From positions 72,958 to 136,957 of the forward strand of contig CAZFJX010000002.1 in assembly GCA_964519505.1 (NCBI GenBank): a DNA stretch of 64,000 bases, written 5' to 3'. The position numbers and the translations under genes were made by a program. The stretch is from an uncultured Desulfurococcales archaeon (GTDB lineage Archaea; Thermoproteota; Thermoprotei_A; Sulfolobales; CAZFJX01). The notes under the pieces were generated by a model. It worked only from the letters and a program-made list of their open reading frames with translations, was not told the DNA's origin and did no database searches. Each line of letters opens with the position of its first letter. Within the stretch, counting starts at the first letter, position 1. Of the stretch, positions 1-64,000 are shown piece after piece.

Positions 1-71
1 TTAGAGAATATCATTAATATCTGTTCAGATTATAAAGTATATTTGTTGAAAAATGTGCATTAGGTGATGCC

Positions 72-1427
72 ATGGATTTAGACGATGTTAAGTGGGTGGA
101 GCTGCATTACACAGACCTAAAAGGTGTGCTTAGATCTGTTACTGTGAATTCCTCTCTCATAAATGATGAAATATTTGAGAAAGGGTTTGGTAAACTTGAT
201 GGAAGCAGCGTTGATTTAAGTCCTATACATGATAGTGACCTAGTTCTTAAGCCGTTAAAATCAACTTACTCCTATGTGCCATGGACCAAGGGCGGTAGAT
301 ATATCTGTCAAATATTTAAGGATGGTTCTAGATTCATTAAGGACCCGCGATACGTTGCTGAATCACTTGAGGAATACCTGAGGGGTTTAAGCTGCGAGGT
401 TTATGCAGGCGTTGAGTTAGAGTTTTTCCTCTTTAACGGTATTAAGGTACTAACATCACCGAATAGATATATCTATGAAATAATTACTAAGGAGGCTATG
501 TGGGAAGCTGATGAGGCCTCTATACCGTTTAAGAGAGCTTACCACGTAACCATGCCTTACGACACTACCTACATGGTGAGGGCTGAGGCATCCGACATAT
601 TAGGAAAGTACTTCAATATACTTGTAACGTTTCATCATCATGAGGTAGCCAGCGGTACTCAGGCTGAGATAGTCATTAATAAGGATACACCATTAAAACT
701 AGCTGATAATATTCAAACGGTTAAATACGTATTAAAGAACGTTGCTAAAAGTCACGGCCTCTACGCATGCTTTATGCCTAAACCCATATATGGTGACAAT
801 GGAAGCGGTCTCCACATACACTTGAGTCTATGGAGAGATGGAAAGAACTTATTCTATGATGAGAATGATGATTACGCAGAATTAAGCCAGCTTGGTAGAT
901 ACTTTATTGGCGGGTTAATAGAACATGGGAGAGCGCTTGCAGCCTTAGTAGCACCAACAACCAATAGTTACAGAAGATTGGTTCCTGGCTATGAAGCACC
1001 AGTATACCTAACGTGGAGCAGGGGTAATAGGTCAGTAGCTATTAGAGTCCCCTCATATCATAAGAAGGACATGCATAGCAAGAGAATAGAGTTTAGACCT
1101 CCAGACCCAACAGCAAATCCATACTTAGCCATACCAGCTATCTTTATGGCTGGATTAGATGGGATAAAGAAATCAAGAGACCCCGGTGACCCTACTGATA
1201 TAGACGTATATAAGCTACCCTCATCAAAATTAAGGGAGTTAGGTATAAGGTCATTACCTAGATCACTTAGTGAAGCTTTAGATGAATTAGAATGTGATAA
1301 TGAGTTTCTTAAGCCAGTCTTCAGTAGTGAATTACTGCAGACATACATAGAGCTTAAGAGGAGGGAGATAGTAGAGATAGAACAACACCCAACACCTGCT
1401 GAAATGAAGTACTACTTATTACTATAA
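72..1427 (+). CDS. glnA: Glutamine synthetase, type I
   Basis: 451-aa ORF with glutamine synthetase catalytic-domain strings in the translation (GSGLHIHLSLW, NSYRRLVPGYEAPVY, NRSVAIRVP). Confidence 0.92.
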   Translation: MDLDDVKWVELHYTDLKGVLRSVTVNSSLINDEIFEKGFGKLDGSSVDLSPIHDSDLVLKPLKSTYSYVPWTKGGRYICQIFKDGSRFIKDPRYVAESLEEYLRGLSCEVYAGVELEFFLFNGIKVLTSPNRYIYEIITKEAMWEADEASIPFKRAYHVTMPYDTTYMVRAEASDILGKYFNILVTFHHHEVASGTQAEIVINKDTPLKLADNIQTVKYVLKNVAKSHGLYACFMPKPIYGDNGSGLHIHLSLWRDGKNLFYDENDDYAELSQLGRYFIGGLIEHGRALAALVAPTTNSYRRLVPGYEAPVYLTWSRGNRSVAIRVPSYHKKDMHSKRIEFRPPDPTANPYLAIPAIFMAGLDGIKKSRDPGDPTDIDVYKLPSSKLRELGIRSLPRSLSEALDELECDNEFLKPVFSSELLQTYIELKRREIVEIEQHPTPAEMKYYLLL

Positions 1428-1475
1428 CATCCCTTCTCAATATTAACCCTTAAATTCATGCATTATGATTCGTGA

Positions 1476-2303
1476 ATGGGTGGTTGTGTGGAGATTTTCA
1501 GATACTCTGTACCTAGTTATCTAAGGATAAATGAAGAGAAGACCGTAAAGAGAATTATCAACTTCATTAGGAATTACATTAAGGAGAGTGGTGTTGCTGG
1601 TGTTGTCTTAGGGTTAAGTGGTGGTAGTGACTCATCTGTGACGGCAGCTCTAGCAGTGAGAGCCTTAGGTCCCTCAAGAGTTAATGCGTTAATAATGCCT
1701 GATAAAGAGAGTAGCCCCCGCAGTGTTAGTGATGCTGAGCACGTTGCTAGGCTATTAGGTATAAGGTATGTCAGAATAGATATAACACCCATAGTTAGCT
1801 CCGTTTTAGGTGCTTTCGGGGATGACTATTCTAAGGCGCCAAAGATACCTAAAGGTAATGTTAAGGCTAGGGCTAGAATGATTTTACTTTACTATATGGC
1901 TAATAAAGAGAACTTAATAGTTTTAGGTACCTCAGATAAGTCTGAATGGCTATTAGGGTACTTCACTAAATGGGGAGACGCCGCAGCTGATGTATATCCG
2001 CTAATAAATCTTTATAAATCTCAAGTGAGATTACTTGGTGATTACTTAGAGCTCCCTGAAGACATTATATGGAAACCATCAACACCAGACCTATGGGTTA
2101 AGCATAGGGCATCTGAGGAACTCGGTGCGGATTACGACGTTATAGACCCCATACTATACCATTATGTTGAGTTATCCTTAAGTCCCAAAGACATAGCTAA
2201 TAAACTAAACATAAACTTAGGGCTAGTTAAGTCCATAGTTAGTAGAGTAAGCCTATATGAGCATAAAAGAAAAATGATTAAGGGGCCGGAGCCTGTCTAT
2301 TAA
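1476..2303 (+). CDS. nadE: NH3-dependent NAD+ synthetase (PP-loop ATPase)
   Basis: PP-loop motif SGGSDSS near the N-terminus, then GYFTKWGD. Length of 275 aa is typical for NadE. Confidence 0.85.
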   Translation: MGGCVEIFRYSVPSYLRINEEKTVKRIINFIRNYIKESGVAGVVLGLSGGSDSSVTAALAVRALGPSRVNALIMPDKESSPRSVSDAEHVARLLGIRYVRIDITPIVSSVLGAFGDDYSKAPKIPKGNVKARARMILLYYMANKENLIVLGTSDKSEWLLGYFTKWGDAAADVYPLINLYKSQVRLLGDYLELPEDIIWKPSTPDLWVKHRASEELGADYDVIDPILYHYVELSLSPKDIANKLNINLGLVKSIVSRVSLYEHKRKMIKGPEPVY

Positions 2304-2311
2304 CTATTGAT

Positions 2312-2368
2312 AGCGATGATGAGCTCAAGACGGTATGATTAATGACTTAAACTCCCCGTTCTGAGCTT
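2312..2368 (+). ncRNA. Candidate C/D-box sRNA (2'-O-methylation guide)
   Basis: Intergenic between nadE and pyrB. Perfect C box ATGATGA (2316-2322), a 12-nt spacer, degenerate D' ATGA (2335-2338), C'-like TAATGA, and perfect D box CTGA (2361-2364). Flanking AGC/GCT can form the terminal stem. The second spacer of about 15 nt is longer than the usual 12. Confidence 0.4.
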
Positions 2369-2451
2369 TTAACTACACTACATTATAACCCCGTAAGCAG
2401 CTCCTAGTAACGGATTTTAGGTGTATTGCCTTATTGGTAAGAGGGGTAATT

Positions 2452-3381
2452 ATGAATCCGTTTAAGGGTAAAGACATTATTTCCTGTAAGGACTTCTCTA
2501 GGGACGACTTACTATATCTCTTTGAAAAGGCCAAGTTAATCGAGCATATGCTTAACGTTAAGGGTAAGGTAGACCTACTACGTGGTAAAGTATTAGCTAC
2601 CTTATTCTTCGAACCTTCAACAAGAACTAGGCTTTCTTTCGAAACGGCAATGCGTAGGTTAAATGGCGACGTTATAGGATTCACGTCTGAGGAGGCTACA
2701 TCAGTGGCTAAGGGTGAAAGTTTTGAGGATACGATAAGAACAGTTAGTCAGTATGCTGATGTAATAGTTGTGAGGCATAAGAGGCCTGGTTCTGCCAAGA
2801 TAGCTGCTGAAGTATCTGATGTCCCAGTAATAAATGCTGGTGATGGAAGTAATGAACACCCAACTCAAGCGTTCTTAGACATATACACCATACTTAAGGA
2901 GAAGGGAAGTATTGATGGGCTAAATATAGCATTAGTTGGTGATTTAAAACATGCAAGAACCATGCACTCCTTAGCATACGCTTTAAGTAATTTCAAGGTA
3001 AAGCTGTATTTAGTCTCACCAGAGGTTTTAAGAATGCCTAAGGAAATAACCGACTACTTAAAAGAGAAAGGTATTGAGTTTCACGAAGTGGATGAATTAT
3101 CTAGCGTTATCAGTGATATAGACGTCCTATACACCGTTAGGGTTCAAAAGGAGAGATTCCCCAGTATTGAGGAGTACGAAAAGGTTAAGGGATCTTACAT
3201 AGTAACTCCTAAACTACTTGATAAAGCTAAGAGTGACTTAATAATACTACATCCATTACCGAGGACTATAGAGCTACCTACAGAGATAGATAAGCTACCG
3301 TACGCTAAGTACTTCAACCAGGTAAAGAACGGTGTATATGTAAGAGCTGCACTTCTAGCGTTAATATTTGATGCACTTTAA
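2452..3381 (+). CDS. pyrB: Aspartate carbamoyltransferase catalytic subunit
   Basis: STRTR, HPTQ and HPLPR motifs. I prefer the ATG at 2452 (MNPFKGKDII, preceded by GAGGGG) over the TTG at 2434 used in the ORF track. Confidence 0.9.
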   Translation: MNPFKGKDIISCKDFSRDDLLYLFEKAKLIEHMLNVKGKVDLLRGKVLATLFFEPSTRTRLSFETAMRRLNGDVIGFTSEEATSVAKGESFEDTIRTVSQYADVIVVRHKRPGSAKIAAEVSDVPVINAGDGSNEHPTQAFLDIYTILKEKGSIDGLNIALVGDLKHARTMHSLAYALSNFKVKLYLVSPEVLRMPKEITDYLKEKGIEFHEVDELSSVISDIDVLYTVRVQKERFPSIEEYEKVKGSYIVTPKLLDKAKSDLIILHPLPRTIELPTEIDKLPYAKYFNQVKNGVYVRAALLALIFDAL

Positions 3382-3842
3382 TCCTTACAGAAATTACAAG
3401 GGCAGACCCTACCCTCTTTTTTAACCATTGGTATCCCGTGAGGGCATTCTAGAGGCTTGCCCATTTTCTCCCATAACTCCATTATAACTGTATAAGGTAC
3501 TTTGTTCTGTATCCTTGAAGCAATGCAACATGCTTCATTGGGTGTTAGGCCAGCCTTAACAAATATATGTTCTAGAATCCCGTGAGCATGTATTAACATG
3601 CGCGCTAAAACACATCCATTACCAGTTAACGTTACGTAACCGCGTTTAACCACACATGTTAATCCTCTCTTGGCTAATTTCCTAACCATTATGGATACTG
3701 TCGGTAGGGCTAAGTTTAGGTGCTTTGATAGGTCACTAATCTTGATAGGTCTGGAGTCACCCCCTAACTCAAAAATCGCTAGTATGTACTTCATCTCGCA
3801 ATCAGATAATTCAGTTATTCCTAGTGAGGACTCAGCCTTCAT
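3378..3842 (-). CDS. DtxR/MntR-family metal-dependent transcriptional repressor
   Basis: N-terminal wHTH (ISDLSKHLNLALPTVSIMVRKLAKRGL) followed by a dimerisation/metal-binding region with His and Cys ligands. Last gene of the metal ABC transporter operon, overlapping the permease gene by 1 nt. Confidence 0.8.
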   Translation of the reverse strand: MKAESSLGITELSDCEMKYILAIFELGGDSRPIKISDLSKHLNLALPTVSIMVRKLAKRGLTCVVKRGYVTLTGNGCVLARMLIHAHGILEHIFVKAGLTPNEACCIASRIQNKVPYTVIMELWEKMGKPLECPHGIPMVKKEGRVCPCNFCKD

Positions 3843-4660
3843 TACCTCTTCACCTTAAGCAATTCACTAAGTATTAGTGTTGCTGCTGCGAAAATACCTA
3901 ACCCACCACTTGGTGGTAGATAAGCTATGTAAGCAAGTATGTATCCCCCAAGGGCGATTGCTAAAGCTATAAATATAGATAGATGCATATACTTCCTCCT
4001 AGATAGTTGTAAGGCGAGAGCCCCAGGCGCTGCGATAGTTATGTGGGCAGCTATTATGCCTATGGTCATTGTAAGAGTTATGGCTAATATGGCTATGACT
4101 GTATAAAGTACATACCTATAGAGTCTAACATTGAGGCCCATAGATCTAGCTCCTAACTCATCAAACGCTATGTATATAATCTCCCTCCTAAACAGCAGTA
4201 CTAATGCTCCGACAACCGCTGAGGCTGCGATTAATAAGCTTATGTCTGAAAGAGTGATTATCGATGAAGTACCAACGACTAAAGACCACGCCTGAGCAAT
4301 AGCTATACTTGATTTGGTAGCTACAAAATAGCTAAGCACCACGGTGATTGCTGAAGATATGGCTATCATGACGCTAGCAGCAGTATCAGGAGGGTACCCA
4401 CGCTCAACTAATTCAGCAGTGAGTATGGCCACTAATATCACGTATATTAAGGCAACATGAATCATAGGAACCGAAACACCGCATACGTAATATAGATAAA
4501 CAGCTAGTACTCCCCCAGCTAAGACGTTATGAATCATTGAAAGCCCTGTAAGCAATGTTTTAGCTAATGTGAGTAACGGACTAGATATACCGACTAAGAC
4601 ACCGCTTAGTAATGATGCTATTAAAACCCTTAATAAGAGAGGATCAACCATGATCCTCAC
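3842..4660 (-). CDS. ABC-3 family (Mn/Zn/Fe chelate type) transporter permease
   Basis: 272-aa polytopic membrane protein in an operon with the ATPase and a cluster-9-type binding protein. Overlaps the ATPase gene by 17 nt. Confidence 0.8.
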   Translation of the reverse strand: MRIMVDPLLLRVLIASLLSGVLVGISSPLLTLAKTLLTGLSMIHNVLAGGVLAVYLYYVCGVSVPMIHVALIYVILVAILTAELVERGYPPDTAASVMIAISSAITVVLSYFVATKSSIAIAQAWSLVVGTSSIITLSDISLLIAASAVVGALVLLFRREIIYIAFDELGARSMGLNVRLYRYVLYTVIAILAITLTMTIGIIAAHITIAAPGALALQLSRRKYMHLSIFIALAIALGGYILAYIAYLPPSGGLGIFAAATLILSELLKVKR

Positions 4661-5417
4661 CGAGAACTATAAGGTTCTTGAACTCTACAGTTCCTGGATA
4701 AACCTTCCTAAGGATTTCCGGCCTTAGCACCTCATGAGCCTTACCGACCGCATATACCCTCTTATTAAGCAGTATTACTAACGGCTCAAAGGGTATACAG
4801 GGACTTACCTCATGAGCCACCATTAAGATATCTATCCCTATCTCGGTATAAAGCTTATATAGTAGTTCAGCTAATTCACACTTCATGTGGAAATCAAGCA
4901 TGGAGAATGGTTCATCAAGAAGAAGCAATTTAGGTCTCCTAACCAATGCTCTAGCTATCATTACCCTCTGCTTTAACCCACCACTAAGTTCACTAAATAA
5001 GCATTCCTTACATTGCTCGATCTCAAGCATCTTGAGCACTTTATCGACATATTCGTAATCCTCCTTTAAAGGTATCCTAGGCGCTTTTCTAGAGCTTAGT
5101 AAGCCCATCATAACAATATCCTTAACCAATAGGGGTATGGACTCATCAACCTGTATGAGTTGCGGTACGTAACTAACCAGTTTAGATATTTGACCTTTAT
5201 CACGGTGCGGTACGTAGCCATAGACCTCAATATACCCTTTAGTAGGTTTAAGTAACCCGGCAATAACCTTAAGTAAGGTGGTTTTACCTGCACCATTAGG
5301 TCCCATAACTATTGCATAAAAAGGTGACTTAAGTTCTAGACTTATATCCTCTAACGCCCTTATCTTAGAATTAAAAATTACTGAGACCTCCTTTAATTTT
5401 AAATTATTACCCCTCAT
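4644..5417 (-). CDS. ABC transporter ATP-binding protein (metal import type)
   Basis: Walker A GPNGAGKTT, signature LSGGLKQR, Walker B LLLLDEP. Confidence 0.88.
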   Translation of the reverse strand: MRGNNLKLKEVSVIFNSKIRALEDISLELKSPFYAIVMGPNGAGKTTLLKVIAGLLKPTKGYIEVYGYVPHRDKGQISKLVSYVPQLIQVDESIPLLVKDIVMMGLLSSRKAPRIPLKEDYEYVDKVLKMLEIEQCKECLFSELSGGLKQRVMIARALVRRPKLLLLDEPFSMLDFHMKCELAELLYKLYTEIGIDILMVAHEVSPCIPFEPLVILLNKRVYAVGKAHEVLRPEILRKVYPGTVEFKNLIVLGEDHG

Positions 5418-5421
5418 TTAA

Positions 5422-6435
5422 TCACCTATGGGTAATTCTAATTATTAATGTAGCTAGTACTGTAAGGAGTACTATGTTACTTATTGCTAGGGCCAATGTT
5501 AGTTCTGTAAGGTCTTGCTGAGGAACTATATTTAACTCGGTATGTAAGGTGCATTTAGGAATCTCAGTAAGTAATCCAAGTACTACGTCATAAGGGTCTT
5601 CTCCCGTAACATTAATTACTACGTACGTTATACCGCTCTCTTCTAGAAATGAAGTGATTTTAGGGTTATGGTTCAAATCAGCATCAGTTAATAAAACGCA
5701 ATCTATTTCTCCCTTACGATATAAGTCCTTCACGTGATTAAGTTTAGCTAGTGAAGGTTCAACACCTAACTCAGGCACTATAATAGTAATGGTACTTATG
5801 TTTAAGTCATGAACAACGTACTGAAGTATAGGTGAGTATAAAGCTACCCTTAAACCACCATACTTTTTTGCACCGTAAACGTAGATTCTTGTGAGCGTAT
5901 CTAGGTATTTCATAGACTTAGCCTTCACCACACTTAACTTACTGTAATTAATTTTCATCAATGAATCCATGAACGTTAATAATACGGCCCTAACACCACT
6001 CAAGGAGAAGAAGAATCCATGATAATTAATTGAGTTATCAACCTTTAGGGGCCTTAATCCGTGAAGTACGTAGTCTTGAAAACCTAGTACTGTAGCGTTA
6101 ACTAAACCCTCAGACCTCAACTTAAAAATGCGTTCTTCAGTAACTGTATGCTTAGGACCTGAAGTAATGACTATGTCAGCCCTTCTCAAATATTTAGTAA
6201 GTTCCCTTAGTGGTACTTCATATTTATGAGGATCAACCCCCGGAGGCACTATATTTTCAACGGCTATTCCCTCATCAATTACAGATTCAATTATATCATG
6301 CATGGGCTTTATAGTCGTGATCACTAATATTTCCGTCTTGGCTGAATCGGCAAGCATAATATTCGATATACTTAACAACATCATAATCATCAGCATTACT
6401 AGGCATAATTTACTGAGGCACACATCCATGACCAT
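5422..6435 (-). CDS. Metal (Mn/Zn) ABC transporter substrate-binding protein, TroA/ZnuA-like, with C-terminal membrane anchor
   Basis: N-terminal signal-like hydrophobic segment, a DPH-containing metal-site string (PPGVDPHKYE) and a C-terminal hydrophobic span. First gene of the operon. Confidence 0.7.
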   Translation of the reverse strand: MVMDVCLSKLCLVMLMIMMLLSISNIMLADSAKTEILVITTIKPMHDIIESVIDEGIAVENIVPPGVDPHKYEVPLRELTKYLRRADIVITSGPKHTVTEERIFKLRSEGLVNATVLGFQDYVLHGLRPLKVDNSINYHGFFFSLSGVRAVLLTFMDSLMKINYSKLSVVKAKSMKYLDTLTRIYVYGAKKYGGLRVALYSPILQYVVHDLNISTITIIVPELGVEPSLAKLNHVKDLYRKGEIDCVLLTDADLNHNPKITSFLEESGITYVVINVTGEDPYDVVLGLLTEIPKCTLHTELNIVPQQDLTELTLALAISNIVLLTVLATLIIRITHR

Positions 6436-6477
6436 TAAATAACGCTTTAGGGGGTTTAAATTTTTATTGCGTAAAAA

Positions 6478-8817
6478 TTACGAAGAAGATTCGTAGTAGT
6501 AACATATATCGCCAACATTTACGGCATAATAGTGCTTATTACCTTCCTTATTATCCGTTACATGCAATATGGGTCTTTCAAATAATTTAGATAGCTTAAC
6601 TAAATCATTAAATGAACTAATCTTCAACTTACTTGTTACGTTATCTAAACTCTCAACATTAACTATTATATCGCCATACTCACGCATTATCCTCTCATGC
6701 TCACTTAACTTTACTCCCTTCATGAATAGCTTATAGTATATCAGAAAGAATAATAATGCAGAGGACATTAGAATAGCGTATGAGATATTTCTTAAAGACT
6801 TTACATCAGTGTTTATTAAGTTAAATAATTCTACCTTATTGCTTACTTCTTTAAAGCTTATCGGGTTAGATGATGATTTAGACCTTAGATTGTGGAATTT
6901 AATTATGTTATTAGAATAGCTCATTTCAATAGTTGCTTGTGGTGTAAATGTCTTTTCAATAGAGCCTCCTGACTTTCTAGGTATGTAGGACTTAATCACG
7001 GGTTTTATGGTGATAACGTATGAAGGTGCCGAAATGCCTGTCTCCTTCCTTATCTGGGTGATTAGTGACTTAACTTCGCTAATATTTAATCTCAGTACTT
7101 CATATATCCTTGATTCATTAAAGATCTTCTTAGGTACGTGTATGACGTCCTTACTCCATTCACCAGGCTCTTCAAGGGTTACGTAGATTTCGTAGTAACC
7201 ATGTATAGGTCCCTCAGGGTTCGAGCTTATACTTATATTCATAAATATCACTAGTTCTTCAGTAAGCGTGAGGTATATCTTATCTAGATTACTTACTGTG
7301 GTTTTATTATAAACTATGTTTGGTTTTAGTAGAGCACTATATGAGTAATCAGCCATCAGTGTATATGAATAGTCTTTATAGATAGGTTCCTTTACGGTAA
7401 GTGGTAAAGCATGTGTATATACCGTAAAGAGTGAGGATAATATGAGCAAAACTGCAGCCGACAGTACCACTGTGAGTTTTACTAATTTCTTTCTAGATAA
7501 ACTAATGCTCTTCTTCCCTGATTTCATACTTTTACTCAATTTACTTAACCTACTTTTCTTTCTAGTATTATGCTTTACAGATTTACTCAGCACTATATAA
7601 GTTACTATGGAAGAAAATACTATAAATGAGGCAAATCCGGTAGGTGTTGTTAAGTAATTAATTAAAGCACCTGTAAATACCCAGAAATGCATCGTTAAGA
7701 GACCTAAGTAAGGTACTATAGCTATAACCTTACCCATAAGGTTCTTCTCAGTTGCCATTACCGGGTCTACATCGGTATTATTGTCACCTTTGGTTACGTA
7801 ATATTTAACCCCATTTATCTCACGGATATCTACGACTCTATGGACGTATGGGTATTGAGGTCCCATGACCTGTATTATGTCATTTACATGTATGTCTGAG
7901 GTATGCATATTTAAGCTACTCACGACTATTAAGTCTCCAACATTTATGGTAGGTCTCATACTGCCACTAACGACAACTGAAATCTTAATGCCGAAGAATC
8001 CTGTTATGAATAGTATCAATATTGAGACAATGGCTACGTAAGTAAATAACTTTATTTCACTCTTACCTATAGTCCTTTTATCGTAAGGATTGCTTAACTC
8101 ATTTATTGTAATGAGTACCGCCATGGGTAAGATTACGCTAGTTAATGAATCATAATACCAGGGTATGTTAGGCATTAATGGCGTTAAATAATAGTAAATG
8201 GTATAGGGTAATAAGAAAAAGACACTTAAGATAGGTCCTCCTAATATAACTATATATGTCAGTAACACGTTTTTAGCTAATAATGGTAATAGCCTAGAAC
8301 TTAGGTACTTAGCCAGTAAGGTTGAATCAGCTATGGCAGTTAATGAGTTAGGATTTAGCTGAATTAATGTAAATATAGATGCTACTACTAAGATTGTTAA
8401 GGGTACGTTTCTCCTTAAGAATCCCTTAAAACCTAAATACTTAATTAAGAAACCCCTAGCGAACTCCATGCCAACTAATGCGGGTAAGGCTCTACCCATG
8501 TTAATTAAGAAACCCTTTAATGATCTATCATAAGGACTTAAACCGGTACCAAGGAAGTAAGCTACTACTATATCCCCTATTATCATGATAGCTGAGGCAG
8601 CTATAGCTGCTAGGTATATATGATTACTTATAGGACTTGTCTTTAGGTGATTTAAGGTCATTAGGACTATAAATCCCCATATGATTGATACTAAGATATA
8701 AGTAAGTGGGTAAGGTATGACAGGTGTGTAAAGAATTATGTGAGTTAGTGCCACGAGTATGAATACGAGAATAAGGAGTCTATTCATGGTTTTCCTATAT
8801 TTTACGTCATGAGGCAT
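6478..8817 (-). CDS. Fusion protein: polytopic membrane domain + archaeal/ER-type (SipW-like) signal peptidase I + bitopic C-terminal domain
   Basis: 779 aa. S26 motifs lie mid-protein (VVSGSMRPTINVGDLIVV, YVHRVVD, TKGDNN). At least 7 hydrophobic spans precede the peptidase. After it come a Lys/Ser-rich linker, a TM span, about 230 aa of soluble region, another TM span and a tail. Directly downstream of two SipW-substrate-like genes. Confidence 0.75.
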   Translation of the reverse strand: MPHDVKYRKTMNRLLILVFILVALTHIILYTPVIPYPLTYILVSIIWGFIVLMTLNHLKTSPISNHIYLAAIAASAIMIIGDIVVAYFLGTGLSPYDRSLKGFLINMGRALPALVGMEFARGFLIKYLGFKGFLRRNVPLTILVVASIFTLIQLNPNSLTAIADSTLLAKYLSSRLLPLLAKNVLLTYIVILGGPILSVFFLLPYTIYYYLTPLMPNIPWYYDSLTSVILPMAVLITINELSNPYDKRTIGKSEIKLFTYVAIVSILILFITGFFGIKISVVVSGSMRPTINVGDLIVVSSLNMHTSDIHVNDIIQVMGPQYPYVHRVVDIREINGVKYYVTKGDNNTDVDPVMATEKNLMGKVIAIVPYLGLLTMHFWVFTGALINYLTTPTGFASFIVFSSIVTYIVLSKSVKHNTRKKSRLSKLSKSMKSGKKSISLSRKKLVKLTVVLSAAVLLILSSLFTVYTHALPLTVKEPIYKDYSYTLMADYSYSALLKPNIVYNKTTVSNLDKIYLTLTEELVIFMNISISSNPEGPIHGYYEIYVTLEEPGEWSKDVIHVPKKIFNESRIYEVLRLNISEVKSLITQIRKETGISAPSYVITIKPVIKSYIPRKSGGSIEKTFTPQATIEMSYSNNIIKFHNLRSKSSSNPISFKEVSNKVELFNLINTDVKSLRNISYAILMSSALLFFLIYYKLFMKGVKLSEHERIMREYGDIIVNVESLDNVTSKLKISSFNDLVKLSKLFERPILHVTDNKEGNKHYYAVNVGDICYYYESSS

Positions 8818-8913
8818 GATTTACCACGGTCATATCAATTATATAGGGAGGGGTTTTCACCCCTAAAAATGGGGTTTTACTCTTACTTTTGATTTAATAT
8901 TGCCTTAGCCAAG

Positions 8914-9573
8914 TTACCGAGGTAAGAGTTCCTCATACTCATTCCACTGTACAGCCTCGAACGATATTGTTAAGGTCAATGTAGTGTTTTGAGGTGCACC
9001 TTGGAGCACTGTTATATCAAAGCTTATATCAGCTGAGTGGCAAGGTTCCAACTGTGTACCGAAGTTATCGCCCCACCACAGCAGTATATCAGGTATCCCA
9101 TCCCCACTAAGATCAATCTCTATACCCTGCTGTAATACCTGTTCATTTAGCTCGTAATATTCTTCACCATTTATTATGACTCTCCATATCTTTATCGGTA
9201 TAGTACCTGTGTTATGTACCTTGAAAGCTATATGTTCATAGTACCAAGGATACACGTTTATTAGAGTCACTATCATGACTTCATTATCCCCATCGCCATC
9301 AAAGTCACGTAGAACTACTTCGGTGCACCCAACATCTTTATCTAATTGAGTAGATCCTGGTTCCGGTAATAGCGATGCGTTGTAATCATTGACTGAGTAT
9401 AAGCAGCTATCTAAGTGTATTACAGTACCATTAACGAACTCCCAATCAACTATGCCAGTAACTACTTCGGCATTCATCCTAAGGACTTCAGACCACATAG
9501 CGTATGATGCCGAAATTATTACGGCAATCATGAACAGTGTTAATGGGATTGTTATTAATTTCTTAGACCTCAT
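8914..9573 (-). CDS. Secreted TasA/camelysin-like (AbpA-like) fibre subunit candidate, paralogue 1
   Basis: MRSKK + hydrophobic span + SASYA/MWSEVLRMNAEVVTGIVDWE, which has the layout of a SipW-dependent signal. Shares NVYPWY, NTGTIPIK and C-terminal VQWNE motifs with the neighbouring gene product. Confidence 0.65.
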   Translation of the reverse strand: MRSKKLITIPLTLFMIAVIISASYAMWSEVLRMNAEVVTGIVDWEFVNGTVIHLDSCLYSVNDYNASLLPEPGSTQLDKDVGCTEVVLRDFDGDGDNEVMIVTLINVYPWYYEHIAFKVHNTGTIPIKIWRVIINGEEYYELNEQVLQQGIEIDLSGDGIPDILLWWGDNFGTQLEPCHSADISFDITVLQGAPQNTTLTLTISFEAVQWNEYEELLPR

Positions 9574-9595
9574 GAACAGTCACCAAAATCTTTAG

Positions 9596-10192
9596 TTACT
9601 CAACCTCATTCCACTGAGCGAATGTTAGCTGTAGTTCAAACGTATATGTATGGTTCTCAAGAGCTTCTTGCAGCACATGAATCACTAACATATACGTATC
9701 GTTATAACCAGGGTCTATCTGGGAACCGTCACCTCCATCCTCATAAAGCTTTAGAAGTACCTCGATATCTGAGAGGTTATCATTATTTAGATCTAGCTGG
9801 TACCATGTATCTAAGTCTATCTCCTTCTCTGTAGCATCGTATATTATCTTAGCACTCTCACGCTTGACTGGTATAGTGCCTATGTTATCCACAACACCGA
9901 AGATGGCTACCTTATAACATGGGTAGGCATTATTAATTTCTACCTTTAGCTTAATTACTTCACTATCCTCATACTCTTCTTCAGTTATGTTTACCGTCGT
10001 TACATCTAGATCGGGTTTCTCATAGGTGTCGTTATGCCAGTAATCACTCCACTCAACGTCCACCTCACCGGTAACTACTATGATGTTGATCCTTAAGGTC
10101 TCTGACCACATAGCAAAGGCAGCACCAACTACTGTCGCTAATATTAGGAATGTTGCGGCTAATAGCACGGACTTCTGTAGTCTACTTGCCAT
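9596..10192 (-). CDS. Secreted TasA/camelysin-like (AbpA-like) fibre subunit candidate, paralogue 2
   Basis: GAAFA/MWSETLRINIIVVTGEVDVE plus NAYPCY, NIGTIPVK and AQWNE. The ORF track starts at 10216. I prefer the internal ATG at 10192 (MASRLQKS...) because it gives a normal n-region/h-region signal and sits about 40 nt from a TTATATA box. Confidence 0.65.
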   Translation of the reverse strand: MASRLQKSVLLAATFLILATVVGAAFAMWSETLRINIIVVTGEVDVEWSDYWHNDTYEKPDLDVTTVNITEEEYEDSEVIKLKVEINNAYPCYKVAIFGVVDNIGTIPVKRESAKIIYDATEKEIDLDTWYQLDLNNDNLSDIEVLLKLYEDGGDGSQIDPGYNDTYMLVIHVLQEALENHTYTFELQLTFAQWNEVE

Positions 10193-10378
10193 ATATATTA
10201 CACCTGCAAGAATCAATAGCGTTAAGTACTATATAATACGTTGCGCATGATTCTTACCGCAATATCTCCCCTAAGAAAAGTTCATGAATTATTTACGGTA
10301 GTTAATAACGTGCAAGTTTTCTACACAAAAGTTATATACTGTCTAAGCAAGTCTAACAAAAACGTAGAGCTGTGTAGG

Positions 10379-11056
10379 TTGGGCGACGGAACTCGTAGCT
10401 ATAGGAGTAAGCTGGAGATTATAATCTCAATACTTAAGTCAATAGAGTCCTCAGGGATGTTAAAGAAAACGCATATACTCTACAGAGCTAATCTAAGTTC
10501 ATCACAACTCAATAAGTACTTAAACATGCTGATAGATAGCGGTACTGTAGCAAAAGTCAAAGAGAGTGATGGTGATTATTACATACTAACTGGGTTAGGT
10601 AGGCTACTTCTTTATGAAATAGAGAAAGCTATTGACGTACTTAACGTTAAGGATAAGGTGAGACCCCAGTTAGAGGACCTAATAGAAGGTATACTAAGGA
10701 AGAGGAGAATGAAGTATTTTAAGAATCATGTAATTAGAGGCGTGACCGGGCTTCAGCATTTCTTTAAGTTCATAATAGTAAATAAGGAGGGTGAGCAAGT
10801 AGCTATTGAGATCATTAAGGGTAATGAGTTAAGCATGTTTTATCAATTAATGAGCTTTTACCTTAGGGTTGCAGACAGTAAAGTTAGAGGCATTGTAATT
10901 GTTCCCGAAGACTTAGCCAGCACTATACAGTTAATAAAGAGGAACTTAATAGATGAAACAAAAGTTATTCTTGATGTAGTATTGTTCTTAAGTAAGGAGA
11001 GCTTCAAGTACGACCTAATTAACGTAATAGAACATAGAGGTTTTTATTTAAAATAA
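10379..11056 (+). CDS. Winged-helix (HTH_45-like) transcriptional regulator with uncharacterised C-terminal domain
   Basis: SKLEIIISILKSIESSGMLKKTHILYRANLSSSQLNKYLNMLIDSGTV is a typical archaeal wHTH. The ORF track starts at 10241, but a TTATATA box at 10332-10338 lies inside that extension, so the TTG at 10379 is more plausible. Divergent from the fibre genes. Confidence 0.5.
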   Translation: MGDGTRSYRSKLEIIISILKSIESSGMLKKTHILYRANLSSSQLNKYLNMLIDSGTVAKVKESDGDYYILTGLGRLLLYEIEKAIDVLNVKDKVRPQLEDLIEGILRKRRMKYFKNHVIRGVTGLQHFFKFIIVNKEGEQVAIEIIKGNELSMFYQLMSFYLRVADSKVRGIVIVPEDLASTIQLIKRNLIDETKVILDVVLFLSKESFKYDLINVIEHRGFYLK

Positions 11057-11093
11057 ATAACTTCATATCTTAAATTATTACTTAGGTGCCTTA

Positions 11094-12107
11094 ATGGTCA
11101 TAAGGCTTAATCTTAATGAGGTCCCTTACCCTCCTTCACCTAAGGTTATTGATGAGGTCAGTAAATTTATTAAAATAAGTAATAGGTATCCGCCTTTATC
11201 AATATATAGAAAGCTTAAGGAAGCTATAGCTACGTACAATGACGTAGAATCTGATAATGTCTTAATAGATGCTGGTGCAACAAACATACTGCATGCGGTT
11301 TTTGTTAGGGCTAAGAAACTAGGTGGTCGTATTATAACTTATAGGCCTACGTTCCCTTATCCTCTAGAATATGCTAAAAACATAGACATTCAAGTACGCT
11401 ATGTGGATTTAGACCATGAATTTAAGTTAAATATCGAGGATATTTTACAGCTAAATCCTAAGGAAAGTGATGTAATTATGATCATAAATCCTAACAATCC
11501 TACAGGCAACATAGTGCTAGGATCTAGTAACTACATGAAGGAGCTATTGAGCTCAGGTGCTTTAGTAATTCATGACGAGGTTTACTTTGAATTTAGCGGC
11601 TTTACGTTTAAGGATCTAATTAGGAATTACGATAACCTAGTTATAGTTAGGTCTTTATCTAAGGCATTCGCATTAGCTGGGTTTAGGGTGGGGTATGCGT
11701 TGGGGTCTAGGGAGTTGATAAGTGAATTAAGGAATTACCAGCAATACTATCCAATACCGACGGTGAGTGCTATAGCAGGTATAACCGCATTAAGTGATTT
11801 AGACTATATGAAGTCCATAGTGAGTGAGGTAATTAAGGAGAGGGAATGGTTAATGAGCATGTTAAATGAGGTAGAAGGCATCATACCTTATGAGAGCCTA
11901 ACGAACTTCATCCTCATATCGCTTAAGGACATAGGGATTAAGGGGGAGGAGATGTTTAATTACCTTAAGCAGAACGGTGTTTATGTGTCTTACTATCCTC
12001 ATGAGCCTAGATTAACGTACTGTATAAGGGTGTCCATAGGACTTCGTGAAGAGAATGAGATATTCATAAAGCTATTAAAGAGCTACGTAGGTAGGTTAAG
12101 AGGTTAG
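11094..12107 (+). CDS. Class I/II aminotransferase, histidinol-phosphate aminotransferase-like
   Basis: PLP-lysine region SLSKAFALAGFRVGY and NPNNPTG motif; 337 aa. Confidence 0.75.
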   Translation: MVIRLNLNEVPYPPSPKVIDEVSKFIKISNRYPPLSIYRKLKEAIATYNDVESDNVLIDAGATNILHAVFVRAKKLGGRIITYRPTFPYPLEYAKNIDIQVRYVDLDHEFKLNIEDILQLNPKESDVIMIINPNNPTGNIVLGSSNYMKELLSSGALVIHDEVYFEFSGFTFKDLIRNYDNLVIVRSLSKAFALAGFRVGYALGSRELISELRNYQQYYPIPTVSAIAGITALSDLDYMKSIVSEVIKEREWLMSMLNEVEGIIPYESLTNFILISLKDIGIKGEEMFNYLKQNGVYVSYYPHEPRLTYCIRVSIGLREENEIFIKLLKSYVGRLRG

Positions 12108-12114
12108 TTAAGTT

Positions 12115-12489
12115 TCACAACTTTATTCCGTATTCACTTAATATCTTCTTTATAAGTTCTTTCCCTATGGCTAAGTCCTTAGTAGTCAATGTATTTATAG
12201 CAGGGCATTCTTCATCAAAAGTAAATCCTAAACCCTCAACGTAGATCACTGGGTAAGCTCTACATCCTAAAGGTCTGTAACGATATATAGTGCATTTTCC
12301 TTTATCGTTAAGGAATACGCATTTCCCATTGATGTTCCTTAATCTCCAGAAAAATCCATCGAAGTACGTGAATTCATCTTTACTGAATCCAAGTGCTTCT
12401 AACTTAGCTATGTCTGAGGGGGCCAATATCATTTCCGTATTTAAGCAGCATTTAAAGCAGTTCTTAGGACATAAAGGCTTAACGTACAT
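12115..12489 (-). CDS. YkgJ-family cysteine-cluster (Zn/Fe-chelating) protein
   Basis: N-terminal CPKNCFKCC (CxxxCxxCC) plus downstream Cys residues; 124 aa. Confidence 0.65.
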   Translation of the reverse strand: MYVKPLCPKNCFKCCLNTEMILAPSDIAKLEALGFSKDEFTYFDGFFWRLRNINGKCVFLNDKGKCTIYRYRPLGCRAYPVIYVEGLGFTFDEECPAINTLTTKDLAIGKELIKKILSEYGIKL

Positions 12490-12509
12490 TTACCTATAAA
12501 CCAGACTAC

Positions 12510-13424
12510 TTAAAGTTCGGGGTAGAAGTACCTACAGGCACAAGCCTTATCTCTGATACATTTAGATATTGATATCTCAGCAATACTACTACCTATATCT
12601 ATTAACTTATCAATGGCTTGAGCTAACTCCTTAGGTACTTCATCTTCCTCGCTAACGGGCTTTATCTCAAGCAACTTGAGCGCCCTATCTATATCGCTCA
12701 ATGTAAATGATGATAAAGCACTATTGACGTATTCTAGAGTTTTAAACACAGCGTTATTCTCTTTATAGCACTTAAACATACCCAAATTACTTGAGAGTAC
12801 ATCAAAGAGTTCCCTAATGAGTTTGAGGAATAGAAGCATATCAAGCATATCCAAAGTCTCTATCCCACGGCTTAGCACAGCATGTTTCTTACATAGCCTT
12901 AAACCTAGGTTAAATAGCTTCTCAACTTCCTGACTTACTAAGCCAACACCGCATTCTTCCTCAGTAGCTTCGTAAATACTCTCTATGAGTCCTTTAATTA
13001 TGTTAGTGATTTTCTTTATGACATCCTCAGGCTTCGCCGCTATATCTAGGAATACTATCTCATGGTATTTAGACTCAGGCCTACCGAATGCCGTTATAGG
13101 AACTGCCTTACTTAATATTGATGTAAGTTCAGTAAATTCTTCGTAACTACACTTAACCTTAACTTTGGTTATACCCTCAGTATAGCAGGCAATTAACTTC
13201 CTTATAGCAGACTTGAATTTCCTGCCCTCAGCAACAACTGATAATTGAAGAGGCTCTAATTCCTGCTTACCTCTAGGCTCTATAGATATTGTGTTACCGT
13301 CGAAGAACATATCAACTAAGCTACCGACGTCTATACCTAATTGCATGGCCCACTTCTTAGGGATCGTGACAGCGAGGGACTTCAGACCTATCTTCATTAT
13401 TCTCCTCGTATCATGCTCAACCAA
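12510..13424 (-). CDS. AbrB/SpoVT-domain + PhoU-like domain regulator
   Basis: N-terminal swapped-hairpin AbrB string (LAVTIPKKWAMQLGIDVGSLVDMFFDGNTISIEP) followed by about 200 aa of helical PhoU-like repeat. Confidence 0.65.
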   Translation of the reverse strand: MVEHDTRRIMKIGLKSLAVTIPKKWAMQLGIDVGSLVDMFFDGNTISIEPRGKQELEPLQLSVVAEGRKFKSAIRKLIACYTEGITKVKVKCSYEEFTELTSILSKAVPITAFGRPESKYHEIVFLDIAAKPEDVIKKITNIIKGLIESIYEATEEECGVGLVSQEVEKLFNLGLRLCKKHAVLSRGIETLDMLDMLLFLKLIRELFDVLSSNLGMFKCYKENNAVFKTLEYVNSALSSFTLSDIDRALKLLEIKPVSEEDEVPKELAQAIDKLIDIGSSIAEISISKCIRDKACACRYFYPEL

Positions 13425-13473
13425 AGCTCCCGCCTACACTATAATGTAAACACTTGTAAGTACTTATAAGTAA

Positions 13474-13504
13474 CTGTTTAAACAATTTAAACAGTATGTT
13501 TAAA
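13474..13504. promoter_or_regulatory. Operator-like element: perfect 9-bp inverted repeat plus a third half-site
   Basis: CTGTTTAAA-CAA-TTTAAACAG (13474-13494) followed by TGTTTAAA (13497-13504). Half-site starts at 13475, 13486 and 13497 are 11 bp apart. Lies between the divergent AbrB-PhoU gene and hydB. Confidence 0.4.
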
Positions 13505-13574
13505 GATACATCTAGATTCTTAATTAATCGTAAGACCCCGCTTATCACACCTTACCCTTAATAAAGGTGAAAAA

Positions 13575-14591
13575 TTGAGGAAAATACCTAATGAATGGTT
13601 CGTAAGTGATGATAAGGACTTCCTTAGGAGTTTATTTAAGCTTATAAAGAGTCGAGGCTATAAAGTAATAGCTCCCACAAAAAAGGAAGGGAGGATAATC
13701 CTTGATTACGTCAACTCATTCGATGAAGTTGAAGTGAGGTATATAAGGACACTTAATACCCCGAAACATTTTCTATTCCCTAACGGTGACTGCCTCTTTA
13801 GCTGGGTTAAAGTTAATAGCGACATTAACTTAAAGACTCATGTTTTTAAGGAGAAATGGGCTTTCTTCGGTCTTCATCCATGCGATGCCAATTCATTAGT
13901 CATACTAGATAAAATACTGCTGGGTGATCCTAAAGATGATATATATGCGCAACGAAGGAGAAATTCCCTCATTATAATTTATGATTGTGAAGAAAGTGAT
14001 GAATATTGTTTCTGCGAGAGTGTAAATGCACGTATACCGATTGAAGGCTCAGGCGACTTATGGATAATTCCTTACAAGGGAAAGTACTACATAAATCCAT
14101 TGAGCGGTAGAGGCAAGGACATAGTTAAGGCGCTAAACCCGACCCCTTCTGAGCCTCCTAAGATCCCTTCACAAACCAATAAGAAGTTTTACAATCTCTC
14201 CAACATAGGGGCCCTTAAATACCTATATGAACATGAGTCATGGCTTAAACACAGCAATAAATGCTTGCTTTGTGGGGCCTGTACGGCTTCTTGCCCTACC
14301 TGTACATGCTTTGACGTCCTAGACTTTGTTGATCCCTCACTTATTACTGGGAGACGCATCCGTACATGGAACTCATGTACATTTAGGTCGTTTACGATTG
14401 TTGCTGGGGGTAGGGTAATAAGGAAGGAACGCGTAGATAGATTTAAGCATAGGTACTACCATAAGTTCGTCTTCATCCCTGAGAAGTATGGTATCTTTGG
14501 TTGTACTGGTTGTGGACGCTGCGTCTCTCAATGCCACAATAGGATACATCCATTGGAGGTTATCTTAGATGTAATTACTCGAGGTGTGTAG
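13575..14591 (+). CDS. hydB: Sulfhydrogenase (group 3b NiFe hydrogenase) beta subunit, 4Fe-4S protein
   Basis: CLLCGACTASCPTCTC and CTGCGRCVSQC ferredoxin-type clusters. First gene of a four-gene operon ordered as hydBGDA. Confidence 0.8.
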   Translation: MRKIPNEWFVSDDKDFLRSLFKLIKSRGYKVIAPTKKEGRIILDYVNSFDEVEVRYIRTLNTPKHFLFPNGDCLFSWVKVNSDINLKTHVFKEKWAFFGLHPCDANSLVILDKILLGDPKDDIYAQRRRNSLIIIYDCEESDEYCFCESVNARIPIEGSGDLWIIPYKGKYYINPLSGRGKDIVKALNPTPSEPPKIPSQTNKKFYNLSNIGALKYLYEHESWLKHSNKCLLCGACTASCPTCTCFDVLDFVDPSLITGRRIRTWNSCTFRSFTIVAGGRVIRKERVDRFKHRYYHKFVFIPEKYGIFGCTGCGRCVSQCHNRIHPLEVILDVITRGV

Positions 14592-14593
14592 CG

Positions 14594-15403
14594 ATGAACC
14601 CATACTTACCTAAACTTGCTAAGGTGATAAATATAATTCAAGAAACACCTGATGTGAAGACTATAAGATTAAAGTTACTTAATGAAGAGAAATTAGTATT
14701 TAAACCTGGGAATTTTGTTATGATATCTTGTTTCGGCATTGGTGAGTCCTCATTCGCTATATCTTCATCACCATTTATTCAGGAATATTTTGAGGTTTCT
14801 GTTAGGGCTGTAGGTAACGTGACAAGAGCCATACATAAACTTAAGGTAGGTGATGTTGTCGGTGTAAGAGGGCCTCTAGGTAATGGATATCCCATCACAG
14901 ACTTACTCAATAAGAACATAGTAATAATTTCAGGCGGGACGGGTATATTAGGGGTCTCCTCATTACTATGGTACATACACGAAAAGAGAGATGATTTTGG
15001 TGAAGTTCTATTATTCTATGGTGCTCGGACACCTAAGGACCTTGTTAGATATAGAGACATAAAGACGTGGGGTAAAAACATAAAGACATATGTGACTGTT
15101 GATAGGGCCGATGAGACTTGGAAAGGACCTACAGGTGTTGTTACTAAATTCCTTGATGAAGTAACCATACCTAAACACAATGTTATTTTCATAATGTGCG
15201 GCCCGCCTATAATGATGAAGGTTACTTATAGGAAGCTTATAGGTATGGGTTATAAAGCAAAACAAATTTACGCCTCATTAGAACGAAGAATGCAATGTGG
15301 ACTAGGGAAATGTGGCTGCTGTATGCTCTCTAACGGGCTTTTTGTATGTAAGGATGGCCCTATCTTTAGATGTGATATGTTAATGGAGAGGGATATAGAA
15401 TGA
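14594..15403 (+). CDS. hydG: Sulfhydrogenase gamma subunit (FAD/NAD(P)-binding, 2Fe-2S)
   Basis: Ferredoxin-NADP reductase-like fold strings (GGTGILG) and a C-terminal CGLGKCGCC cluster motif. Overlaps hydD by 4 nt. Confidence 0.8.
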   Translation: MNPYLPKLAKVINIIQETPDVKTIRLKLLNEEKLVFKPGNFVMISCFGIGESSFAISSSPFIQEYFEVSVRAVGNVTRAIHKLKVGDVVGVRGPLGNGYPITDLLNKNIVIISGGTGILGVSSLLWYIHEKRDDFGEVLLFYGARTPKDLVRYRDIKTWGKNIKTYVTVDRADETWKGPTGVVTKFLDEVTIPKHNVIFIMCGPPIMMKVTYRKLIGMGYKAKQIYASLERRMQCGLGKCGCCMLSNGLFVCKDGPIFRCDMLMERDIE

Positions 15404-16149
15404 GTAAGTTAAAAATCATGCAATACAGCTTAACCTGCTGTGAGGGCTGTGCTGTAAACCTAATAAATGCCTTAGCTAGTATGTTGCAAATCCTTGATAA
15501 GGTAGAGATAGTTACGTCAAGAATTCTGGGGTTACCTAAGTTAAGGGAGGCTGATGTAGCCTTCGTAGACGGTTCTGTAATAACTAAAGAGGATGAAGAA
15601 GTAGTTAAAATCATTAGGAGGAAAAGTAAGGTAGTTGTTGCATTAGGCTCATGTGCTTCAATAGGCGGTATTAACGCTCTTAAAGAGTTATTCAGCCACG
15701 AGGAAGCAATAAGGGATGTATATGGGGTACTCCCCAATATACCTCATCTTAAGGACGTAAAAACTTTAGATGACGTTATAGATGTTGACTATATATTGCC
15801 TGGATGTCCTCCCACGACTAATGAAATTTCCAGATTCCTCATGGATATGGTTTTAGGTAAAACGTTTAGATTACCCGATAAGCCTATTTGCTATGAGTGT
15901 AAGATAAGAGGTATTAAATGCTTACTTGAGGAGGGGATTCTCTGTTTAGGACCCATAATTAGGGCTGGTTGTGAAGCAAAATGCCCTGCATACAGGGTTC
16001 CATGTTGGGGTTGTAAAGGGCTTACTGATGACGTTAATCTAGAGGCTTTCCTTGAATCATTGGAGAGAAACGACATACCTATCAAGGAGTTAAAGGAGAA
16101 GATACCTATTTTCCTAACTAAATCACGCATTAAATTAACCAGTGGGTGA
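15400..16149 (+). CDS. hydD: NiFe hydrogenase small (delta) subunit
   Basis: Small-subunit Cys pattern (LTCCEGC, GSCA, PGCPP) plus distal cluster cysteines. Confidence 0.85.
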   Translation: MSKLKIMQYSLTCCEGCAVNLINALASMLQILDKVEIVTSRILGLPKLREADVAFVDGSVITKEDEEVVKIIRRKSKVVVALGSCASIGGINALKELFSHEEAIRDVYGVLPNIPHLKDVKTLDDVIDVDYILPGCPPTTNEISRFLMDMVLGKTFRLPDKPICYECKIRGIKCLLEEGILCLGPIIRAGCEAKCPAYRVPCWGCKGLTDDVNLEAFLESLERNDIPIKELKEKIPIFLTKSRIKLTSG

Positions 16150-17447
16150 AATTCTTGAGTAAGCAATTAACTCATTTACCACGCGTTGAAGGTCATGGCA
16201 AAATCTATGTGGAGATAGATAGGGAGTCAAAGAGGGTTTTAAGAGTAAATTTGGGTATAGTTGAGGGCTCAAGATTTTTTGAGGTGTTCCTAAAGGGTAG
16301 AAACATTATTGAGGTACCCCAAATAGCTAGTAGAATTTGTGGTTTATGTGGGGTTTCCCATGCAGTATGTTCGGCTATTGCCTTAGAGAATGCCCTTGGT
16401 TTAGATATCCCTGAAAGCGTAAGGAGACTACGTGAGGTTATCATGGCGTTAAACACCATAGAGAGTCACTTAATCCATGTTGGGGTTTTATCGTTCCCAG
16501 ATTACTTTAACGTAAAAACATTTCTTGAATTACCTGAACTGGTTAGGAACTCCGTAATTAAGCTTATTAAGTTAAGAACGTTAGTAGGCAAGTTGCTTGA
16601 GTTACTTACTGGTGACCGCATCCATCCACGTAATATAGTTCCCGGAGGCTTCACCTACTTACCATCTAGGAATAAAGTATTACCATACCTTGATGAGCTT
16701 AGTAAATACATTGACGTACTTTATAATTTATTTGAAGTCTTGAGGGAACGGATAAAATTACCAAGCATGGAGAGAGTAGGGCATTATGCGGCATTATTTA
16801 CAGGAAATGATTATCCTTTACATACAGGATCTTTAATTGTGGACTCAAAGTTTTTAATTCCTCATAAGGACTTTAAGAATTACTTTATTGAGTCAGTGGT
16901 TCAGTATTCGACGGCTAAGAGGTCATTACTGTTTGGGAAGGAGAGCTATATGGTTGGGGCTTTAGCAAGGCTTAACACTAATTACTTGTACTTAGCTAAG
17001 CCAGCCAAGGAACTCCTTAACGAGCTGGGATTAAATTTACCATCACTGAACCCATACTTAATACCCATAGCTCAAGCAATAGAGATCGTTCATTTCTTAG
17101 ACTACATTATTAGGGAATTAAAAGAGCTAGAACTAACAGGCATGAAGGTATGCCCCACAATTGGACAAGTAAGGAGGGGGATTGGTGTAGGTATTGTAGA
17201 GGCTCCTCGCGGTATCCTATATCACATGTATGAAATAGATGGAGATGGTAAAGTGAGGTATGCTGACATAGTAACACCAACAGCGCAAAACTTCGCTGAT
17301 ATTGAGGAAAGTATAAAGTACTTATTACCAAAACTATTAAGAAGTAACTTATTGGTTCCTGATAATTTAAAGTACGAAATAGAGAAGTTGGTTAGATGTT
17401 ATGATCCATGTATATCATGCTCTGTTCACGTAATTTTCATGAAATAA
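16146..17447 (+). CDS. hydA: NiFe hydrogenase large (alpha) subunit
   Basis: N-terminal RICGLCGVSH and C-terminal DPCISCSVH Ni-Fe ligand motifs, followed by a short VIFMK extension that would be removed by the maturation protease. Confidence 0.92.
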   Translation: MKFLSKQLTHLPRVEGHGKIYVEIDRESKRVLRVNLGIVEGSRFFEVFLKGRNIIEVPQIASRICGLCGVSHAVCSAIALENALGLDIPESVRRLREVIMALNTIESHLIHVGVLSFPDYFNVKTFLELPELVRNSVIKLIKLRTLVGKLLELLTGDRIHPRNIVPGGFTYLPSRNKVLPYLDELSKYIDVLYNLFEVLRERIKLPSMERVGHYAALFTGNDYPLHTGSLIVDSKFLIPHKDFKNYFIESVVQYSTAKRSLLFGKESYMVGALARLNTNYLYLAKPAKELLNELGLNLPSLNPYLIPIAQAIEIVHFLDYIIRELKELELTGMKVCPTIGQVRRGIGVGIVEAPRGILYHMYEIDGDGKVRYADIVTPTAQNFADIEESIKYLLPKLLRSNLLVPDNLKYEIEKLVRCYDPCISCSVHVIFMK

Positions 17448-17520
17448 CGTCCTTATCCTCCATCAAGTAATACGTTTCATTAAACAACTCTCTATATTAT
17501 GTGCCTAAATTAATGTTATT

Positions 17521-19059
17521 ATGGTGCATAGCGCAATGATCTTAATAACTAATGTTAAAGTATTTGGGAATCCTGATGCCGATTCAATACTCATAGATAA
17601 TGATAGAATAGCTGAGGTAGGTACTGAAGATTATTTACGTATTAAGGCAGGGGGGTCAATAAGTGAAGTAATAGACGGTGGTGGAGGATTAGTTCTTCCT
17701 GGACTTATAGATTCTCACATTCATCTATACTCATCATTTGTAAGTAAGCATACAGTGAACTTAAGGAACGTAAGGAGTATTGAGGAGTTAAAGGATAGAC
17801 TGAGGAGATTTGTACGTAAGGCTAAGCCTAAGACGTTTATCATAGGCTTTGGCTGGGATCACGAATTATTTAGGGAGAAACGCCTACCTACGAGCTCAGA
17901 TATCGATGAAGTAGTTAGAGATGTGCCTGTAATGTTAACCCGGATATGTGGGCATATCGCTGTTGTTAATTCTAAACTCATTAAGCTCCTTAATTTAGAG
18001 AATTTAATTAAGAAATACCATGGACTTATAGAGGTAGATGATTACGGAAGACCAACAGGGGTAGTGAAGGAATCTATTATAGACTACATAAAGAACAATA
18101 TGCCTAAGCCCCCTATACATGAGGTAAAGGAAGGTATGCTTAAGTTTATGAAGGAGCTAATATCGTACGGTATCACATCAGTTCACGCTGTTAGTGTGGA
18201 TGCATTTGAGTTAAGTGTGTTAAGTAATTTAGCATCTGAGGGTATTTTGCCCTTAAGAGTTAGGGTTTACGTATCGCCTAATGCTGTTGATAAAGCGTTA
18301 ACGATACCTTCATCGGGCTTCTTTAAAGTTAATGGGGTTAAATTATTCGCTGATGGCTCATTAGGTGGTAGGACAGCATTTCTGAGGGAGGAGTACAATG
18401 ATTATAAGGGGCGAGGTTCCCTTTTGCTTGATACTGAAGTGTTCGCTAAATTATCTCGTGAGGTTCTAAGGAGAGGTTGGCAGTTAGCTGTCCATGCCAT
18501 AGGTGACGGTGCCTTAGAGTATGTCTTAGAGCTAGCGTTAAAGTTGAGGATTTACGGACCTAATTTACGAATAGAGCATGCGTCATTAACGCCCCCAGAC
18601 ATAATAGAGTTAATGAAGAGTGTAAAGCCACTTATTTCAGTACAGCCTCATTTCACTGTTAGTGACTGGTGGGTAGGTGAACGTCTAGGTAGGAGGGCTA
18701 AGTACGTCTATGCCTACAGGTCATTAATGGATGCGGGGCTTACGTTAGGTGGAGGTAGTGACTCACCTGTTGAACCATATAATCCATGGCTAAGCATATC
18801 TGCAGCCATGACGAGAGGATCTATAAGACACATAAATCCACATGAATCACTTAGTCTCCATGAATCCATATACCTATACACTAAAGGGAGCGCTACCTTA
18901 GGCTTAGACAGTGACTTAGGTGAATTAAGGAAGGGTGCGAAGGCCGACTTAGTGTTAGTTAGTGAGTACCTAGAGAGTATGTATGGGTACGACATAAGTA
19001 GTGTTAGACCATCCATGGTCATTATTAACGGTAAAGTAGTGTATAAGAGAGAATTCTAG
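17521..19059 (+). CDS. Amidohydrolase-3 (YtcJ-like) metal-dependent hydrolase
   Basis: DSHIHL metal-binding start, internal HAIGD and C-terminal GSD/ADLV strings; 512 aa. Confidence 0.75.
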   Translation: MVHSAMILITNVKVFGNPDADSILIDNDRIAEVGTEDYLRIKAGGSISEVIDGGGGLVLPGLIDSHIHLYSSFVSKHTVNLRNVRSIEELKDRLRRFVRKAKPKTFIIGFGWDHELFREKRLPTSSDIDEVVRDVPVMLTRICGHIAVVNSKLIKLLNLENLIKKYHGLIEVDDYGRPTGVVKESIIDYIKNNMPKPPIHEVKEGMLKFMKELISYGITSVHAVSVDAFELSVLSNLASEGILPLRVRVYVSPNAVDKALTIPSSGFFKVNGVKLFADGSLGGRTAFLREEYNDYKGRGSLLLDTEVFAKLSREVLRRGWQLAVHAIGDGALEYVLELALKLRIYGPNLRIEHASLTPPDIIELMKSVKPLISVQPHFTVSDWWVGERLGRRAKYVYAYRSLMDAGLTLGGGSDSPVEPYNPWLSISAAMTRGSIRHINPHESLSLHESIYLYTKGSATLGLDSDLGELRKGAKADLVLVSEYLESMYGYDISSVRPSMVIINGKVVYKREF

Positions 19060-19062
19060 TGG

Positions 19063-20112
19063 GTGTATTATTTGAAGAAGGCTAAGCTCTTTGAACGGGT
19101 TGATGGTGGTGTAGTGAAGTGCTTAGTATGTAATAGGTACTGTAAGGTATGGCCCGGAAAGCGCGGGATTTGCGGTAATTACATAAATATGGATGGAGAG
19201 CTTTACCATCTAGGTTACGGTATCTTAAGCGCTATCGAATCTAGACCTATAGAGATTAAGCCATTATTTCATTATTGGCCTAACAGTACTGCATTAACAT
19301 TCTCAGGTTTTGGCTGTAATTTCTACTGCCCATGGTGTCAGAACTATTTACTTAGTTTTACTCACCCTAAGGGTGATGAGCCTAAGTACAAACCTCAGGA
19401 ACTTGTAAGGGCTGCTAAAGCATATGGTGATGAAGGACTATGTGCAAGCTTTAATGAACCAATAACACTTTTCGATTTCTTACTTGATGTATTCTCGTTA
19501 AGTAAGAAGGAGGGGCTTTATGGGACTATGGTGACTAATGGTTACTTCTCACCTAGAGCGTTAAGGGAGTTAGTGGAGGCCGGTGTTGATGGTTATAGCA
19601 TAGATATTAAGGGGTGCACAGGGCTTACTAAGGGTAGGGCATTGGTTAATGTAGATCATGAAGAGGTGTTTAGGAATGCTAGAAGACTTCTAGATTTAGG
19701 GGCTCATGTCGAGATAGTATTCCTCATAGTCACCGGGTTTAACGATTCCGATGAATGTATTGAGTGGGTAATTAGGAAGCACCTAGACTACCTAGGTGAG
19801 GATGTTCCGCTACATATAAACAGGTACTACCCTAGACATAGATGGAAGGAGCCCCCAACACCGATAAGTAAATTACTTAAGGCTAAGGATTTAGCACTTA
19901 AGGAAGGTATAAACTACGTTTATGTAGGAAATATAGGCTCTACGGAACTTGAAAGCACTAACTGTCCTAGATGTGGTAAGCGATTAATAACGAGGTCAGG
20001 CTATAGGGTATTACATTACTCATTAACTGAAGACAATAGATGCCCTAGATGCGGTCATAAGATACCCATTAGAGGTAAGTACATACCGCATAAGAAATAC
20101 CTATTCATCTAA
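19063..20112 (+). CDS. AmmeMemoRadiSam-type radical SAM enzyme (PFL-activase-like)
   Basis: CNFYCPWCQN radical-SAM cluster motif, an N-terminal CxxC...C region and a C-terminal zinc ribbon (CPRCGKRL...CPRCGHKI). Confidence 0.72.
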   Translation: MYYLKKAKLFERVDGGVVKCLVCNRYCKVWPGKRGICGNYINMDGELYHLGYGILSAIESRPIEIKPLFHYWPNSTALTFSGFGCNFYCPWCQNYLLSFTHPKGDEPKYKPQELVRAAKAYGDEGLCASFNEPITLFDFLLDVFSLSKKEGLYGTMVTNGYFSPRALRELVEAGVDGYSIDIKGCTGLTKGRALVNVDHEEVFRNARRLLDLGAHVEIVFLIVTGFNDSDECIEWVIRKHLDYLGEDVPLHINRYYPRHRWKEPPTPISKLLKAKDLALKEGINYVYVGNIGSTELESTNCPRCGKRLITRSGYRVLHYSLTEDNRCPRCGHKIPIRGKYIPHKKYLFI

Positions 20113-20177
20113 CTTAATTTACTCGTGGTTGAAAGTACTTAACCATCTTACTCTAAGGTTAAGATAGGTGTTAGTTA

Positions 20178-21404
20178 GTGAGGACTTTACTAATACCTTT
20201 AGCTTCTAAATTACGTAATGAAGATCTAACAAAGAGAGTACTTGATACAATAAAGAGTTCATTAAGCAACCTCTACAAATATGAGGCAGATATAGTGGAT
20301 GATAAAGAGGCCTTAAGGGGCCTTGAGTTCGACGTAGGTATATCTATAGTACTTACTGGAGGTACTGAGGAATTGATTATTGGGTTAGCGAAGATAGGTA
20401 AATCGGTCATTTACGTAGCCCATGATAAATTGAACTCCTTACCAGCACTTCTTGAGGCTGCTCCATTAATTAAGGACTTAAATAATGTAGTCATAGCCTC
20501 AGTAAGCGACCCTAGACCTGATGTTGAGGCATTCGTAAGGGCTTGTAAAGCCTTACTAACTCTTAAGGGATTTAGAGTAGGTCTCATAGGTGGCATTAGC
20601 CCATGGATAGTCTACAGTAAAGCAGATCCAGGGTTCATAAAGAAGAGGCTAGGTATCGAGATAGTAAACATTGATTTGAAAGAGGTCATAGACCTTTATG
20701 AACAGATGTCCGTACCTAAGGAGCTACGTAATAAAGTGGTTAAGAGAGCGCTGAATGTGATAGTGACTTCAGATGAGGTTACTAACGCGCTAAAGATATA
20801 TCTAGCATTAAAAACAATCGTAAGGAACTATAAGCTTAATGCTATTAGTGTTAGATGTTTCGACCTCATAGAATCATTAAGGACAACAGCGTGTCTAGCT
20901 CTATCATTACTTAATAATGAAGGTATTACAGCAGCATGCGAAGGTGATGTGATGGCTACATTAGCAATGGTTCTTGGTCAATTAATTTCTGGGAAACCTA
21001 CGTTCATGGCTAATCCCGCATGGGTTAAGAACAATAAGATGTTACTGGCGCACTGCACTATACCTACGGCCATATGTGATACGTATGACTTACTAACACA
21101 TTTCGAATCAGGTATAGGCGTTGCTGTAAGAGGAATCCCTACGTACTCAAAGTATGTAACTCTCTTAAGACTTTCAAATGACCTAAAGAGAATGAGGGTT
21201 GTGCTAGGTAGACCAGTCATACCAACAAGATTCAGTGATGAACACTGCAGAACCCAGATTATTGTTGAGTGCAAAGATAGTTTAGAGGGGGTGGTTAAGG
21301 ATTCAATAGGTAATCATTATGTAATGATGCTAGGCAACCATGTTAGGGGTCTAGGTATTCTGGGCAAACTACTAGGTATTAAGGATATTGAGATAATTAA
21401 GTAG
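20178..21404 (+). CDS. L-fucose/L-arabinose isomerase-family protein (function uncertain)
   Basis: TAACEGDVMATLAMVLGQLISGKPTFMANP resembles the conserved C-terminal core of the sugar isomerase family. Confidence 0.45.
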   Translation: MRTLLIPLASKLRNEDLTKRVLDTIKSSLSNLYKYEADIVDDKEALRGLEFDVGISIVLTGGTEELIIGLAKIGKSVIYVAHDKLNSLPALLEAAPLIKDLNNVVIASVSDPRPDVEAFVRACKALLTLKGFRVGLIGGISPWIVYSKADPGFIKKRLGIEIVNIDLKEVIDLYEQMSVPKELRNKVVKRALNVIVTSDEVTNALKIYLALKTIVRNYKLNAISVRCFDLIESLRTTACLALSLLNNEGITAACEGDVMATLAMVLGQLISGKPTFMANPAWVKNNKMLLAHCTIPTAICDTYDLLTHFESGIGVAVRGIPTYSKYVTLLRLSNDLKRMRVVLGRPVIPTRFSDEHCRTQIIVECKDSLEGVVKDSIGNHYVMMLGNHVRGLGILGKLLGIKDIEIIK

Positions 21405-21442
21405 ACTATCTAAGTGAACACTTTTTATAGAGTCTAACCATA

Positions 21443-21631
21443 TTGGGGTCTAATTTGAAGGTTAACCAGTACTATATAAAGGGATTTAGAGATGCATTAG
21501 AGTTATCCTTATTCTTGCTTCATTTCTCAGAGCCTGAATGTGTAATAGCTAAGTTAGAGGAGCTAATAGCTAATCTAAAGTTAGGAAAGGTTAATGAAGT
21601 TATAGAAATGCTCATGATACTGAAGGACTAG
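21443..21631 (+). CDS. Hypothetical small protein
   Basis: 62-aa ORF with a non-ATG start and no recognisable motif. Occupies otherwise intergenic space. Confidence 0.3.
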   Translation: MGSNLKVNQYYIKGFRDALELSLFLLHFSEPECVIAKLEELIANLKLGKVNEVIEMLMILKD

Positions 21632-21687
21632 TCAGTCAGCCACCGCGTCCTCATCAATCAGAAGCGGTCGGGCTTCGTACATCATCC
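21632..21687 (-). ncRNA. Candidate C/D-box sRNA
   Basis: GC-rich island in AT-rich intergenic DNA. The minus strand reads GGATGATGT(C-like)-ACGAAGCCCGACCGCTT-CTGA(D')-TTGATGA(C')-GGACGCGGTGG-CTGA-CTGA(D). The first spacer of 17 nt is atypically long. Confidence 0.35.
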
Positions 21688-21724
21688 ATAATATACTTAC
21701 TTTAAAAGCGTTATTAAATTGTAA

Positions 21725-22408
21725 TTATTTCCTCCTTATCCTTCGGCGTTTACCTTTTACTCGCTTCTTAGGCGTAATTACGCGACTCGCAATATATACA
21801 GCAATAGCGACTACACATGCTATACTGGCATAGAGTAAAATAGTAGCATATGGATTAGGTGCGCTTACAGGTTTAACTTCTATATCCGTATCAACAAGTG
21901 AGTACTCATACTTAATGCCAGCGTAGGGGAAGTCCTCATAGCCAGTTATCAATACACCTGTTAGAGGATCATAGTAAAATTCAGAATTATTAGACTTAAT
22001 GACATTGGTTTTTAAGACCTTAAATGTTAATGGATCAACTAAGTAAGGAGGTATGAGTACCTCGGTTGTGTTACTGCATTTTTGGGTACCGTTCTTCACT
22101 ATATATAGCTTAGGTATTTGGCCCTCAATACTAAGTAATCTAAAGGTCATGCAGTAAGTCAATGTATTATCATTTAAGCTTATATTTATTATTACCATGT
22201 ATTTTTCAACACCTAGGATATGTGTTGAGTTATAATGCCTTAATGTCACATTATATATCATGTACTTCTTAGGTCCGTACCATGGAGGTATGGCTTGGGC
22301 TATGGTTATGTAAGTAGAGGTTACTAAGGAGTTAATTAAGAGTGTAGAAAGTATTAATATAAATATATTTAAACTAATAGAGATTACATACTTCCTTATT
22401 TGAGACAC
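21725..22408 (-). CDS. Hypothetical bitopic surface protein (N- and C-terminal TM spans, polybasic tail)
   Basis: N-terminal hydrophobic span, about 170 aa with several N-x-S/T sequons, a C-terminal TM span and the tail KKRVKGKRRRIRRK. One nt separates its start from the upstream PRTase stop. Confidence 0.45.
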   Translation of the reverse strand: MSQIRKYVISISLNIFILILSTLLINSLVTSTYITIAQAIPPWYGPKKYMIYNVTLRHYNSTHILGVEKYMVIINISLNDNTLTYCMTFRLLSIEGQIPKLYIVKNGTQKCSNTTEVLIPPYLVDPLTFKVLKTNVIKSNNSEFYYDPLTGVLITGYEDFPYAGIKYEYSLVDTDIEVKPVSAPNPYATILLYASIACVVAIAVYIASRVITPKKRVKGKRRRIRRK

Positions 22409-22409
22409 C

Positions 22410-23087
22410 TTACTTAATTTTTACTTTATAGAGACCTTTAGGGGTTACCTCAATTATCCCAGCCTCTGCAAGCGCTTCAAGGGCATCAATGTAATAGACT
22501 TTATCGACATCTATACCATACCACTCCCTAAATTTATTGACTATTTCATCAAAGCTCCATAGTTCCTTAACCTTACCCTCCTCCTCAAATATTCTTTTAA
22601 TGAACTGACGTACGTCCTCTGCCCTAGTCCATGGGTATTGGAACCATATCCACTCCTTTACTTCTATGTAATAGTAGTCAGGCTTTAACTTAGCTACAGG
22701 AGAAATCCATTGGAGTGCAGCTATCCTTAGCTCTATAGGCTTCCACTCCTTAAGTATGAAGTCACGTGCGAGGATAAGAGACTCGCCAGTATCGACTATG
22801 TCGTCAACTAGTAAAGCCCTATACTCGCTTAGGTCTATTTTATACTTAAACTTAATTAAAGCCCTTTCAGCTTTCTTAGCCGCTTCAGTCCAGTGTTGTG
22901 ACTGAATGGAGATTAGGTTATCGATACCTAGGAAATCACATATGAGTCTAGCAGGTACGTAACCACCCCTAGCTATGGCAATCACTACATCAGGCTTATA
23001 GCCAGACTCCTTAATCTTCCTAGCCAAACCCCTAGACCACTCAACAATCTCATCCCAAGACACAAGCTTTACGGGTACCTTAACCAA
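22410..23087 (-). CDS. Purine phosphoribosyltransferase-like protein with C-terminal extension
   Basis: PRPP-binding motif LLVDDIVDTGESL. About 70 extra C-terminal residues (ELWSFDEIVNKF...GIIEVTPKGLYKV) look like a small winged-helix. Confidence 0.72.
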   Translation of the reverse strand: MVKVPVKLVSWDEIVEWSRGLARKIKESGYKPDVVIAIARGGYVPARLICDFLGIDNLISIQSQHWTEAAKKAERALIKFKYKIDLSEYRALLVDDIVDTGESLILARDFILKEWKPIELRIAALQWISPVAKLKPDYYYIEVKEWIWFQYPWTRAEDVRQFIKRIFEEEGKVKELWSFDEIVNKFREWYGIDVDKVYYIDALEALAEAGIIEVTPKGLYKVKIK

Positions 23088-23242
23088 ATTACCCCCCTAA
23101 ATGAAATACATCAGAATATTTTAAACTTACATTAATGAATCACTATTAAAGTTTTAGATTAATGTGGTAATACCAGGCAAAATTAATTTATAATCTTAAG
23201 TAATTAGATAAAAGTAAGGAGTATCTTATCAGAAGTGTCTAT

Positions 23243-24718
23243 ATGAGTCTCTACAAAGATATAGAGGATGTGGGCAAAGCATTTACGGACATAATCCTAC
23301 TTACAAAACTAACTCTTTATGGTAACCTTATATATTTCGATAGAACCCCTTCGTTCAGGTTAGATTCCGTTCTAAAACGTTTTATAAAGATGGATAAACC
23401 TATATACATTAGAATAAGAGGTAAAGGGATTGAGGTCCATATACTTACTTACCTTAACGTAATTGTATGTTGCTCGGCGAGGGTTTCGGGTAAATGGATC
23501 ACTGGTTTTTCCGTCTTAGGGAATATAGAGGGTACTGAGTGTTTAATATATGCGTACGAAATCCCGTTAGATATCTTACCCAGAAATATTAATGAAGTGC
23601 TTAATAAAATAAAGAAAGAAATAGAGAGTATTAAACCACCATTAGCGTGGATAGGTAAGGAGCTTTATGGCTTTAAGTTATCCAAATTAGTAAACCCCGA
23701 CGATCCCTTATATTACATATTTCTTGGAGAGAGAAGAGGGTCTAATTACTTAGTTAAGATACTTAGGGAATTATCGCTTAATAATAGACCGCTAGCCTTA
23801 AATAAATCATTAAACTTCATGAGTATGATGTTAAGGAATACTATATCATTCTTAAGGATTACATCTATGGATGAGCATGAATTCTCAAGGATTTTAGAGA
23901 GAAAGGAAGTAAGTACAGAATTAGCTAAGGATATATTTACTGCTAAAGGTAATTTAGAAAGAATTCTGGGTTTCATAATTCCTAAAGATTCTTATGACAA
24001 TATTACTGAGTACATTAATTTGCCTCCAGTAATTATATCAGAATTTATTGATGGTATACCCCTATCTAGGGCTTCAAAAACAGTTAAGAATATGAGTATA
24101 TCATTCGTGAAAAGAGTTATGACCGAATTAACCACCTCTATCTCCTACCTCCATGTGCTGGGGTATGTTCACGGCAATATATCCCCCGATAACATAATGT
24201 TAACCACCAAGAAAGGTAAGCTAGGTATTAAGGTAATTAATTCGCTAACCGTAAGTGAAGGAGATAACTCTGTGATAATTAATTTAGGGTATATAGACCC
24301 TCAGACCATAGTGAGTAATGGCTGGTATACAGCAAGGTCTGACGTTTATAGCTTAGGAATGTTGATGTACTACACATTAACTAGTAAGCCGTTATTTACT
24401 AGATTAGCACTTAATTACGTAATAGCTAAGAGATTCAGTGTAAGTGCATTAATTGATGAGCCTGAAAGGTACATTACTCAAGAGGTAAGTAATTATGTAA
24501 GGGAACTTAGTGAAGTTGTCGATTCACTAGCCTTTAAGGACGTAGAGGGTGATATGAAGATAATAGGTGACGTACTTGCTAAGGAAGAAAAGAATCTACT
24601 AAGTCAAGTGGAAGTTAAGGAATATAGGTCAATTATAAAGAAATGCTTATCATTAACTACCGTAGATAGGTATAAGAACGCTATTGAGATACTTAACGAT
24701 TTAACGTTGATTAAGTAG
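23243..24718 (+). CDS. Protein-kinase-fold protein, predicted catalytically inactive (pseudokinase), with unknown N-terminal domain
   Basis: Kinase subdomains are readable: YLVKIL (beta3 Lys), hinge SEFIDG, catalytic loop HGNISPDNIML (HRD Asp is Asn), KVINSL in place of DFG, GYIDPQ (APE-like) and SDVYSLGMLMYY (subdomain IX). Confidence 0.65.
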   Translation: MSLYKDIEDVGKAFTDIILLTKLTLYGNLIYFDRTPSFRLDSVLKRFIKMDKPIYIRIRGKGIEVHILTYLNVIVCCSARVSGKWITGFSVLGNIEGTECLIYAYEIPLDILPRNINEVLNKIKKEIESIKPPLAWIGKELYGFKLSKLVNPDDPLYYIFLGERRGSNYLVKILRELSLNNRPLALNKSLNFMSMMLRNTISFLRITSMDEHEFSRILERKEVSTELAKDIFTAKGNLERILGFIIPKDSYDNITEYINLPPVIISEFIDGIPLSRASKTVKNMSISFVKRVMTELTTSISYLHVLGYVHGNISPDNIMLTTKKGKLGIKVINSLTVSEGDNSVIINLGYIDPQTIVSNGWYTARSDVYSLGMLMYYTLTSKPLFTRLALNYVIAKRFSVSALIDEPERYITQEVSNYVRELSEVVDSLAFKDVEGDMKIIGDVLAKEEKNLLSQVEVKEYRSIIKKCLSLTTVDRYKNAIEILNDLTLIK

Positions 24719-24775
24719 CTTAAATATGAAAGTCTTTATTATAGCTATCCTTAATTACCTAAGTGGTAGGTCTAA

Positions 24776-26164
24776 TTGAGCTTAGACAGGTTCTTCAATC
24801 CGGAGTCCGTAATTGTTGTAGGTGCTAGTGAGAAGCCTGGAACTATTGGAAGGGCTATTATAGAGAACTTACTCACTAGGTTTAAAGGTAAGATATACCC
24901 AGTAAACATAAAGTACGATAAGGTATTTGGACTTAAATGCTATAGGGATGTTCTTGAGGTTAAGGAGGGTGCTGACTTAGCTGTTATAGCTATACCTGCT
25001 AGGTTCGTGAGGGATATTGTGGATAAGCTTGGGAGGATAGGCGTTAGAGCAGCCATAATAATTAGCGCTGGGTTCAGGGAGATAGGTTCTGAAGGAGAGA
25101 GGAGGGAACGTGAGGTCGTAGAGACTGCTAGGAAGTGGGGTATTAGGATAGTTGGACCTAACTGCTTAGGTATATATGATGCCTATTCAGGTCTTGACAC
25201 CATATTTAACCCTAACGATAGGCAAGGTAAGCCCTCACCAGGCAATGTAGCTTTTATTTCTCAGAGCGGCGCTTTAGGTGCGGCCCTTCTTGACTGGCTG
25301 ACTATGGCTAGGATAGGGTTAAGTAAGTTCATTAGCTATGGCAATGCAGCAGATGTTGATGAGTCAGACCTTATAGAATTCTTAGCTGATGATCCATTAA
25401 CTAAAGTGATTACGGCATATATTGAGGGCGTGCGTGATGGTAGAAAGTTCATGAGGGCGGTAAAGAAAGCTGTGGAGAGAGGAAAGCCTGTAGTGGTTTT
25501 AAAGGCGGGTAAGACTGAGTATGGAGCTAAGGCCGCAACCAGTCATACAGGCTCGTTAGCTGGTACTTACGAAGTTTATGATGCTGCCCTTAGACAGTCA
25601 GGTGCTTTAATAGTTAACAACATTACTGAACTCATAATGGCAGCTAAGGTTTTATCAATGCAGCCACCTCCAGCAGGTCATAGGGTAGCCATAGTGACTA
25701 ACGGTGGGGGTGCGGGAGTACTAACTACGGATGAGGTAATTTCATCGGGACTTATTATGGCTAGATTAGATGATGGCACTATAATGAAGTTAAGGAATGT
25801 ACTGCCTGAAGCAGCATCACCATACAATCCTGTGGACATACTGGGTGATGCACCTGCAGAACGCTACATTAAGTCCATAAAGATAGTTATGAATGATAAT
25901 AACGTTGACTCAATAATCATAATCACTATTATGCAGTCACCAGCATTTAACCCTAAGGAGTTCATAGAGGGCATGAAGGAGATAATCGAAAAGACGGAGA
26001 AACCCATGCTAATGATAGCTCCAGGCGGTGAGTATACTGAGAAGTGGTCTATAGAGATAGAGAGGGAGTTAAGGATACCGGTTTTTAAGTCACCTGAGGA
26101 ATGTGTAAAGGCGTTAGTAATCCTAACTAGGTTCGGTGATATACTTAGAAGATATAGACAATAA
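24776..26164 (+). CDS. Acetyl-CoA synthetase (ADP-forming), alpha subunit
   Basis: CoA-binding N-terminus (VIVVGASEKPGTIG), the phosphohistidine-loop string TSHTGSLAG and an SCS-alpha-like fold; 462 aa. Confidence 0.85.
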   Translation: MSLDRFFNPESVIVVGASEKPGTIGRAIIENLLTRFKGKIYPVNIKYDKVFGLKCYRDVLEVKEGADLAVIAIPARFVRDIVDKLGRIGVRAAIIISAGFREIGSEGERREREVVETARKWGIRIVGPNCLGIYDAYSGLDTIFNPNDRQGKPSPGNVAFISQSGALGAALLDWLTMARIGLSKFISYGNAADVDESDLIEFLADDPLTKVITAYIEGVRDGRKFMRAVKKAVERGKPVVVLKAGKTEYGAKAATSHTGSLAGTYEVYDAALRQSGALIVNNITELIMAAKVLSMQPPPAGHRVAIVTNGGGAGVLTTDEVISSGLIMARLDDGTIMKLRNVLPEAASPYNPVDILGDAPAERYIKSIKIVMNDNNVDSIIIITIMQSPAFNPKEFIEGMKEIIEKTEKPMLMIAPGGEYTEKWSIEIERELRIPVFKSPEECVKALVILTRFGDILRRYRQ

Positions 26165-26213
26165 CTTAATTAATCCTTTCACCTTACTAACGAAAGAGGC
26201 AGGTGGTGACTTA

Positions 26214-26636
26214 ATGCATGAGTTAAGCCTTGCTGATGCTTTATTGAAAGCGCTAAGTAACTATGCGGTAAGAAATAATGTTAGGATACGTAGAGTGATT
26301 TTAGGTATTGGTCAGTTAGCGCAAGTGGATAAGGACTTACTTAAAGATAACATAGTTACGTTAGCAGGCGTTTACGGTCTTGACGACGTTAAATTTGAGT
26401 TTAAGGAGGAGGAGACTATATTTAAATGCAATGCCTGTGGTCATGTATGGAGATGGGGTGAAATTAGGGATGAGGTTTTGAGGGGGTTATGTGGGGACGT
26501 TGTTGAGTGTGATAACCCAATACATTATATACCTGCATTAGCTAACGTTTTCATAAGATGCCCTAAATGTAATTCATTAGATTTTGAGGTAATTAAAGGT
26601 CAAGGGCTTGAGGTGTTAAGCATTGAGTATGAGTGA
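26214..26636 (+). CDS. hypA: Hydrogenase nickel-insertion protein HypA
   Basis: Starts MHELSLA (the typical MHE Ni-binding N-terminus), preceded by AGGTGGTGA. Zinc motifs CNACG...CPKCN. The ORF-track start at 26136 would overlap the upstream gene and add a non-homologous extension. Confidence 0.85.
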   Translation: MHELSLADALLKALSNYAVRNNVRIRRVILGIGQLAQVDKDLLKDNIVTLAGVYGLDDVKFEFKEEETIFKCNACGHVWRWGEIRDEVLRGLCGDVVECDNPIHYIPALANVFIRCPKCNSLDFEVIKGQGLEVLSIEYE

Positions 26637-27381
26637 TTTTCGTGAGGAGGTCATTATAGATAAGTTAAGTAGATGTAATTACGTGTTGATGGTAGGTGCT
26701 GGTAAGGGAGGTGTAGGTAAGTCTGTAATCTCTACATTACTAGCATTAAAGCTTAGTTCAATGAGGAAAGAGATATTTCTCTTAGACCTAGACCTGCATG
26801 GATCTTCAATACCTTCACTATTAGGTATTAATTACGTAGTCAAGGAGAGTGAAAAAGGGTTTAAACCCTACGAATATAATAACCGACTTGAGGTGATGTC
26901 CCTTAAGTTTTTTATTGAAGACAAACCAGCACCTTTAAGAGGACATTATAAAGATTACGTGATAAAGGAGATTCTAACATTAACTAACTGGAAGTCCAAG
27001 AACGTGATTATCGACCTACCACCAGGGTTTAGTAATGAGTTACTAACAATAATTAAGTTAGTGAGGAAGGCTAATGTTAAGAGGGGCCATTTAGTTATTA
27101 CAAATCCATCAATAATTTCTGCAGAAGTTGTTAAAAAGTATATGACCCTACTCAAGGAGCTTGGAGAGGAAATTATTGGTTTGGTGATCAATATGGCTTA
27201 CATGAAGTACGGTAACGCTGTCATAAGGTTAGGTGAGTTAAGGTTAGGTAAGGAATTCCAAGTACTAGCAGAACTTCCTTACATACCAGGCATCGATAAT
27301 TACCTAATGAGGGGTGTAATACCTAAGGAGTTAGATAAGGGATTAAAACCCTTAATTAGCAAAATCGTTCCACTATTTTAA
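26623..27381 (+). CDS. Mrp/MinD-family P-loop ATPase, probable ATPase-type HypB partner of HypA
   Basis: Deviant Walker A GAGKGGVGKS; overlaps hypA by 14 nt. The pairing of HypA with an Mrp/MinD-type ATPase is known from Thermococcus kodakarensis. Confidence 0.65.
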   Translation: MSMSDFREEVIIDKLSRCNYVLMVGAGKGGVGKSVISTLLALKLSSMRKEIFLLDLDLHGSSIPSLLGINYVVKESEKGFKPYEYNNRLEVMSLKFFIEDKPAPLRGHYKDYVIKEILTLTNWKSKNVIIDLPPGFSNELLTIIKLVRKANVKRGHLVITNPSIISAEVVKKYMTLLKELGEEIIGLVINMAYMKYGNAVIRLGELRLGKEFQVLAELPYIPGIDNYLMRGVIPKELDKGLKPLISKIVPLF

Positions 27382-27417
27382 TTACCTTAACTTTTTAGTA
27401 GATATAGGGTTTAAGCT

Positions 27418-28518
27418 ATGGTTATAGCCTTAATACTCACTGGGGGGTTCGCCACGCGTTTAAGACCTCTAACCCTGACGAAGCCTAAGGCATTACTACC
27501 TATATTAGATAAACCCCTACTTGATTGGATCATAGAGGGAGTTAAGAAGGCGAGTATAAAAGACGTAATATTATCTGTAAGGTACCTTTCCCACTTAATA
27601 AAGAGTAGGTATGGTGATGGATCTACCTATAACGTTAACATTAGGTATCTTGAAGAGTCTAAACCTTTAGGTGATGCAGGGCCTTTAAGATTAGCTTTCG
27701 AAAGAGGCGAGATCGAGGGGACATTCTTAACTATTTATGGCGATGTCTTCAGTGATCTAAATCTTCTAGACCTAATTAATTACCATAAGAAGAAGGGAGG
27801 GATAGCTACATTAGCCTTAGCTAAGGTTGAGGATCCATTAAGGTACGGTGTTGTGGTACTAGATGATGAGGGTAAGGTAAAGAGCTTTATTGAGAAGCCT
27901 AAGGAGAGACCTCCTTCAAACATAGTTAATGCTGGTGTATATGTATTCGAGCCTGAGGTAATTAAGTACATACCTAGTAAGTATCCATCAAAGATATCCC
28001 TCCACTTAATACCTAAGTTACTTGAGGTAGGTGATGTTTATGGATATGTTCATGAGGGTATATGGAGTGATATAGGCGTCCCTATAGATTATAGGAGAGC
28101 AAATTACATGGCACTGAAGAAGCTTTACCCTAACGGATACATAGATAAAACGGCTGAGATAGGTGATGATGTAGAGATAATTAACCCTGCATTCATAGGT
28201 AAGAACGTTATTGTAGGTCGTGGAAGTAAGTTAGGACCCCTGACAGTAATTAATGAGGCAGTAAGGATAGGGACTTCATGCAGAATTAAAGGGTCTATAG
28301 TGATGATGGGTACGTTAATAGACGACTCAGTAGTCATAGGTGACTCAATCATCGGTGAGAAGTCGTTTATAGGGAAGTGGGTAAGGATTGAGGATGGTGT
28401 TGTACTAGGGGATGAGGTTGTTATAGATGATGAAGTATTCATAGCCAGAAACGCCATCATACTACCGTTTAAGGAGGTAACAAGTGATGTAAGAGAGGAA
28501 GGGAAAGTAGTTCTTTAA
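27418..28518 (+). CDS. Sugar-1-phosphate nucleotidyltransferase with C-terminal left-handed beta-helix domain
   Basis: N-terminal LTGGFATRLRPLT (G-x-G-x-R-L) motif and C-terminal hexapeptide repeats. Confidence 0.8.
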   Translation: MVIALILTGGFATRLRPLTLTKPKALLPILDKPLLDWIIEGVKKASIKDVILSVRYLSHLIKSRYGDGSTYNVNIRYLEESKPLGDAGPLRLAFERGEIEGTFLTIYGDVFSDLNLLDLINYHKKKGGIATLALAKVEDPLRYGVVVLDDEGKVKSFIEKPKERPPSNIVNAGVYVFEPEVIKYIPSKYPSKISLHLIPKLLEVGDVYGYVHEGIWSDIGVPIDYRRANYMALKKLYPNGYIDKTAEIGDDVEIINPAFIGKNVIVGRGSKLGPLTVINEAVRIGTSCRIKGSIVMMGTLIDDSVVIGDSIIGEKSFIGKWVRIEDGVVLGDEVVIDDEVFIARNAIILPFKEVTSDVREEGKVVL

Positions 28519-28582
28519 AAATATGGTTAATGGTTATTGCGTAATTACTTAATCATTTATCCTTATACTTAAATAGCTACTT

Positions 28583-29872
28583 TTAGATCCAGCCCCTTAG
28601 CTTCATAGCCCTAACTACTCTATCGACGGCAATGGCGTACGCAGCTACCCTCATAGGCTTGTCAGAATACTTCTTCTGCCACTCCTTGTAAACTTCATGG
28701 AAGTTGTGAGTCATCTTCCTATCAAGTCTGTTTAGTGCCTCCTCATCAGTTAGCCAGCAACCCATCCTATTATGGCTCCACTCAATCCAGCTCATTGTTA
28801 CGCCACCAGCGTTAGCTAATATGTCAGGTATGACTATAGTGCCCTTCTTATGCAGTATAATATCAGCCTCAGGCGTTGTTGGGCCGTTAGCGCCTTCAGA
28901 GATTATCTTAGCCTTTACCCTATCAGCATTCTTCTCGGTAATTACGTTCTCGATGGCGGCAGGTATTAGTATGTCTACATCTAGCTCGAGCAGTTCTTCG
29001 TTACTTATCCTCTTCTCAGCGTCTGGATAGTTAATGACTGTTCTTGTCCTGTCCTTAACCTCAAATAACTTAGCTATGTCTAGGCCCTTAGAGTTATATA
29101 CAGCACCCTTACTGTCACTAACAGCTACGACTTTAGCGCCCCACTCAGCTAAGTACTTAGCTGCGTACCTACCTACATTACCAAAGCCTTGAACAGCCAC
29201 CGTCTTACCCTCGACAGTACCCCATAAAATCTTAGCAGCCTCCCTGGCGACTAGCGCAGTACCGTAGCCCGTTGAGATCGCTCTAACGTATAGTCCGCCG
29301 ACTAATGGTGGCTTAGCAGTCACTACACCCCAAGCTGGATACCTCTTTATCTTGCTGAACTCATCGAAGTACCAAGCCATTATCTGTGGGTTAGTATAAA
29401 CATCTGGGGCTGGTATGTCTAGGTCCTCACCCACAATGTCAGCGATGGCCGCGAAGTACTTCCTTGATAAATCCTCTAACTCACGTGGTGATAGCTTCTT
29501 CGGATCAACCCTAATACCGCCTTTACCACCACCGTAGGGGATCCCGGCCAATGCGTTCTTCCATGTCATCCACATCGATAGGGCTACCACCTCACCCATC
29601 GTTACGTTGGGGTGGTACCTGATACCGCCCTTGTAAGGACCTAGGGCACTGTTGTGCTGTGATCTCCAGCCGATGAAGACGGCTATCTTGCCATTATCGA
29701 GCTTTACAGGGATCTTGACCTCAAGAATTCTCTCTGGGTGTCTTAAAACCTCAACAACATCATCAGGTAACCCTAGGAGTTGGGCAGCATCCTTTAACTG
29801 TTTAACAGCCATTTGATAGGTCGGGTCATTCTCGTATGGGGCGCCACTAAACTCTGTGCTCATTTTAATCAC
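28583..29872 (-). CDS. gdhA: Glutamate dehydrogenase
   Basis: GGGKGG catalytic-Lys region, a GFGNVG dinucleotide fold and elevated GC relative to neighbours; 429 aa. Confidence 0.93.
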   Translation of the reverse strand: MIKMSTEFSGAPYENDPTYQMAVKQLKDAAQLLGLPDDVVEVLRHPERILEVKIPVKLDNGKIAVFIGWRSQHNSALGPYKGGIRYHPNVTMGEVVALSMWMTWKNALAGIPYGGGKGGIRVDPKKLSPRELEDLSRKYFAAIADIVGEDLDIPAPDVYTNPQIMAWYFDEFSKIKRYPAWGVVTAKPPLVGGLYVRAISTGYGTALVAREAAKILWGTVEGKTVAVQGFGNVGRYAAKYLAEWGAKVVAVSDSKGAVYNSKGLDIAKLFEVKDRTRTVINYPDAEKRISNEELLELDVDILIPAAIENVITEKNADRVKAKIISEGANGPTTPEADIILHKKGTIVIPDILANAGGVTMSWIEWSHNRMGCWLTDEEALNRLDRKMTHNFHEVYKEWQKKYSDKPMRVAAYAIAVDRVVRAMKLRGWI

Positions 29873-30044
29873 ACTTATACTATCGTGTGAAGTGCTTAAA
29901 AATTTTTTAATGTAGCAACACGCATTTTAAACCATATGAATAGCGATTTAAACAGTTTAATCAACCAAGATCATACATGCATTACCGCAATTAAGAAGCA
30001 AAAATATAGTTAACTTTCAGTAAGTATTCTCTGAGGTTACGTCA

Positions 30045-30704
30045 TTGGTAAAAGCTGTAGTATTTGATCTAGATGGTACCTTAATTGATAGTGTTAGAGC
30101 CCATGCAATGGCATGGCTTAAGGCATTTAATCATTTAGGGTATGAGGGGGTTAAGTATGAGGTACTGATTAACATGATAGGTTTACCAGGCTATGAAATC
30201 ATAAGAAGATTATTTGGTAATGGGGCGTTGACTAAGTACAGAGAGTTTAAGAAAATCAAAGATGAGGTGTACATAAAGCTTCTAAAGGAGGGATATATAA
30301 CGATATACCCCGACGTAATACCTACTTTAAGGACGTTGAGAGCCCTAGGTCTTAAGTTGGGTCTAGCGTCTTCAACGCCGTCAAAAACCTTAAGTATAGT
30401 GTTAAGACGTTTCAGACTTAATGGTTTATTTGATGCAGTCATACCCGGGGACAAGGTGTCTAAGGGTAAACCACACCCAGAGATATTCATTAAGGCATTT
30501 AAGGAGTTAAACGTATTACCCACTTCTGGATGCGTTGTTGGGGACTCTCCCTATGATATCAAGCCAGCTAAGGAAATGGGTTGCATAGCTATTTTAGTAA
30601 CCCATGGTGCACGTAAGGAGGTTAAACCACCACCCGACTACGTAATTAATGAGGTGAGTGAGCTTATCGAGTTAATTCCTAAGTTAGGTATAGATCCTTA
30701 TTAA
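30045..30704 (+). CDS. HAD-superfamily hydrolase (phosphatase/beta-phosphoglucomutase-like)
   Basis: DLDGTLIDS motif I, SST motif II, K...GDSPYD motifs III/IV. Confidence 0.8.
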   Translation: MVKAVVFDLDGTLIDSVRAHAMAWLKAFNHLGYEGVKYEVLINMIGLPGYEIIRRLFGNGALTKYREFKKIKDEVYIKLLKEGYITIYPDVIPTLRTLRALGLKLGLASSTPSKTLSIVLRRFRLNGLFDAVIPGDKVSKGKPHPEIFIKAFKELNVLPTSGCVVGDSPYDIKPAKEMGCIAILVTHGARKEVKPPPDYVINEVSELIELIPKLGIDPY

Positions 30705-31212
30705 TGAAAGGTACTAAGGCCATGACTGTAGCCATATAGGTTAGGTCAATCCTTGTCACTACCTCACGCGTTAATAGCCCTATGAAGCCTATATCTTCAC
30801 CTACATCCTTAGTACCGTAATGCCTATCTACAACACTCTCTAATTCCTCACCTCCCCGTAAATCTCTTAAGAATTTCTCAGGTACCTCAAAAGCAGGACT
30901 GAACCCTACCCCCCATTTCTCACCATCAAACACGACTACTACCTGCACATCAAGAAACCTACCATTAAAACCAAATATTCCGGCCTCAACACCTACATAG
31001 AAGTCCGCCTTTACTCTCTTACGCAGGTTCATTACCCTATTATAAGCACCTTTATAAGTTTCCTCAAGACTTAATGGTTGATTAGGAACTCCGCTTTCAA
31101 CTTTTACTGGAGTTACCCTAACGTTGGGGAAGAACTTTTTAAACGCTTTCTCAACACCAGCTATTTTGGCTTTATTTGTTGACCCTAAAGCCACCGTAAT
31201 CATATAGAACAC
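30679..31212 (-). CDS. Non-canonical purine NTP phosphatase (YjjX/ITPase-XTPase family)
   Basis: N-terminal VALGSTNKAKIAGV and the overall 177-aa layout. The 3' end overlaps the convergent HAD gene by 26 nt. Confidence 0.7.
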   Translation of the reverse strand: MFYMITVALGSTNKAKIAGVEKAFKKFFPNVRVTPVKVESGVPNQPLSLEETYKGAYNRVMNLRKRVKADFYVGVEAGIFGFNGRFLDVQVVVVFDGEKWGVGFSPAFEVPEKFLRDLRGGEELESVVDRHYGTKDVGEDIGFIGLLTREVVTRIDLTYMATVMALVPFINKDLYLT

Positions 31213-31240
31213 CTAAGTACTTACAATTATTAAACACCTA

Positions 31241-32323
31241 CTAAATGTTTAAGTTCTTAATTACGTAACCACCATGCTCAGCCCATATTCTGCAAGTACC
31301 TTCAATACTAACCATGCATGGGCCGTAAGGGTTTCTTGGTGTACACACCTTCATAAATAAGGGGCATCGCGTAGGTTCCACCTTACCTAAAACAACCTCA
31401 CCACACCTACAACCTTTAGGTAAGGCTAAATCTACGTCTTTCGTTAAATCTATACCGTATTCGAAGGCAGCATCATAAACTCTAAACTTGTCTTTAAGTA
31501 CGTATCCAGATGATCTTACGACCCCTATACCCCTCCATGGGGCGTCAATAACCTCAAATACTTCATTAAGCATTGTCTTAGCCATTAAGTTTCCCTCATA
31601 ACTTACGGCTCTCCCATACTCATTATGGAGTTTAGGCTTACCGTCAATCAAGTCTTTTATAATTAAGTATATGGCTATAAGGACATCCATAGGCTCGAAT
31701 CCAGCAACGACAGCGCTCACATTGTATTCTCTCGGAATGAACTCCCACGCACTAGCACCTATTATCGTAGATACATGCCCTGGTGCTATAACTCCCTGCA
31801 GTGATACCTCAGGTACATTATCAAATAGATACCTAATGATAGGAGGAGTTAATCTATGAGCTATTAGTAACTTAAGATTACGAGGTATGACCTCTCTATA
31901 TACAGGTGAAGCCGTAGATGGTGCTGTAGTTTCAAAGCCTACAGCGAAGAACACAAATTCTTCATTAGGATTAGCCTTAGCTCTCTTAATAGCGTCAAGC
32001 ACGCTATACACTATGGTCACCTTACCACCTAAGGACTTGGCATGAGCTAATGACCTAACCTTATCTGAACTGCCTGGTAACCTGTACGTATCACCATAGG
32101 TCAGTACGTGAACCCCATCCATACATAGCTTTATTAACTCATCAACATAATGCGCAGGAGTTATACATACGGGGCACCCAGGCCCTGCAATGAGTCTTAT
32201 TGGGTCGGGCATCAAGCTTCTTAATCCATAATGCGTTATTGTCCATTCATGTGTACCGCAGAAATCCATAATCCCAACATGATCCAAATTTAAGATACTG
32301 CTAAGATTCTTTATGAGGTACAT
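31241..32323 (-). CDS. hypD: Hydrogenase maturation protein HypD
   Basis: GPGCPVC motif, FETT, and C-terminal cysteine cluster motifs; 360 aa. Confidence 0.9.
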   Translation of the reverse strand: MYLIKNLSSILNLDHVGIMDFCGTHEWTITHYGLRSLMPDPIRLIAGPGCPVCITPAHYVDELIKLCMDGVHVLTYGDTYRLPGSSDKVRSLAHAKSLGGKVTIVYSVLDAIKRAKANPNEEFVFFAVGFETTAPSTASPVYREVIPRNLKLLIAHRLTPPIIRYLFDNVPEVSLQGVIAPGHVSTIIGASAWEFIPREYNVSAVVAGFEPMDVLIAIYLIIKDLIDGKPKLHNEYGRAVSYEGNLMAKTMLNEVFEVIDAPWRGIGVVRSSGYVLKDKFRVYDAAFEYGIDLTKDVDLALPKGCRCGEVVLGKVEPTRCPLFMKVCTPRNPYGPCMVSIEGTCRIWAEHGGYVIKNLNI

Positions 32324-32391
32324 TAATTTTTTAGAGGCTGGGTTTCTTTCGTATAAGTTTTTGATTAGTTCGTAAGCTATGGTTAGGCACC

Positions 32392-33177
32392 CTAAAACTT
32401 AAGTATTACGTTATACCTTTTATTGCTAGCTAATTCTATATTGAAGCGCACATTAACGTTTTGATTGAAAAGCTCATTAAGAGAGGCTTCATAAATACCT
32501 TTCAAATAGTACGTTATTGCTTCTACATCACCTAATGAAAAGATGTGAGAAGGTAGGTCAAAACTAATAATTCTTGATTCATTGGTTACTCTAAGAGTTA
32601 GTTTTAAACCTATGGATTTACTTACATTGGTGGTTAAGGTCCATAGGCTTTGAGGAAGGCCTTTTAGTTTTGAAGCTAGTACGTAGCCTGTTGCTCTTCC
32701 TGCCGTGTAAGATATCGTACTTCTTACTTTTGGGTCTTTTACGAATCTATTGATTATAATTAAGTGAGGAATACAAGGAGTAGTTAGTGGTGAGGTCTCC
32801 TTTATTATTGCCTCATAAGTAGCTCTTAGTGCTTTATGCGTGGTTCTTAAAGGCCTAAATTTCCATATGAAGTAGGCTACTACATAGAGAGTGCATGCAG
32901 TTGTTGCTTCACCATAAATACTTGTTAGCTCACTTACATTATTAATGGAGAATTCTGCACCACTGTAAAATAAATCTATAATTAAGGTTGTGACCGCATA
33001 GAATAGCGTTGCTATGGCTGGTGCGAAAAGCGCATAGATTAAATATTTAATTACTGAACCTCTGTAGTAAGGTAAAGATTTAATGAGTATATAGAATACA
33101 GCGATGAGTGCGGGAATCATTGCAGCGCAAATAGCTATTTCTATAAGTATAGTGTTAGTAGGGATGTGCGATAGCAC
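32392..33177 (-). CDS. Hypothetical membrane protein with soluble C-terminal domain
   Basis: Four hydrophobic spans in the first 110 aa or so, then about 150 aa soluble. No motif recognised. Confidence 0.4.
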   Translation of the reverse strand: MLSHIPTNTILIEIAICAAMIPALIAVFYILIKSLPYYRGSVIKYLIYALFAPAIATLFYAVTTLIIDLFYSGAEFSINNVSELTSIYGEATTACTLYVVAYFIWKFRPLRTTHKALRATYEAIIKETSPLTTPCIPHLIIINRFVKDPKVRSTISYTAGRATGYVLASKLKGLPQSLWTLTTNVSKSIGLKLTLRVTNESRIISFDLPSHIFSLGDVEAITYYLKGIYEASLNELFNQNVNVRFNIELASNKRYNVILKF

Positions 33178-33228
33178 CTCTACCCTATTATTTATATTTG
33201 ATAACGAGCTTAATAATTTAAAGAGCCA

Positions 33229-33822
33229 TTATCTTAAAAATTTCAATAATAACTTAAGAACATTCATTTTTGCTAAATCTTCAAGGCATTCAACCACTTC
33301 TTCAGCCTCTACCAAGGTTTTACCTAATCCTAAAACACCATGTCTTACTAAGATAAAAGCATTTACGTTATTCTCAACATGCTGTTCTATAATTTTAATT
33401 AACCTCTTACTACCTGGAGGTGCGTAAGGAATTATCTTGATTTGCCCTACTAAAAGCTCAGCTTCCGCACTTAACGGCTCTAGTTCATACCCTAATGTAG
33501 CTAAAGCCGTTGCCATAGGGTTATGCGCATGGACAATGGCGTTCACGTCAGGTCTTAATTTATATATTGCTGCATGTAACCCCGCCTCAATGGATGGCCT
33601 ATTAGTTCCCTCAATAATGTTTAGATTTAGATCAAGCTTAACTAAGTCTTGAGGTTTTAGTCCACCCTTAAATAACCCACTAGGGGTTATCCAAAAAGCC
33701 TCCGTGTTAGGTAATCTGGCACTTACATTGCCACTAAGCGCAGTTACTAAACCTCTATCATATAATGATTTCATAACCCTACATATTTCCCTCTTAATAT
33801 ATTCTTCATCCATATAAAACAC
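33229..33822 (-). CDS. Class II aldolase/adducin-family protein (fuculose-1-P aldolase / ribulose-5-P 4-epimerase-like)
   Basis: GNVSAR, EAGLHAAIY and VHAHNP metal-ligand strings. The start abuts the stop of the MoaD-like gene with no intergenic base. Confidence 0.8.
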   Translation of the reverse strand: MFYMDEEYIKREICRVMKSLYDRGLVTALSGNVSARLPNTEAFWITPSGLFKGGLKPQDLVKLDLNLNIIEGTNRPSIEAGLHAAIYKLRPDVNAIVHAHNPMATALATLGYELEPLSAEAELLVGQIKIIPYAPPGSKRLIKIIEQHVENNVNAFILVRHGVLGLGKTLVEAEEVVECLEDLAKMNVLKLLLKFLR

Positions 33823-34104
33823 CTAACCACCAGCGGCTGGAGGGAAGATGTCTATTTCATCCCCATCTTTAATCTTAGTACTAAGTCCGCTTAGCATTAA
33901 GGCATTTAAACCATTAACTAATACCATGTAATCCTTCAAATCATCATCACTGGTTATTACTTCATTAAGCATAGGTATTGAAGAAATAACATCACCTAAC
34001 CTAGCGTCATCGTCATCAAGCTCAATCACCTTCTCGTCCCACCCTAACTTCTTTCTCAAGAATGCATACACCCTTACTTTGATACGCAAAGCAGAGTCCC
34101 TCAC
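33823..34104 (-). CDS. MoaD/ThiS-type ubiquitin-like sulfur-carrier protein
   Basis: 93 aa with beta-grasp-like spacing, ending ...IFPPAAGG (C-terminal Gly-Gly). Confidence 0.7.
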   Translation of the reverse strand: MRDSALRIKVRVYAFLRKKLGWDEKVIELDDDDARLGDVISSIPMLNEVITSDDDLKDYMVLVNGLNALMLSGLSTKIKDGDEIDIFPPAAGG

Positions 34105-34214
34105 CGAATTCTAAAGTTTTTGAGTTAAGAATTTTAAGATAAGAAACTTAAGGTGGATGCGATATTTAAAGAAAAAGTTTCATTTAGTTAGCCTACCTTA
34201 AAGTAATTACTCCA

Positions 34215-36101
34215 TTACTCAGGAAGCAGGCCCTCCTCCTCAAGTAAGTCAGCTACCCACTTAAGCCCTAACTCCTCAAGCTTCTCCCTAGTTGGCCTAC
34301 CCTCCTTCCATCCACGTAGCTTATAGTACTCATCAAGCATTTCGTGGAGCCTTACTACATGGCCCTTGCTTGGTCCCTCGGGCATTGGCTCCTCTAGTAA
34401 CCTCTTAGGTAGGGTGTCGTAAGCCCTACCATCACCGAAGGCTAAAACGTTAAATGCTCTTTCAGCCGTGTATATCCTTTCACCTATCTTCTCAATCTCT
34501 GCGGGTGTGATTTCCCAGCCTGTTATTGATGTTAATGCATCAGCGAAGTCATCAACCCATATAGCGAATGTTGAGAACTTACATATCACCATGCTATCAA
34601 CAACAGCGGATACGTCCTGGAAGTACTTAACCATCTTTGGCTTACCCTCAGTAGCGAACCTGTCTACTAGTTGCGGCACACCTAATACCTCAGGGCTAAT
34701 CATGTATGCTCTTAAGTGACACCCACCTCTATTGCTGGTTGCGTAGGCTAGGCCGTGGCCTTGAGCGCCTCTTGGGTCGTAGGCAGGTAACTCCTGACCC
34801 CTAACCACCATAGCAACCTCAGGGGCTCCATACTTCTCAGCTAATCTCTTGGCACCCTCAGCTAATTCGTCGCCAATACCCGACCTATAAGCGGTCCTCC
34901 ATGTTAACTCAACTATTGCCTCAGCAGAGCCCCAACCAACTCTTAAACCACGTAGCTTCTCAGCAGGTATCTTACCCTTCTCAATAAGCTCGAAGAACGT
35001 TCCTATAACGTGACCCATGCTAATCGTGTCTAAACCTAACTCATTACATAAGAAGTTAGCCTTAGCAATGGCCTCTAAGTTATCAACACCTGTCTGTGAG
35101 CCAAAGGCCCAGATGGTCTCATACTCAGGGCCTCCGCCCTCACCAGTCCATGGTGGTGTGGTCACCTTAGTGTATCTGGCACAGCCTACCGGACAGCCCC
35201 AACAGGCTTCTTCACGTACCTTCTCTTTAATTAGTATGGTTTCAGCCATTCTTTCTCCACTAATCTTCTCGGCGCCTGGAAAGACACCTGTCTGGAAGTT
35301 CCTTGTTGGGAATATGCCATGCCTATTGATTATGTTGACTAAGACTGCAGTGCCGTAAGCAGGTAATGCTTGACTCGTTACTGGACTCTTCTTTATCTTA
35401 TCCATAGCCTTAGCGATAGCCGACCTAAATAGATCCTCCTTAGCAGGCTTAGGCTTCTGAGTACCCCTAACAGCTATAGCCTTAAGCCTCTTAGAACCTA
35501 AAACAGCTCCATGACCGCCCCTGCCAGCCGCCCTATTCTTATCGTTGAGTATAGCAGCAAACCTAACTAGGTTCTCACCTGCAGGTCCTATACAAGCTAC
35601 CTTAATGTTCCTAGCATCGTCACCTATCTCAGCCTTCATCTCCTCAATAATCATGTCGGTAGTCGCATGTACGTCCTTTCCCCATAGGTGCTTTGCATCC
35701 CTTAACTCAGCCTTACCGTTATAGATCCATAACCATACAGGCTTCTCAGCGGCGCCCTCAACGATTATGGCGTCAAAACCAGCGAACTTTAGCTCAGGAC
35801 CCCACTTACCACCGCTTTGTGAGTCATGTATGGTACCGCTCAATGGGCTCTTAGTTACTGAGCACCAACGGCCGCTCATTGGGTAACCAGTACCTGTTAC
35901 GGGACCTGTCAGTAGGATTATCTTGTTCTCAGGGCTTAAGGGGTCAACCTTCGGGTTTAGCTCCTTAAGTAGTAGGTAAACACCTAGACCTCTACCGCCA
36001 ATCCAGTTTCTTAAGACCTTCTCAGGAGGGGTTTCGATGTAGAGCTTCTCCTTAAATAGGTCAACTCTTAGGATTTTACCTGTATAACCGCCTAAAGGCA
36101 T
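34215..36101 (-). CDS. aor: Tungsten-containing aldehyde:ferredoxin oxidoreductase
   Basis: 628 aa with AOR-family N-terminus (GYTGKILRVDL), a 4Fe-4S Cys pattern (CWGCPVGC...C) and pterin-binding strings. GC is higher than in neighbouring genes. Confidence 0.93.
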   Translation of the reverse strand: MPLGGYTGKILRVDLFKEKLYIETPPEKVLRNWIGGRGLGVYLLLKELNPKVDPLSPENKIILLTGPVTGTGYPMSGRWCSVTKSPLSGTIHDSQSGGKWGPELKFAGFDAIIVEGAAEKPVWLWIYNGKAELRDAKHLWGKDVHATTDMIIEEMKAEIGDDARNIKVACIGPAGENLVRFAAILNDKNRAAGRGGHGAVLGSKRLKAIAVRGTQKPKPAKEDLFRSAIAKAMDKIKKSPVTSQALPAYGTAVLVNIINRHGIFPTRNFQTGVFPGAEKISGERMAETILIKEKVREEACWGCPVGCARYTKVTTPPWTGEGGGPEYETIWAFGSQTGVDNLEAIAKANFLCNELGLDTISMGHVIGTFFELIEKGKIPAEKLRGLRVGWGSAEAIVELTWRTAYRSGIGDELAEGAKRLAEKYGAPEVAMVVRGQELPAYDPRGAQGHGLAYATSNRGGCHLRAYMISPEVLGVPQLVDRFATEGKPKMVKYFQDVSAVVDSMVICKFSTFAIWVDDFADALTSITGWEITPAEIEKIGERIYTAERAFNVLAFGDGRAYDTLPKRLLEEPMPEGPSKGHVVRLHEMLDEYYKLRGWKEGRPTREKLEELGLKWVADLLEEEGLLPE

Positions 36102-36284
36102 AACTCACTTAACCTCAGTATAACATATATAGTAGTACCAGATAAGTTTTTATGAACTATTAAGGACTGTACCCTACCTAAATTACTACAGTTTAAATAC
36201 TTAATTATGGACTTTAAGTGTCTAGATAGGTAAGTATATAAGTTCTATCCTCCCATAGTGAGTGGTGCGTAATGAGGGTTAGCC

Positions 36285-37382
36285 ATGAATAAATTCTCGC
36301 TTGGTGAGTGGGTAATAAGTGTCTCACCACTTAGCAGGCCAGAGAAATTAATGATTGAAGTGACCATGAAGTGTAATCTAAGTTGCTCGTATTGCTTTAG
36401 GAACAGCACTAATGAGTATTTCGGAACTATGGGTAAAGAACTCTACGACAAGATAGTTAATGATGCTAAAGAAGCTAGGGTTAAGTGGTTCATATTTTCT
36501 GGTTGGGGTGAACCACTCACTCATCCTAATATACTTGAATTTATTAAGGAGGCTAAAGAGGCAGGTATTAAAGTCGTACTAAACACTAATGGAACATTAC
36601 TCAAGAAATTCAATAAACACTTAATTGATTTAGGTGTTGATGAGGTTGTCGTGAGCGTTGATGCGGCTGAGGCGGAAATCCATGGTAGGTTAAGAGGGGG
36701 TAATCTTATTGAGATAATTAATGGCCTCATAGAGCTTTATGAATTAAGGAGGAGGTATAGCCACTTAATGAGGGTAGGACTTGAGTTCACACTAACTAGA
36801 TTAAATCGCCATGAGCTCCTCAAATTAATTGACTTGGCGAAAAAGGTGGGTGCTTCATATATTAGACTATCTAACATCATACCTATACGTAAAGAGCTAG
36901 AGGATCATGCATGTTATAATGATGAGGAATGTAGAAGGGACGTAGAGAAATATATGGATGTAATTAGTAAACTGAGTTTAGAGCATAATGTCCAAGTATA
37001 CCAGACTAACCTTGAGTTAAAGGCGCAAAGGGCTTGCCCTTTTGCTATGTATAAGGTTATGTTTATTAGGTGGGATGGTTTAGTGACCCCATGCATCCAT
37101 TACGCGCATGACTACGTTTTCTGGTTATTCGGTATTGAGAGAAGAGTGTATAAAGTAGTATTTGGTGATCTGCATAAAGAAAGCATTACCGATATTTGGT
37201 TAAACCCTGATTACGTAAAGTTTAGGTTTAGAGCCTTAACAGGTTATCAGCCATCATGCCTTGACTGCGTATTAGTTGAGTATTGCAACCTAACCCTAAA
37301 TAATATCATCGATTGCTGGGCTAATACACCAACATGTGCACACTGCCCGTTTATCTATGGATTAACTGCGTGCCCACTCTAA
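36285..37382 (+). CDS. Radical SAM/SPASM protein, tungsten-cofactor oxidoreductase maturase (Cmo-like)
   Basis: CNLSCSYC radical-SAM motif, GWGEP, and a C-terminal Cys-rich SPASM region. Divergently adjacent to aor, as cmo is in Pyrococcus furiosus. Confidence 0.78.
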   Translation: MNKFSLGEWVISVSPLSRPEKLMIEVTMKCNLSCSYCFRNSTNEYFGTMGKELYDKIVNDAKEARVKWFIFSGWGEPLTHPNILEFIKEAKEAGIKVVLNTNGTLLKKFNKHLIDLGVDEVVVSVDAAEAEIHGRLRGGNLIEIINGLIELYELRRRYSHLMRVGLEFTLTRLNRHELLKLIDLAKKVGASYIRLSNIIPIRKELEDHACYNDEECRRDVEKYMDVISKLSLEHNVQVYQTNLELKAQRACPFAMYKVMFIRWDGLVTPCIHYAHDYVFWLFGIERRVYKVVFGDLHKESITDIWLNPDYVKFRFRALTGYQPSCLDCVLVEYCNLTLNNIIDCWANTPTCAHCPFIYGLTACPL

Positions 37383-37436
37383 CACTATTTTTAAGTACCG
37401 CCGCAACATAGTCTCTTGCGGGTTAGGTGTTAGTAA

Positions 37437-38288
37437 GTGGGCACCTCACCCAAGAGCGAGGTCGCATCCCAAACAGCATTTGAAGAGCTTATTAAATCAA
37501 TAAGTCAAAGGCTGAGGAAGATAAAGTATAGGATAGCTGTAATAAGTGGTAAGGGGGGTGTTGGTAAGTCATTCATAAGTGCGTCATTAGCTTTAGGGTT
37601 AGCTTTAAGGAAGAGAAGGGTGGGTTTGCTTGATGCAGACCTTCATGGACCGTCAATACCTAAGATATTGGGGCTTGAGGGGAGGAGACTTATTGCTGGC
37701 CCTCCAGGGATTTTCCCTGTTGAAGGACCTTTAGGTGTAAAGGTTGTTTCAATACAGTTCCTCCTAGAGAGTGAAGACTCGCCAGTAATATGGAGGGGCC
37801 CACTAAAGTCTAGAGCGATAATGGAGTTCTTGAGTGGTATAGTATGGGGTGAGCTTGACTACCTCATTATAGACCTACCTCCAGGAACAGGTGATGAAGT
37901 TCTAAGTATAGCCCAGTGGATAAGGCCGTTTACGGGTGCGGTTGTTGTTACTATACCGTCAGAGCTTTCTAAGACTGTTGTTAAGAAAGCAATAAGGTTT
38001 TGTAAGGTGCTGAACATGTCTGTTTTAGGAATAGTTGAAAACATGAGTGAGTTCTATTGCCCGGATACTGGTAAGACATACAAGGTATTTGGCAAAGGTG
38101 TTGGGCAAGAGCTAGCTAGGGAATACGCTATTAAGTACTTAGGCTCCATACCTCTAGACCCTAGAATATCAGAAGCTAATGATAAGGGTGAACCATTCCT
38201 ACTGAAATACAGTGATTCACCATCAGCTAAGGCATTAATGGAAATAGTTGATAAGATCATAGCTATAGTTGAGGGGCGGGGAACGTAA
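37437..38288 (+). CDS. Mrp/ApbC/NBP35-family Fe-S cluster carrier ATPase
   Basis: Deviant Walker A SGKGGVGKS and the ENMS string. The usual CxxC is CPDTG here (second Cys absent). Confidence 0.82.
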   Translation: MGTSPKSEVASQTAFEELIKSISQRLRKIKYRIAVISGKGGVGKSFISASLALGLALRKRRVGLLDADLHGPSIPKILGLEGRRLIAGPPGIFPVEGPLGVKVVSIQFLLESEDSPVIWRGPLKSRAIMEFLSGIVWGELDYLIIDLPPGTGDEVLSIAQWIRPFTGAVVVTIPSELSKTVVKKAIRFCKVLNMSVLGIVENMSEFYCPDTGKTYKVFGKGVGQELAREYAIKYLGSIPLDPRISEANDKGEPFLLKYSDSPSAKALMEIVDKIIAIVEGRGT

Positions 38289-38297
38289 GTCTTAAAA

Positions 38298-38966
38298 TTA
38301 GATGGGTATTAATGAGATGCCTAAGAAAGTTTTAGTTAAGACATCCACACCAAATATGAAGAACGCTATGGATATGAACAGTAACAGCAACCTATATGTC
38401 TTTAAGCCTGCAATGTTAATACCTAGCCTAAATAAGTAAGCTACGAATGTCAGCCAGAAGAAGTCGTACCATACGTGAGTAAGGAACATTATAGGGAACG
38501 TATGTAAGCCTAACTCATTGACTTTTAGGAGTATCGGTGCGGCCGCAGTTACCCACCATATGAGGAAGTAAGGGTTAAACCCTGTGAGTAATACACCTAC
38601 AAGTATAGGGTTTAGGTTAGTAAGCTTTGATGGTAGTGATCTAGGTGCTTCAGCTCTTAAAGCGCTCTTTAGCGTTAAGTACGCGAAGAAGAATATGAAT
38701 AATGAGATCACTAAAGCCATAAACATACGTACATAAGTGCCCACTAGGTAGGTATATATCGCTGAATATATGAATAGCAACATAATTACATATGGTAATT
38801 CAACTATCACGTGACCGATAGCAACGTAGAAACCGCCTTTCCACCCCTTCTTAACTCCTGCTAACATAGCGCTAAGTGTGAGTGGTCCAGGGCTTAAGGC
38901 GCCATTAGGGGATATGTATAATGTCATTAATACTAGCGATATTAACCCACCCAAGTAATCCACCAA
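38298..38966 (-). CDS. LysE/RhtB-type amino-acid exporter family membrane protein
   Basis: Six hydrophobic spans, an N-terminal SPGPLTL motif and 222 aa are typical of the family. Confidence 0.6.
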   Translation of the reverse strand: MVDYLGGLISLVLMTLYISPNGALSPGPLTLSAMLAGVKKGWKGGFYVAIGHVIVELPYVIMLLFIYSAIYTYLVGTYVRMFMALVISLFIFFFAYLTLKSALRAEAPRSLPSKLTNLNPILVGVLLTGFNPYFLIWWVTAAAPILLKVNELGLHTFPIMFLTHVWYDFFWLTFVAYLFRLGINIAGLKTYRLLLLFISIAFFIFGVDVLTKTFLGISLIPI

Positions 38967-39012
38967 TTAGTATCAAAAAGACCTAACTACGCCACGGTAT
39001 TAAAACATTTAG

Positions 39013-40881
39013 TTAGCCCTGATGTAGTTCCCCTATGCTTGCGCGCCCTATGTCGTAGTGACCCATTAATGGTTCGCTAGTCTTGAACGTTACATAGCCT
39101 GATCTTATGGCTGAAGACCTTAATACACCCTCCCTATCAGGCGCTAGCATTAAGAACCTAGCATACTCGGGCGGTATCTGTAAGTCCTCTATAAAGGCTT
39201 TCTCGGTCCTTAAGATCACTTTAGTGTTAGATAACTGAATTATTATCTTATGTACATCTCTAGGTGAGTGCGTCGAGAATATAAGCCCTAACCCTCTAGA
39301 CCTACCTAACCTAGCAATCATGGATATGAAGTCAGCAAGAACCTCAACCTCCTCACCTGAGGTACCCTCAGCAGGGAAGAACCTATGCGCCTCATCAAAA
39401 ATAACTACCGATGGCCTATCGAAAATTTTAGCCCTAAACTTCTTCCATTCATACATAGACCTTAAGAACTCATACGCAAGTAGGTTAAGCGCGAACTGCT
39501 GAACTCCTTGTAGCACTCCGTAGTCTAAATCAAGGATTATAGGTCCCCTATAATCCCTCATCAACATGTCTGCAGGCGGTATCTTAATCTGTCTATTCTC
39601 TAAAACAACATCGGAGATCTCGGTTCCTGCAAGCCACTTAAACACTCTCTCAATATTATCTAATGTTGACCTATGTATCTTAAAGTAGTTATGTATGTTC
39701 TCCCTATGGTCAACAAAAACTTCTTGCAGTCTCTCAAAAGAGTTAATTCCGTGACCTACCTTCTCTAAGTAGTTAATCATTAGGTCTAAGTAGATCCGGG
39801 CCTGCCTGGAAAATAGTGGAATTATATTTAAGTGAGGCTTAAGCTGCTCATAATTTAATGCTATGGGGATTATTTCCACTTTAGTTATTAAGTCAGCACG
39901 TACCTTCAAATCAACGATAACTGACTTTACATAACCTAAGTTCCTACCTTCATCAGGACTTAGTTCGTACTCGAGTTTACGTCCATGAAATAGGTCTAGG
40001 ATCTTCTCATACCTATCGGTTATGAAAGTCTCAACGAATTCCTTAATGCTCTTAAACTCCCTAGTGACTGGTGTTAATATTGTGAAGTATTTCGGGTACT
40101 TACTTAGATAATCCTCCCTAGACTTAATGATCACGTTAGCGTCTGAGGGTAGTGTGAGCGGCGGTATAGCTATTTGTGTGTAATCACCTGCAGCATCAAT
40201 TATTACTATACCTACATCAGCCCAGTCCTTCTGCATTGCATAGATAATGTTCTTTATTAAGGTTGTCTTACCTGAGCCAGTAGTACCTACTATCAATACA
40301 TGCTTAAAGAACTCAGACCTAGGTAACCTTACAGGGACCGTACCATTAGCAACAGGTTCTAAACCGCCAAGTAAAACCCCAAGTACAACTCCCTCAGTAG
40401 GTAATCCAGTAACCTTAACAATTAGCTCGGGATCCTTAGGTATCACAACGGGTGACTGAGGCTCTATAGGTGAAAGCAAGGGTTCACCTTCCTCAGATAG
40501 TAATGGCTCAGCATCAACTATTGTAGGGGTTATGAGGCCCTCAGGCTCGATATCTAAGGGCAATGAGATGGGTGGTGAAGACTCGGAAATAACGTCAACC
40601 CTAGATATAGACTTAACTCTAATCCCGTAGGTTTTTAATGAGCCTATATCAACAGCTACTAAATAATCATTTACCGCTATGCGATAGTTGAAATATGTTT
40701 GTGGGTCAATCTCAAACTGTATGGTTAAGCCAGTATCACTACCCGAAGCTAATGAAGCCCTACGCCTTGATACCCTACCTATTATCGTACCTAACCCACG
40801 GGCCTTCTTAATAGCCTCCCTAACTTTACTCTCGAGTACCTTAACACGCTCCTCATATCCCCTTATTATGTCGTAACTCAC
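39013..40881 (-). CDS. HerA/FtsK-superfamily ATPase (HerA-like, DUF87-type)
   Basis: Walker A GTTGSGKTT, Walker B VVIFDEAHRF and a HAS-barrel-like N-terminal region after a short coiled-coil. Overlaps the upstream NurA-like gene by 4 nt. Confidence 0.8.
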   Translation of the reverse strand: MSYDIIRGYEERVKVLESKVREAIKKARGLGTIIGRVSRRRASLASGSDTGLTIQFEIDPQTYFNYRIAVNDYLVAVDIGSLKTYGIRVKSISRVDVISESSPPISLPLDIEPEGLITPTIVDAEPLLSEEGEPLLSPIEPQSPVVIPKDPELIVKVTGLPTEGVVLGVLLGGLEPVANGTVPVRLPRSEFFKHVLIVGTTGSGKTTLIKNIIYAMQKDWADVGIVIIDAAGDYTQIAIPPLTLPSDANVIIKSREDYLSKYPKYFTILTPVTREFKSIKEFVETFITDRYEKILDLFHGRKLEYELSPDEGRNLGYVKSVIVDLKVRADLITKVEIIPIALNYEQLKPHLNIIPLFSRQARIYLDLMINYLEKVGHGINSFERLQEVFVDHRENIHNYFKIHRSTLDNIERVFKWLAGTEISDVVLENRQIKIPPADMLMRDYRGPIILDLDYGVLQGVQQFALNLLAYEFLRSMYEWKKFRAKIFDRPSVVIFDEAHRFFPAEGTSGEEVEVLADFISMIARLGRSRGLGLIFSTHSPRDVHKIIIQLSNTKVILRTEKAFIEDLQIPPEYARFLMLAPDREGVLRSSAIRSGYVTFKTSEPLMGHYDIGRASIGELHQG

Positions 40882-41978
40882 TTCATCTCACCCCTTAGTT
40901 CATAAGGGACTGAAAGCCCATAGAACTCGAATCTCTTAATAATGTAGTTCTTTAACATCCTAACTAAAGATTTACTTATCCTATCTGCCTCAAGTAACTT
41001 TATCGGTATTAAGAATCTATTATTTAATGAGCTGTATGTAAGGAATGTTACAAGCTCACTAAGTGATTTAGGCTTTATACTCTCGTAAGTCTCTTTAAGC
41101 ATCTCAATCCTAAAGATACCGTATGAACCCTTAACCACGGATCTAGGTATTGCTACGTATGTGAATACCCTATCAGGACCCAAATGGGCCTTCTCATATA
41201 TGAAGAAAGGGGTTCTTAATGGTTTATGAGGGGGTCTCAGCTTAATGAGGTATCTATTAAGTACATTTACGTCCCTATCTTTACCGAAGTATTTAGTGGG
41301 TAGGTACTTACTTGTTTCGATACGCTTAACTATGGCTAACGGTATGAAGCCTTCCTCAGTAAGCTCCTTAAACATCTTTACCCTCTCTTCATTAAGTTTA
41401 TGTAACTCATCATTCCATCTACTTCTTAAGTTCTCTGAATGGTAAATTGGGTAGTATATTGGACCGTCAATAAGAATAATGGTCTCTCTAAAAACCCTCT
41501 TACTTAATGCCATTAAGTATGTCTCCATCGATATCCTTACATCATGTTCTAAAGCCCCTTCAGGTAATGCTTTATCTTCCCTATACTTAATGCCTAGCTT
41601 GATATATGAGGTGGTGACCCCAGGAAGCCCTTCTTTATCACCTAAGTAAGATATGAAAGGTATTGGTAAGTCCCTTAAGGATATCCTTGGGTAGTAAATG
41701 CATTGACCCCAGTAAATAGTGCCTGCAGCTGCAGCTAACTCAATGCCGTAAGTACTTACTGACGTACTACTAGCGTCTAAACCTATAACCCTCCTATAGG
41801 TGACTTCACCCTTCTCTATAGGCTTAAATAAGGTTTTACATTCAAAATCCTCTAAAGGTCTTGATAGGTCACCACCTAAATAGTCAAGTACCGTTAACTT
41901 AGGCCTATGTATAGGTAAGGCTTTCGCAAACGTTAAAGTGTCCTTCACCACCTCCTCTAAGACATTAAACACAACCAC
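40878..41978 (-). CDS. NurA-like nuclease (RNase H-like fold)
   Basis: Acidic motif series IGLDASS, RISMETY, ILIDGPIY and LLEADRIS, in the order expected for NurA catalytic residues. Coupled to the HerA-like gene. Confidence 0.62.
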   Translation of the reverse strand: MVVFNVLEEVVKDTLTFAKALPIHRPKLTVLDYLGGDLSRPLEDFECKTLFKPIEKGEVTYRRVIGLDASSTSVSTYGIELAAAAGTIYWGQCIYYPRISLRDLPIPFISYLGDKEGLPGVTTSYIKLGIKYREDKALPEGALEHDVRISMETYLMALSKRVFRETIILIDGPIYYPIYHSENLRSRWNDELHKLNEERVKMFKELTEEGFIPLAIVKRIETSKYLPTKYFGKDRDVNVLNRYLIKLRPPHKPLRTPFFIYEKAHLGPDRVFTYVAIPRSVVKGSYGIFRIEMLKETYESIKPKSLSELVTFLTYSSLNNRFLIPIKLLEADRISKSLVRMLKNYIIKRFEFYGLSVPYELRGEMK

Positions 41979-42042
41979 TTTACTTCCTCACTAAATACCT
42001 CCTTCTTTATAAAATTTAAATAAGTTTCCATAAGTGAGATAA

Positions 42043-42390
42043 TTAGGTAGGCCAACCAGCAAGAGGGGGTTAACCTTAAGAGATATTAATGAGAGGTATA
42101 TTGAAAACTTAAAGGGATTATTCAAAAGGCTCTTCTTAGGATACCGTAATTACTTTGACAAGAATGGGATCCTTAACTCTGATGGTAGGAGGCTTTTCAA
42201 GGAAATAGCTCGCTTACTACTTTACGTATTCCCTGAACATAAGGGTATAGTTAAGAAAGTTCGTAAGGACCCTAGGCTTAGCAACGTCATTAAAGTTGCT
42301 GAGTTAGTTATGAGTTCTGAAGAGATTAATGAGTTAGTGAGCTTAGGTATTTACGGTCCATACAGGTATTTAATACATAATAATGATTAA
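42043..42390 (+). other. 115-codon open frame without canonical start codon (possible gene with unusual start, or decayed gene)
   Basis: Stop-to-stop frame LGRPTSKRGLTLRDINERYIENLKGLFKRLF...GPYRYLIHNND. There is no ATG, GTG or TTG until codon 90. A TATAAAATTTAAATA box lies at about 42009-42024. Absent from the ORF track. Confidence 0.25.
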
Positions 42391-42403
42391 TTAAACGATA
42401 ACT

Positions 42404-43009
42404 ATGACTGGAGGATACATTAAACTACCTAAACCTGTTTTCACTGGGCACATGAGTCTTGAGGAGGTTCTTTACTTAAGAAGGTCGTATAGGAGGTTTA
42501 AGGATAAGCCGTTAAACATGAAGGAGATTTCTCAACTCTTATGGGCTGCTTACGGTACTAATAGGTGGGGTAAGAAGGTAGTTCCTTCGGCGGGTGCCAC
42601 ATACCCTCTTGAAATATTCCTGGTTGTTAGAGATGGTGGTGTTGTTGGTTTAGACCCCGGAGTTTATAGGTATTTACCCGATGATCACGCACTTGAGTTA
42701 ATTCTTAAGGGCGATGTTAGTGATGCTTTATGTAGAGCTTGTCTTTCTCAAGGCTGGGTAAAGGATGCGGCAATTAATGTGATCATAGGGGCTATTTATG
42801 AAAGAACTACAGGTTGGTATGGTGAGCGTGGGATTAGATATGTGCTTTTCGAAGTAGGTCATAGTGGTCAAAATGTAATGCTCCAGGCAACTGCTCTAGG
42901 TCTGGGTTCGGTAATAATCGGTGCATTCATCGACAATGAGGTTGCTAAAGTTCTTAAATTACCAAGAAACGTAAAGCCCCTCTACGTAATACCTATAGGT
43001 CGTATATAG
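42404..43009 (+). CDS. SagB/ThcOx-type nitroreductase-family dehydrogenase
   Basis: RRSYRRF and PSAGATYPLEIFLVV strings are characteristic of the SagB-type dehydrogenase domain; 201 aa. Confidence 0.72.
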   Translation: MTGGYIKLPKPVFTGHMSLEEVLYLRRSYRRFKDKPLNMKEISQLLWAAYGTNRWGKKVVPSAGATYPLEIFLVVRDGGVVGLDPGVYRYLPDDHALELILKGDVSDALCRACLSQGWVKDAAINVIIGAIYERTTGWYGERGIRYVLFEVGHSGQNVMLQATALGLGSVIIGAFIDNEVAKVLKLPRNVKPLYVIPIGRI

Positions 43010-43010
43010 G

Positions 43011-43589
43011 TCATTCAAGACCGCGTGCTCTTAGTGAGTCAGTAAGTATGTTTAGCCTAATTAACGCATTCATAAGTAACGTAAAAAGTACTGGTACATA
43101 CCGTAGTGTAAAGCCTCTAAACATAAAGCCCCTTGCCCTATGAGTTTCCGTTATGAGCACCAACTCAGTAATTAGTGACGCTGAAAGCTGGTATATCACT
43201 GTAAAGAACCTAACCTTAAGTAATTCATCTATCTGTGACGCAGGTGTAGTTACGTAGAAGACTATTAACTGAAGAGTCGTTGATGCTGTATAGAAGCATA
43301 GGTATAGGAAACCAATCATGTTACCACTAATTAAGTAAAGGGTCGCTAACATTACGGCTATGAAGCTTGTAAAAATGGCTGTAAGGATCTTGATTAACTT
43401 GAATAAGTTTAGGTATATCAAAACACATAATGCGTACATAATTAGTGCTGTGTTTATGGTAACCAATAGGGTTAATGGGTAGAAATAGGTGCTCAACGCT
43501 AGGACTATCAATGCAAGCTTAATCCACATGAACTCTCTTGCATGTAATGGTGTATGGAGTTTCTGAGCTTTAATTATATCAGGGATCAT
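43011..43589 (-). CDS. ECF-transporter transmembrane (T/CbiQ-like) component
   Basis: Polytopic, with two coupling-helix ARG motifs (THRARGF, SLRARGLE). Overlaps the ATPase gene by 4 nt. Confidence 0.6.
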   Translation of the reverse strand: MIPDIIKAQKLHTPLHAREFMWIKLALIVLALSTYFYPLTLLVTINTALIMYALCVLIYLNLFKLIKILTAIFTSFIAVMLATLYLISGNMIGFLYLCFYTASTTLQLIVFYVTTPASQIDELLKVRFFTVIYQLSASLITELVLITETHRARGFMFRGFTLRYVPVLFTLLMNALIRLNILTDSLRARGLE

Positions 43590-44320
43590 TTAAACCACCA
43601 CGAGGGCGGTATAACTTTAGATTCCATAAGTATGCTATCTAAATACTTAGTTAAGGGTCCATTATACCTCACTTTACCGTCATAAATCACGGTTACTGAC
43701 TTAGGTCTTAGCTTATTGAGTATTAACGGATTATGGCTCGTTACCACAATGGTTTTTCCTCTCTTTAAGTCCTCATTAATTAAGTTGAGAAGGACCTCAG
43801 TGCCTGTGAGGTCAAGCCCTTCAAAGGGTTCATCAAGTAGGTATATGGGTTGGTCAGCTATTAATACACTGACTATACTTACTTTCTTAGCTTCACCACC
43901 GCTTAATGTAAAAGGTGATCTGTTGAGTAATCCCTTTAGACCGAATTTATCAATAAGCTCCCACCTACCTTTACGACCTGTATTCTTCAGTATGAATGAT
44001 ATCTCACGCTTAACGCTCTCCTCGAAAAATCCGTAGTAAGGGTTTTGCCATACATAACCAATAATTTTAGCTAATTCCTTAGGTCTTAAGTCCTTAACGT
44101 CCTTACCGTAGACCAACACTTTTCCCTCTAACGGCTTAACTAAGTTAACTATCGCCCTAAGTAACGTTGTTTTCCCTGAGCCGTTAGGTCCTAAAATCAC
44201 GTGAGTACCTGGTGTGAATCTTAATGAAATCCCTTTAAGCACTAGTTTACCATTAAGTCTTACCTTAAGATCCTTAATAATTATCGGTATACTCAATAAC
44301 CTCACCTTAATACTCTTCAA
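43586..44320 (-). CDS. ABC/ECF transporter ATP-binding protein
   Basis: Walker A GPNGSGKTT, signature LSGGEAKK, Walker B IYLLDEP. Confidence 0.82.
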   Translation of the reverse strand: MKSIKVRLLSIPIIIKDLKVRLNGKLVLKGISLRFTPGTHVILGPNGSGKTTLLRAIVNLVKPLEGKVLVYGKDVKDLRPKELAKIIGYVWQNPYYGFFEESVKREISFILKNTGRKGRWELIDKFGLKGLLNRSPFTLSGGEAKKVSIVSVLIADQPIYLLDEPFEGLDLTGTEVLLNLINEDLKRGKTIVVTSHNPLILNKLRPKSVTVIYDGKVRYNGPLTKYLDSILMESKVIPPSWWFK

Positions 44321-44383
44321 TAAGTCAAGCTTAATAAACCGATCTAATGAGGGCTAAGAAATAATTGATGTCTATCTCCGCCT

Positions 44384-46846
44384 TTACTTTAGTAGCTTAA
44401 TGAAGAACCCATCACTTAGGTCCTCAGCATCCTTCGGGGGTTCCTCAGTAGTTATTTTCTTAAGCTTATGGAAGCACTGTAGGTCCTTAGTTAGAGGCTC
44501 TAACTCCTTGGGCACGTACAGTACTGCGTTAAGAGCCTCACTAAGCTTTAATCCGTGACTCTTCTTATAGTTCCAGACCTTACTATTAGCCTTCATGAAG
44601 AGGTCTAGCAACTTACCGTACGGGCTTTCCCATATGAATTCCTCATCCTTAATTGATTCTTTATGTATACTTTCCTTACCGTAAATTTGCCTCCATAAAT
44701 AGTCAGTAATGAATGGCATTATGGGAGCTAGTAGTTTAAGTATTGTACTTATTACTTTATGTATGGTGAACCAAGCGCCTTTCTGTTCATCCTCACTGAA
44801 CTTACCTTCAAGGTTATATGCCCTAGGCTTTACAGTTTCTATGTAGTGAGATGCAAATATATCCCACGTAAATCTATATAACTCATTGATAGGTTCGTAA
44901 ACATCAAATTTCTTAAATGCCTTAATGACCTTCTTACCTACCTCAGACATTTTGGTCAATACCATGTAGTCTATGGGTCTTAACTTAACCTCCTTCGCAT
45001 CCTTAATGACCGGAAACGCTGATGCGAACCTAACTATATTCCATAATTTAGTAGCGAAGAGTGCACCACTCTTCACGGTCTGTTCTGACCACCTGTAATC
45101 ACTACCTAACTTAGAGGCTATGGCTGCCCAGAACCTAAACGCGTCAGCACCATACTTCTCTATATACGGCTCTGGATACACTACATTACCCTTACTCTTA
45201 TGCATAGCCTCGCCCTTCTCATCTAGACCCATACCGCTTATCCTAACCCACCTAAACGCTGGCTTACCAAGGAGTAGGTAGACCCTTAAGATACTGTAGT
45301 AGAGCCATGTCCTAATGATGTCATAGCCTTGAGGTCTTAAGACATTACCGAAAGCCTTCTTAAAGAATTCTGGATCCCTAAGGTACTTAGTTACGTAAAG
45401 GGCCGATATCGACGAATCAAACCATGTATCAAAGACCCTCTTCTCACCTACCAATGCCTCCCTTGGAGCACCACACTTGGGGCATTTATCCCATGGCGGT
45501 GGGTCTATCCACGGTCTATAGTACTTGCCCGGTTCAGGTGTCAATAAAGCACCACACTTACTGCACTTCCATAGAGGTATCTCAGTAGCGTAATACCTAG
45601 TTCTAGATATCGGCCAGTCCATAGTCAGTGAGTTAATCCATATTTCAAGCCTAACTCTATGCTCCCTTGGGTAGAACTCCATCTTATCTAGTAGCTTAAG
45701 TAGATCATCCCTGTATTCTAACTGCTTTAGGAAATACTCCTCCATATGAATGTACTCTATCGGTGTACCACACCTCCAACACACAGGTACTGAATGTGCT
45801 AGTTGCTCAACCTTAACTAAGTAGCCCTCCTCCCTTAACCTATCAGTGATTACCTTACGGGCTTCCTTAATGGCTAAGCCCTTAAGGAAATTACCAGCGC
45901 GTTCATTCATCGTACCGTCAGGGTTTATCAGTACCCTAGGCGTTAGCCCTAACTCCCTAAATAACCTAACGTCATTTATATCGCCATAAGAACACAGCAT
46001 CACCAGCCCAGTACCGAACTCTGGTTTAGCAAATTCATGCTCAAATATCCTTACTTCCCTACCATAGATGGGTATTATGGCGTGCTTACCTTTAAGGTGT
46101 TTATACCTCTCATCGGCTGGGTTATATATCACGGCATCACAGGCATTAAGCAGTTCAGGTCTTGTCGTAGCTATTACTATATCCTCCCCTGTCTCCTTAA
46201 CCTTAAACTTAATGTAATAGAGGTAGGTAGTTTCTTCCTTATACTCTATCTCAGCTTCAGCAATAGCTGTCTTACACCGTGGGCACCAAGTAACTGGGCG
46301 TTCGGCTATGTATATAAGCCCTTTCCTAAATAACTCGATGAACGTGGCCTGAGTCACTCTCCTATACTCAGGGCTGTCAGTACCGTTTCTCCAGTACTCA
46401 TAGGTACATCCTAACCTCTTCCATATATTAACTAAATCCTTCTCTATTTTATCAAGAACCTGCTTACATAACTTAAGGAATCTCTCCCTCCCTTCAGGAG
46501 TCGCTGATGCCTCATGCGGGTTAATACCGTAAGTCCTCTCAACATAGACCTCCACAGGTAGTCCGTTCCTGTCAGCGTAAAATGGCTGTAGGACGTAGTA
46601 TCCATGCATCTTAAAGAACTTACCAATCATATCTATCTGCGCATAGTGAGCGGCTTGAGCAACACCCCATTTACCTGATGTGTATGGTGGTGGTGTATCT
46701 ATAATTAGCACCGGCCTTTTCTTTCCTGGCTCGTAAGTGCTTTTATAAAGCCCCTCTTTTTCCCATAGCTTAATGAGTTCAAGTTCTTTTTTTATATCCC
46801 ATCTCTTTTCCTTTATCTTAGGTTTTAACTCCATACCAATACTCAA
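44384..46846 (-). CDS. valS: Valyl-tRNA synthetase (non-canonical HIGH/KMSKS signatures)
   Basis: ValRS-type CP1 editing strings (IATTRPELL, EFGTGLVMLCSYGD) and an anticodon-binding C-terminus. The HIGH position reads GVAQ and KMSKS reads AMHKS. Confidence 0.82.
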   Translation of the reverse strand: MSIGMELKPKIKEKRWDIKKELELIKLWEKEGLYKSTYEPGKKRPVLIIDTPPPYTSGKWGVAQAAHYAQIDMIGKFFKMHGYYVLQPFYADRNGLPVEVYVERTYGINPHEASATPEGRERFLKLCKQVLDKIEKDLVNIWKRLGCTYEYWRNGTDSPEYRRVTQATFIELFRKGLIYIAERPVTWCPRCKTAIAEAEIEYKEETTYLYYIKFKVKETGEDIVIATTRPELLNACDAVIYNPADERYKHLKGKHAIIPIYGREVRIFEHEFAKPEFGTGLVMLCSYGDINDVRLFRELGLTPRVLINPDGTMNERAGNFLKGLAIKEARKVITDRLREEGYLVKVEQLAHSVPVCWRCGTPIEYIHMEEYFLKQLEYRDDLLKLLDKMEFYPREHRVRLEIWINSLTMDWPISRTRYYATEIPLWKCSKCGALLTPEPGKYYRPWIDPPPWDKCPKCGAPREALVGEKRVFDTWFDSSISALYVTKYLRDPEFFKKAFGNVLRPQGYDIIRTWLYYSILRVYLLLGKPAFRWVRISGMGLDEKGEAMHKSKGNVVYPEPYIEKYGADAFRFWAAIASKLGSDYRWSEQTVKSGALFATKLWNIVRFASAFPVIKDAKEVKLRPIDYMVLTKMSEVGKKVIKAFKKFDVYEPINELYRFTWDIFASHYIETVKPRAYNLEGKFSEDEQKGAWFTIHKVISTILKLLAPIMPFITDYLWRQIYGKESIHKESIKDEEFIWESPYGKLLDLFMKANSKVWNYKKSHGLKLSEALNAVLYVPKELEPLTKDLQCFHKLKKITTEEPPKDAEDLSDGFFIKLLK

Positions 46847-46963
46847 ACCACCTCAACATACATAATTAAATAGGTAATTAAAGTGTTGATGCTCAGCTCT
46901 AAATATTTAAGTTAAGTTTTATAAATGTTTTCTTTCTCATTAATTCTGTGGTGATCTAAGTTT

Positions 46964-48394
46964 GTGTTGCGTATACATAACACGTTGAGCAAGAGGCTTG
47001 AGGTTTTTGAGCCTCTAGAACCTCCGTTTGTTAAAATGTATTATTGTGGACCAACAGTCTATGACTATACTCACGTAGGCCATGCAAGGGCCATAGTTGT
47101 TGCTGATATTATTAAGAGATATCTCACATTAAGAGGGTATGACGTATTTTTAGTTCAGAACATTACCGATATAGACGATAAAATAATTAAGAGAGCTATT
47201 GAGGAAGGTAGGAGTTGGAGGGATGTTGCTGATGAATTCACCAAAGACTATTTTGAAGCGTTAAAAGCGTTAAATGCTAACCCAGATATTCACCCACGTG
47301 TTAGTGACCATATAGACGATATAATTAAGTTTATTGAGGGACTTATTGAGAAGGGTTATGCTTATGTAGCTAAGAGTGGTTCTGTGTACTTCGATGTTGA
47401 GAAATTCATTGATTACGGTAAGTTAAGTGGTAGGGTTAAGGGACCTGATTGGAGGCAGGAAGAAGAGTACTTAAGTGAGAAGAAATCACCATATGACTTC
47501 GCGCTATGGAAGGCAGCTAAGCCTGGAGAGCCCTGGTGGGAATCGCCATGGGGTAAAGGCAGGCCGGGCTGGCATATAGAGTGTTCAGTCATGAGTAGTA
47601 AGTACTTAGGGCCCCAATTCGATATCCATGGCGGTGGCCAAGACTTAATATTCCCTCATCATGAGAATGAAATAGCGCAAAGTGAGGCTTTCTTTGGCAA
47701 GAAGCCGTGGGTAAGGTACTGGATCCATCACGGCATGGTCACTATAAATAAGGAAAAGATGAGTAAGTCATTAGGAAATATAGTTACGTTGAGAGAACTG
47801 TTTAAGAGGGTAAAGCCTGAAGTCGTTAGGTTATGGGTGTTAAGTGCCCACTATAGATCCACTCAAGAATTTAGTTATGACGTACTAGAGCAGTACAGTA
47901 GGCTATTTGAGAGGTTAGTGCGTGCTACCCAGATCTTGAGACATATAATTAAGGAGGAAAGTGAATGCACTTACTTAAGTGATGAAGAATTAAAGGTTAT
48001 GAGGGAAATTCGAAGAATAAGATCAGAATTCTATAGCGCTATGGATAACGACTTTAATACGCCGCAAGCATTACGTGCCTTAACAAAACTAATATCGCTA
48101 GTCTTTAAAGAGATTGAACCTAAATCCTCAAAGACCTTAGCATTAAAAGCTTATGGAGCGTTAATGGAGTTTAATCACGTATTTGGTGTTTTAGACAGGT
48201 ACTTAAGTGAGACACCTGAAGAGATTACCAAACTTGTATATGGATTAATAAACCTAATAGTTAAGATAAGACAGAAACACCGAAAGATTAAAGATTATGA
48301 AACTGCAGATTGGATTAGGGCAGAACTACTTAAGCTAGGTATACAGCTCATGGATAGTAAGGAAGGAACTAAATGGGTCATTAAGATCAAGTGA
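46964..48394 (+). CDS. cysS: Cysteinyl-tRNA synthetase
   Basis: CGPTVYDYTHVGHAR (HIGH), KMSKSLGN and WHIEC zinc-site strings. Confidence 0.93.
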   Translation: MLRIHNTLSKRLEVFEPLEPPFVKMYYCGPTVYDYTHVGHARAIVVADIIKRYLTLRGYDVFLVQNITDIDDKIIKRAIEEGRSWRDVADEFTKDYFEALKALNANPDIHPRVSDHIDDIIKFIEGLIEKGYAYVAKSGSVYFDVEKFIDYGKLSGRVKGPDWRQEEEYLSEKKSPYDFALWKAAKPGEPWWESPWGKGRPGWHIECSVMSSKYLGPQFDIHGGGQDLIFPHHENEIAQSEAFFGKKPWVRYWIHHGMVTINKEKMSKSLGNIVTLRELFKRVKPEVVRLWVLSAHYRSTQEFSYDVLEQYSRLFERLVRATQILRHIIKEESECTYLSDEELKVMREIRRIRSEFYSAMDNDFNTPQALRALTKLISLVFKEIEPKSSKTLALKAYGALMEFNHVFGVLDRYLSETPEEITKLVYGLINLIVKIRQKHRKIKDYETADWIRAELLKLGIQLMDSKEGTKWVIKIK

Positions 48395-48443
48395 GTCACA
48401 TCACTCAACAACATTGTTTTCAACGAATTAGTCCCTACCTAAT

Positions 48444-48465
48444 TAGATGTAAATAGATGCATCTA
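48444..48465. promoter_or_regulatory. Operator-like repeats upstream of the RHH gene
   Basis: TAGATG (48444-48449) then the perfect 12-bp palindrome TAGATGCATCTA (48454-48465). The direct half-sites are 10 bp apart. A TATA-like TTTAAATTTATATA follows at about 48506-48519. Confidence 0.35.
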
Positions 48466-48541
48466 CTTAAGTAATTTCGAAATGGTGCACCTTCATTTAA
48501 ATTTATATACTTGACTAATAGTTATATTATCGGGTGGTAAA

Positions 48542-48700
48542 ATGGCAAGAACAAAAGGGATTTACTTCAGAATAAATAAGGATCTACTTGAGAGAATAGA
48601 CAGAATAGCACAGATTAAAGGTACATCAAGAAGCGAAGTAATGCGTGAAGCATTGCGAAAATACGCTGATGAATTTGAAAAATCACTTAAGACTACATAA
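48542..48700 (+). CDS. Ribbon-helix-helix (CopG/Arc-like) DNA-binding protein, 52 aa
   Basis: My own translation, as the gene is below the ORF-track size cut-off: MARTKGIYFRINKDLLERIDRIAQIKGTSRSEVMREALRKYADEFEKSLKTT. It shows the beta-strand/helix/helix pattern and the SRSEVMREAL signature of RHH proteins. GGTGG lies upstream. Confidence 0.6.
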   Translation: MARTKGIYFRINKDLLERIDRIAQIKGTSRSEVMREALRKYADEFEKSLKTT

Positions 48701-48856
48701 GAAATTAACATCAAATCGCGATTTAACCTACGTTTTTAAGTAACAAAAATAATTAAAATTACTGAGATATATTAAATTAACTAATCCTTCATAACCCCTA
48801 ACTTAAGTTAAGGTATTTAAGGGGGTAGTAACTAGCATTATGTTAGGTGTTATTTA

Positions 48857-49081
48857 ATGAGGAGGGAGCGTAACATAGCTTATATATTAGGACTGAAGTA
48901 CGGCCTTAAGGATGATCAGGTTAGAGAGTTAATTAAGGTTATTAAGGAAAATAAGTTCGAACGTGTTAGGCTGATTAACAGCGTTATTGAGTTTTTAAGG
49001 AAATCAGGCGTTAAAATGTCTGAGGATGTTGGTAATTATGTTGAGGATTTAGTAAGTAGGTACTATTCTAAGCTTACTTAA
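48857..49081 (+). CDS. Hypothetical small helical protein
   Basis: 74-aa ORF preceded by TAGGTG; no recognisable motif. Confidence 0.35.
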   Translation: MRRERNIAYILGLKYGLKDDQVRELIKVIKENKFERVRLINSVIEFLRKSGVKMSEDVGNYVEDLVSRYYSKLT

Positions 49082-49101
49082 CTTAATCGCCATACATTAA
49101 G

Positions 49102-50316
49102 TTACTTACGTAGCTTGATGTATGTTATAACTATGAATATTAGTGAGAGCGTTTGAAGTATTATGACGTAATAAGGCAATAAGTACGTTTTAAATATCTT
49201 AGCTGTAATTACCTTTCCAATAAGTAACGAGAAACCAAGGGTTATATTGAAGATCCCGTAAGCGGTACCCCTATATTCTATGGGTATCATATCAGCAATT
49301 GAGGCTCTCACGATGGTCTCCGTTATACCTATTACTATACCTATAAGCCCTGCTGTTAAATATACATATAGTCTCAATCCTATAGTGGCTGTGAATGGTA
49401 AGATAGAACTAACTATGGGTAAAGTGATTAGGGTTAGAAAGCCCCATTTTTCATAGGTAAACGATATGAGTACGGCACCTAAGGCATCAACTAACATAGC
49501 GATACTGTAGAGAATCAGTATCTCATAATCAGGAATGTAGTCCTTAACGAAGTATGAGAATATTTCATAAGAGATAAATCCTAAACCCCAAAATGCTATA
49601 GCCATCATGTAAAGGATAAAGTTCTTTCCTAAGGGTCTCAGATTCAATGCTTGGAATCCATGCCTGACGTTTTTCTTGATAGTGATACGTATGGTCTTTA
49701 CATATATGCCTCTAGTTATGACTAAGGTGCCCATTAAAAGTGCGTAAGGTATTGCTAATGACGCGAACGACATTGAATAGCTCAATGTTAAGTAAAGTAT
49801 TGAGGCCAGTATTAAGGGACCTAAAACGGCACCTACCTGATCTAGAACCTCATGGAGGGCGAAACCCTTTGCCGTACCGACCTTAGTTGAAGGTACTGAT
49901 AATAAGACATCACGTGCAGGGGATCTAAGTCCTTTACCCATGCGCTCAAATAAATAAAGAATAGCTATCAATACCCACGTACCCCCCAACGCCATCAGCG
50001 GTATTGATATTAATAGACCGTATCCAGCGAATGTAAAGCCCCAATACCTACCAGTAATATCAGCGTATATGCCAGCAGGTAACCTCACACCGTAACTTAA
50101 TATATCGGCAATGCCTGTAACTAAACCAACGATCTCAGGTGATGCACCTAAAGATCTCATGTATGGGGCTATAATGCCTCTAGCGCCCTCATAAATAATG
50201 TCGCCTAGAAGGCTAATCACGCCAAACAACAGGATTATCCTGTAAGCCTCCCTACGCTCACGCCCCAGCGGAAACACCACATTTACTAACGTGTACGTAC
50301 TAAAAAAGCTCAGCAT
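49102..50316 (-). CDS. Major facilitator superfamily transporter
   Basis: About 12 hydrophobic spans and an MFS loop motif (ERMGKGLRSPARD); 404 aa. Confidence 0.75.
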   Translation of the reverse strand: MLSFFSTYTLVNVVFPLGRERREAYRIILLFGVISLLGDIIYEGARGIIAPYMRSLGASPEIVGLVTGIADILSYGVRLPAGIYADITGRYWGFTFAGYGLLISIPLMALGGTWVLIAILYLFERMGKGLRSPARDVLLSVPSTKVGTAKGFALHEVLDQVGAVLGPLILASILYLTLSYSMSFASLAIPYALLMGTLVITRGIYVKTIRITIKKNVRHGFQALNLRPLGKNFILYMMAIAFWGLGFISYEIFSYFVKDYIPDYEILILYSIAMLVDALGAVLISFTYEKWGFLTLITLPIVSSILPFTATIGLRLYVYLTAGLIGIVIGITETIVRASIADMIPIEYRGTAYGIFNITLGFSLLIGKVITAKIFKTYLLPYYVIILQTLSLIFIVITYIKLRK

Positions 50317-50369
50317 GAACGTTTATGAAGGGGGCCCCGATAATTTAGTAGGCTAGGCAGGGCATAACA

Positions 50370-51803
50370 TTGAGCCTAACAAGCATTGTTAAAGCCCTAT
50401 CAAGCCTGCTAGTGATTGTTTCAGCAATGATGTTATTGATACCCATCATTGACATAATGACTGGACGCCCTATCTCTACGCCTTTCTTAATAGTAGGTTC
50501 AGTTGTATTAATACCTAGTTTATTAATCTCGAAGAAGCTCACTGCTGGTGAGTTAACTTCTTATGAGGCTATAGCTACCGCAGCTACAAGTTGGTTAGTA
50601 ATACCACTCATATCAGCTATAGCTATGTCTCTAGAGCTTAAGCTACCCTTCATAGATATGTACTTTGAGAGCTTAAGTGGGTTTACAGGTACGGGATTCT
50701 CAGTTATTCCGGACTTAAGGCCCTTGAAGCCCTCAATAATATTCTGGAGAAGCTTAATGCAATGGAGTGGTGAGTTAGGTATTGTTGTTTTCGCTGTTGC
50801 TATATTACCTCACGTGTATAAGGTTGTCACACGTGTTTACCTTGTTGAGAGAGGTAAGCTAACCGAGACTATAGTCTCTACAGCTAAGATGATTATAGCT
50901 ATATATGTAGTATATACATTACTTGGCTTAATAGCATATATGGCCACCGGGATGACATTCTACGAAGCCATAAATTACATCATGACCACGATAGCAACCG
51001 GAGGTATGGCTGTTTATAACGACAGTTTAAGAACAATCTACTTAAGGGCCCCCCTAGTCATTTATCCGGTAATGATCTTCATGGTATTAGGTGCATTCAA
51101 TTTCAATGATTTAAGGTATCTATTAAGAGCTAGGTTAAGTAAGCTTAAGGAATCACCTGAACTAAGACCCTACTTAATCTTACTAGCCATAGGGTCCTTG
51201 CTCACTGTATTGGCTCATTTATTTGTTGACCATATGAAACCTAGTGAAGCACTTATTTATGGGGTATTTCATTACCTCTCTGGAGCAACGACAACAGGCT
51301 TCACTCTCTCAGCGCTCTCTGACCTATCTGACGTAAGTAAGGCTGTCTTAATTATGGGTATGGCGATAGGTGGAGCAACCTTCTCCACAGCCGGAGGTAT
51401 AAAGGTATTAAGATTCGTACTTATTACGAAAAATATTTCATGGATCTCAGCACGTATGTTATTGCCTTCAGACGTGACCTTCCGTAGGGCTGTGGGTAAG
51501 GAATTAATAAGTGATGAAGCACTAGTATCAGCTCTTTCATTGGCTGTGACCTATATATCAATTAACTTCGTACTATCGTTAGCGCTCTCAGCAACAGCTA
51601 ATGTTAAGTTCATTGATGCTTTATTTGAAGTAACGTCAGGTATGAGCTGTGTGGGTTTGTCCGTAGGCGTAGTGTCACACACGTTACCAGCAGTAAGTAA
51701 AATCATTTTAATGATCGCTATGTACCTTGGTAGGCTAGAATTTGTGCAATTATACGTTATCACCGGGTATCTCTTAAAGAGAAAGTATGGATTAAGGATT
51801 TAA
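50370..51803 (+). CDS. trkH: Trk/Ktr-type potassium transporter membrane subunit
   Basis: Repeated pore-loop strings (GFTGTGFS, TIATGGM, TTTGFT, STAGGIK, MSCVGLS). Followed by trkA. Confidence 0.85.
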   Translation: MSLTSIVKALSSLLVIVSAMMLLIPIIDIMTGRPISTPFLIVGSVVLIPSLLISKKLTAGELTSYEAIATAATSWLVIPLISAIAMSLELKLPFIDMYFESLSGFTGTGFSVIPDLRPLKPSIIFWRSLMQWSGELGIVVFAVAILPHVYKVVTRVYLVERGKLTETIVSTAKMIIAIYVVYTLLGLIAYMATGMTFYEAINYIMTTIATGGMAVYNDSLRTIYLRAPLVIYPVMIFMVLGAFNFNDLRYLLRARLSKLKESPELRPYLILLAIGSLLTVLAHLFVDHMKPSEALIYGVFHYLSGATTTGFTLSALSDLSDVSKAVLIMGMAIGGATFSTAGGIKVLRFVLITKNISWISARMLLPSDVTFRRAVGKELISDEALVSALSLAVTYISINFVLSLALSATANVKFIDALFEVTSGMSCVGLSVGVVSHTLPAVSKIILMIAMYLGRLEFVQLYVITGYLLKRKYGLRI

Positions 51804-51874
51804 GTTTATAATCCCTACTAGTATGTAAGTAAATAGATAGTACTTGAAAACCACCTATATATAAGGGAAGGGTT

Positions 51875-52528
51875 TTGAGAATCTTAGTAATAGGTGGCGG
51901 AAAGACAGCGAGGGAGTTTCTTAAATTACTAGATCTTAGAAAGCACGCAGTAACAGTTATTGAGAAAGACCCTCACGTATGTAGTGAGCTTACGAAATAC
52001 TTTGATGTATCAATAATATGCAGGGATGCTACTGAAGGAGGTTTATATCTAAGTGAAATAGATATTAGGGAATACGATGCCGTCATAGCCTTAACAAATA
52101 GGGATGAGGTCAACCTATTTATACTAATGTTAGCTAAGGCTTATGGAATACCAATAAGGATAGCTAGAGTGACTGACTCAGCTCTTTCAGCAACCATAAA
52201 TAAACTTGACTTAGGTTCAGCAATAGTTGTTCCGGAAGTAATTGCTAGAACCATACATGATCAGTTAGCAGGTACTGCTAAGCCCTTCACTATGTTTGCC
52301 TCTAAAGAGTACGAGCTCATGGAGATGACCGTAAGTGATACTGATAAGATAGCTAATAAGAAACTAAATGAGCTTGAGTACCCTAAGGATAAAATCCATA
52401 TATTAGCTGTTTTTGATGGTGAAAAGCTAATTACTCCATCAGAAGACTTCGAGATTAAACCTAATCAGAGAGTAATTATGCTTATCTCAAAAGATTTAAA
52501 AGATGAGATAACTAAGTACTTCAAATAG
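51875..52528 (+). CDS. trkA: Trk system NAD-binding (RCK) subunit
   Basis: N-terminal Rossmann ILVIGGGKTA and a C-terminal RCK_C-like region. Confidence 0.8.
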   Translation: MRILVIGGGKTAREFLKLLDLRKHAVTVIEKDPHVCSELTKYFDVSIICRDATEGGLYLSEIDIREYDAVIALTNRDEVNLFILMLAKAYGIPIRIARVTDSALSATINKLDLGSAIVVPEVIARTIHDQLAGTAKPFTMFASKEYELMEMTVSDTDKIANKKLNELEYPKDKIHILAVFDGEKLITPSEDFEIKPNQRVIMLISKDLKDEITKYFK

Positions 52529-52547
52529 GAAAATCGTGTGATCATCG

Positions 52548-53408
52548 TTGAGTGAAGTAAACACAACAGCAACAACGACCACACCCGCCGACGTAGTGAA
52601 TGCCTTACTTAGCGAGACCTTAATAAGGCAGTTAGGCAACTTAGTCTTTAATTTACTGATTTTCATAACGGTCTCATTACTAATAATACTTATCACAAGA
52701 AAGGTGCTTGCTAATCTAGTCAGAAGGGGAATCATAAGTTATAGCGTAAGGGACATAGTGCTAAGTATAGTTATCTATATAACGCTGTTCCTAGCTACGG
52801 TAACGTTCATATCTCAGTTGATAGGTACCTATGCATTAATAATTTTTGTCATAATACTCATATTCGCATTCGTCATATTAGCTTACCACATGCTCGATGA
52901 TTTTGCTGCATTCATGGTTATATCCTTCGGTAAGATGTTAAGGCATGGCAAGTATTATACCATAAGGTCAATTGACGGCACACCCATAGTTAAGGGTAAG
53001 GTAAGGGAGATAACTGCCCTTAACACAGTTTTTGCCTTCGGTAACGAGTTAATACCTATAAGGAACTCGATACTCCTAAAAAGTATAGTAATTCCTTACG
53101 AGCCATTCATAACTCTTGAGGTAGCATTATCTTCTAAAGGAATTAGTTACACTGAGGAACACGTACGTAAGCTAATAAACACAATAAGAACGAAACTTCA
53201 AGAGAGTAGTGAAGTGCTTAAGGCCGGTGTGACGTCAATAACTGTTACTAACATAAACGACAATACCTTAACACTAGAGCTAATGTTCAAGCCAGCAATA
53301 TATCCAACAAGAGATATAGACCTTAATGACTGCATTTTAAACTTAAGGAAGGAACTCAATGACTTAGGTCTTGAAGTTCAGAATATAAGGTTAACAAAGT
53401 ACATATAA
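52548..53408 (+). CDS. MscS-like mechanosensitive channel family protein
   Basis: Three TM spans, then a beta-domain string GKVREITALNTVFAFGNELIPIRNSILLKSIV resembling the MscS core. Confidence 0.55.
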   Translation: MSEVNTTATTTTPADVVNALLSETLIRQLGNLVFNLLIFITVSLLIILITRKVLANLVRRGIISYSVRDIVLSIVIYITLFLATVTFISQLIGTYALIIFVIILIFAFVILAYHMLDDFAAFMVISFGKMLRHGKYYTIRSIDGTPIVKGKVREITALNTVFAFGNELIPIRNSILLKSIVIPYEPFITLEVALSSKGISYTEEHVRKLINTIRTKLQESSEVLKAGVTSITVTNINDNTLTLELMFKPAIYPTRDIDLNDCILNLRKELNDLGLEVQNIRLTKYI

Positions 53409-53464
53409 CGTAACATTAAGGCATAATTTAATATTTAGTTGTCCCATATAAACTAGTGTGAGGT

Positions 53465-53854
53465 GTGGGGTTGAGTCAAGAATCTAAACCACCATGGCCA
53501 GTTAGCGATGAGGATAAGTCATGGGGTATTATAGCGTGGGCCATAAGCTTTATTGGTGCTATATTAGCTTTAGTGCTTAAGCCGCAATCGAAGTACGCCA
53601 AATACTGGGCTTATCTCTCAATAGCATTCTTCATAATCTGGATTATTGCGTGGGCATTAATTGCAGGGATATCTTTAGCCTTAATGCTCGCACCAACAGT
53701 TGGGTGGTTTTTCTCAACAATAATTAGATGGTTCTTTTGGGTAGCCGTATTGATAGTATGGATCATAGGGATTATTAAGGCAGCGAACGTAGTTCTATGG
53801 AAGCCCCCAATAATATATGACTTAGCCAAGACTATAGGAATAGATAAAATATAG
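53465..53854 (+). CDS. Small integral membrane protein (DUF4870-like)
   Basis: 129 aa with three Trp-rich hydrophobic spans; the N-terminal DKSWGIIAW string resembles that family. Confidence 0.45.
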   Translation: MGLSQESKPPWPVSDEDKSWGIIAWAISFIGAILALVLKPQSKYAKYWAYLSIAFFIIWIIAWALIAGISLALMLAPTVGWFFSTIIRWFFWVAVLIVWIIGIIKAANVVLWKPPIIYDLAKTIGIDKI

Positions 53855-53943
53855 GGAACCTTAAGGAAACGTTAAGAACATTTTTAATAACTTAAGCTTT
53901 AACATCTTATTACCCTTCTATGCTAACCTAACTATGGCTATCC

Positions 53944-55305
53944 ATGAGGGGTATTACGGCATCCGACGTTATAGTGCTTATGGAGATGGTTAAGTTAGCT
54001 GAGCGAATAAAGCCCTCTCAACATGCTAAGAGGGAGGTTCTAAGGAGGTACGGACTAGAGGGATCCCCACATGATAGGTTCTTAACGGGGGTCTTTTACA
54101 ACATCATGAAGTACTTAGGACCTATAGATAAAGTCATTAAAGAACTTACCGACATACCAGAGATACACATAGTTGACCCATGGTTAAGAGCTGCTTTAAG
54201 AGTGTTTACGTTTCTCTTAGTCTTTGAGACGAAGGTAGTGTCTAGTAGGAAAGATAAAGAGGAGTTAGTGGATCAGTTTAAGAAGAGAATTAGGGACTTT
54301 ATGATTAAGAAAACTAACTTAATGGCCACATTATATCTAGAGAAGTATTTGAAGAGGTTAGTAGTCTATAAGTATGTACCTAAAAGCGAGGAGGAAAGAC
54401 TTGAACTTAAGTACTTACTTCCATACTGGTTCATTAAGCGTATGGAGGAGTTGCTTGGTGAGAAGGAGGCTAAGGAACTATTTGAGTACTTCAATACACC
54501 ACCAATAATAAGTGTTAGAGTTAATACGTTAAAGGCGACGGTTGAGGAAGTAGCTGAGGCTTTGAGAAGGGAGGGTAAGGAAGTTAAGGTTAGTAAAGTC
54601 GTTCCTACAGTATTACGTTTTGAAGGCCCCTACAACTTCTCAAGGTCACCCCTCTTCAATAAGGGCAAGATAGTTATTCAGGAGGAGGCAGCAGCATTAG
54701 CATCAATAATTCTTGACCCCAACCCTGGTGAGGTCGTTGTTGACCTATGTGCTGCTCCCGGTGGTAAAACCACGCATATGGCTGAGCTCATGAGGAACAA
54801 AGGAGTTATTTATGCCTTCGATGTTGATGATTTAAGGTTAGAGCAGTTGAGGAAGAATCTGAGGAGAACGGGTACTTACAAGATAGTTAGAGTTATTAAG
54901 AGGGATGGTAGGGAAGCCCCAGACCTGCTTGGTAAAGGTATAGCTGATAAGGTACTTGTTGACGCCCCATGCACTTCTGAAGGCACAATAATGAAAAACC
55001 AAGAACTTAGGTGGAGAATTAATCGTGACGATATAATTAAACTTGCAAGACTTCAGAAGGAATTACTGATGGCAGCTATAGAATTGACAAGGCCTGGTGG
55101 CAGAATCTTATATACTACATGTGCGCTACTCCTTGAAGAGAACGAATGTATAGTGAGAAACATACTTAGTATATTCGGGGATCAGGTTAGGTTAGTACCG
55201 ATTAATGGGCCCTACAGTGAGGGATTTATACCCGGCACTATGAGAGCGTGGCCACATAGACATAAGACCATAGGATTCTTCTACGCACTCTTCGAGAGGA
55301 TTTAA
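53944..55305 (+). CDS. NOL1/NOP2/Sun-family RNA cytosine-C5 methyltransferase
   Basis: SAM motif DLCAAPGGKT, catalytic Cys motifs DAPCTSEG and YTTCALLLEENE. Confidence 0.87.
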   Translation: MRGITASDVIVLMEMVKLAERIKPSQHAKREVLRRYGLEGSPHDRFLTGVFYNIMKYLGPIDKVIKELTDIPEIHIVDPWLRAALRVFTFLLVFETKVVSSRKDKEELVDQFKKRIRDFMIKKTNLMATLYLEKYLKRLVVYKYVPKSEEERLELKYLLPYWFIKRMEELLGEKEAKELFEYFNTPPIISVRVNTLKATVEEVAEALRREGKEVKVSKVVPTVLRFEGPYNFSRSPLFNKGKIVIQEEAAALASIILDPNPGEVVVDLCAAPGGKTTHMAELMRNKGVIYAFDVDDLRLEQLRKNLRRTGTYKIVRVIKRDGREAPDLLGKGIADKVLVDAPCTSEGTIMKNQELRWRINRDDIIKLARLQKELLMAAIELTRPGGRILYTTCALLLEENECIVRNILSIFGDQVRLVPINGPYSEGFIPGTMRAWPHRHKTIGFFYALFERI

Positions 55306-55357
55306 GGGTTAATAAATAAGTTGGTCCCGGTATAGATTCAATATAGGTATGTAGGTC

Positions 55358-56728
55358 TTGGTTGTTGATGTATGTATACTTGGTGGGGGGCTTGCTGGTC
55401 TTTATGCAGCTTACTTACTTCAGCGTTTAGGGTTAAAGATAGTTATTTTTGAGAGGGAGGAAAGGCCTGGGGGTCTGCTTAAGTCCATTAACTTAGACGG
55501 ATACGTATTCGATATGGGAGGTTCCCACGTTATTTTCTCTAAGAATAAGGAGGTACTTAACCAAATACTCAACTTAATTCCTGGAGGGATCATAAGGCAT
55601 TACAGGAACTCAAGGATTTACTACGGCGGAAAGTACATTAAGTACCCTTTCGAGAATAGCCTATATCAGCTGGGTCCTCAAGAGAGGTATGAATGCTTAA
55701 GGGACTTCATAAACGCGCTAGTAAGGAGAGCTAAAGGGGAGTTTAAAACACCTAAGAACTTCACTGAGTGGTGTTACCAGACGTTTGGCGAAAGCATATG
55801 TAATAAGTACTTAATACCCTACAATGAGAAGATATGGAAAGTAAGTACGGATGAGTTATCATCTACATGGGTTGCTGGGCGCGTACCTAACCCACCTATA
55901 GATGACGTCATTAAAGCTGCTACAGGCATACCTACCGAAGGATATAAGCACCAACTAAATTTTTATTACCCCATGTCAGGTGGTATAGAGTCCTTGGTTA
56001 GAGGCATTATTGGTTCTTTTAATAGTAATGTCACACTGAAATTACGTGCTGAAGTATCTAAGGTTAGGAAGGAGAACGATTTATATATAGTGAAAGTAGG
56101 CAGTGACGAGTACTTATGTAAGAAGGTTATTTCAACAATACCGCTGCCTGAACTACTTAATAGATTACCCCATAACGACATACCTAAAGAACTAAGAGAC
56201 TTAATCCCAAAGTTAGCATATACATCATTGATAGTCGTAGGCGTGGGTGGTAAGCCCAAGAACCCCTATGGTTTTCATTGGATCTACTTCCCGCAACTTG
56301 AAATACCTTTCCATAGGCTAGCCATACTAAGTAACTATAGTAAATCCATGGCTCCTAAAGGTAAAATTTCATTAATTGCTGAGGTATCGTTTAAACCGAA
56401 TGACAGGATTGATGTTAACGACCTAATAGATCAATCACTTGATTACCTTGATAAGTTAGGTTTCATTAGGAGAGATGATACGGAATGCGTGACGTATAAG
56501 GTATGGAGATATGCATATATACTTCATAACCACAATTATGAGTACGTTCGTAAAACCCTAATTAAATTCTTAGATAATTATGGTATAGTAACCTTAGGTA
56601 GGTTCGGCTCATGGAAATATCTAAACATGGATCAAGTAATCTTGGAAGTTTCTAACATGCTAAAAAGTAAGGTATTAAGTAATGTTGAGAAGCGTTCCCC
56701 ACCTACCGTTATTTCTCGGTATTTTTGA
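55358..56728 (+). CDS. FAD-dependent oxidoreductase (amine oxidase / protoporphyrinogen oxidase / UDP-galactopyranose mutase-like)
   Basis: N-terminal dinucleotide fold ILGGGLAGLYAAYLL...FEREERPGG; 456 aa. Confidence 0.7.
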   Translation: MVVDVCILGGGLAGLYAAYLLQRLGLKIVIFEREERPGGLLKSINLDGYVFDMGGSHVIFSKNKEVLNQILNLIPGGIIRHYRNSRIYYGGKYIKYPFENSLYQLGPQERYECLRDFINALVRRAKGEFKTPKNFTEWCYQTFGESICNKYLIPYNEKIWKVSTDELSSTWVAGRVPNPPIDDVIKAATGIPTEGYKHQLNFYYPMSGGIESLVRGIIGSFNSNVTLKLRAEVSKVRKENDLYIVKVGSDEYLCKKVISTIPLPELLNRLPHNDIPKELRDLIPKLAYTSLIVVGVGGKPKNPYGFHWIYFPQLEIPFHRLAILSNYSKSMAPKGKISLIAEVSFKPNDRIDVNDLIDQSLDYLDKLGFIRRDDTECVTYKVWRYAYILHNHNYEYVRKTLIKFLDNYGIVTLGRFGSWKYLNMDQVILEVSNMLKSKVLSNVEKRSPPTVISRYF

Positions 56729-56741
56729 ATACTTTTAATCA

Positions 56742-56815
56742 CGGTAGGTGGGACATCACGCTTCCGCTCGGGGCTCCTCACCGTAGAGGCTCACCCCTAG
56801 TCGCCTAGGGTGTTG
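56742..56815 (+). other. GC-rich structured island (possible small RNA; class and strand unknown)
   Basis: About 73 nt at roughly two-thirds G+C by hand count, within AT-rich intergenic DNA. Two possible hairpins: ACGGTAGG...CCTCACCGT and CACCCCTAG-TCGC-CTAGGGTG. Confidence 0.2.
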
Positions 56816-57001
56816 TTACTTTAAGTGATTTCTAATTACTTCTAAATACTCTCTAGAGCTATTAGGTAAGCGAATGCTGTGTGTTTGTCTAATCCGTATC
56901 TCATCATTATGTCATCATGTTTTTCTTGAATGAGTTGTGCCCTAGAAACAGCCTAGAAGCTAACTTATAAAGTTAAACTCTAACAATAGCGTGGGCTACT
57001 A

Positions 57002-58039
57002 TTGGATATAGTGCTAATTTATGCTATTGTAGGGCTTATAGTTTCTTTTTACATAGCATGGAATTTAGGGGCTAATGATGCTTCGAACCCAACTGATGCG
57101 GCTGTTAGTGCTGGTGTGCTTAGCGTTAAGAGAGCATTGATCTTATTCGCTATTTTCGCTAGCTTAGGGGCTATAGTTCAAGGAAGGATGGTTATGAAGA
57201 CTTTAGGGAGAGGTATAGTACCGTCGATAGATCCGCTGGGAGCTATAGCATCCTCAGTAAGTGCAGGGTTATGGATAACCCTAATGACATACTTCGGAAT
57301 GCCTGTATCAACATCTCAAAGCACAGCTAGTGCTGTATTGGGTTACGGTATGCTGAAGGTACTTGAGGGATCGGCAACTCAAGTTAATGTAGGGGTCATA
57401 TACACAATCCTAATAAGCTGGGTAACTTCTCCCTTAAACTCCATGGGGCTCACAATACTTAATTACTTCTTACTTAAGAAGTTAGCCATGGCTCTCCATA
57501 AGAGAGGATATAATGTTGAGAGGTTCTTTAAGTACTTTTTAATAGCTAATATATGTTTCTCAGCATATGCCTTCGGCGCTAACGACGTTGGTAACGCTAC
57601 GGGCGTGTATGTAGCCACTATTAGTAACTTATGGGGTGTTCCTGATGAGGCCTCAATGACGTTCCTAGCGTTTCTCGGTGCTTTAGGAATAGTTGCTGGT
57701 GGGTTAACATGGGGTTATAGGGTCATCTATACGGTGGCGTTTAGGGTAACAAGATTAGATGTTGTCTCAGCAACAGCCGCTAAATTCGCCAACGCCCTCA
57801 ATGTATGGTTATTCACTACGATACCCTATATACTATTTGGATGGGGAATGCCTATATCCACAACTCACTCAAGTGTGGCCTCGATAATTGCCGCAGGCAT
57901 AGTCAGCAAAGGGCTTAGGAAAGGGGTTAACTATAGGTTGGTCATGTATATAGTTGGTGCATGGGTATTCACGCTCCCTGGGGCTATGGGGATAAGTATG
58001 GCCCTGAACTTCATACTAAAACAAATACTTCCTCACTAG
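57002..58039 (+). CDS. PiT-family inorganic phosphate (or sulfate) transporter
   Basis: Duplicated GANDASN / GANDVGNATG signature motifs; polytopic; 345 aa. Confidence 0.88.
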   Translation: MDIVLIYAIVGLIVSFYIAWNLGANDASNPTDAAVSAGVLSVKRALILFAIFASLGAIVQGRMVMKTLGRGIVPSIDPLGAIASSVSAGLWITLMTYFGMPVSTSQSTASAVLGYGMLKVLEGSATQVNVGVIYTILISWVTSPLNSMGLTILNYFLLKKLAMALHKRGYNVERFFKYFLIANICFSAYAFGANDVGNATGVYVATISNLWGVPDEASMTFLAFLGALGIVAGGLTWGYRVIYTVAFRVTRLDVVSATAAKFANALNVWLFTTIPYILFGWGMPISTTHSSVASIIAAGIVSKGLRKGVNYRLVMYIVGAWVFTLPGAMGISMALNFILKQILPH

Positions 58040-58060
58040 AAGTATTTATGAGGTAAGAGA

Positions 58061-58732
58061 ATGAGTACATGGGCATGGATATCACGTAGAATAGAGAAAG
58101 ACTTTCTTAAGATGAGTGTAGGGCACGTTGATATGATCATTAAGGTGGCAGAGGGGCTTCTAGAGATGATAAGGTGCATGAAGCAAGGTAAGCGCGATTG
58201 TGCTGTTAAGGCTTACGAGAAGGTATTTAACGATGAACGTGAAGCTGACAACATTAAAAGAAAAATAATTACTGAGTTATCTAAGGGCATTATACACCCG
58301 ATAAACCGTGAGGAGCTCATAAGGTTAGTACTGTCTGCTGATGACGTTGCTGCATACTCAAAAGCGTCAGCTAGGAGATTACTCGTAGTTCTTAACTTAG
58401 GATTAAGCATAGATGAGGAGACCCTAACAATTATTGAGAAAATGGCTGAACGTAATTTCGAGGCTACGAGGAGAATTAAGGAGGCTATAGAAGCTCTAAT
58501 TAAGGATGTTAAGAAGGCCTTAAGGGTTGCTGATGTTATTGAGCGTATTGAGGAGGAGGTAGATGATATAAGAATGGAGGCCTTAGAGCTTGTTCTAAGT
58601 AAATGCCATAAGGAAATAAGAAGCATATCGCTATGTATTTTACTAAAAGACGTTGTAGACAGCATTGAGGACTCAGTGGATAGATGCGAAGACGTAGCTG
58701 ACGTCGTTAGGTCAATAGCCGTACTCTCTTAA
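58061..58732 (+). CDS. PhoU-like/DUF47 phosphate-transport regulator associated with PiT
   Basis: 223-aa all-helical protein directly downstream of PiT, which is the conserved PiT-DUF47 pairing. Confidence 0.72.
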   Translation: MSTWAWISRRIEKDFLKMSVGHVDMIIKVAEGLLEMIRCMKQGKRDCAVKAYEKVFNDEREADNIKRKIITELSKGIIHPINREELIRLVLSADDVAAYSKASARRLLVVLNLGLSIDEETLTIIEKMAERNFEATRRIKEAIEALIKDVKKALRVADVIERIEEEVDDIRMEALELVLSKCHKEIRSISLCILLKDVVDSIEDSVDRCEDVADVVRSIAVLS

Positions 58733-58917
58733 ATAGTCTTTCACCCTCGCTCTCATTTTTATATCAGGAAAACCATAAAAATCCCTACAGTATGAAAGCA
58801 ATGAATAGTACCTTAATTCAATGTCAGAAGCTTTATTTTCGTCAAATGTCTAAAGCTTTTTAAGGCAGTAATCTATAAAAAGGTCGCCCATGAAGTAACT
58901 TCAGAGTAGGTGTACTT

Positions 58918-59937
58918 ATGGTCATTTTAGGTAATGTCGGTATAGCTGGTTGGGGCTCGTATATACCCAGGTATAGGGTGCCTCTAGAGGAAGTCGGTAA
59001 GGTTGTCGGTGTTGAGTCTTTCGGTTATAAGTCAGTTAGCGGCTTCGATGAAGACGCGATAACCATGGCTTTAGAGGCCGTAGAGAACGCGTTACTCTCG
59101 GCAGGTGTTAATGCTAACGAAATTAAGTTACTCACAATAGGTACGGAATCTAGCCTTGTTACCTTTAAGCAAATTGCTTCATACTTAGCTAGTTATCTAG
59201 GTATTGATGAAGCCGTATTAAGTAGTGATGTCAACTTCAATACTAAGTCAGGTTCTGAGGCTTTGAAGATTGCTACACTCTCACTCATAAGTAACTTAGC
59301 TAGGTATGCCTTAGTTGTTGGTGTAGATGTAGACATATCCAAGCCAGGTAACATATCTGAATTCTACTCGTCGTCAGCGGCATCGGCTATAGTCTTAACC
59401 AAGGACTTAAGTAGGAGTGTTGCTATCATTGAGGGGTTAAAAACTCTAAACCTTAACTCGCTAGATACCTGGTTATCAAATAGTACTAAATCGATAAATG
59501 AAGGGCTGATCATTCGTAACGTAATCAACTTAACCCCTAAGGTAGTTAAGGAACTTCTACAAGAATTAGGTGTTAAGAATACAGAATTAACCCACATAGC
59601 ATTCACTCAATCAAACTGGAAGGTAATTAATAAGCTAGCTAAGGCGCTAAAGATGCCCATAGAGAAGTTCAAGACTGGTTTCCTCTACGATAAAATTGGT
59701 TGTTGTGGAGCAGCTTCCTCACTAATATCACTTATAGCTACATTAGAAAATTCAAGAGAAGGTGATCATATACTTTTAATTTCTTACGGTAGCGGATTCA
59801 GTATCGATGCCTTCCTCATTAGAGTTAATGAATATATCGATGTCGTAAAGACGAGATCCGTACCCTTAAGTAAATACCTAAATAATATTGAAGTAATTAA
59901 TTACACAACATACCTTAAATTTAAGGGGCTTCTCTAA
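58918..59937 (+). CDS. Archaeal hydroxymethylglutaryl-CoA synthase
   Basis: Thiolase-fold condensing enzyme (GTESS.. active-site Cys region replaced by the archaeal HMGCS pattern, CGAASS). First gene of the HMGCS-thiolase-DUF35 trio. Confidence 0.82.
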   Translation: MVILGNVGIAGWGSYIPRYRVPLEEVGKVVGVESFGYKSVSGFDEDAITMALEAVENALLSAGVNANEIKLLTIGTESSLVTFKQIASYLASYLGIDEAVLSSDVNFNTKSGSEALKIATLSLISNLARYALVVGVDVDISKPGNISEFYSSSAASAIVLTKDLSRSVAIIEGLKTLNLNSLDTWLSNSTKSINEGLIIRNVINLTPKVVKELLQELGVKNTELTHIAFTQSNWKVINKLAKALKMPIEKFKTGFLYDKIGCCGAASSLISLIATLENSREGDHILLISYGSGFSIDAFLIRVNEYIDVVKTRSVPLSKYLNNIEVINYTTYLKFKGLL

Positions 59938-59958
59938 ATAAGGTACATCGGTGATTAA

Positions 59959-61116
59959 ATGAGGAGGGTTGCAATAGTTAGTGCGGGTATGGTTAAGGTC
60001 GGTAGACACGTAGATAAGTCCTATAAGGACTTATTCGCTGAGGCAGCTCTCAAGGCTCTTGACTGTATAGGGAATGAAGTCATACCTGAAGCTCTAATTG
60101 TAGGTAATCAGATGTCCTCATCGCTATTTAATCAAGACAGTTTCGGAGCTATATTAGCTGATTACGTAGGACTAACAGGTATTCCTGCTTTTAAGGTTGA
60201 GGCAGCATGCGGTTCAGGTGGCGCAGCCGTCTATACTGGGTACATGGCTGTTGCATCAGGACTCCATGACTGTGTTATGGTGGCTGGTGTTGAGAAGGAA
60301 ACAGACCATGCAACACCTAAGGTGACGTTTGCGCTAGGAAAAGCCTCAGACGCCGATTATGAGCTTATTTACGGGACTTCATTCGTCGGTCTTAATGCCT
60401 TAATTATGAGGCTCTACATGGAGACCTATAAAGCTCCTAGAGAGGCATTCGCAAAATTCGCTGTTTTAATGCATGAGAATGCCGTAAATAACCCGTATGC
60501 ACAGATGAGGTATAGAATAACTGTTGAGGACGTGCTTAAGTCACCAGTAATAGCTGACCCTATAAGGCTTCTTGACTCAGCTCCATTAAGTGATGGTGCG
60601 GCTGCCATAATTATGTGTTCTGAGGAACTAGCTAGGAAGATAACTAAGGACTATTCAGTTATTGCGGGTATAGGTATGGGCACCGACCATGTATATATAG
60701 CATCACGGCGCGATCTCCTCTCATTAAGTGCTTCTCTAAAAGCTGCTGAGAAGGCATATAGAATGGCTAGTGTAGGTCCTAAAGACATAGATGTTGTTGA
60801 GGTTCATGACGCATTCACAATCATGGGTATAATGGCGTTAGAAGGTCTGAAGTTAGCTAAGCAAGGTCATGGGTGGAAACTTGTTGAGGAGGGGGTTATC
60901 GCTAAGGATGGTGATATACCCGTAAACCCGAGCGGTGGTTTAAAAGCTAGAGGTCATCCAGTAGGTGCTACTGGTGTCTATCAGGTGGCTGAAATACATA
61001 CGCAATTAACTAATCAGGCAGGAAAGATGCAGGTACCTAATGCTAATGTAGGTCTTGCCCAAAGTATAGGTGGGGCAGGAACCATTATATCAGTAACAAT
61101 ACTTAAAAGACCTTAA
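59959..61116 (+). CDS. Acetyl-CoA C-acetyltransferase (thiolase)
   Basis: Active-site strings VEAACGSGG, VHDAF and NPSGGLKARGHPVGATG. Confidence 0.9.
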   Translation: MRRVAIVSAGMVKVGRHVDKSYKDLFAEAALKALDCIGNEVIPEALIVGNQMSSSLFNQDSFGAILADYVGLTGIPAFKVEAACGSGGAAVYTGYMAVASGLHDCVMVAGVEKETDHATPKVTFALGKASDADYELIYGTSFVGLNALIMRLYMETYKAPREAFAKFAVLMHENAVNNPYAQMRYRITVEDVLKSPVIADPIRLLDSAPLSDGAAAIIMCSEELARKITKDYSVIAGIGMGTDHVYIASRRDLLSLSASLKAAEKAYRMASVGPKDIDVVEVHDAFTIMGIMALEGLKLAKQGHGWKLVEEGVIAKDGDIPVNPSGGLKARGHPVGATGVYQVAEIHTQLTNQAGKMQVPNANVGLAQSIGGAGTIISVTILKRP

Positions 61117-61118
61117 AG

Positions 61119-61526
61119 GTGTCACCTATGTCATCACCCACACACATTACTAGGTTAGCACCCTATAGAGAGAAACTCATCGGTCAGGAATGCTTAACCT
61201 GCGGCAACATACAGTATCCACCTAGAAAAACATGCATTAGATGTGGTTCAAGAAACTTAAAACTAAAAGAGCTACCTCGTTACGGTAAGGTAGTCACCTA
61301 TACATTAATTTATTACCTTCCTGAGGGGTATGACTACATTAAGCCTAAGGCAATAGCGATTGTGGAATTAGCCAATGGTGTTAGAGTATTTTCTGAACTT
61401 ACCGATGTTAAACCTACGGACATAAAGACAGGTATGGAAGTTGAGGCGGTTCTTAGGCTAATTAAGAAGGGAGGTAGTAACGAACCACCCATTTATGGTA
61501 TTAAATTTAGACCTAGAATAAGGTAA
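61119..61526 (+). CDS. DUF35 OB-fold/zinc-ribbon scaffold protein of the thiolase/HMGCS complex
   Basis: Zinc ribbon CLTCGNIQYPPRKTCIRCGS followed by an OB-fold region. Starts 3 nt after the thiolase stop. Confidence 0.85.
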   Translation: MSPMSSPTHITRLAPYREKLIGQECLTCGNIQYPPRKTCIRCGSRNLKLKELPRYGKVVTYTLIYYLPEGYDYIKPKAIAIVELANGVRVFSELTDVKPTDIKTGMEVEAVLRLIKKGGSNEPPIYGIKFRPRIR

Positions 61527-61613
61527 TTCATGACTAAATGATCTTACATAAAGTCTCTATAACCACAAACAAAATTAATTCTTTAAACATTAAAGGTTAG
61601 GGTAGCGAATATC

Positions 61614-62657
61614 ATGAGCTCGTTAAGGGTCATTACCTTAGAGCATGGCGGTGGTGGTAGGGAGTCATGGGAACTACTTAATGAGTTAGTCTTTAGTAAA
61701 GTACCTAATGAATTTAAGAAAACCTTAGGTGGGCTAGGTATAGACATGCCTGATGACGGAGCGGCAATAAGGGTTGGTGATAAGTATGTTGTTCTCTCTA
61801 TAGATTCCTACACAGTCAATCCTATAGAATTCCCTGGTGGTAATATAGGGTCCTTGGCTGCTTCAGGATCAATAAACGATGTGTTAATGATGGGTGCCAA
61901 ACCTCTTGCAATAATGGATAGTGTAGTTGTTGAGGAGGGTTTCCCTATAGGGAGATTAGATAAGATAATGAGGTCTTTCATAAACGTAGCTCTTTCTGAA
62001 GGTGTTGCGGTCATAGGCGGTGATCTCAAGGTAATGCCTAAAGGAAGCGTTGATGGTGTAATAATTACAACTCTCTGTGTAGGTATGGCTAATAAGTTAA
62101 TAGTTGATACGTCGTTACGCGTTAATGATACTATAATAGTTACTGGCCCTATAGCTGAGCATGGTTCAGTAATAATAGCTTTGCAGATGGGTTATGAAGA
62201 GTTCATTAAGGATTTAAGGAGTGATAGTAGACCATTAACCAAGTTGATGCTTCCGCTAATAGATAGGTATGTAGATTACATTAGGGCAGCTAGAGACCCT
62301 ACTAGAGGAGGTATTATTCAAATACTACATGAATGGGCTGTAGCTACTGGGTTAACCGTAGTCATTGAGAGGGAGAAAGTGCCTTTGAGAGAGCAAGTAA
62401 GGTCTTTCTTAGATATGTTAGGTATCGATCCATTAAACGTAGCTTCTGAAGGTATAGCCGTTCTTGCTGTGGATTCTAAGGTAGCTAATGATGTATTAGA
62501 ATTCATTAGGGGGTTAGGCTTTAAGGAGGCGGAAATAGTTGGTAAGGTGGTTAAGCCTCCATCAGAAATAGCTAAAGGTAAAGTACTTGTTAAGACCGAA
62601 GTTGGTGGGTTAACCATAGCTGAACCTCAAGCATCACCAGTACCTAGGATATGTTGA
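61614..62657 (+). CDS. hypE: Hydrogenase maturation protein HypE
   Basis: AIR-synthase-like fold (GDDAAI region) and the diagnostic C-terminal PRIC motif. Confidence 0.9.
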   Translation: MSSLRVITLEHGGGGRESWELLNELVFSKVPNEFKKTLGGLGIDMPDDGAAIRVGDKYVVLSIDSYTVNPIEFPGGNIGSLAASGSINDVLMMGAKPLAIMDSVVVEEGFPIGRLDKIMRSFINVALSEGVAVIGGDLKVMPKGSVDGVIITTLCVGMANKLIVDTSLRVNDTIIVTGPIAEHGSVIIALQMGYEEFIKDLRSDSRPLTKLMLPLIDRYVDYIRAARDPTRGGIIQILHEWAVATGLTVVIEREKVPLREQVRSFLDMLGIDPLNVASEGIAVLAVDSKVANDVLEFIRGLGFKEAEIVGKVVKPPSEIAKGKVLVKTEVGGLTIAEPQASPVPRIC

Positions 62658-62690
62658 TAAAGCATAATTACTTAGCTGAACTATTCATAG

Positions 62691-63077
62691 TTGGTGATAA
62701 TCTTGTCAGTAGAGGGGTTCGGTAAGCCTAAGGTTATTCACTACACTAATGTTGAGAGGGTTGAGGTAAGGAATGCTGAGAGAACATGGATTAGAGTCTT
62801 AATAAGTAAAAAGGATGGAGCACCAACATACGCGATGAGAATTTTTGAAATAGAGCCTGATGGTCACATACCCCTCCATGACCATCCATGGGAGCATGAG
62901 ATATTCGTTCTTGAAGGTAAGTTAAGGATTAGAATAGGTGATGAGGTTTACGAAGTTAGTGACGGTACCGCAATATACATACCCCCTAACATACCTCATG
63001 AGTATTGGAACGTAGGTGATGGAATACTAAGGTTCATATGCACGATACCGCATAAACCAACAGCGCCATCCCAGTAA
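62691..63077 (+). CDS. Cupin-domain protein
   Basis: Two-motif cupin signature (HIPLHDHPWEHEIFVLEG ... GTAIYIPPNIPH). Confidence 0.72.
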   Translation: MVIILSVEGFGKPKVIHYTNVERVEVRNAERTWIRVLISKKDGAPTYAMRIFEIEPDGHIPLHDHPWEHEIFVLEGKLRIRIGDEVYEVSDGTAIYIPPNIPHEYWNVGDGILRFICTIPHKPTAPSQ

Positions 63078-63078
63078 A

Positions 63079-63188
63079 TAATGATTAAATGGCGCCGGGG
63101 GCGGGATTCGAACCCGCGCACCCCATAAGGGGTAGTGGGTCTCTCCTCCCTAATGCCGGAGCTCGAGCCCACCGCCTTGGGCCGCTCG
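63079..63188 (-). tRNA. tRNA-Ser (anticodon CGA) with 21-nt intron at 37/38 and genomically encoded CCA
   Basis: Hand-folded cloverleaf: acceptor GCCGGGG/CCCCGGC, 3-bp D stem, anticodon stem GUGGG/CCCAC with loop CU-CGA-G[intron 63130-63150]A, long variable arm (CCCC-UUAU-GGGG), T arm GCGGG-UUCGAAU-CCCGC, discriminator G and CCA. Confidence 0.92.
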
Positions 63189-63247
63189 GCCACCCCGGCT
63201 CCATTTTCTCTCTAACGCTTCAGAATTCTAAAGCTTATCTACTAGCT

Positions 63248-63757
63248 TTAAGTAAGGGCCTTACCTCCATACTTCTTTATTATCTCTAGACATAGTCTCC
63301 AAATGATGTCTCCAGCCCTATGAATATTCTCTATAGCTTTACCTCTTTTCTTAGCCCTTATTTCATTAGCATTCATTAATGCCTTACCAACGATTATGTA
63401 GCCGCTTTCACCCTCATCCTTTACCCCTACATAATTACCCTTACTAAAGTCGTCTAAACCACGTATTCCAGGTATCATAACATCGGCTCCCCTAAGTAAT
63501 GGCTTTACAGCCCCAGAATCAACTATTACTTCGGGAAGTCTTACAAATCCTTTCCTTAAAGCTATTAATGTAGGTATTACATCCCCCTTCCCCCCTCTCC
63601 TAAAGAATGCTGGTACACCATTAATGACATATATGGTGGTGTCATTAACCTTTACTTTAAATACTTGGGACTTCCTATCTAATTTCATTCCGTACCTCTC
63701 ACTGAGCTCACTAATAAGTTCCCTAGCAACCCTCTTAGATAAAGGCACTAATCTCAT
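63248..63757 (-). CDS. PUA-domain RNA-binding protein (pre-PUA + PUA)
   Basis: C-terminal PUA strings (VIVDSGAVKPLLRGADVMIPGI...GYIIVGKALM); 169 aa. Confidence 0.75.
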   Translation of the reverse strand: MRLVPLSKRVARELISELSERYGMKLDRKSQVFKVKVNDTTIYVINGVPAFFRRGGKGDVIPTLIALRKGFVRLPEVIVDSGAVKPLLRGADVMIPGIRGLDDFSKGNYVGVKDEGESGYIIVGKALMNANEIRAKKRGKAIENIHRAGDIIWRLCLEIIKKYGGKALT

Positions 63758-63910
63758 ACTAATTACCTACACCAAGTCTAAATCCCTAAGTGAGGATATT
63801 AAAGTTAAGTAATTCTCCTAAGGGACTAATCGTTTTTGGAGACAAATTTTTAAGTAAGTAGAAGTAGGTTAATTTGGTTGTGGGATTAGGTCTGTTAACG
63901 GTGATTAATA

Positions 63911-64000
63911 ATGGTGGAGACCGCACATAAGGTATTAAGTGAGTCTTTAGGCTCTAACGTATTGGTTAAGTTAAAAGGTGGTAGGGAGTTAAGAGGTAAG
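63911..64000 (+). CDS. Sm-like (LSm/SmAP) protein, 5' fragment running off the window
   Basis: My own translation [30 protein letters not shown] matches the Sm1 motif start ([11 protein letters not shown]). Truncated by the window end. Confidence 0.7.

What the first reader, a model, noticed from the sequence alone, without database searches (positions are those of the whole stretch)
6478..10216. Putative TasA/AbpA-type surface-fibre module: two tandem SipW-substrate-like paralogues plus a dedicated signal peptidase
The products of 8914-9573 and 9596-10216 (minus strand) are clear paralogues. Each has a short basic N-terminus and one hydrophobic span, followed by the near-identical string A-[YF]-A-M-W-S-E-x-L-R-[MI]-N-x-x-V-V-T-G-x-V-D-x-E. 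Both later carry N-x-Y-P-x-Y and N-x-G-T-I-P-[IV]-K, and both end with Q-W-N-E. The layout of a small-x-small cleavage site, then aromatic-Ser-acidic, then a G-x-[LV]-D strand, is that of SipW-dependent proteins such as Bacillus TasA and camelysin. Directly downstream on the same strand is an S26 peptidase of the archaeal/ER (SipW-like) type, with SGSM, HRV and GDNN motifs. This reproduces the tapA-sipW-tasA operon logic. TasA-like AbpA is known to build donor-strand-exchanged bundling pili in Pyrobaculum calidifontis. Two tandem paralogues suggest a major/minor subunit pair or a heteropolymer. The locus is probably unannotated as a fibre system in this lineage.
Basis: partly seen in the sequence, partly recalled or inferred. 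Interest (0 to 1): 0.78.

Follow-up and report, generated by a model that had tools for sequence, protein, structure and literature searches.

The report
AbpX-type archaeal biofilm fibre gene cluster
This is a real gene cluster for a secreted, probably calcium-dependent protein fibre of the TasA/AbpX biofilm-matrix family in a hot-vent archaeon, complete with its own signal-cutting enzyme, but the same kind of cluster was described in a January 2026 preprint, so it is a new member rather than a new kind.

Summary
ORFs 9596-10216 (P_B) and 8914-9573 (P_A), both on the minus strand, are paralogues (31% identity, E=5e-21) with the stated motifs. An ER/archaeal-type S26 peptidase gene follows on the same strand.

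The window matches the MAG Desulfurococcales archaeon ex4484_42, where these genes are annotated only as hypothetical. The closest characterised relative is Pyrodictium abyssi AbpX, not AbpA (family profile vs PDB 9SJ2, E=1.4e-15). AbpX is a TasA-superfamily fibril that polymerises by calcium-dependent donor-strand complementation.

P_B is the orthologue of the preprint's major AbpX pilin: 45% identical to Zestosphaera A0A2R7Y7S4. P_A is the orthologue of its minor filament component: 61% identical to A0A2R7Y7T0.

The "peptidase" is a 779-aa fusion of three modules:
- a conserved ~9-TM module of unknown function
- an S26 domain
- the DUF5305 accessory protein

The last two are separate genes in 38 of 39 comparable loci. 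A wHTH regulator gene is a fifth conserved component.

Linkage is near-universal: 40 of 41 loci with enough sequence carry the peptidase gene intact.

The link to TasA itself is weak but above controls. Foldseek was inconclusive. Fibre formation is inferred, not shown.

Verdict: correct interpretation, new member of a known kind, modest interest.

The parts
9596..10216 (-). P_B: AbpX-type major pilin precursor. It is 206 aa from TTG 10216, or more likely 198 aa from ATG 10192. Signal peptide is residues 1-35, with predicted cleavage at A-F-A|M. The mature protein is 171 aa.
   Evidence: - Homology and orthology: 100% identical to OYT44471.1, annotated hypothetical. 45% identical to Zestosphaera A0A2R7Y7S4, the preprint's major AbpX. 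21 of its top 25 BLAST hits are first-position genes.
- PDB: phmmer vs AbpX 9SJ2 gives E=7.9e-5; the family profile gives 1.4e-15.
- Model: AF2 pLDDT 87.6, all-beta core.
- Composition: mature pI 4.05, 21.6% Asp+Glu.
10067..10111 (-). P_B predicted N-terminal donor strand, mature residues M1-G15 (MWSETLRINIIVVTG).
   Evidence: - It aligns residue for residue with the AbpX donor strand W2-S3-E4...L6...T14-G15.
- It has the same alternating pattern: W2, E4, L6, I8, I10, V12, against AbpX W2, E4, L6, L8, A10, I12.
- It is modelled as unstructured coil in the AF2 monomer (residues 38-53), as reported for the AbpX monomer.
8914..9573 (-). P_A: AbpX-like minor filament subunit precursor, 219 aa. Signal peptide is residues 1-25, with predicted cleavage at S-Y-A|M. 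The mature protein is 194 aa.
   Evidence: [quoted passage not shown] All of its top 25 BLAST hits are second-position genes.
- Calcium ligands: it keeps the AbpX ligands D18, D46, D48 and E52 (DGDGDNE vs DSDQGNE).
- Model: AF2 pLDDT 85.5, pTM 0.81, N-terminal 18 residues coil.
- Composition: pI 4.05, 16.5% Asp+Glu.
- Weak FG-GAP hits on the DFDGDGDNE loop.
9454..9498 (-). P_A predicted N-terminal donor strand, mature residues M1-G15 (MWSEVLRMNAEVVTG).
   Evidence: It shows the same W2/E4/L6/M8/A10/V12 pattern. It is coil in the AF2 monomer model.
8053..8817 (-). N-terminal multi-TM module of the 779-aa ORF (residues 1-255, about 8 spans). Function unknown.
   Evidence: - It precedes the S26 domain in every cluster-linked peptidase gene, including the bacterial locus L063.
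- E118 is invariant, and R121, G86, G90 and G92 are nearly invariant.
- It has no Pfam or PDB match.
- Spans were counted from family-averaged hydropathy.
7576..8052 (-). S26 signal peptidase I domain (residues 256-414): a TM anchor, the extracellular catalytic domain with S(GSM), H(RV) and (G)D(NN), and a C-terminal TM.
   Evidence: - TIGR02228 archaeal SPase I, E=4.3e-20, above cutoff; NF046067 SipW, E=8.9e-16, below cutoff.
- Pfam Peptidase_S26, E=1.1e-6.
- Best PDB hit is human SEC11A 7P2P, E=1.3e-10, with the catalytic motifs aligned.
7477..7575 (-). Basic cytoplasmic linker joining the peptidase to DUF5305. The wider 412-447 stretch has 15 Lys/Arg and no Asp/Glu.
   Evidence: The composition is. 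The linker corresponds to the basic N-terminus of free-standing DUF5305 proteins, for example L001 MFVQLKLKKLRKH....
6478..7476 (-). DUF5305 module (residues 448-779): TM, predicted extracellular domain, TM, then a cytoplasmic C-terminal domain. It is the putative peptidase accessory subunit, here fused to the peptidase.
   Evidence: - PF17231, E=1.3e-11, above cutoff.
- It is a separate gene in 38 of 39 comparable loci and fused only in L003.
- The role is as proposed in the preprint.
- The fused 779-aa product is seen on 4 contigs from several sources.
10241..11056 (+). Divergently transcribed winged-helix (HTH_45 / Sso10a-like) putative regulator. The real start is probably about 40-50 codons downstream of TTG 10241.
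   Evidence: - HTH_45, E=3.4e-18; NF053610 Sso10a family, E=1.1e-17.
- Homologues lie next to the cluster in more than 40 of 63 loci, usually directly upstream of pilin-1. The homology begins at residue ~43-53.
10193..10240 (.). Short divergent intergenic region with A/T-rich TATA-like boxes (ATTATATAG on the minus strand), and an AGGTG 8 nt upstream of ATG 10192.
   Evidence: This is read directly from the sequence. Promoter function is inferred only.

Best explanation
This is an AbpX-type fibre (bundling-pilus / biomatrix) gene cluster of the TasA superfamily. Family membership is shown here; the steps below are inferred from the one characterised member.

Proposed mechanism:
1. Export. P_B (major subunit) and P_A (conserved minor subunit) are made as precursors with an N-terminal basic and hydrophobic signal, and are exported through Sec.
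2. Processing. The dedicated membrane peptidase encoded next door cuts after the invariant small-x-Ala site. Its ER/archaeal-type Ser-His S26 domain faces outward.
3. Donor strand release. The cut frees a new N-terminus, M1-W2-S3-E4..., which is the start of a 15-residue amphipathic donor strand.
4. Polymerisation. That strand inserts into the open groove of the incomplete beta-sandwich of the next subunit (donor-strand complementation). W2 acts as a clamp. E4, D18 and the acidic loop before the YP motif bind Ca2+ at the strand-groove interface. The result is chaperone-free, Ca2+-promoted growth of thin, very acidic fibrils that can bundle into a matrix.
5. Minor subunit. P_A has both a donor strand and the C-terminal QWNE strand, so it can be built into the fibre or can start or end it.
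6. Accessory parts. In this genome the peptidase is fused to its DUF5305 accessory protein and carries a conserved ~9-TM module of unknown role. The divergent wHTH gene probably regulates the cluster.
For: Shown here:
- Paralogy of P_A and P_B.
- The family profile hits the solved AbpX fibril 9SJ2 at E=1.4e-15 and sc-AbpX 9RHP at 3.3e-12, with nothing else significant. With a 140-sequence profile the AbpX hit is E=4e-24.
- Orthology to the preprint's major and minor subunits by UniProt accession.
- The donor strand is invariant across the family: -1 Ala, W+2 and TG. It matches the AbpX pattern W2/E4/L6/L8/A10/I12.
- Ca ligand D18 is kept in both proteins. D46, D48 and E52 are all kept in P_A. 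P_B keeps an acidic cluster at that site.
- Mature pI is 4.05 for both, with 16.5% and 21.6% Asp+Glu, against pI ~4.0 and ~15% reported for the family.
- Both AF2 models are confident all-beta folds with the first 16-18 mature residues disordered, as reported for the AbpX monomer.
- The peptidase has the Ser, His and Asp motifs aligned with SEC11A and passes TIGR02228.
- The hydropathy and charge pattern is consistent with ten spans in the peptidase part, an outward-facing active site and a cytoplasmic fusion linker. The preprint reports ten TM helices.
- Synteny: the order pilin-1, pilin-2, optional tip, NTM-S26, DUF5305 recurs. 40 of 41 informative loci have the peptidase gene intact, 39 of 41 have DUF5305, and 60 of 63 have at least two pilin genes.

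Link to TasA:
- Among 140 close relatives, the most frequently matched curated families are PF12389 camelysin/TasA (7 members), TIGR04088 SipW-dependent signal peptide (16) and TIGR04090 BsaA (6).
- The 140-sequence profile scores TasA at 13.8 bits, against at most 2.7 bits for 200 shuffles.
- The TasA fibre 8AUR is rank 2 (probability 0.96) for the P_B model and rank 4 (probability 0.51) for the P_A model in Foldseek.
Against: - No polymer was modelled or observed. Donor-strand insertion, Ca2+ dependence, cleavage site and fibre formation are all inferred from one characterised homologue that is only about 26-28% identical.
- P_B, the presumed major subunit, has Ile where AbpX has the Ca ligand E52. 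Some family members have Lys at D18. AbpX E142 could not be mapped.
- The characterised P. abyssi locus is minimal, with no minor subunit and no DUF5305. The roles of P_A, DUF5305, the TM module and the regulator are therefore untested anywhere.
- The window has no tip or anchor gene.
- The sequence comes from a metagenome-assembled genome, and there are no expression data.
Confidence: 0.8

Rival explanations
1. The two proteins are secreted or surface-retained calcium-binding beta-sandwich proteins that do not polymerise. They could be adhesins, S-layer-associated proteins, or camelysin-like proteases as the Pfam family name suggests. On this view the peptidase simply processes them.
For: - No polymer evidence was obtained here.
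- The Foldseek hits are generic beta-sandwiches, such as CBM3, adaptin appendage and arrestin.
- Relatives weakly match 'Camelysin metallo-endopeptidase' PF12389.
- Integrin/FG-GAP-type Ca loops are present.
Against: - The invariant amphipathic N-terminal strand starts exactly at the cleavage site and is disordered in both monomer models. That is the hallmark of donor-strand polymers.
- The closest solved relative is a fibril.
- No metalloprotease motif was seen in either sequence.
- Later structural work treats TasA, the founding member of that Pfam family, as a donor-strand fibre (PMC9674648, listed).
Confidence: 0.1
2. P_B alone forms the fibre. P_A is not a structural subunit but a TapA-like nucleator or chaperone, or a membrane-proximal adaptor or terminator that works with the peptidase-DUF5305 machine.
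For: - P_A's class is markedly better conserved than P_B's class: 55-66% against 40-50% identity across Desulfurococcales, and 61% against 45% within Zestosphaera. That pattern fits a partner of conserved machinery better than an exposed bulk subunit.
- P_A has class-specific insertions and three conserved Cys.
- In Bacillus, TapA nucleates TasA by strand complementation (PMC10151520, title and abstract).
- P. abyssi AbpX polymerises without any such partner.
Against: - P_A keeps every fibre-subunit feature: donor strand, YP, NxGTIP and QWNE strands, and the full AbpX Ca loop.
- The preprint's AF3 models co-assemble the Zestosphaera orthologue into continuous fibrils.
- This rival refines the best explanation rather than replacing it.
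Confidence: 0.25
3. The proteins are type IV pilin-like subunits with class III signal peptides. They would be cut by a prepilin peptidase before the hydrophobic segment, which would then form the filament core.
For: - The N-terminal hydrophobic helix is modelled as a long helix (residues 2-37).
- Eight of 140 relatives weakly match the UpsA pilin model, best E=6.5e-4.
- The family profile gives a weak hit to an archaeal 'flagellin' chain, 8FK7, E=0.0037.
Against: - Conservation starts after the hydrophobic span, not before it. The -1 Ala and +2 Trp are invariant, while the N-terminal region is variable.
- The conserved neighbour is an S26 signal peptidase I, not a PibD-type aspartic peptidase.
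- The solved AbpX chain begins at the WSETL motif.
Confidence: 0.03

Closest known systems
AbpX of Pyrodictium abyssi and the 'abpX loci' of Thermoproteota (bioRxiv 10.64898/2026.01.04.697558; PDB 9SJ2, 9RHP)
   Same: - Significant sequence homology.
- The same mature N-terminus, x-W-S-E-T-L...T-G-x-[LV]-D.
- The same acidic composition and pI.
- Ca-ligand positions largely kept.
- A dedicated multi-TM signal peptidase I next door.
- DUF5305 accessory, minor subunit and transcription factor, as in the preprint's Zestosphaera, Ignisphaera and Desulfurococcus loci. P_B and P_A are direct orthologues of the subunit genes of the first two.
   Different: - Only about 26-28% identical to P. abyssi AbpX itself.
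- The P. abyssi locus has only the pilin and the peptidase.
- Here the peptidase and DUF5305 are one 779-aa polypeptide. The preprint mentions such a fusion for a bacterium, Anaerolinea. Among the archaeal loci examined here it occurs only in this window and in L003.
- There is no tip gene.
- P_B's subclade has an extra D-x-N-x-D-x-x-x-D loop insertion.
- P_B lacks the E52 ligand.
Bacillus subtilis TasA with the tapA-sipW-tasA operon (PDB 8AUR, 5OF1)
   Same: - Operon logic: a secreted fibre subunit plus a dedicated ER/archaeal-type signal peptidase.
- An aromatic residue at P2' of the cleavage site. TasA has A|A-F; here it is A|M-W.
- Shared strand motifs: NxG(S/T)(L/I)(A/P)(I/V)K, and the C-terminal (F/L)x(F/A)(E/x)A(T/x)QWN.
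- Donor-strand assembly of TasA (PMC9674648).
   Different: - No Pfam PF12389 hit for either protein.
- hhalign probability is 1.6%.
- Foldseek gives E=8e-3 and 5.6e-2 with TM ~0.3.
- There is no TapA homologue.
- The peptidase has about ten TM helices plus DUF5305, instead of the small SipW.
- Ca2+ sites at the strand-groove interface are an AbpX feature.
AbpA archaeal bundling pilus of Pyrobaculum calidifontis (PMC9245690)
   Same: An archaeal, signal-peptidase-I-processed, jelly-roll, donor-strand filament of the TasA superfamily, implicated in biofilm bundling.
   Different: - No detectable sequence similarity with the family profile at E<=10.
- Not among the top 50 Foldseek hits.
- The AbpA operon has no dedicated signal peptidase, and it encodes a TapA-like AbpB.
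- It occurs in other orders (Thermoproteales, Thermofilales).
Haloarchaeal Tat-fimbriae / Tat-dependent bundling pili (TafE; PMC11821415, PMC12337348)
   Same: Strand-donation fibres of the TasA superfamily whose loci also contain DUF5305, according to the preprint.
   Different: They are exported by the Tat pathway. The proteins here have Sec-type signals without a twin-arginine motif. This family was not compared directly here.

Membership tests
AbpX family (TasA superfamily clade) | Significant sequence homology to P. abyssi AbpX | tested here: met
   phmmer gives P_B E=7.9e-5 and P_A E=0.013. The family profile gives E=1.4e-15 over chain residues 2-138 of 163. The 140-sequence profile gives E=4e-24.
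AbpX family (TasA superfamily clade) | [quoted passage not shown] | tested here: met
   Both proteins have M1-W2-S3-E4, with hydrophobic residues at positions 6, 8, 10 and 12. W is invariant across 35 sequences. The criterion is from the preprint.
AbpX family (TasA superfamily clade) | Low pI (~4) and ~15% Asp/Glu | tested here: met
   Mature P_A has pI 4.05 and 16.5% Asp+Glu. Mature P_B has pI 4.05 and 21.6%.
AbpX family (TasA superfamily clade) | Calcium-coordinating residues D18, D46, D48, E52 (same protomer) and E142 | tested here: inconclusive
   P_A keeps D18, D46, D48 and E52. P_B has D18, E46, D48 and E50 but Ile at position 52. E142 lies beyond the alignable region. The AbpX sequence used was rebuilt from the printed alignments, residues 2-138.
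AbpX family (TasA superfamily clade) | Adjacent dedicated signal peptidase I with about ten TM helices | tested here: met
   TIGR02228 scores above cutoff. Hydropathy and charge pattern are consistent with 9 spans before and 1 after the catalytic domain. Linkage holds in 40 of 41 loci.
AbpX family (TasA superfamily clade) | DUF5305 accessory protein in the locus | tested here: met
   PF17231, E=1.3e-11, above cutoff; here it is fused to the peptidase. It is present in 39 of 41 loci.
AbpX family (TasA superfamily clade) | Jelly-roll fold completed by a neighbour's strand; Ca2+-triggered polymerisation into fibrils | not testable with these tools
TasA / camelysin family (Pfam PF12389, Peptidase_M73) | Match to the PF12389 profile | tested here: not met
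   There is no hit at E<=1 for P_A or P_B. Only 7 of 140 close relatives match weakly, best E=2.9e-4.
TasA / camelysin family (Pfam PF12389, Peptidase_M73) | Detectable sequence or fold similarity to B. subtilis TasA | tested here: inconclusive
   - The 140-sequence profile gives 13.8 bits, E=3e-4 among 202 targets, against at most 2.7 bits for 200 shuffles.
- The 35-sequence profile is not above the shuffles.
- hhalign probability is 1.6%.
- Foldseek 8AUR: probability 0.96, E=8e-3 for P_B; probability 0.51, E=5.6e-2 for P_A.
SipW-cognate signal peptide class (TIGR04088) | Match to the TIGR04088 model | tested here: not met
   There is no hit for P_A or P_B. Weak hits occur in 5 of 35 and 16 of 140 relatives, best E=5.2e-5.
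AbpA bundling pilin family | Sequence or fold similarity to AbpA; operon with AbpB and no dedicated peptidase | tested here: not met
   There is no AbpA hit with the family profile at E<=10 or in the top 50 Foldseek hits. The operon content differs.
ER/archaeal-type S26 signal peptidase (SEC11 / SipW type) | Ser-His catalytic motifs (SGSM, HR, GDN) rather than the bacterial Ser-Lys type | tested here: met
   The alignment to human SEC11A has SGSM/SGSMEP, VHRV/VHRV and KGDNN/KGDNN in register, E=1.3e-10. TIGR02228 scores above cutoff. The SipW equivalog model scores 58 bits, below its 190-bit cutoff.

The most novel reading that the evidence does not exclude
The 779-aa protein may be more than a processing enzyme. 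It would be a dedicated fibre-assembly platform in which three things work together: the conserved ~9-TM module (invariant E-x-x-R, no known relatives), the outward-facing S26 site, and the DUF5305 extracellular domain. Together they would couple signal-peptide cleavage to strand insertion and hold the fibre base at the membrane. The unusually well conserved minor subunit P_A would be the membrane-proximal adaptor that docks on this platform. The natural fusion in this genome would then be direct genetic evidence that peptidase and DUF5305 act as one complex, analogous to the multi-subunit eukaryotic signal peptidase complex.
Probability: 0.15. Interest if true: 0.6.

Novelty: new member of a known kind. 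Interest (0 to 1): 0.33.

Why it matters
TasA-superfamily fibres are emerging as a matrix scaffold shared by bacterial and archaeal biofilms.

- This locus adds an uncultured Guaymas-type Desulfurococcales lineage to the AbpX clade.
- It shows that the major/minor subunit pair is ancient and syntenic, not a local duplication.
- It provides a natural peptidase-DUF5305 fusion in an archaeon, which supports the idea that the two proteins work as one complex.
- The minor subunit is more conserved than the major one. A wHTH gene and an uncharacterised TM module with an invariant E-x-x-R travel with the cluster. These give concrete targets for experiments in cultured relatives (Ignisphaera aggregans, Desulfurococcus amylolyticus).
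- None of this overturns current understanding. The annotation gain is to rename five 'hypothetical' genes.

Tried and rejected
- **First homologue search.** It timed out and was repeated successfully.
- **Direct TasA comparison.** hhalign of the 35-sequence profile against single-sequence TasA aligned only the C-terminal strand, probability 1.6%.
- **Homologues of the 779-aa ORF.** The search returned only 5 hits, because hydrophobic words saturated the candidate list. It was useless for counting fusions. The loci were used instead.
- **N-terminal TM module.** It has no PDB or Pfam relative. A CPBP/Rce1-like reading suggested by the E-x-x-R motif was dropped, because only 1 of 22 members matches, at E=0.14.
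- **Terminator after P_A.** A stem-loop between P_A and the peptidase gene looked like a terminator. It is no more stable than shuffled sequence (z=-0.76), so it was dropped.
- **Bacterial promoter/terminator scanner.** It was not used, because the organism is an archaeon.
- **Type IV pilin reading.** Rejected on the position of conservation and on the neighbouring peptidase type.
- **GC-rich patch at 34-36 kb.** It was checked as a possible RNA gene or island. It is an ordinary aldehyde:ferredoxin oxidoreductase gene.

Full report
**1. Observation**

The ORF listing confirms three minus-strand ORFs at the stated coordinates: 9596-10216 (P_B, 206 aa), 8914-9573 (P_A, 219 aa) and 6478-8817 (779 aa). 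P_A and P_B are paralogues, with 31% identity and E=5e-21.

Each has a basic N-terminus and one hydrophobic span, then [AS]-[FY]-A|M-W-S-E-x-L-R-x-N-x-x-V-V-T-G-x-V-D-x-E. Later come N-x-Y-P-x-Y, N-x-G-T-I-P-[IV]-K and Q-W-N-E.

There are small corrections:
- P_A has S-Y-A, not A-Y-A.
- QWNE is near the C-terminus rather than at it.
- P_B probably starts at ATG 10192, as in GenBank OYT44471.1. That ATG has an AGGTG 8 nt upstream.

The motifs are not chance. In a 35-member alignment the -1 Ala, +2 Trp, TG, YP, N.G..P and QWNE columns are invariant.

**2. Source**

P_B is 100% identical to a hypothetical protein of the MAG 'Desulfurococcales archaeon ex4484_42'. P_A and the 779-aa product are found on the same 150,931-bp contig class. 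None of them carries a functional name.

**3. What the two small proteins are**

Neither protein hits Pfam PF12389 (TasA/camelysin) or TIGR04088.

Against all PDB sequences, the best and only meaningful hit is AbpX of Pyrodictium abyssi:
- 9SJ2 by phmmer: E=7.9e-5 for P_B and 0.013 for P_A.
- With the family profile: E=1.4e-15 for 9SJ2 and 3.3e-12 for self-complemented AbpX, 9RHP.

The paper describing AbpX is bioRxiv 10.64898/2026.01.04.697558. It reports the following:
- AbpX is a TasA-superfamily protein that polymerises without a chaperone by donor-strand complementation.
- Three Ca2+ ions sit at the strand-groove interface. The ligands are E4 of one protomer, D18, D46, D48 and E52 of the next, and E142 of a third.
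- W2 acts as an aromatic clamp.

The same paper defines 'abpX loci' in Thermoproteota. They contain AbpX, an AbpX-like minor filament component, sometimes a tip protein, a dedicated ~10-TM signal peptidase I, a DUF5305 accessory protein (sometimes fused to the peptidase, as in Anaerolinea) and occasional transcription factors.

**4. Orthology**

| Window protein | Zestosphaera tikiterensis | Ignisphaera aggregans |
|---|---|---|
| P_B | P0063 = A0A2R7Y7S4, the preprint's major AbpX; 45% identical | P0047 = E0SRZ6; 43% identical |
| P_A | P0166 = A0A2R7Y7T0, the preprint's minor filament component; 61% identical | P0160 = E0SRZ5; 66% identical |

Across 63 related loci fetched from species-representative genomes, all 25 of P_A's best BLAST hits are second-position genes, and 21 of P_B's best 25 are first-position genes. 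The pair is therefore an old, syntenic major/minor pair, not a recent duplication.

The minor class is the better conserved: 55-66% identity against 40-50%.

**5. Residue-level tests against AbpX**

The AbpX sequence used here was rebuilt from the printed alignments, residues 2-138.
- Both paralogues have W2, E4 and hydrophobic residues at positions 6, 8, 10 and 12.
- Both keep D18.
- P_A keeps the whole D46-x-D48-x-x-N-E52 loop (DGDGDNE against DSDQGNE).
- P_B has an acidic cluster there (E, D, E) but Ile at position 52.
- E142 could not be mapped.

Both mature proteins have pI 4.05, with 16.5% and 21.6% Asp+Glu. The family is reported at pI ~4.0 and ~15%.

Both also carry integrin/FG-GAP-type D-x-[DNS]-x-D-[GN]-x-x-D loops. 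P_B's loop is an insertion confined to its own subclade.

**6. Structure**

| Model | pLDDT | pTM | Features |
|---|---|---|---|
| P_B, full length | 87.6 | 0.72 | signal helix 2-37, residues 38-53 coil, then ten strands |
| P_A, mature | 85.5 | 0.81 | residues 1-18 coil, all-beta core |

This is the picture reported for the AbpX monomer.

**7. Link to TasA**

TasA's sequence, recalled from memory, was verified as identical to 8AUR_A.
- hhalign of the 35-sequence profile against it aligned only the C-terminal strand, probability 1.6%.
- An exhaustive profile search found 3,434 representatives at E<=1e-3 and 1,490 at E<=1e-10.
- Among 140 of the best hits, the most frequently matched curated families were PF12389 (7 members, best E=2.9e-4), TIGR04088 (16, best 5.2e-5) and TIGR04090 BsaA (6).
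- A profile of those 140 scored TasA at 13.8 bits (E=3e-4 among 202 targets), against at most 2.7 bits for 200 shuffled TasA sequences. The alignment pairs NAYPxY...NxGTIPVK with NLKPGD...NNGSLAIK, and Q...A(V)QWNE with Q...ATQWNG.

The relation to TasA is thus weak but above controls. This agrees with the preprint's placement of AbpX as a clade separate from, but linked to, TasA.

**8. The 'peptidase'**

The 779-aa ORF has three modules:

| Residues | Module | Evidence |
|---|---|---|
| 1-255 | conserved multi-TM module | see section 11 |
| 256-414 | ER/archaeal-type S26 domain | TIGR02228 at 72 bits against a cutoff of 51.85; SipW model at 58 bits, below its cutoff; best PDB hit human SEC11A, E=1.3e-10, with SGSM, VHRV and KGDNN in register |
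| ~448-779 | DUF5305 | PF17231, E=1.3e-11 |

Family-averaged hydropathy and the positive-inside rule are consistent with this topology:
1. N-terminus inside, then nine spans.
2. The catalytic domain outside.
3. One span, then a cytoplasmic linker with 15 Lys/Arg and no acidic residue.
4. A span, the DUF5305 extracellular domain, another span, and a cytoplasmic C-terminal domain.

That is consistent with ten TM helices for the peptidase part, as the preprint reports, plus the two of DUF5305.

The linker corresponds to the basic N-terminus of free-standing DUF5305 proteins, so the fusion is topologically coherent. The fused product is seen on several independent contigs.

**9. Synteny**

The order pilin-1 (~185 aa), pilin-2 (~225 aa), optional third pilin-like or tip gene (200-470 aa; an SdrD_B domain in L025), NTM-S26 (~400 aa), DUF5305 (~345 aa) recurs across Desulfurococcales, Pyrodictiaceae and Acidilobaceae. 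It also recurs in two bacterial loci (Dehalococcoidia L062, Syntrophaceticus L063).

Of the 41 loci with at least 2.8 kb after the last pilin gene:
- 40 have the NTM-S26 gene intact. In the 41st, L008, it is split into two ORFs.
- 39 have DUF5305. The exceptions are two Acidilobaceae loci.
- Only L003 has the fused form.

The window's peptidase part is closer to the unfused L001 protein (37% identity) than to the fused L003 protein (28%). This hints that fusion or fission happened more than once.

The window has no third, tip-like gene. No other family member is found anywhere in the 64 kb.

**10. Regulator and operon layout**

The divergent ORF 10241-11056 is a winged-helix protein (HTH_45, E=3.4e-18; Sso10a family, E=1.1e-17). 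Homologues sit beside the cluster in more than 40 of 63 loci, usually just upstream of pilin-1.

The following layout is read from the sequence and is inference only:
- A TATA-like ATTATATAG lies about 40 nt upstream of ATG 10192.
- Only 22 nt, containing a GGTGA, separate P_B from P_A.
- A CTATATAA box lies about 28 nt upstream of the peptidase ATG.
- A T5 tract directly follows the peptidase stop, before a separately promoted ZnuABC-type operon.

A stem-loop after P_A is no better than shuffled sequence (z=-0.76).

**11. N-terminal TM module**

An alignment of 22 examples, including the bacterial one, shows an invariant E118, nearly invariant R121 (E-x-x-R at the cytoplasmic end of a span), a G-x-G-L-x-P-Y loop and a P-x-L-P motif. 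There is no PDB or Pfam relative. Its function is unknown. A CPBP/Rce1-like reading is unsupported, because only 1 of 22 members matches, at E=0.14.

**12. Mechanism proposed**

This section is inferred from AbpX and TasA, except where a call is cited.
1. The precursors are exported through Sec.
2. The dedicated S26 enzyme cuts at the invariant small-x-Ala|Met-Trp site.
3. The freed 15-residue amphipathic strand inserts into the groove of the next subunit.
4. Ca2+ is bound by E4, D18 and the acidic loop.
5. P_B forms the bulk of the fibre and P_A is a minor subunit.

An aromatic P2' residue is known to hinder cleavage of TasA by a generic bacterial peptidase (PMC10269814, abstract). This offers a rationale for a dedicated enzyme. 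In an archaeon, however, the housekeeping enzyme is of the same type, so the rationale is only suggestive.

**13. Comparison and novelty**

The locus passes every testable AbpX-family criterion except full conservation of the Ca ligands in P_B.
- It is not a Pfam-level TasA member.
- It is not an AbpA member. The AbpA operon lacks a dedicated peptidase.

The comparator should be AbpX, and the locus type has been in the literature since January 2026, with orthologous Desulfurococcales loci listed in its Table S3. This MAG is not listed there.

What is particular to this locus:
- the archaeal peptidase-DUF5305 fusion
- the missing tip gene
- the extra Ca-type loop in the major subunit

**14. Verdict**

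| Item | Assessment |
|---|---|
| Observation | confirmed |
| Interpretation | supported |
| Novelty | new member of a known kind |
| Interest | about 0.33 |

Confidence that this is an AbpX-family cluster is very high. Confidence that it makes donor-strand, Ca-dependent fibres is about 0.8.

Noticed in passing
window 8053-8817 (-); also L001-L063 peptidase genes: The first ~255 residues of every cluster-linked signal peptidase form a conserved multi-TM module. It has an invariant Glu (E118) and a nearly invariant Arg (R121) in an E-x-x-R motif, a GxGLxPY loop and a PxLP motif. It has no Pfam or PDB relative. Its function is unknown, and it is conserved between archaea and a bacterial locus (L063).
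   Followed up: partly
window 10241-11056 (+): Homologues of the winged-helix (HTH_45 / Sso10a-like) gene lie beside the fibre cluster in more than 40 of 63 loci. Homology starts at residue ~43-53, so the annotated-style TTG start is probably too far upstream. The C-terminal half has only a weak PD-(D/E)XK-like hit (E=0.078).
   Followed up: partly
window 8914-9573 vs 9596-10216: The 'minor' subunit class (P_A) is much better conserved across Desulfurococcales than the 'major' class (P_B): 55-66% against 40-50% identity. P_A's class also has three conserved Cys (LDxC, VGCT, xPC) and a WWGDNFG motif.
   Followed up: partly
L025:9323-10714, L020:1724-3115, L029:2762-4153, L033:9308-10696: In some related loci a third gene encodes a ~463-aa protein with an AbpX-like N-terminal domain followed by an SdrD_B-type adhesin repeat. 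This is probably the tip adhesin. The window has no such gene.
   Followed up: partly
L008:5486-5872, L015:4648-5040, L019:5567-5953, L021:4348-4752, L028:4473-4877, L034:563-967 (all minus strand): A small (128-134 aa) S26-like ORF lies about 2.5 kb upstream of the fibre cluster on the opposite strand in six loci. It may be the housekeeping signal peptidase. It is not present near the cluster in the window.
   Followed up: no
L062 (Dehalococcoidia) 6067-7752 and 7992-8729; L063 (Syntrophaceticus) 8013-12571: Bacterial loci carry the same pilin family. In L063 they also carry the same NTM-S26 and DUF5305 genes. This is in line with the cross-domain distribution and possible horizontal transfer noted in the preprint.
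   Followed up: no
window 3842-6435 (-): A ZnuA/ABC ATPase/permease metal-uptake operon lies directly downstream on the same strand. It is separated from the fibre cluster by a T5 tract and an A/T-rich box, so it is probably a separate transcription unit.
   Followed up: partly
window 63093-63199 (-): Rfam finds a 107-nt tRNA match covering the whole model (44.3 bits), but ARAGORN reports none. It is most likely an intron-containing archaeal tRNA.
   Followed up: no
window 34215-36101 (-): The local GC peak (0.47 against ~0.39) is an aldehyde:ferredoxin oxidoreductase gene (AFOR_N and AFOR_C, E=2e-156). It is flanked by a radical-SAM/SPASM gene and a class II aldolase gene. This is ordinary.
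   Followed up: yes

Follow-up and report, generated by a model that had tools for sequence, protein, structure and literature searches.

Fibres of the TasA superfamily (TasA, AbpA, AbpX, Tafi and the cannulae) are emerging as a protein scaffold that biofilms of bacteria and archaea have in common. DUF5305 is found at loci of such fibres, and we know of no function demonstrated for this domain to date. A type I signal peptidase (SPase I) with ten transmembrane (TM) helices was already noted at abpX loci in January 2026 (bioRxiv 10.64898/2026.01.04.697558). DUF5305 proteins have been proposed as accessories of the SPase, sometimes fused to it (bioRxiv 10.64898/2026.01.04.697558; iScience 2025), and further reports also treat them as SPase partners (PMC11821415; PMC12337348). 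Their described architecture is a TM helix, an extracellular beta-sandwich, a second TM helix and a cytoplasmic alpha/beta domain (bioRxiv 10.64898/2026.01.04.697558). In the Tafi system, deletion of the locus peptidase TafD blocked pilin processing (PMC11821415). One study (PMC10269814) describes TasA, owing to its aromatic P2' residue, as a poor substrate of LepB from Escherichia coli and as a protein cleaved by the dedicated SipW in Bacillus subtilis. Two CPBP-fold proteins of Staphylococcus aureus are known as partners of membrane hydrolases: SpbR binds and inhibits SpsB, a type I signal peptidase (PMC12260438), and SpdC scaffolds SagB via its TM3-TM4 loop (bioRxiv 10.1101/2020.05.21.109470).

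The window (the whole 64-kb stretch of DNA that was analysed) contains a single S26 peptidase gene. It is an uninterrupted frame with an ATG start, and its 779-aa product is made of three parts (Table 1). Ten TM helices (8+1+1) precede a linker and two more belong to a DUF5305 module, giving 12 in total. We read this gene, with a probability of roughly 0.72, as one that serves an AbpX-type (TasA-superfamily) matrix-fibril locus: its product would be the dedicated type I signal peptidase there, with two partner modules carried in the same chain.

Table 1. Position of the fusion gene, its parts and its neighbours in the window
Feature	Position	Strand	Remarks
Three-part ORF	6478..8817	-	CPBP-like 8-TM domain + S26 signal peptidase I + basic linker + DUF5305 module
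N-domain, residues 1-245	8083..8817	-	Eight TM helices; predicted CPBP/Rce1-like fold without His motifs
Glu118-Phe-Ala-Arg121 codons, TM4	8455..8466	-	Both Glu and Arg 99% conserved in the family
S26 catalytic ectodomain (about 277-371) with its anchor helix (252-272)	7705..8064	-	SGS286MRP, H326-R-V, G-D345-N-N, D351
Residues 372-411, amphipathic helix followed by C-terminal TM helix of the peptidase	7585..7704	-	AF2 helices 372-390 and 392-428; hydropathy; stand-alone homologues end soon after
Cytoplasmic Lys/Ser-rich linker, residues 412-447	7477..7584	-	15 K/R, 0 D/E; AF2 pLDDT <50 at 430-441
DUF5305 module, residues 448-779	6481..7476	-	TM 448-470, beta-sandwich about 471-671, TM 672-699, cytoplasmic alpha/beta 700-779
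Intergenic region, subunit 2 to peptidase	8818..8913	-	Hairpin ACCCC-ATTTTT-AGGGGT; TATATAA follows, some 27 nt ahead of the ATG at 8817
AbpX-family fibril subunit 2, 219 aa	8914..9573	-	Signal peptide ...SASYA↓MWSEVL; DFDGDGD and DLSGDG motifs
AbpX-family fibril subunit 1, listed at 206 aa	9596..10216	-	Signal peptide ...GAAFA↓MWSETL
Winged-helix regulator (HTH_45 / Sso10a family)	10241..11056	+	Divergent; also adjoins the cassette in L003, L004 and L005

The S26 core was recognised by two models, TIGR02228 (archaeal/ER-type signal peptidase I, S26B), which covered residues 259-375 with 72.2 bits against a cut-off of 51.85, and Pfam Peptidase_S26 (PF10502), which covered residues 262-329 with 29.1 bits against 22.9. 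The first-pass annotation, made by reading the sequence, had placed the core at roughly residues 272-375. Ser286, His326, Asp345 and Asp351 were kept in 99-100% of 150 homologues, and the boxes S286 (SGSMRP), H326-R327-V and G344-D345-N-N347 were each 93-100% conserved (150 sequences). The general base of this core is the His of the HRV box and not a Lys; the Ser lies in the SxSMxP box, and the Asp of GDxN is present. When the full-length model was compared with the PDB by Foldseek, the best match was human SEC11A (7p2p_A; 29% identity, E 3.6e-5). The two spans that had been seen behind the core turned out to be the helices 372-390 and 392-428, and the first of them is probably interfacial because it is amphipathic in homologues.

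Upstream of the core, AF2 predicted eight TM helices in residues 3-242, where at least seven spans had been counted in the first-pass annotation, followed by the anchor helix of the peptidase. On the outer face of this N-domain, residues 91-93 pair with residues 214-216 in a small two-stranded sheet (pLDDT 92.9, pTM 0.90). The sole Cys of the 779-aa protein is C772, in line with the remark that the N-terminal part has none. The top five Foldseek PDB matches of the N-domain were all of the CPBP fold and spanned its whole length (probability 0.97-1.00, TM-score up to 0.60), led by SpdC (6u0o_A; TM-score 0.58/0.60) and Rce1 (4cad); the matches that followed had TM-scores of at most 0.24. The assignment of a CPBP-like fold to this domain is new here. 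At the sequence level, 38 N-domains searched against Pfam and NCBIfam with E up to 10 gave no match, CPBP PF02517 included, and an HMM profile of the N-domain matched no PDB sequence. Scanning for CPBP motifs in the window and in 22 loci uncovered no CPBP sequences, and a synthetic CPBP consensus had no match in PDB sequences or in the plasmid collection.

Over residues 1-411 the protein has more than 140 homologues with lengths of 370-440 aa, and the N-domain was present in 154 of the 218 proteins that were retrieved or encoded in the window. The unit of N-domain and S26 core is the AbpX-associated ten-TM SPase I. The first-pass annotation was thus right that a long N-terminal part precedes the core, but this part is standard in peptidases of about 400 aa rather than peculiar to the gene. 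The most conserved outer motif of the N-domain is GFGxSPY in the TM3-TM4 loop. In the mechanism that we propose, the N-domain is most likely non-catalytic: it would hold the anchor helix and place the catalytic domain via this loop, through contacts that we assume, and it may also bind the membrane-embedded signal peptide of the substrate. A domain fused in this way would be more likely to help the peptidase or to give it specificity than to inhibit it. A further-reaching version takes the N-domain as a CPBP-derived intramembrane module that recognises AbpX-type signal peptides via Glu118 and Arg121 and passes the subunits to the fused peptidase, as part of a self-contained, substrate-selective machine that matures and assembles donor-strand fibres. 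We offer this version only tentatively. If it holds, the peptidase family would fill the role that an usher or a sortase has elsewhere, and the natural fusions, to DUF5305 here and in 31 homologues to an entire AbpX-like preprotein, would reveal what the working complex consists of.

The C-terminal part had been suspected to be of the DUF5305 type, and it is: PF17231 covered residues 572-775 with 44.8 bits (gathering score 29), and a local HMM gave an E value of 7e-120. Stand-alone DUF5305 homologues (P0129, P0187 and the 362-aa gene of L003) aligned with the module from end to end. In the AF2 model, a helix at 442-470 is followed by strands between 484 and 649, a helix at 672-699 and an alpha/beta region at 706-777. 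The order of TM helix, ectodomain, TM helix and tail read from the sequence was therefore confirmed, but the lengths were revised, since the beta-rich ectodomain has about 200 aa and not about 230, and the tail, which ends ...HYYAVNVGDICYYYESSS, has 80 aa and not about 70. AF2 confidence was low for the TM helices of the module (about 57-65), and its docking onto the peptidase was for this reason not predicted. The linker, already described as Lys/Ser-rich, contains KHNTRKKSRLSKLSKSMKSGKKSISLSRKK (residues 415-444) and is the counterpart of both the basic C-tail of stand-alone peptidases and the basic N terminus of stand-alone DUF5305 proteins.

The first-pass annotation had also suggested that a TapA-like or anchor function was fused to SipW. 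On that view the DUF5305 module would not be an accessory subunit; it would anchor the fibril in the membrane or start its assembly, holding the first subunit at the cell surface beside the peptidase. Such a role would suit a beta-sandwich of about 200 aa that lies outside the cell near the site of subunit release. DUF5305 is conserved in several types of TasA-superfamily loci (PMC11821415; PMC12337348; bioRxiv 10.64898/2026.01.04.697558). We know of no anchor for AbpX fibrils, and the three ectodomain repeats of the L010 protein would fit a spacer or an adhesin. However, the DUF5305 ectodomain had only weak, generic beta-sandwich fold matches, with no TapA (6HQC), TasA or AbpX among the 50 Foldseek matches listed for the full-length model, and comparison with AbpX-like proteins by hhalign showed no profile similarity (probability 1.9%). 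The SipW equivalog model NF046067 scored 58 bits, far below its cut-off of 190. Moreover, it is with the peptidase and not with pilins that DUF5305 is repeatedly fused or paired (PMC11821415), and its conserved cytoplasmic domain would be superfluous for an anchor. The suggestion of a TapA-like function fused to SipW thus found no support, a pilin- or TapA-like domain was dropped on the 50 matches listed and the hhalign result, and we consider an anchor role of the module unlikely. We also looked for the eukaryotic accessory folds; no SPCS1, SPCS2 or SPCS3 match was found for the N-domain or for DUF5305 among the matches listed, and homology to SPCS subunits was dropped.

Returning to the N-domain, Glu118 and Arg121 sit on TM4 at the location of CPBP motif 1, and they are 99% conserved inside this helix even though the N-domain family otherwise shares just 20-30% identity. 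This conservation, together with the fold match to the active protease Rce1, would be compatible with a second, active intramembrane protease, that is, a divergent glutamyl protease of the CPBP type in which Glu118 would serve to clear the cleaved signal peptides or to cut the subunits again; a single chain would then hold two proteases. However, motifs 2 (FxxxH) and 3 (HxxxN/D), which are required in active CPBP members, are absent, all His columns of the N-domain being at most 31% in 122 sequences. The motif found here, ExxR, has one Glu and a shorter spacing than the EExxxR of CPBP motif 1. The closest structure, SpdC, has known functions that are non-catalytic, and SpbR and LnsB are degenerate as well (PMC12260438). 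A proteolytic N-domain is accordingly unlikely. Because the fold matches CPBP only, the His motifs are absent and Glu118 and Arg121 are kept, the modelled N-domain appears to resemble non-catalytic CPBP scaffolds such as SpbR, and a scaffold is the role that it would have beside the peptidase.

We next consider the neighbouring genes. Subunit 1 matched AbpX in the PDB (9sj2) with an E value of 7.9e-5, its WSETL being aligned to mature-chain residue 2, and it probably starts at the ATG at 10192, which gives 198 aa, as does the gene call in L001. Subunit 2 matched the same structure with an E value of 0.013 and the local AbpX-like HMM with 2e-79; its FG-GAP-like matches were under the cut-off. 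The signal peptides of both subunits end in the candidate cleavage site small-x-small↓MWSE, and the motif small-x-small↓(M/H)W(S/T)(E/D), with Trp at P2', is conserved across AbpX-like proteins. AbpX-like genes were found directly upstream of the peptidase in all six related loci with upstream sequence. The link between the peptidase and the two adjacent fibre genes, proposed from the window, is thereby supported. A general housekeeping signal peptidase that stands beside fibre genes by chance would be in keeping with its being the only S26 gene in the window. Yet the order abpX-peptidase-DUF5305 recurs in MAGs of Desulfurococcales, Archaeoglobales and Bacilli and in the metagenome locus L003, the pair of peptidase and DUF5305 recurs in Thermoplasmata and Dehalococcoidia MAGs, and the peptidase and an AbpX-like preprotein form one chain in the 31 homologues mentioned above. 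We regard a chance association as very improbable, and we retain the reading of a dedicated fibril peptidase.

In the intergenic region, the hairpin and TATATAA may be an attenuating terminator and a promoter of the peptidase's own, as judged from their sequence. The Sso10a-family neighbour is of the crenarchaeal type; together with the relatives in Desulfurococcales MAGs, such neighbours suggest the lineage of the window. Rfam gave a single tRNA, and the GTDB representatives that were scanned do not include the genome of the window. The ZnuA/ABC genes downstream (5422-6435 and beyond) are not conserved beside the cassette in L003-L005, and they were therefore kept out of the system.

Whether the fusion could be an artefact, a frameshift or mis-assembly that merges separate peptidase and DUF5305 genes, can be answered with near certainty in the negative: the first-pass annotation had named separate genes in relatives as a warning sign, and the two are indeed separate neighbours, adjacent or overlapping, in L003, L007, L010 and L015, where a one-base error could merge them, but the ORF was 100% the same in two independent Logan assemblies from different runs (SRR7051321 and SRR7051159; loci L001 and L002), and two full-length homologues from other lineages (P0074 and P0075), collinear with residues 12-776 at just 29-33% identity, carry the fusion unbroken, their basic linkers being similar. 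The artefact reading was dropped on these grounds. The three-part fusion is a real archaeal membrane protein, and its N- and C-terminal modules are joined to the peptidase as first described. Its age we count among the points demonstrated here. P0074 and P0075 come from Desulfurococcales MAGs, and the gene order abpX-abpX-fusion in L005 matches that of the window. A search of 1.84 billion representative proteins gave three clusters with the three-part fusion in the best 150 matches, two of which were traced to Desulfurococcales MAGs; an extra protein search with the fusion alignment as the query brought no useful additions. Most relatives have a stand-alone DUF5305 gene directly downstream of the peptidase.

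We propose the following mechanism, which builds on the domain identities, the catalytic residues, the conserved synteny, the cleavage motif and the fold match. The peptidase most likely matures the two neighbouring AbpX/TasA-type proteins, and its specificity would be for AbpX-like subunits. Both preproteins would be exported by Sec and then stay tethered to the membrane by their signal peptides. The Ser286-His326 domain (Sec11/SipW-type), on the outer membrane face, would cut behind small-x-small (AFA↓MWSE and SYA↓MWSE). The cut would release an N-terminal strand for insertion into the next AbpX-family subunit by donor-strand complementation, and polymerisation would thus be licensed. The DUF5305 module would act as an accessory subunit, which in relatives is the product of the separate downstream gene. 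The fusion may have arisen by loss of the stop codon between the peptidase and DUF5305 genes, so that the basic tail of the peptidase continues into the basic N terminus of DUF5305. The earlier idea of a secretion, assembly or anchoring platform is retained in part: the peptidase is linked to the fibre genes, it may belong to an assembly platform, and the anchor part is unsupported.

In the manner of a "Rosetta stone", the natural fusion is evidence for one physical unit in which peptidase and DUF5305 act together. The predicted fold of the N-domain ties the ten-TM peptidases to the CPBP scaffolds by which membrane hydrolases of Staphylococcus, a signal peptidase among them, are now known to be controlled, and the extra helices of these peptidases gain a testable role in E118, R121 and the GFGxSPY loop. 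A single-chain complex derived from a thermophile would also be convenient for cryo-EM and reconstitution.

The signal peptidase complex of eukaryotes (SEC11A/C with SPCS1-3; 7p2p) has the closest solved relative of the catalytic domain (29% identity) and embodies the same idea of membrane-spanning accessories around a catalytic subunit; no SPCS1/2/3 fold matched among those listed, and this likeness is organisational only. As in tapA-sipW-tasA of B. subtilis, a dedicated Sec11-like peptidase lies beside TasA-superfamily subunits with an aromatic P2' residue. In contrast, SipW has two TM helices and neither a CPBP-like nor a DUF5305 module, the SipW equivalog score was not reached by the protein studied here, and the locus has no TapA homologue. 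The SpbR-SpsB and SpdC-SagB pairs of S. aureus (PMC12260438; 6u0o) likewise bring together a degenerate CAAX-protease-like protein with eight TM helices and a hydrolase that crosses the membrane once. There it is the TM3-TM4 loop that touches the partner, the same loop that bears the most conserved outer motif of the modelled N-domain. Unlike in these pairs, the modules of the window protein are covalently joined, the peptidase is of the Ser-His (archaeal/ER) and not the Ser-Lys type, and the N-domain has no detectable CPBP sequence similarity. The DUF5305 module has the layout of DUF5305/TafG, a putative SPase I accessory, from TM helix and beta-sandwich to TM helix and cytoplasmic alpha/beta domain, and is paired with the locus peptidase in the same way. 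An S26 domain joined to DUF5305 is also found in known SPase-DUF5305 fusions (UniProt E8MZY1 of Anaerolinea; WP_147270848 of Haloplanus; PMC11821415), whereas the S26-DUF5305 fusions retrieved here (P0068, P0109 and P0133) are without the eight-helix N-domain. A further close relative is the ten-TM SPase I of AbpX loci, such as that of Pyrodictium abyssi (WP_338249487.1), with the same 8+1+1 helices, a TIGR02228 match and a position directly downstream of abpX-like genes. That peptidase typically has about 380-440 aa, whereas the window protein adds a complete in-frame DUF5305 to reach 12 TM helices and 779 aa. The unit of N-domain and S26 core being standard, the lineage-specific element is the DUF5305 join only, and the three-part fusion is a rare variant of a recently described system rather than a new type of machine.

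The 779 codons of the peptidase gene were open throughout. Part of the product scored 72.2 bits with TIGR02228, the equivalog model for archaeal signal peptidase I (cutoff, 51.85), and also exceeded the gathering score of Pfam Peptidase_S26, and the best match to a solved structure was human SEC11A (7p2p_A; 29% identity; E, 3.6e-5). The SipW equivalog model was not reached (58 bits versus 190). The catalytic residues were of the Sec11/SipW Ser-His type, namely, S286 (SGSMRP), H326 (HRV), and D345 (GDNN), and were 99 to 100% conserved in a 150-sequence alignment. In two fused homologues, P0074 and P0075, the serine is retained within ASTSMYP and ASNSMSP, respectively. The first-pass annotation had suggested a DUF5305-type C-terminal part, which was confirmed by a profile match (44.8 bits versus 29); its sequence details on this protein were all right to within a few residues. 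Residues 1 to 255 had no match in Pfam or NCBIfam. The layout was based on a hydropathy analysis and two AlphaFold2 models, of the full-length protein (pLDDT, 81.3) and of residues 1 to 255 (pLDDT, 92.9; pTM, 0.90). Positive-inside reasoning puts the N terminus, linker, and tail in the cytoplasm and the catalytic domain and beta-sandwich outside. C772 was the sole Cys.

Features of the peptidase, its surroundings in the window, and two fetched loci
Feature	Position	Strand	Remark
Peptidase ORF	6478..8817	-	779 codons
Eight TM helices	residues 3-242		N-domain
Anchor helix	residues 252-272
TIGR02228 and Peptidase_S26 matches	residues 259-375
Catalytic domain	residues ~277-371		beta-rich
Helix	residues 372-390		amphipathic in homologues, probably interfacial
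TM helix	residues 392-411
Lys/Ser-rich linker	residues 412-447		15 K/R, no D/E
TM helix	residues 448-470
Beta-sandwich	residues ~471-671
DUF5305 match	residues 572-775
TM helix	residues 672-699
Alpha/beta tail	residues 700-779
ZnuA-type binding protein, ABC ATPase, ABC-3 permease, iron-dependent repressor	3842-6435	-	directly downstream of peptidase gene
Region between fibril subunit 2 and peptidase	8818-8913	-	hairpin ACCCC-ATTTTT-AGGGGT
219-aa AbpX-like protein	8914-9573
Subunit, mechanical ORF	9596-10216		TTG 10216; public start ATG 10192 (198 aa)
Regulator, mechanical ORF	10241-11056		TTG 10241; public call, 269 aa
tRNA	63093-63199	-	107 nt
P0074 gene	L005 5938-8238
Stand-alone DUF5305 protein	L010 1308-2966		552 aa

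An artifactual origin of the fusion was ruled out, as the ORF was exactly identical in two independently assembled sequencing runs (loci L001 and L002) and collinear homologues exist. When 1.84 billion representative proteins were scanned exhaustively with HMMER, two more proteins collinear over their full length emerged: P0074, with 766 aa and 29% identity, and P0075, with 751 aa and 33% identity. They come from two "uncultured Desulfurococcales archaeon" MAGs (loci L005 and L004, respectively). The gene order in L005 is that of the window (AbpX-like, AbpX-like, fusion); the L004 contig begins at the fusion gene, with the upstream genes outside its sequence. A winged-helix regulator adjoins the fusion gene in both. 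Since the join was retained at about 30% identity, the fusion is old and under selection. The window protein is a genuine, rare, lineage-specific three-part fusion, and it belongs to a system the parts of which were described in 2025-26.

Local HMMs were then used to classify 217 retrieved proteins together with the window protein. The N-domain and S26 alone (about 370 to 450 aa) made up 154 proteins, and another 31 combined both with an AbpX-like domain. N-domain, S26, and DUF5305 were combined in four (the window protein, its duplicate P0001, P0074, and P0075); three had S26 and DUF5305 without the N-domain, two DUF5305 alone, and 24 S26 only. A large family therefore carries the long N-domain as a regular component; this is the "ten-TM SPase I" of the abpX loci (bioRxiv 10.64898/2026.01.04.697558; here, the AbpX preprint). 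In all six fetched loci having upstream sequence, the genes immediately preceding such peptidases were AbpX-like, and DUF5305 was fused to or just downstream of the peptidase in 7/8 loci having downstream sequence. It was a separate gene in L003 (one gene between), L007 (Thermoplasmata), L010 (Dehalococcoidia), and L015 (Bacilli). The DUF5305 protein of L010, a MAG in which it adjoins a ten-TM peptidase, had three successive matches to the DUF5305 profile, so its ectodomain is apparently repeated between its two TM helices. In the window protein, the basic linker is equivalent to the K/R-rich C-terminal tail of stand-alone peptidases followed by the K/R-rich N terminus of stand-alone DUF5305 proteins; because both are cytoplasmic, a read-through fusion would be topologically cost-free. 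DUF5305 (TafG) has already been paired with the locus peptidase, and SPase-DUF5305 fusions have been listed (PMC11821415; PMC12337348; AbpX preprint); the accessible portions of these sources do not mention the three-part form. The fusion provides Rosetta-stone evidence for a peptidase-DUF5305 complex, in which the DUF5305 module may assist. A TapA-like or anchor function, initially raised as a possibility, is a less likely reading and gained no positive support: the fold matches listed for DUF5305 were weak and generic (LEA14, ApaG, and TMEM106B-type sandwiches), and hhalign against AbpX-like proteins gave a probability of 1.9%.

Ahead of the peptidase gene, the hairpin could attenuate transcription by acting as a terminator behind the highly expressed subunit genes, and a TATATAA following it, about 27 nt ahead of the ATG at 8817, could give the peptidase a promoter of its own and a near-leaderless mRNA. 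This arrangement also favors Met1 (8817) over Met11 (8787), the start in the public gene call. The mechanical starts leave just 24 nt between the divergent genes; the public starts leave about 54 nt, with two TATA-like elements. An HTH_45/Sso10a-type regulator adjoins the cassette in L003, L004, and L005 too. The ZnuA/ABC/repressor genes are absent beside the cassette in L003 to L005 and so are probably unrelated to it. The sole Rfam match in the window, a tRNA, exceeds its 71-position model and so probably contains an intron; tRNA introns are common in archaea.

A Foldseek search of the N-domain-only model against the PDB gave CPBP/type II CAAX-protease folds as its top five matches, namely, Rce1 from Methanococcus (4cad, four chains) and Staphylococcus aureus SpdC (6u0o_A; probability, 1.00; TM, 0.58/0.60; rmsd, 5.1 Å over 259 columns); all further matches had a TM of ≤0.24 and a probability of ≤0.16. 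Conservation within the family fits a degenerate CPBP protein. Glu118 and Arg121, 99% conserved, lie on the fourth helix, the location of CPBP motif 1, although the spacing is ExxR rather than EExxxR. No His was conserved in the N-domain (highest column, 31%), which leaves the domain without motifs 2 and 3. On the outer face, conservation was highest in GFGxSPY, within the TM3-TM4 loop, and SPxLPxLxW, which precedes TM8; the two elements form a small sheet. Degenerate CPBP proteins are known to scaffold or regulate single-pass membrane hydrolases, and SpdC orients SagB via its TM3-TM4 loop (bioRxiv 10.1101/2020.05.21.109470). The N-domain may likewise position the peptidase or bind the signal peptide, and the CPBP-like reading yields testable residues. 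CAAX, CPBP, and Rce1 all go unmentioned in the AbpX preprint, and we found no literature link between this N-domain and CPBP.

Both neighbors belong to the AbpX family of fibril subunits. The 206-aa neighbor matched a solved structure, that of the Pyrodictium abyssi AbpX fibril subunit (9sj2; E, 7.9e-5), with its WSETL aligned to mature chain residue 2; the 219-aa neighbor matched more weakly. The latter carries DFDGDGDNE and DLSGDGIPD, with subthreshold FG-GAP matches, and its paralogue carries LDLNNDNLSD; these look like calcium-binding loops, which would fit the calcium-dependent assembly reported for AbpX. In homologues outside the window, 31 ten-TM peptidases from several sources (P0002, P0008-P0012, P0014-P0023, P0025-P0029, P0031, P0033-P0036, P0079, P0081, P0084, P0090, and P0096) carry an entire AbpX-like preprotein in frame, attached through a linker that is basic and cytoplasmic, some with additional SdrD_B or SpaA-type domains. 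Both a signal-peptide-like TM and the cleavage motif are present in the fused part (e.g., ...GFAYS|HWSETLYISGTV), and this linkage of enzyme and presumed substrate implies self-processing.

The signal peptides of the two neighbors end in AFA|MWSE (206 aa) and SYA|MWSE (219 aa), and the motif across related loci was small-x-small|(M/H)W(S/T)(E/D), making P2' an invariant Trp. The window peptidase would cleave both. As the AbpX donor strand is the mature N terminus, according to the AbpX preprint, cleavage is required before polymerization. According to the abstract of PMC10269814, TasA is a poor substrate of Escherichia coli signal peptidase LepB because of its aromatic P2' residue and is cleaved in Bacillus subtilis by the dedicated SipW, a precedent that offers a rationale for a dedicated enzyme at this locus.

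What the first reader, a model, noticed from the sequence alone, without database searches (positions are those of the whole stretch)
39013..41978. Stand-alone, translationally coupled NurA-like/HerA-like pair lacking mre11-rad50
A 366-aa protein carries the NurA acidic motif series GLDAS, METY, LIDGP and LEADR. It overlaps by 4 nt (ATGA) a 622-aa HerA/FtsK-type ATPase with GTTGSGKTT and VVIFDEAHRF motifs, a HAS-barrel-like N-region and an extra N-terminal coiled-coil. In Sulfolobus and Pyrococcus the repair genes herA and nurA sit in one operon with mre11 and rad50. Here the flanking genes are an exporter and an orphan open frame. nurA directly precedes herA, as in the bacterial two-gene modules. 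HerA-family ATPases paired with nucleases or other effectors have recently been implicated in anti-phage defence in bacteria. This pair could be either the split-off end-resection machine or a paralogous nucleic-acid-targeting or defence module.
Basis: partly seen in the sequence, partly recalled or inferred. Interest (0 to 1): 0.62.

Follow-up and report, generated by a model that had tools for sequence, protein, structure and literature searches.

The report
Second, non-canonical NurA–HerA nuclease-motor pair
The two overlapping genes are a real but divergent second copy of the archaeal NurA nuclease / HerA DNA-motor pair, a lineage-restricted and uncharacterised paralogue of the well-known DNA-break repair pair, sitting among housekeeping genes rather than in a defence island.

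Summary
ORFs 40878-41978(-) (366 aa) and 39013-40881(-) (622 aa) overlap by 4 nt (GTGA, not ATGA) and carry every quoted motif. Pfam, AlphaFold2 and Foldseek confirm a NurA RNase-H-fold nuclease and a HerA/FtsK-type ATPase.

It is not the canonical repair pair. NCBIfam HerA equivalogs score 28-38 bits against cut-offs of 800-970, and the NurA equivalogs do not hit. Three related genomes carry this pair and a canonical-type nurA-herA pair side by side or 5.5 kb apart.

The pair is linked in 17/17 complete related loci (Desulfurococcaceae, Acidilobaceae, Sulfolobaceae). Other neighbours change, and they are housekeeping genes. No CRISPR array lies in the window or in any fetched locus; the window's ORFs give no cas match, and the loci with neighbour annotation show no cas genes.

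For both proteins the nearest described relatives are the type III CRISPR-associated NurA/HerA families, but similarity is only moderate.

Most likely this is a HerA6-NurA2-type ATP-driven DNA translocase-nuclease. It is inherited vertically and its cellular role is unknown: a second DNA-end processing role is favoured, and defence is not excluded.

Multiple nurA-herA paralogue pairs in Thermoproteota were already described (Bernick 2012), so this is a new member of a known kind. Interest is modest.

The parts
40878..41978 (-). nurA-like gene (366 aa), an RNase-H-fold nuclease and first gene of the pair
   Evidence: ORF. Pfam NurA 34.5 bits, above the cut-off of 21. AF2 model pLDDT 71.5 / pTM 0.76. 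Foldseek top hits are NurA structures: 2ygk E 4.6e-9, 1zup, 9x1m_G.
39013..40881 (-). herA-like gene (622 aa), a HerA/FtsK-superfamily ATPase
   Evidence: ORF. Pfam DUF87 46 bits and HerA_C 35.5 bits. AF2 pLDDT 87.3 / pTM 0.87. Foldseek top hits are HerA structures: 9x1m_A E 1e-22, 7wrx, 4d2i.
40878..40881 (-). 4-nt GTGA overlap: the herA-like GTG start over the nurA-like TGA stop
   Evidence: Sequence. Junctions of -23 to +35 nt, mostly overlaps, occur in 15 of 16 other loci.
41775..41777 (-). NurA-like D68 (GLDAS), predicted metal-binding Asp on beta-strand 1
   Evidence: Invariant in 19 sequences. Inferred from motif order and secondary structure to correspond to PfNurA Asp51 / SsoNurA D58. 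Lies in strand E64-76 of the model.
41523..41525 (-). NurA-like E152 (METY), predicted catalytic Glu
   Evidence: Invariant. In helix 142-162. Inferred from motif order and secondary structure to correspond to PfNurA Glu105.
41466..41468 (-). NurA-like D171 (LIDGP), predicted second metal-binding Asp
   Evidence: The D171-G172-P173 triplet is invariant. At the end of strand 167-171. Inferred from motif order and secondary structure to correspond to PfNurA Asp126.
40983..40985 (-). NurA-like D332 (LEADR), predicted fourth active-site residue
   Evidence: Invariant. In C-terminal helix 326-352. Inferred to hold the position of PfNurA His411 / TtAgo Asp660.
40261..40287 (-). HerA-like Walker A, GTTGSGKTT (res 199-207)
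   Evidence: G199 T200 T201 G202 G204 K205 T207 are invariant in 25 sequences. Coordinates checked.
39379..39408 (-). HerA-like Walker B region, VVIFDEAHRF (res 492-501)
   Evidence: D496 E497 H499 F501 are invariant. This is the only region that aligns with canonical-type HerA in hhalign.
40792..40878 (-). N-terminal amphipathic helix (res 2-30) with a heptad a/d pattern. It is an extension that the canonical-type HerA of relatives lacks.
   Evidence: AF2 helix 2-30. Sequence. Canonical-type HerA (A4) starts directly at the barrel strand.
40438..40791 (-). Beta-rich N-domain (res 31-148), HAS-barrel-like
   Evidence: AF2 strands 31-37, 53-58, 73-77, 84-94, 120-129, 144-148. Foldseek alignments to HerA structures span 600-700 columns. 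Family member L018 aligns residues 78-262 to positions 19-189 of the HerA_Thermprot model. The Pfam HAS-barrel model is not among the 25 families shown for this protein.
42006..42020 (-). TATA-like box TTTAAATTTTATAAA, about 30-40 nt upstream of the nurA-like start. Putative promoter of the two-gene operon (inferred).
   Evidence: Sequence. Similar A/T boxes sit upstream of nurA-like genes in several relatives.

Best explanation
This is a two-gene operon encoding a paralogous ('class 2') NurA-HerA nuclease-translocase. It is distinct from the canonical HerA-NurA double-strand-break resection pair. It is inherited vertically in the Desulfurococcales/Acidilobales/Sulfolobaceae lineage. Its closest described relatives are the type III CRISPR-associated NurA/HerA families.

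Proposed mechanism, inferred by homology. The HerA-like protein forms a ring ATPase (Walker A K205, Walker B D496/E497). The ring translocates duplex DNA through its pore towards a NurA-like dimer docked on its N-terminal barrel face. There the strands are cut at a two-metal RNase-H-type site (D68, E152, D171, D332).

The overlapping stop and start codons (suggesting translational coupling) and the parallel divergence of the two proteins indicate an obligate complex.

The cellular role is not shown. I favour a constitutive chromosomal DNA-end processing or clearance function, acting alongside the canonical pair. I rate this about twice as likely as a dedicated antiviral function.
For: Shown:
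- Domain and fold identity of both proteins.
- Catalytic and ATPase residues are invariant across 19 and 25 homologues respectively.
- It is not a canonical orthologue. HerA equivalogs NF040819 and NF040937 give 38 and 29 bits against cut-offs of 970 and 800, and no NurA equivalog hits. The canonical-type pair in relatives gives 394-418 bits (HerA_Thermprot) and 114-116 bits (NurA_Sulf).
- Both kinds of pair coexist in L012, L032 (complete genome CP072660.1) and L034.
- hhalign between the two kinds aligns only the Walker B/sensor block for HerA (114 columns) and gives probability 40% for NurA.
- The pair is adjacent in 17/17 complete loci, and no other gene is universally linked.
- Gene junctions are mostly overlapping.
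- The NurA and HerA identity matrices correlate with r = 0.79, and 0 of 2000 Mantel permutations reach that value.
- Sister relation to the CRISPR-associated families. HerA scores 151 bits on PADLOC 'Type III coevolved' HerA, against 64 bits for canonical-type HerA. The NurA-family profile retrieves P0271 at E 8e-18, and P0271 is a full-length 225-bit match to the type III NurA model.
- Housekeeping context. The window holds LysE, nitroreductase, an ABC ATPase, a class-I tRNA synthetase, AOR and rSAM genes. Flanks are syntenic across Desulfurococcaceae genera. The 78%-identical relative shares the window's synteny.

Inferred from published work: the 6:2 HerA:NurA architecture, docking through the HAS domain, and mutual activation (Blackwood 2012 PMC3326311; T. 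kodakarensis complex structures 9x1l-9x1p).
Against: - No experiment exists on any member of this family.
- NurA-like similarity to solved NurA is low: 13-14% identity, TM 0.36-0.52, and the model has pLDDT below 50 for 80 residues.
- Complex formation and stoichiometry were not modelled.
- The correlated divergence would also be expected of any two vertically inherited genes.
- The closest described relatives are CRISPR-linked, which pulls towards a defence role.
- I could not examine the window's whole genome, so coexistence with a canonical pair is shown only in relatives.
Confidence: 0.75

Rival explanations
1. Stand-alone innate antiviral module. The pair would degrade invading linear or foreign DNA independently of CRISPR. 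It would be either a descendant or an ancestor of the type III CRISPR-associated NurA-HerA accessory pair.
For: The best PADLOC matches for both proteins are the 'Type III coevolved' HerA (151 bits) and NurA models. These families derive from type III CRISPR neighbourhoods (Shah 2018; Bernick 2012 nurA-csm6-herA). HerA rings partnered with effectors are proven anti-phage systems (Sir2-HerA, HerA-DUF4297 and TdpAB structures among the fold hits). A defence role has been proposed even for canonical HerA-NurA.
Against: There are no CRISPR arrays in the window or in the 32 loci scanned. The window's 49 other ORFs gave no cas match, and the Pfam-annotated loci list no cas families. PADLOC hits elsewhere in the window are generic and scattered. 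The flanks are housekeeping genes and stay syntenic across genera, unlike defence islands. There are no relatives on viral contigs. The pattern of retention looks vertical across several families. NCBIfam anti-phage HerA equivalogs score only 27-29 bits against cut-offs of 800-850.
Confidence: 0.2
2. It is the organism's canonical DSB end-resection HerA-NurA, merely separated from mre11-rad50.
For: The domain families are the same and the pair is tightly coupled. NCBI names family members 'DNA double-strand break repair nuclease NurA'. The window's whole genome could not be searched.
Against: Canonical equivalog models are missed by a wide margin. Three relatives carry a separate canonical-type pair. 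Profile-profile similarity to that pair is limited to ATPase motifs. The NurA-family profile retrieves no canonical NurA among 10 sampled hits.
Confidence: 0.04
3. It is a type III CRISPR accessory module acting in trans on a cas locus elsewhere in the genome.
For: The closest described families are the type III co-evolved HerA/NurA.
Against: The scores are far from family-level: 151 bits for a 622-aa protein and 25 bits for NurA, whereas a true member scores 225 bits on the NurA model. No CRISPR array lies within 10 kb in any locus scanned, and neither csm6/CARF nor cas genes appear where neighbours were annotated. The defining neighbourhood criterion is therefore not met.
Confidence: 0.06
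4. It is a DNA transfer or secretion ATPase (Ced/Ted import, VirB4/TraD-like coupling protein), not a nuclease partner.
For: There are weak hits to CedD (37 bits), VirB4, TraD and TrwB.
Against: All of these scores are far below their cut-offs (600-700) and are confined to the P-loop. The invariant partner is a NurA nuclease, not membrane or pilus components. The best structural matches are HerA rings.
Confidence: 0.02

Closest known systems
Canonical archaeal HerA-NurA end-resection complex (S. solfataricus SSO2251/SSO2248, P. furiosus, T. kodakarensis; PDB 4d2i, 2ygk, 3tal, 9x1l-p)
   Same: The same two folds: a HerA ring-ATPase fold with an N-terminal barrel, and an RNase-H/PIWI-like NurA. 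The active-site motif order is the same (D...E...D...H/D). The genes are adjacent and co-oriented. The predicted 6:2 translocase-nuclease mechanism is the same.
   Different: Sequence is extremely divergent: 12-16% identity, and equivalog HMM scores of 28-38 bits against cut-offs of 800-970. This HerA has an extra roughly 30-residue N-terminal helix. The Walker A to Walker B spacing is about 290 residues. The fourth active-site residue is Asp rather than His. There is no mre11-rad50 nearby. The pair coexists with a canonical-type pair in related genomes.
Type III CRISPR-associated NurA/HerA (Pyrobaculum nurA-csm6-herA, PAE0122/PAE0128; Shah et al. clusters 57/58; PADLOC PDLC01055/PDLC01056)
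   Same: These are the best-scoring described families for both proteins. Reciprocally, the window-family NurA profile retrieves a true member. They are non-canonical NurA-HerA paralogues of Thermoproteota.
   Different: Similarity is only moderate. There is no csm6/CARF gene between or beside the pair. No CRISPR array is nearby in the window or in any locus scanned, and no cas gene where neighbours were annotated.
Third, unassigned nurA-herA pair of Thermoproteales (PAE2154/PAE2155 group; Bernick et al. 2012)
   Same: It is a conserved, vertically inherited, non-CRISPR, non-canonical nurA-herA pair of unknown function in Thermoproteota.
   Different: Orthology could not be tested, because those sequences were not retrievable with the tools available. 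They are from a different order.
Bacterial HerA-NurA (Deinococcus radiodurans DR0837/DR0836, PDB 7f6d/7wrx)
   Same: It is a stand-alone two-gene module without adjacent mre11-rad50. The structural match to HerA is good (TM 0.58-0.62).
   Different: It is a bacterial lineage acquired from archaea, with a documented role in recombination. There is no sequence-level affinity beyond the ATPase motifs.
HerA-effector anti-phage systems (Sir2-HerA/Nezha, HerA-DUF4297, TdpAB, MADS mad8)
   Same: A HerA-fold ring ATPase is coupled to an effector encoded next to it. These systems appear among the fold hits. The mad8 model scores 87 bits.
   Different: Here the effector is NurA, not Sir2, DUF4297 or TdpB. 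NCBIfam anti-phage HerA equivalogs score 27-29 bits against cut-offs of 800-850. The other mad-like hits in the window are generic domains scattered over 50 kb.

Membership tests
NurA nuclease family (Pfam PF09376) | Match to the family HMM above the gathering threshold | tested here: met
   34.5 bits against a cut-off of 21, E 2e-8, covering 63-333 of the protein and 2-250 of 254 profile positions.
NurA nuclease family (Pfam PF09376) | RNase-H/PIWI-like fold resembling solved NurA | tested here: met
   AF2 model (pTM 0.76). Foldseek top hits are 2ygk (E 4.6e-9), 1zup, 9x1m_G and 3tai, followed by Argonaute PIWI and RNase H. TM-scores are modest (0.36-0.52).
NurA nuclease family (Pfam PF09376) | Conserved acidic active-site residues (D, E, D plus H/D) in the correct secondary-structure elements | tested here: met
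   D68, E152, D171 and D332 are invariant in 19 homologues. They lie on strand 1, helix 142-162, the end of strand 167-171 and the C-terminal helix respectively. Their 3-D clustering was not measured.
NurA nuclease family (Pfam PF09376) | Toroidal dimer and Mn2+-dependent 5'-3' exo/endonuclease activity | not testable with these tools
   This needs biochemistry or a multimer model.
HerA clade of the FtsK-HerA superfamily | HerA central (DUF87) and HerA C-terminal domain matches above threshold | tested here: met
   DUF87 scores 46 bits (cut-off 23.2) and HerA_C 35.5 bits (cut-off 22).
HerA clade of the FtsK-HerA superfamily | Intact Walker A and Walker B motifs | tested here: met
   GTTGSGKT and DE (496-497) are invariant in 25 homologues.
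HerA clade of the FtsK-HerA superfamily | N-terminal HAS beta-barrel domain | tested here: inconclusive
   AF2 predicts a six-strand beta domain at residues 31-148. Foldseek alignments to HerA structures span 600-700 columns. Family member L018 aligns to the N-terminal part of the HerA_Thermprot model. The Pfam HAS-barrel model is not among the 25 families shown, and the barrel was not superposed separately.
HerA clade of the FtsK-HerA superfamily | Hexameric ring and DNA-stimulated ATPase/translocase activity | not testable with these tools
   Inferred from fold hits to hexameric HerA structures.
Canonical DSB-repair HerA/NurA orthologues (NCBIfam NF040819, NF040937, NF041033, NF041032) | Score at or above the curated equivalog cut-off | tested here: not met
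   HerA scores 38.2 against 970 and 28.6 against 800. NurA has no hit at E <= 1. Canonical-type neighbours in relatives score 394-418 and 114-116 bits.
Canonical DSB-repair HerA/NurA orthologues (NCBIfam NF040819, NF040937, NF041033, NF041032) | Operon or neighbourhood with mre11 and rad50 | tested here: not met
   No such genes are found in the 64-kb window or within 8-10 kb in the Pfam-annotated related loci (L034 ends inside its second herA).
Type III CRISPR-associated NurA/HerA accessory families (Shah clusters 57/58; PADLOC PDLC01055/56) | Family-level HMM match | tested here: inconclusive
   This is the best PADLOC hit, but it is moderate. HerA scores 151 bits over 145-593. NurA scores 25 bits, against 225 bits for a true member, P0271.
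Type III CRISPR-associated NurA/HerA accessory families (Shah clusters 57/58; PADLOC PDLC01055/56) | Location next to type III cas genes, csm6/CARF or a CRISPR array | tested here: not met
   No arrays are found in the window or the 32 loci scanned. No cas hits are found among the window ORFs, and no cas families among the Pfam-annotated neighbours of relatives.
Bacterial anti-phage HerA systems (NCBIfam NF042943/NF042944; Sir2-HerA, HerA-DUF4297) | Equivalog score and a Sir2 or DUF4297 effector partner | tested here: not met
   Scores are 26.7 and 28.5 bits against cut-offs of 800 and 850. The partner is NurA.
MADS (mad1-mad8) defence system | A mad8-like ATPase clustered with the other mad genes | tested here: not met
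   mad8 scores 87 bits on HerA. The mad2, mad3 and mad6 hits in the window are an RsmB methyltransferase (53.9 kb), an ABC ATPase (4.6 kb) and a protein kinase (23.2 kb). They are scattered and generic.

The most novel reading that the evidence does not exclude
The pair is a CRISPR-independent, chromosomally fixed innate DNA-degrading immune module of Desulfurococcales/Sulfolobaceae. It would be the free-standing form of the NurA-HerA unit that type III CRISPR systems of Thermoproteales recruited, with csm6, as an accessory effector. That would give an evolutionary route from a housekeeping resection machine to a CRISPR-coupled effector.
Probability: 0.2. Interest if true: 0.6.

Novelty: new member of a known kind. 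Interest (0 to 1): 0.35.

Why it matters
Archaeal HerA-NurA is usually treated as a single repair machine. This locus belongs to a small subfamily: only 203 clusters at 50% identity among 1.84 billion representatives match its NurA profile. The subfamily is conserved, uncharacterised and coexists with the canonical-type pair. Its nearest described kin are CRISPR-associated.

Knowing what it does would clarify three things:
- why hyperthermophilic Thermoproteota keep two or three NurA-HerA machines;
- whether some of them act in genome maintenance and others in immunity;
- how the CRISPR-linked version arose.

It also warns that database names such as 'DNA double-strand break repair nuclease NurA' are being over-transferred to paralogues.

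The existence of such paralogue pairs has been published since 2012, and nothing about the architecture here is unexpected. The surprise value is therefore limited.

Tried and rejected
1. PDB sequence search. HerA gave only local Walker A/B matches. NurA gave no meaningful hit; the SAS-6 hits at E about 0.1 are chance.
2. Word-indexed homologue search for NurA found only 4, then 9, proteins. The family is too divergent for that index, so the exhaustive profile search was used instead.
The window's own genome was not recovered.
4. The viral-contig scan found no true relatives, only P-loop-level hits.
5. A CRISPR-array search by TRF and by a k-mer spacing scan of the window plus 32 loci found nothing.
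6. A possible MADS defence cluster was suggested by mad2/3/6/8 hits in the window. It resolved into scattered generic domains.
7. The Sulfolobales DNA-damage (Orc1-2) promoter motif ANTTTC occurs once, in reverse orientation, upstream of the window gene. It is not conserved in relatives, so it was rejected.
8. An Rfam scan of 36-45 kb found nothing.
9. The afdb50 fold library was unavailable. Placement relative to named Pyrobaculum paralogues was therefore not possible.
10. Ced/Ted or conjugation ATPase ideas were rejected on scores and on the identity of the partner gene.


Full report
**Observation**

The minus strand carries two ORFs, 40878..41978 (366 aa) and 39013..40881 (622 aa). They overlap by four bases. 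The overlap reads GTGA: the GTG start of the second gene over the TGA stop of the first. It is not ATGA.

The profile matches are significant:
- Pfam assigns the first protein to NurA (PF09376; 34.5 bits, gathering cut-off 21).
- Pfam assigns the second to the HerA central domain (DUF87, 46 bits) and to HerA_C (35.5 bits).

An AlphaFold2 model of the NurA-like protein was built on a 10-sequence alignment (pLDDT 71.5, pTM 0.76). Its best PDB matches are S. solfataricus NurA 2ygk (E 4.6e-9), TM1739 1zup, T. kodakarensis NurA in the HerA-NurA complex, and P. furiosus NurA. Argonaute PIWI domains and RNase H follow.

The HerA-like model (pLDDT 87.3, pTM 0.87) matches T. kodakarensis, D. radiodurans and S. 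solfataricus HerA. It then matches the HerA rings of HerA-DUF4297, TdpAB and Sir2-HerA.

The model has an N-terminal helix (residues 2-30) with a clean heptad a/d pattern. A six-strand beta domain and the ATPase core follow. Canonical-type HerA of relatives lacks that helix.

**Context in the window**

- Downstream lies a LysE exporter.
- Upstream, transcribed divergently, lies a nitroreductase-family gene. It is not an orphan.
- The 425-bp spacer has a TATA-like box 30-40 nt before the nurA-like start.
- On the other strand the spacer has a 116-codon stop-free frame with no canonical start.
- Further neighbours are an ABC ATPase, a class-I tRNA synthetase, an aldehyde:ferredoxin oxidoreductase, a radical-SAM/SPASM protein and an Mrp/NUBPL ATPase.
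- The window has no tRNA genes and no CRISPR-like array. The 36-45 kb stretch around the pair gives no Rfam hit.
- PADLOC hits elsewhere in the window are generic domains 18-30 kb apart: an ABC ATPase, a protein kinase, an RsmB methyltransferase and an FAD oxidoreductase.
- Pfam on the other ORFs shows ordinary metabolism.

This is not a defence island.

**Is it the canonical repair pair? No.**

NCBIfam's canonical HerA equivalogs score 38 and 29 bits against cut-offs of 970 and 800. No NurA equivalog hits at all.

In three related genomes the family pair coexists with a separate canonical-type nurA-herA pair.
- In L012 and in the complete genome CP072660.1 (L032) the canonical-type pair lies immediately downstream.
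- In L034 it lies 5.5 kb downstream.

Those canonical-type proteins score 394-418 bits on HerA_Thermprot (216 bits for a truncated copy) and 114-116 bits on NurA_Sulf. They carry a Pfam HAS-barrel.

Profile-profile comparison between the two kinds aligns only the Walker B/sensor block of HerA (114 columns). NurA reaches only 40% probability. They are ancient paralogues.

Nothing else in the window resembles the canonical-type proteins. The canonical-type pairs in L032 and L012 also lack adjacent mre11-rad50. Absence of those genes is therefore not diagnostic in this lineage.

**Family and distribution**

The HerA-like protein has full-length relatives at several identity levels:
- 47-53% identity in 'Sulfolobales/Desulfurococcales archaeon' MAGs;
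- 33-36% in Desulfurococcaceae (Staphylothermus marinus F1 and S. hellenicus, Thermosphaera, Thermogladius);
- 32-38% in Acidilobaceae;
- 28-30% in Sulfolobaceae (Acidianus hospitalis).

A NurA-like gene is adjacent in all 17 loci that include both sides.
- In 15 loci it is upstream and co-oriented. Junctions range from -23 to +35 nt and mostly overlap.
- In two Sulfolobaceae loci it is rearranged: herA then nurA in one, convergent in the other.

No third gene is universally linked. Desulfurococcaceae loci share stable flanks:
- upstream: DHH, histone deacetylase, CYTH and PD-(D/E)XK genes;
- downstream: a CDP-alcohol phosphatidyltransferase and a TIM-barrel 'AP endonuclease 2' gene.

The 78%-identical relative shares the window's own flanks.

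Pairwise identities of the two proteins co-vary (r = 0.79; 0 of 2000 Mantel permutations reach it). This is consistent with a complex, but it is also expected for any two vertically inherited genes.

No relatives occur on viral contigs.

The NurA subfamily is small. 203 representatives match at E <= 1e-3, and 84 at E <= 1e-30, among 1.84 billion.

**Nearest described relatives**

Among PADLOC models, the best hit for HerA is 'HerA, Type III coevolved' (151 bits, residues 145-593). The best hit for NurA is 'NurA, Type III coevolved' (25 bits). The same holds for family members from S. marinus, Acidianus and others. Canonical-type HerA scores only 64 bits on that model.

Conversely, the window-family NurA profile retrieves P0271 at E 8e-18. 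P0271 is a full-length 225-bit match to the type III NurA model. None of ten sampled hits matches a canonical NurA equivalog.

These PADLOC models derive from Shah et al. 2018 clusters 57/58. They trace back to the nurA-csm6-herA clusters of Pyrobaculum. In that genus Bernick et al. 2012 documented at least three nurA-herA pairs: one canonical, one CRISPR-associated and one unassigned.

The window pair is thus a further member of a known phenomenon. It is related to, but not a member of, the CRISPR-linked family. The neighbourhood criterion fails everywhere I looked.

**Mechanism**

Shown:
- Both folds are confirmed.
- The NurA-like residues D68, E152, D171 (in an invariant DGP triplet) and D332 are invariant. 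They sit on the secondary-structure elements where PfNurA has Asp51, Glu105, Asp126 and His411.
- The HerA-like Walker A (GTTGxGKT) and Walker B (D496-E497) motifs are invariant, along with several arginines.

Inferred from the canonical system, meaning the 6:2 complex, docking of NurA on the HAS-barrel face, mutual activation, and dsDNA threaded through the ring to the nuclease:
- a HerA-like hexamer translocates duplex DNA into a NurA-like dimer;
- the dimer cleaves the separated strands by two-metal catalysis;
- the family-specific N-terminal helices would crown the barrel face and could form part of the interface or gate it (speculative).

The cellular role is not shown. Stable, housekeeping, partly syntenic neighbourhoods and lineage-wide retention favour a constitutive DNA-processing function alongside the canonical pair. 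Kinship with the CRISPR-associated clade keeps an antiviral role open; I put it at about 0.2.

**Verdict**

The pair is a new member of a known kind. Interest is modest (0.35). It is a clean, conserved, uncharacterised paralogue family worth a biochemical look, but it would not surprise specialists.

Noticed in passing
window 42046-42390 (+ strand), inside the 41979-42403 spacer: A 116-codon stop-free frame (…RGLTLRDINERYIENLKGLF…IYGPYRYLIHNND*) ends 14 nt before the nitroreductase start. It has no ATG, GTG or TTG until its last 26 codons. JGI called a gene here in an identical contig (L027 3687-3988). It has no Pfam match.
   Followed up: partly
L032 8668-14840 (CP072660.1), L012 1-4280, L034 7238-17830: In some relatives the paralogue pair and a canonical-type nurA-herA pair are arranged in tandem as nurA2-herA2-nurA1-herA1, or lie 5.5 kb apart. 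This suggests an old tandem duplication or functional co-localisation. S. marinus keeps the same flanks but lacks the second pair at that site.
   Followed up: partly
L018 6479-9482; L019 9968-12968: In Sulfolobaceae the pair is rearranged. In L018 herA precedes nurA with a 14-nt overlap. In Acidianus hospitalis (L019) the genes converge and their 3' ends overlap by about 70 nt. Co-translation is therefore not obligatory for the family.
   Followed up: no
L004 3527-8677 and the equivalent regions of L006, L007, L013, L014, L016, L032: Across Desulfurococcaceae genera a conserved block lies divergently upstream of the pair. It contains DHH phosphoesterase, histone-deacetylase-family, CYTH, NUDIX and PD-(D/E)XK genes plus two unknown small genes. 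It may be mere synteny or a nucleotide/nucleic-acid-related neighbourhood.
   Followed up: no
window 23243-24715 (+): A 491-aa protein has a divergent Ser/Thr-kinase-like C-terminal half (HGNISPDNIM). It hits the PADLOC PD-T4-6, mad6 and MkoA kinase models at 33-53 bits. It is isolated, with no defence partners nearby.
   Followed up: partly
L009 (QMSR01000057.1, 5.7 kb): A contig binned as 'Thermoplasmata archaeon' carries a family HerA at 33% identity, typical of Desulfurococcaceae members. This is probably a mis-binned contig rather than real presence in Thermoplasmata.
   Followed up: no
window 33823-38288: A compact cluster holds a MoaD/ThiS-like small protein, an aldehyde:ferredoxin oxidoreductase, a radical-SAM/SPASM protein and an Mrp/NUBPL Fe-S ATPase. 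The cluster is conserved in the 78% relative L033. It looks like an AOR maturation module.
   Followed up: no
public annotations of family members: NCBI names the NurA-like paralogues 'DNA double-strand break repair nuclease NurA', and names the partner only 'ATP-binding protein'. The functional name is over-transferred from the canonical family.
   Followed up: yes
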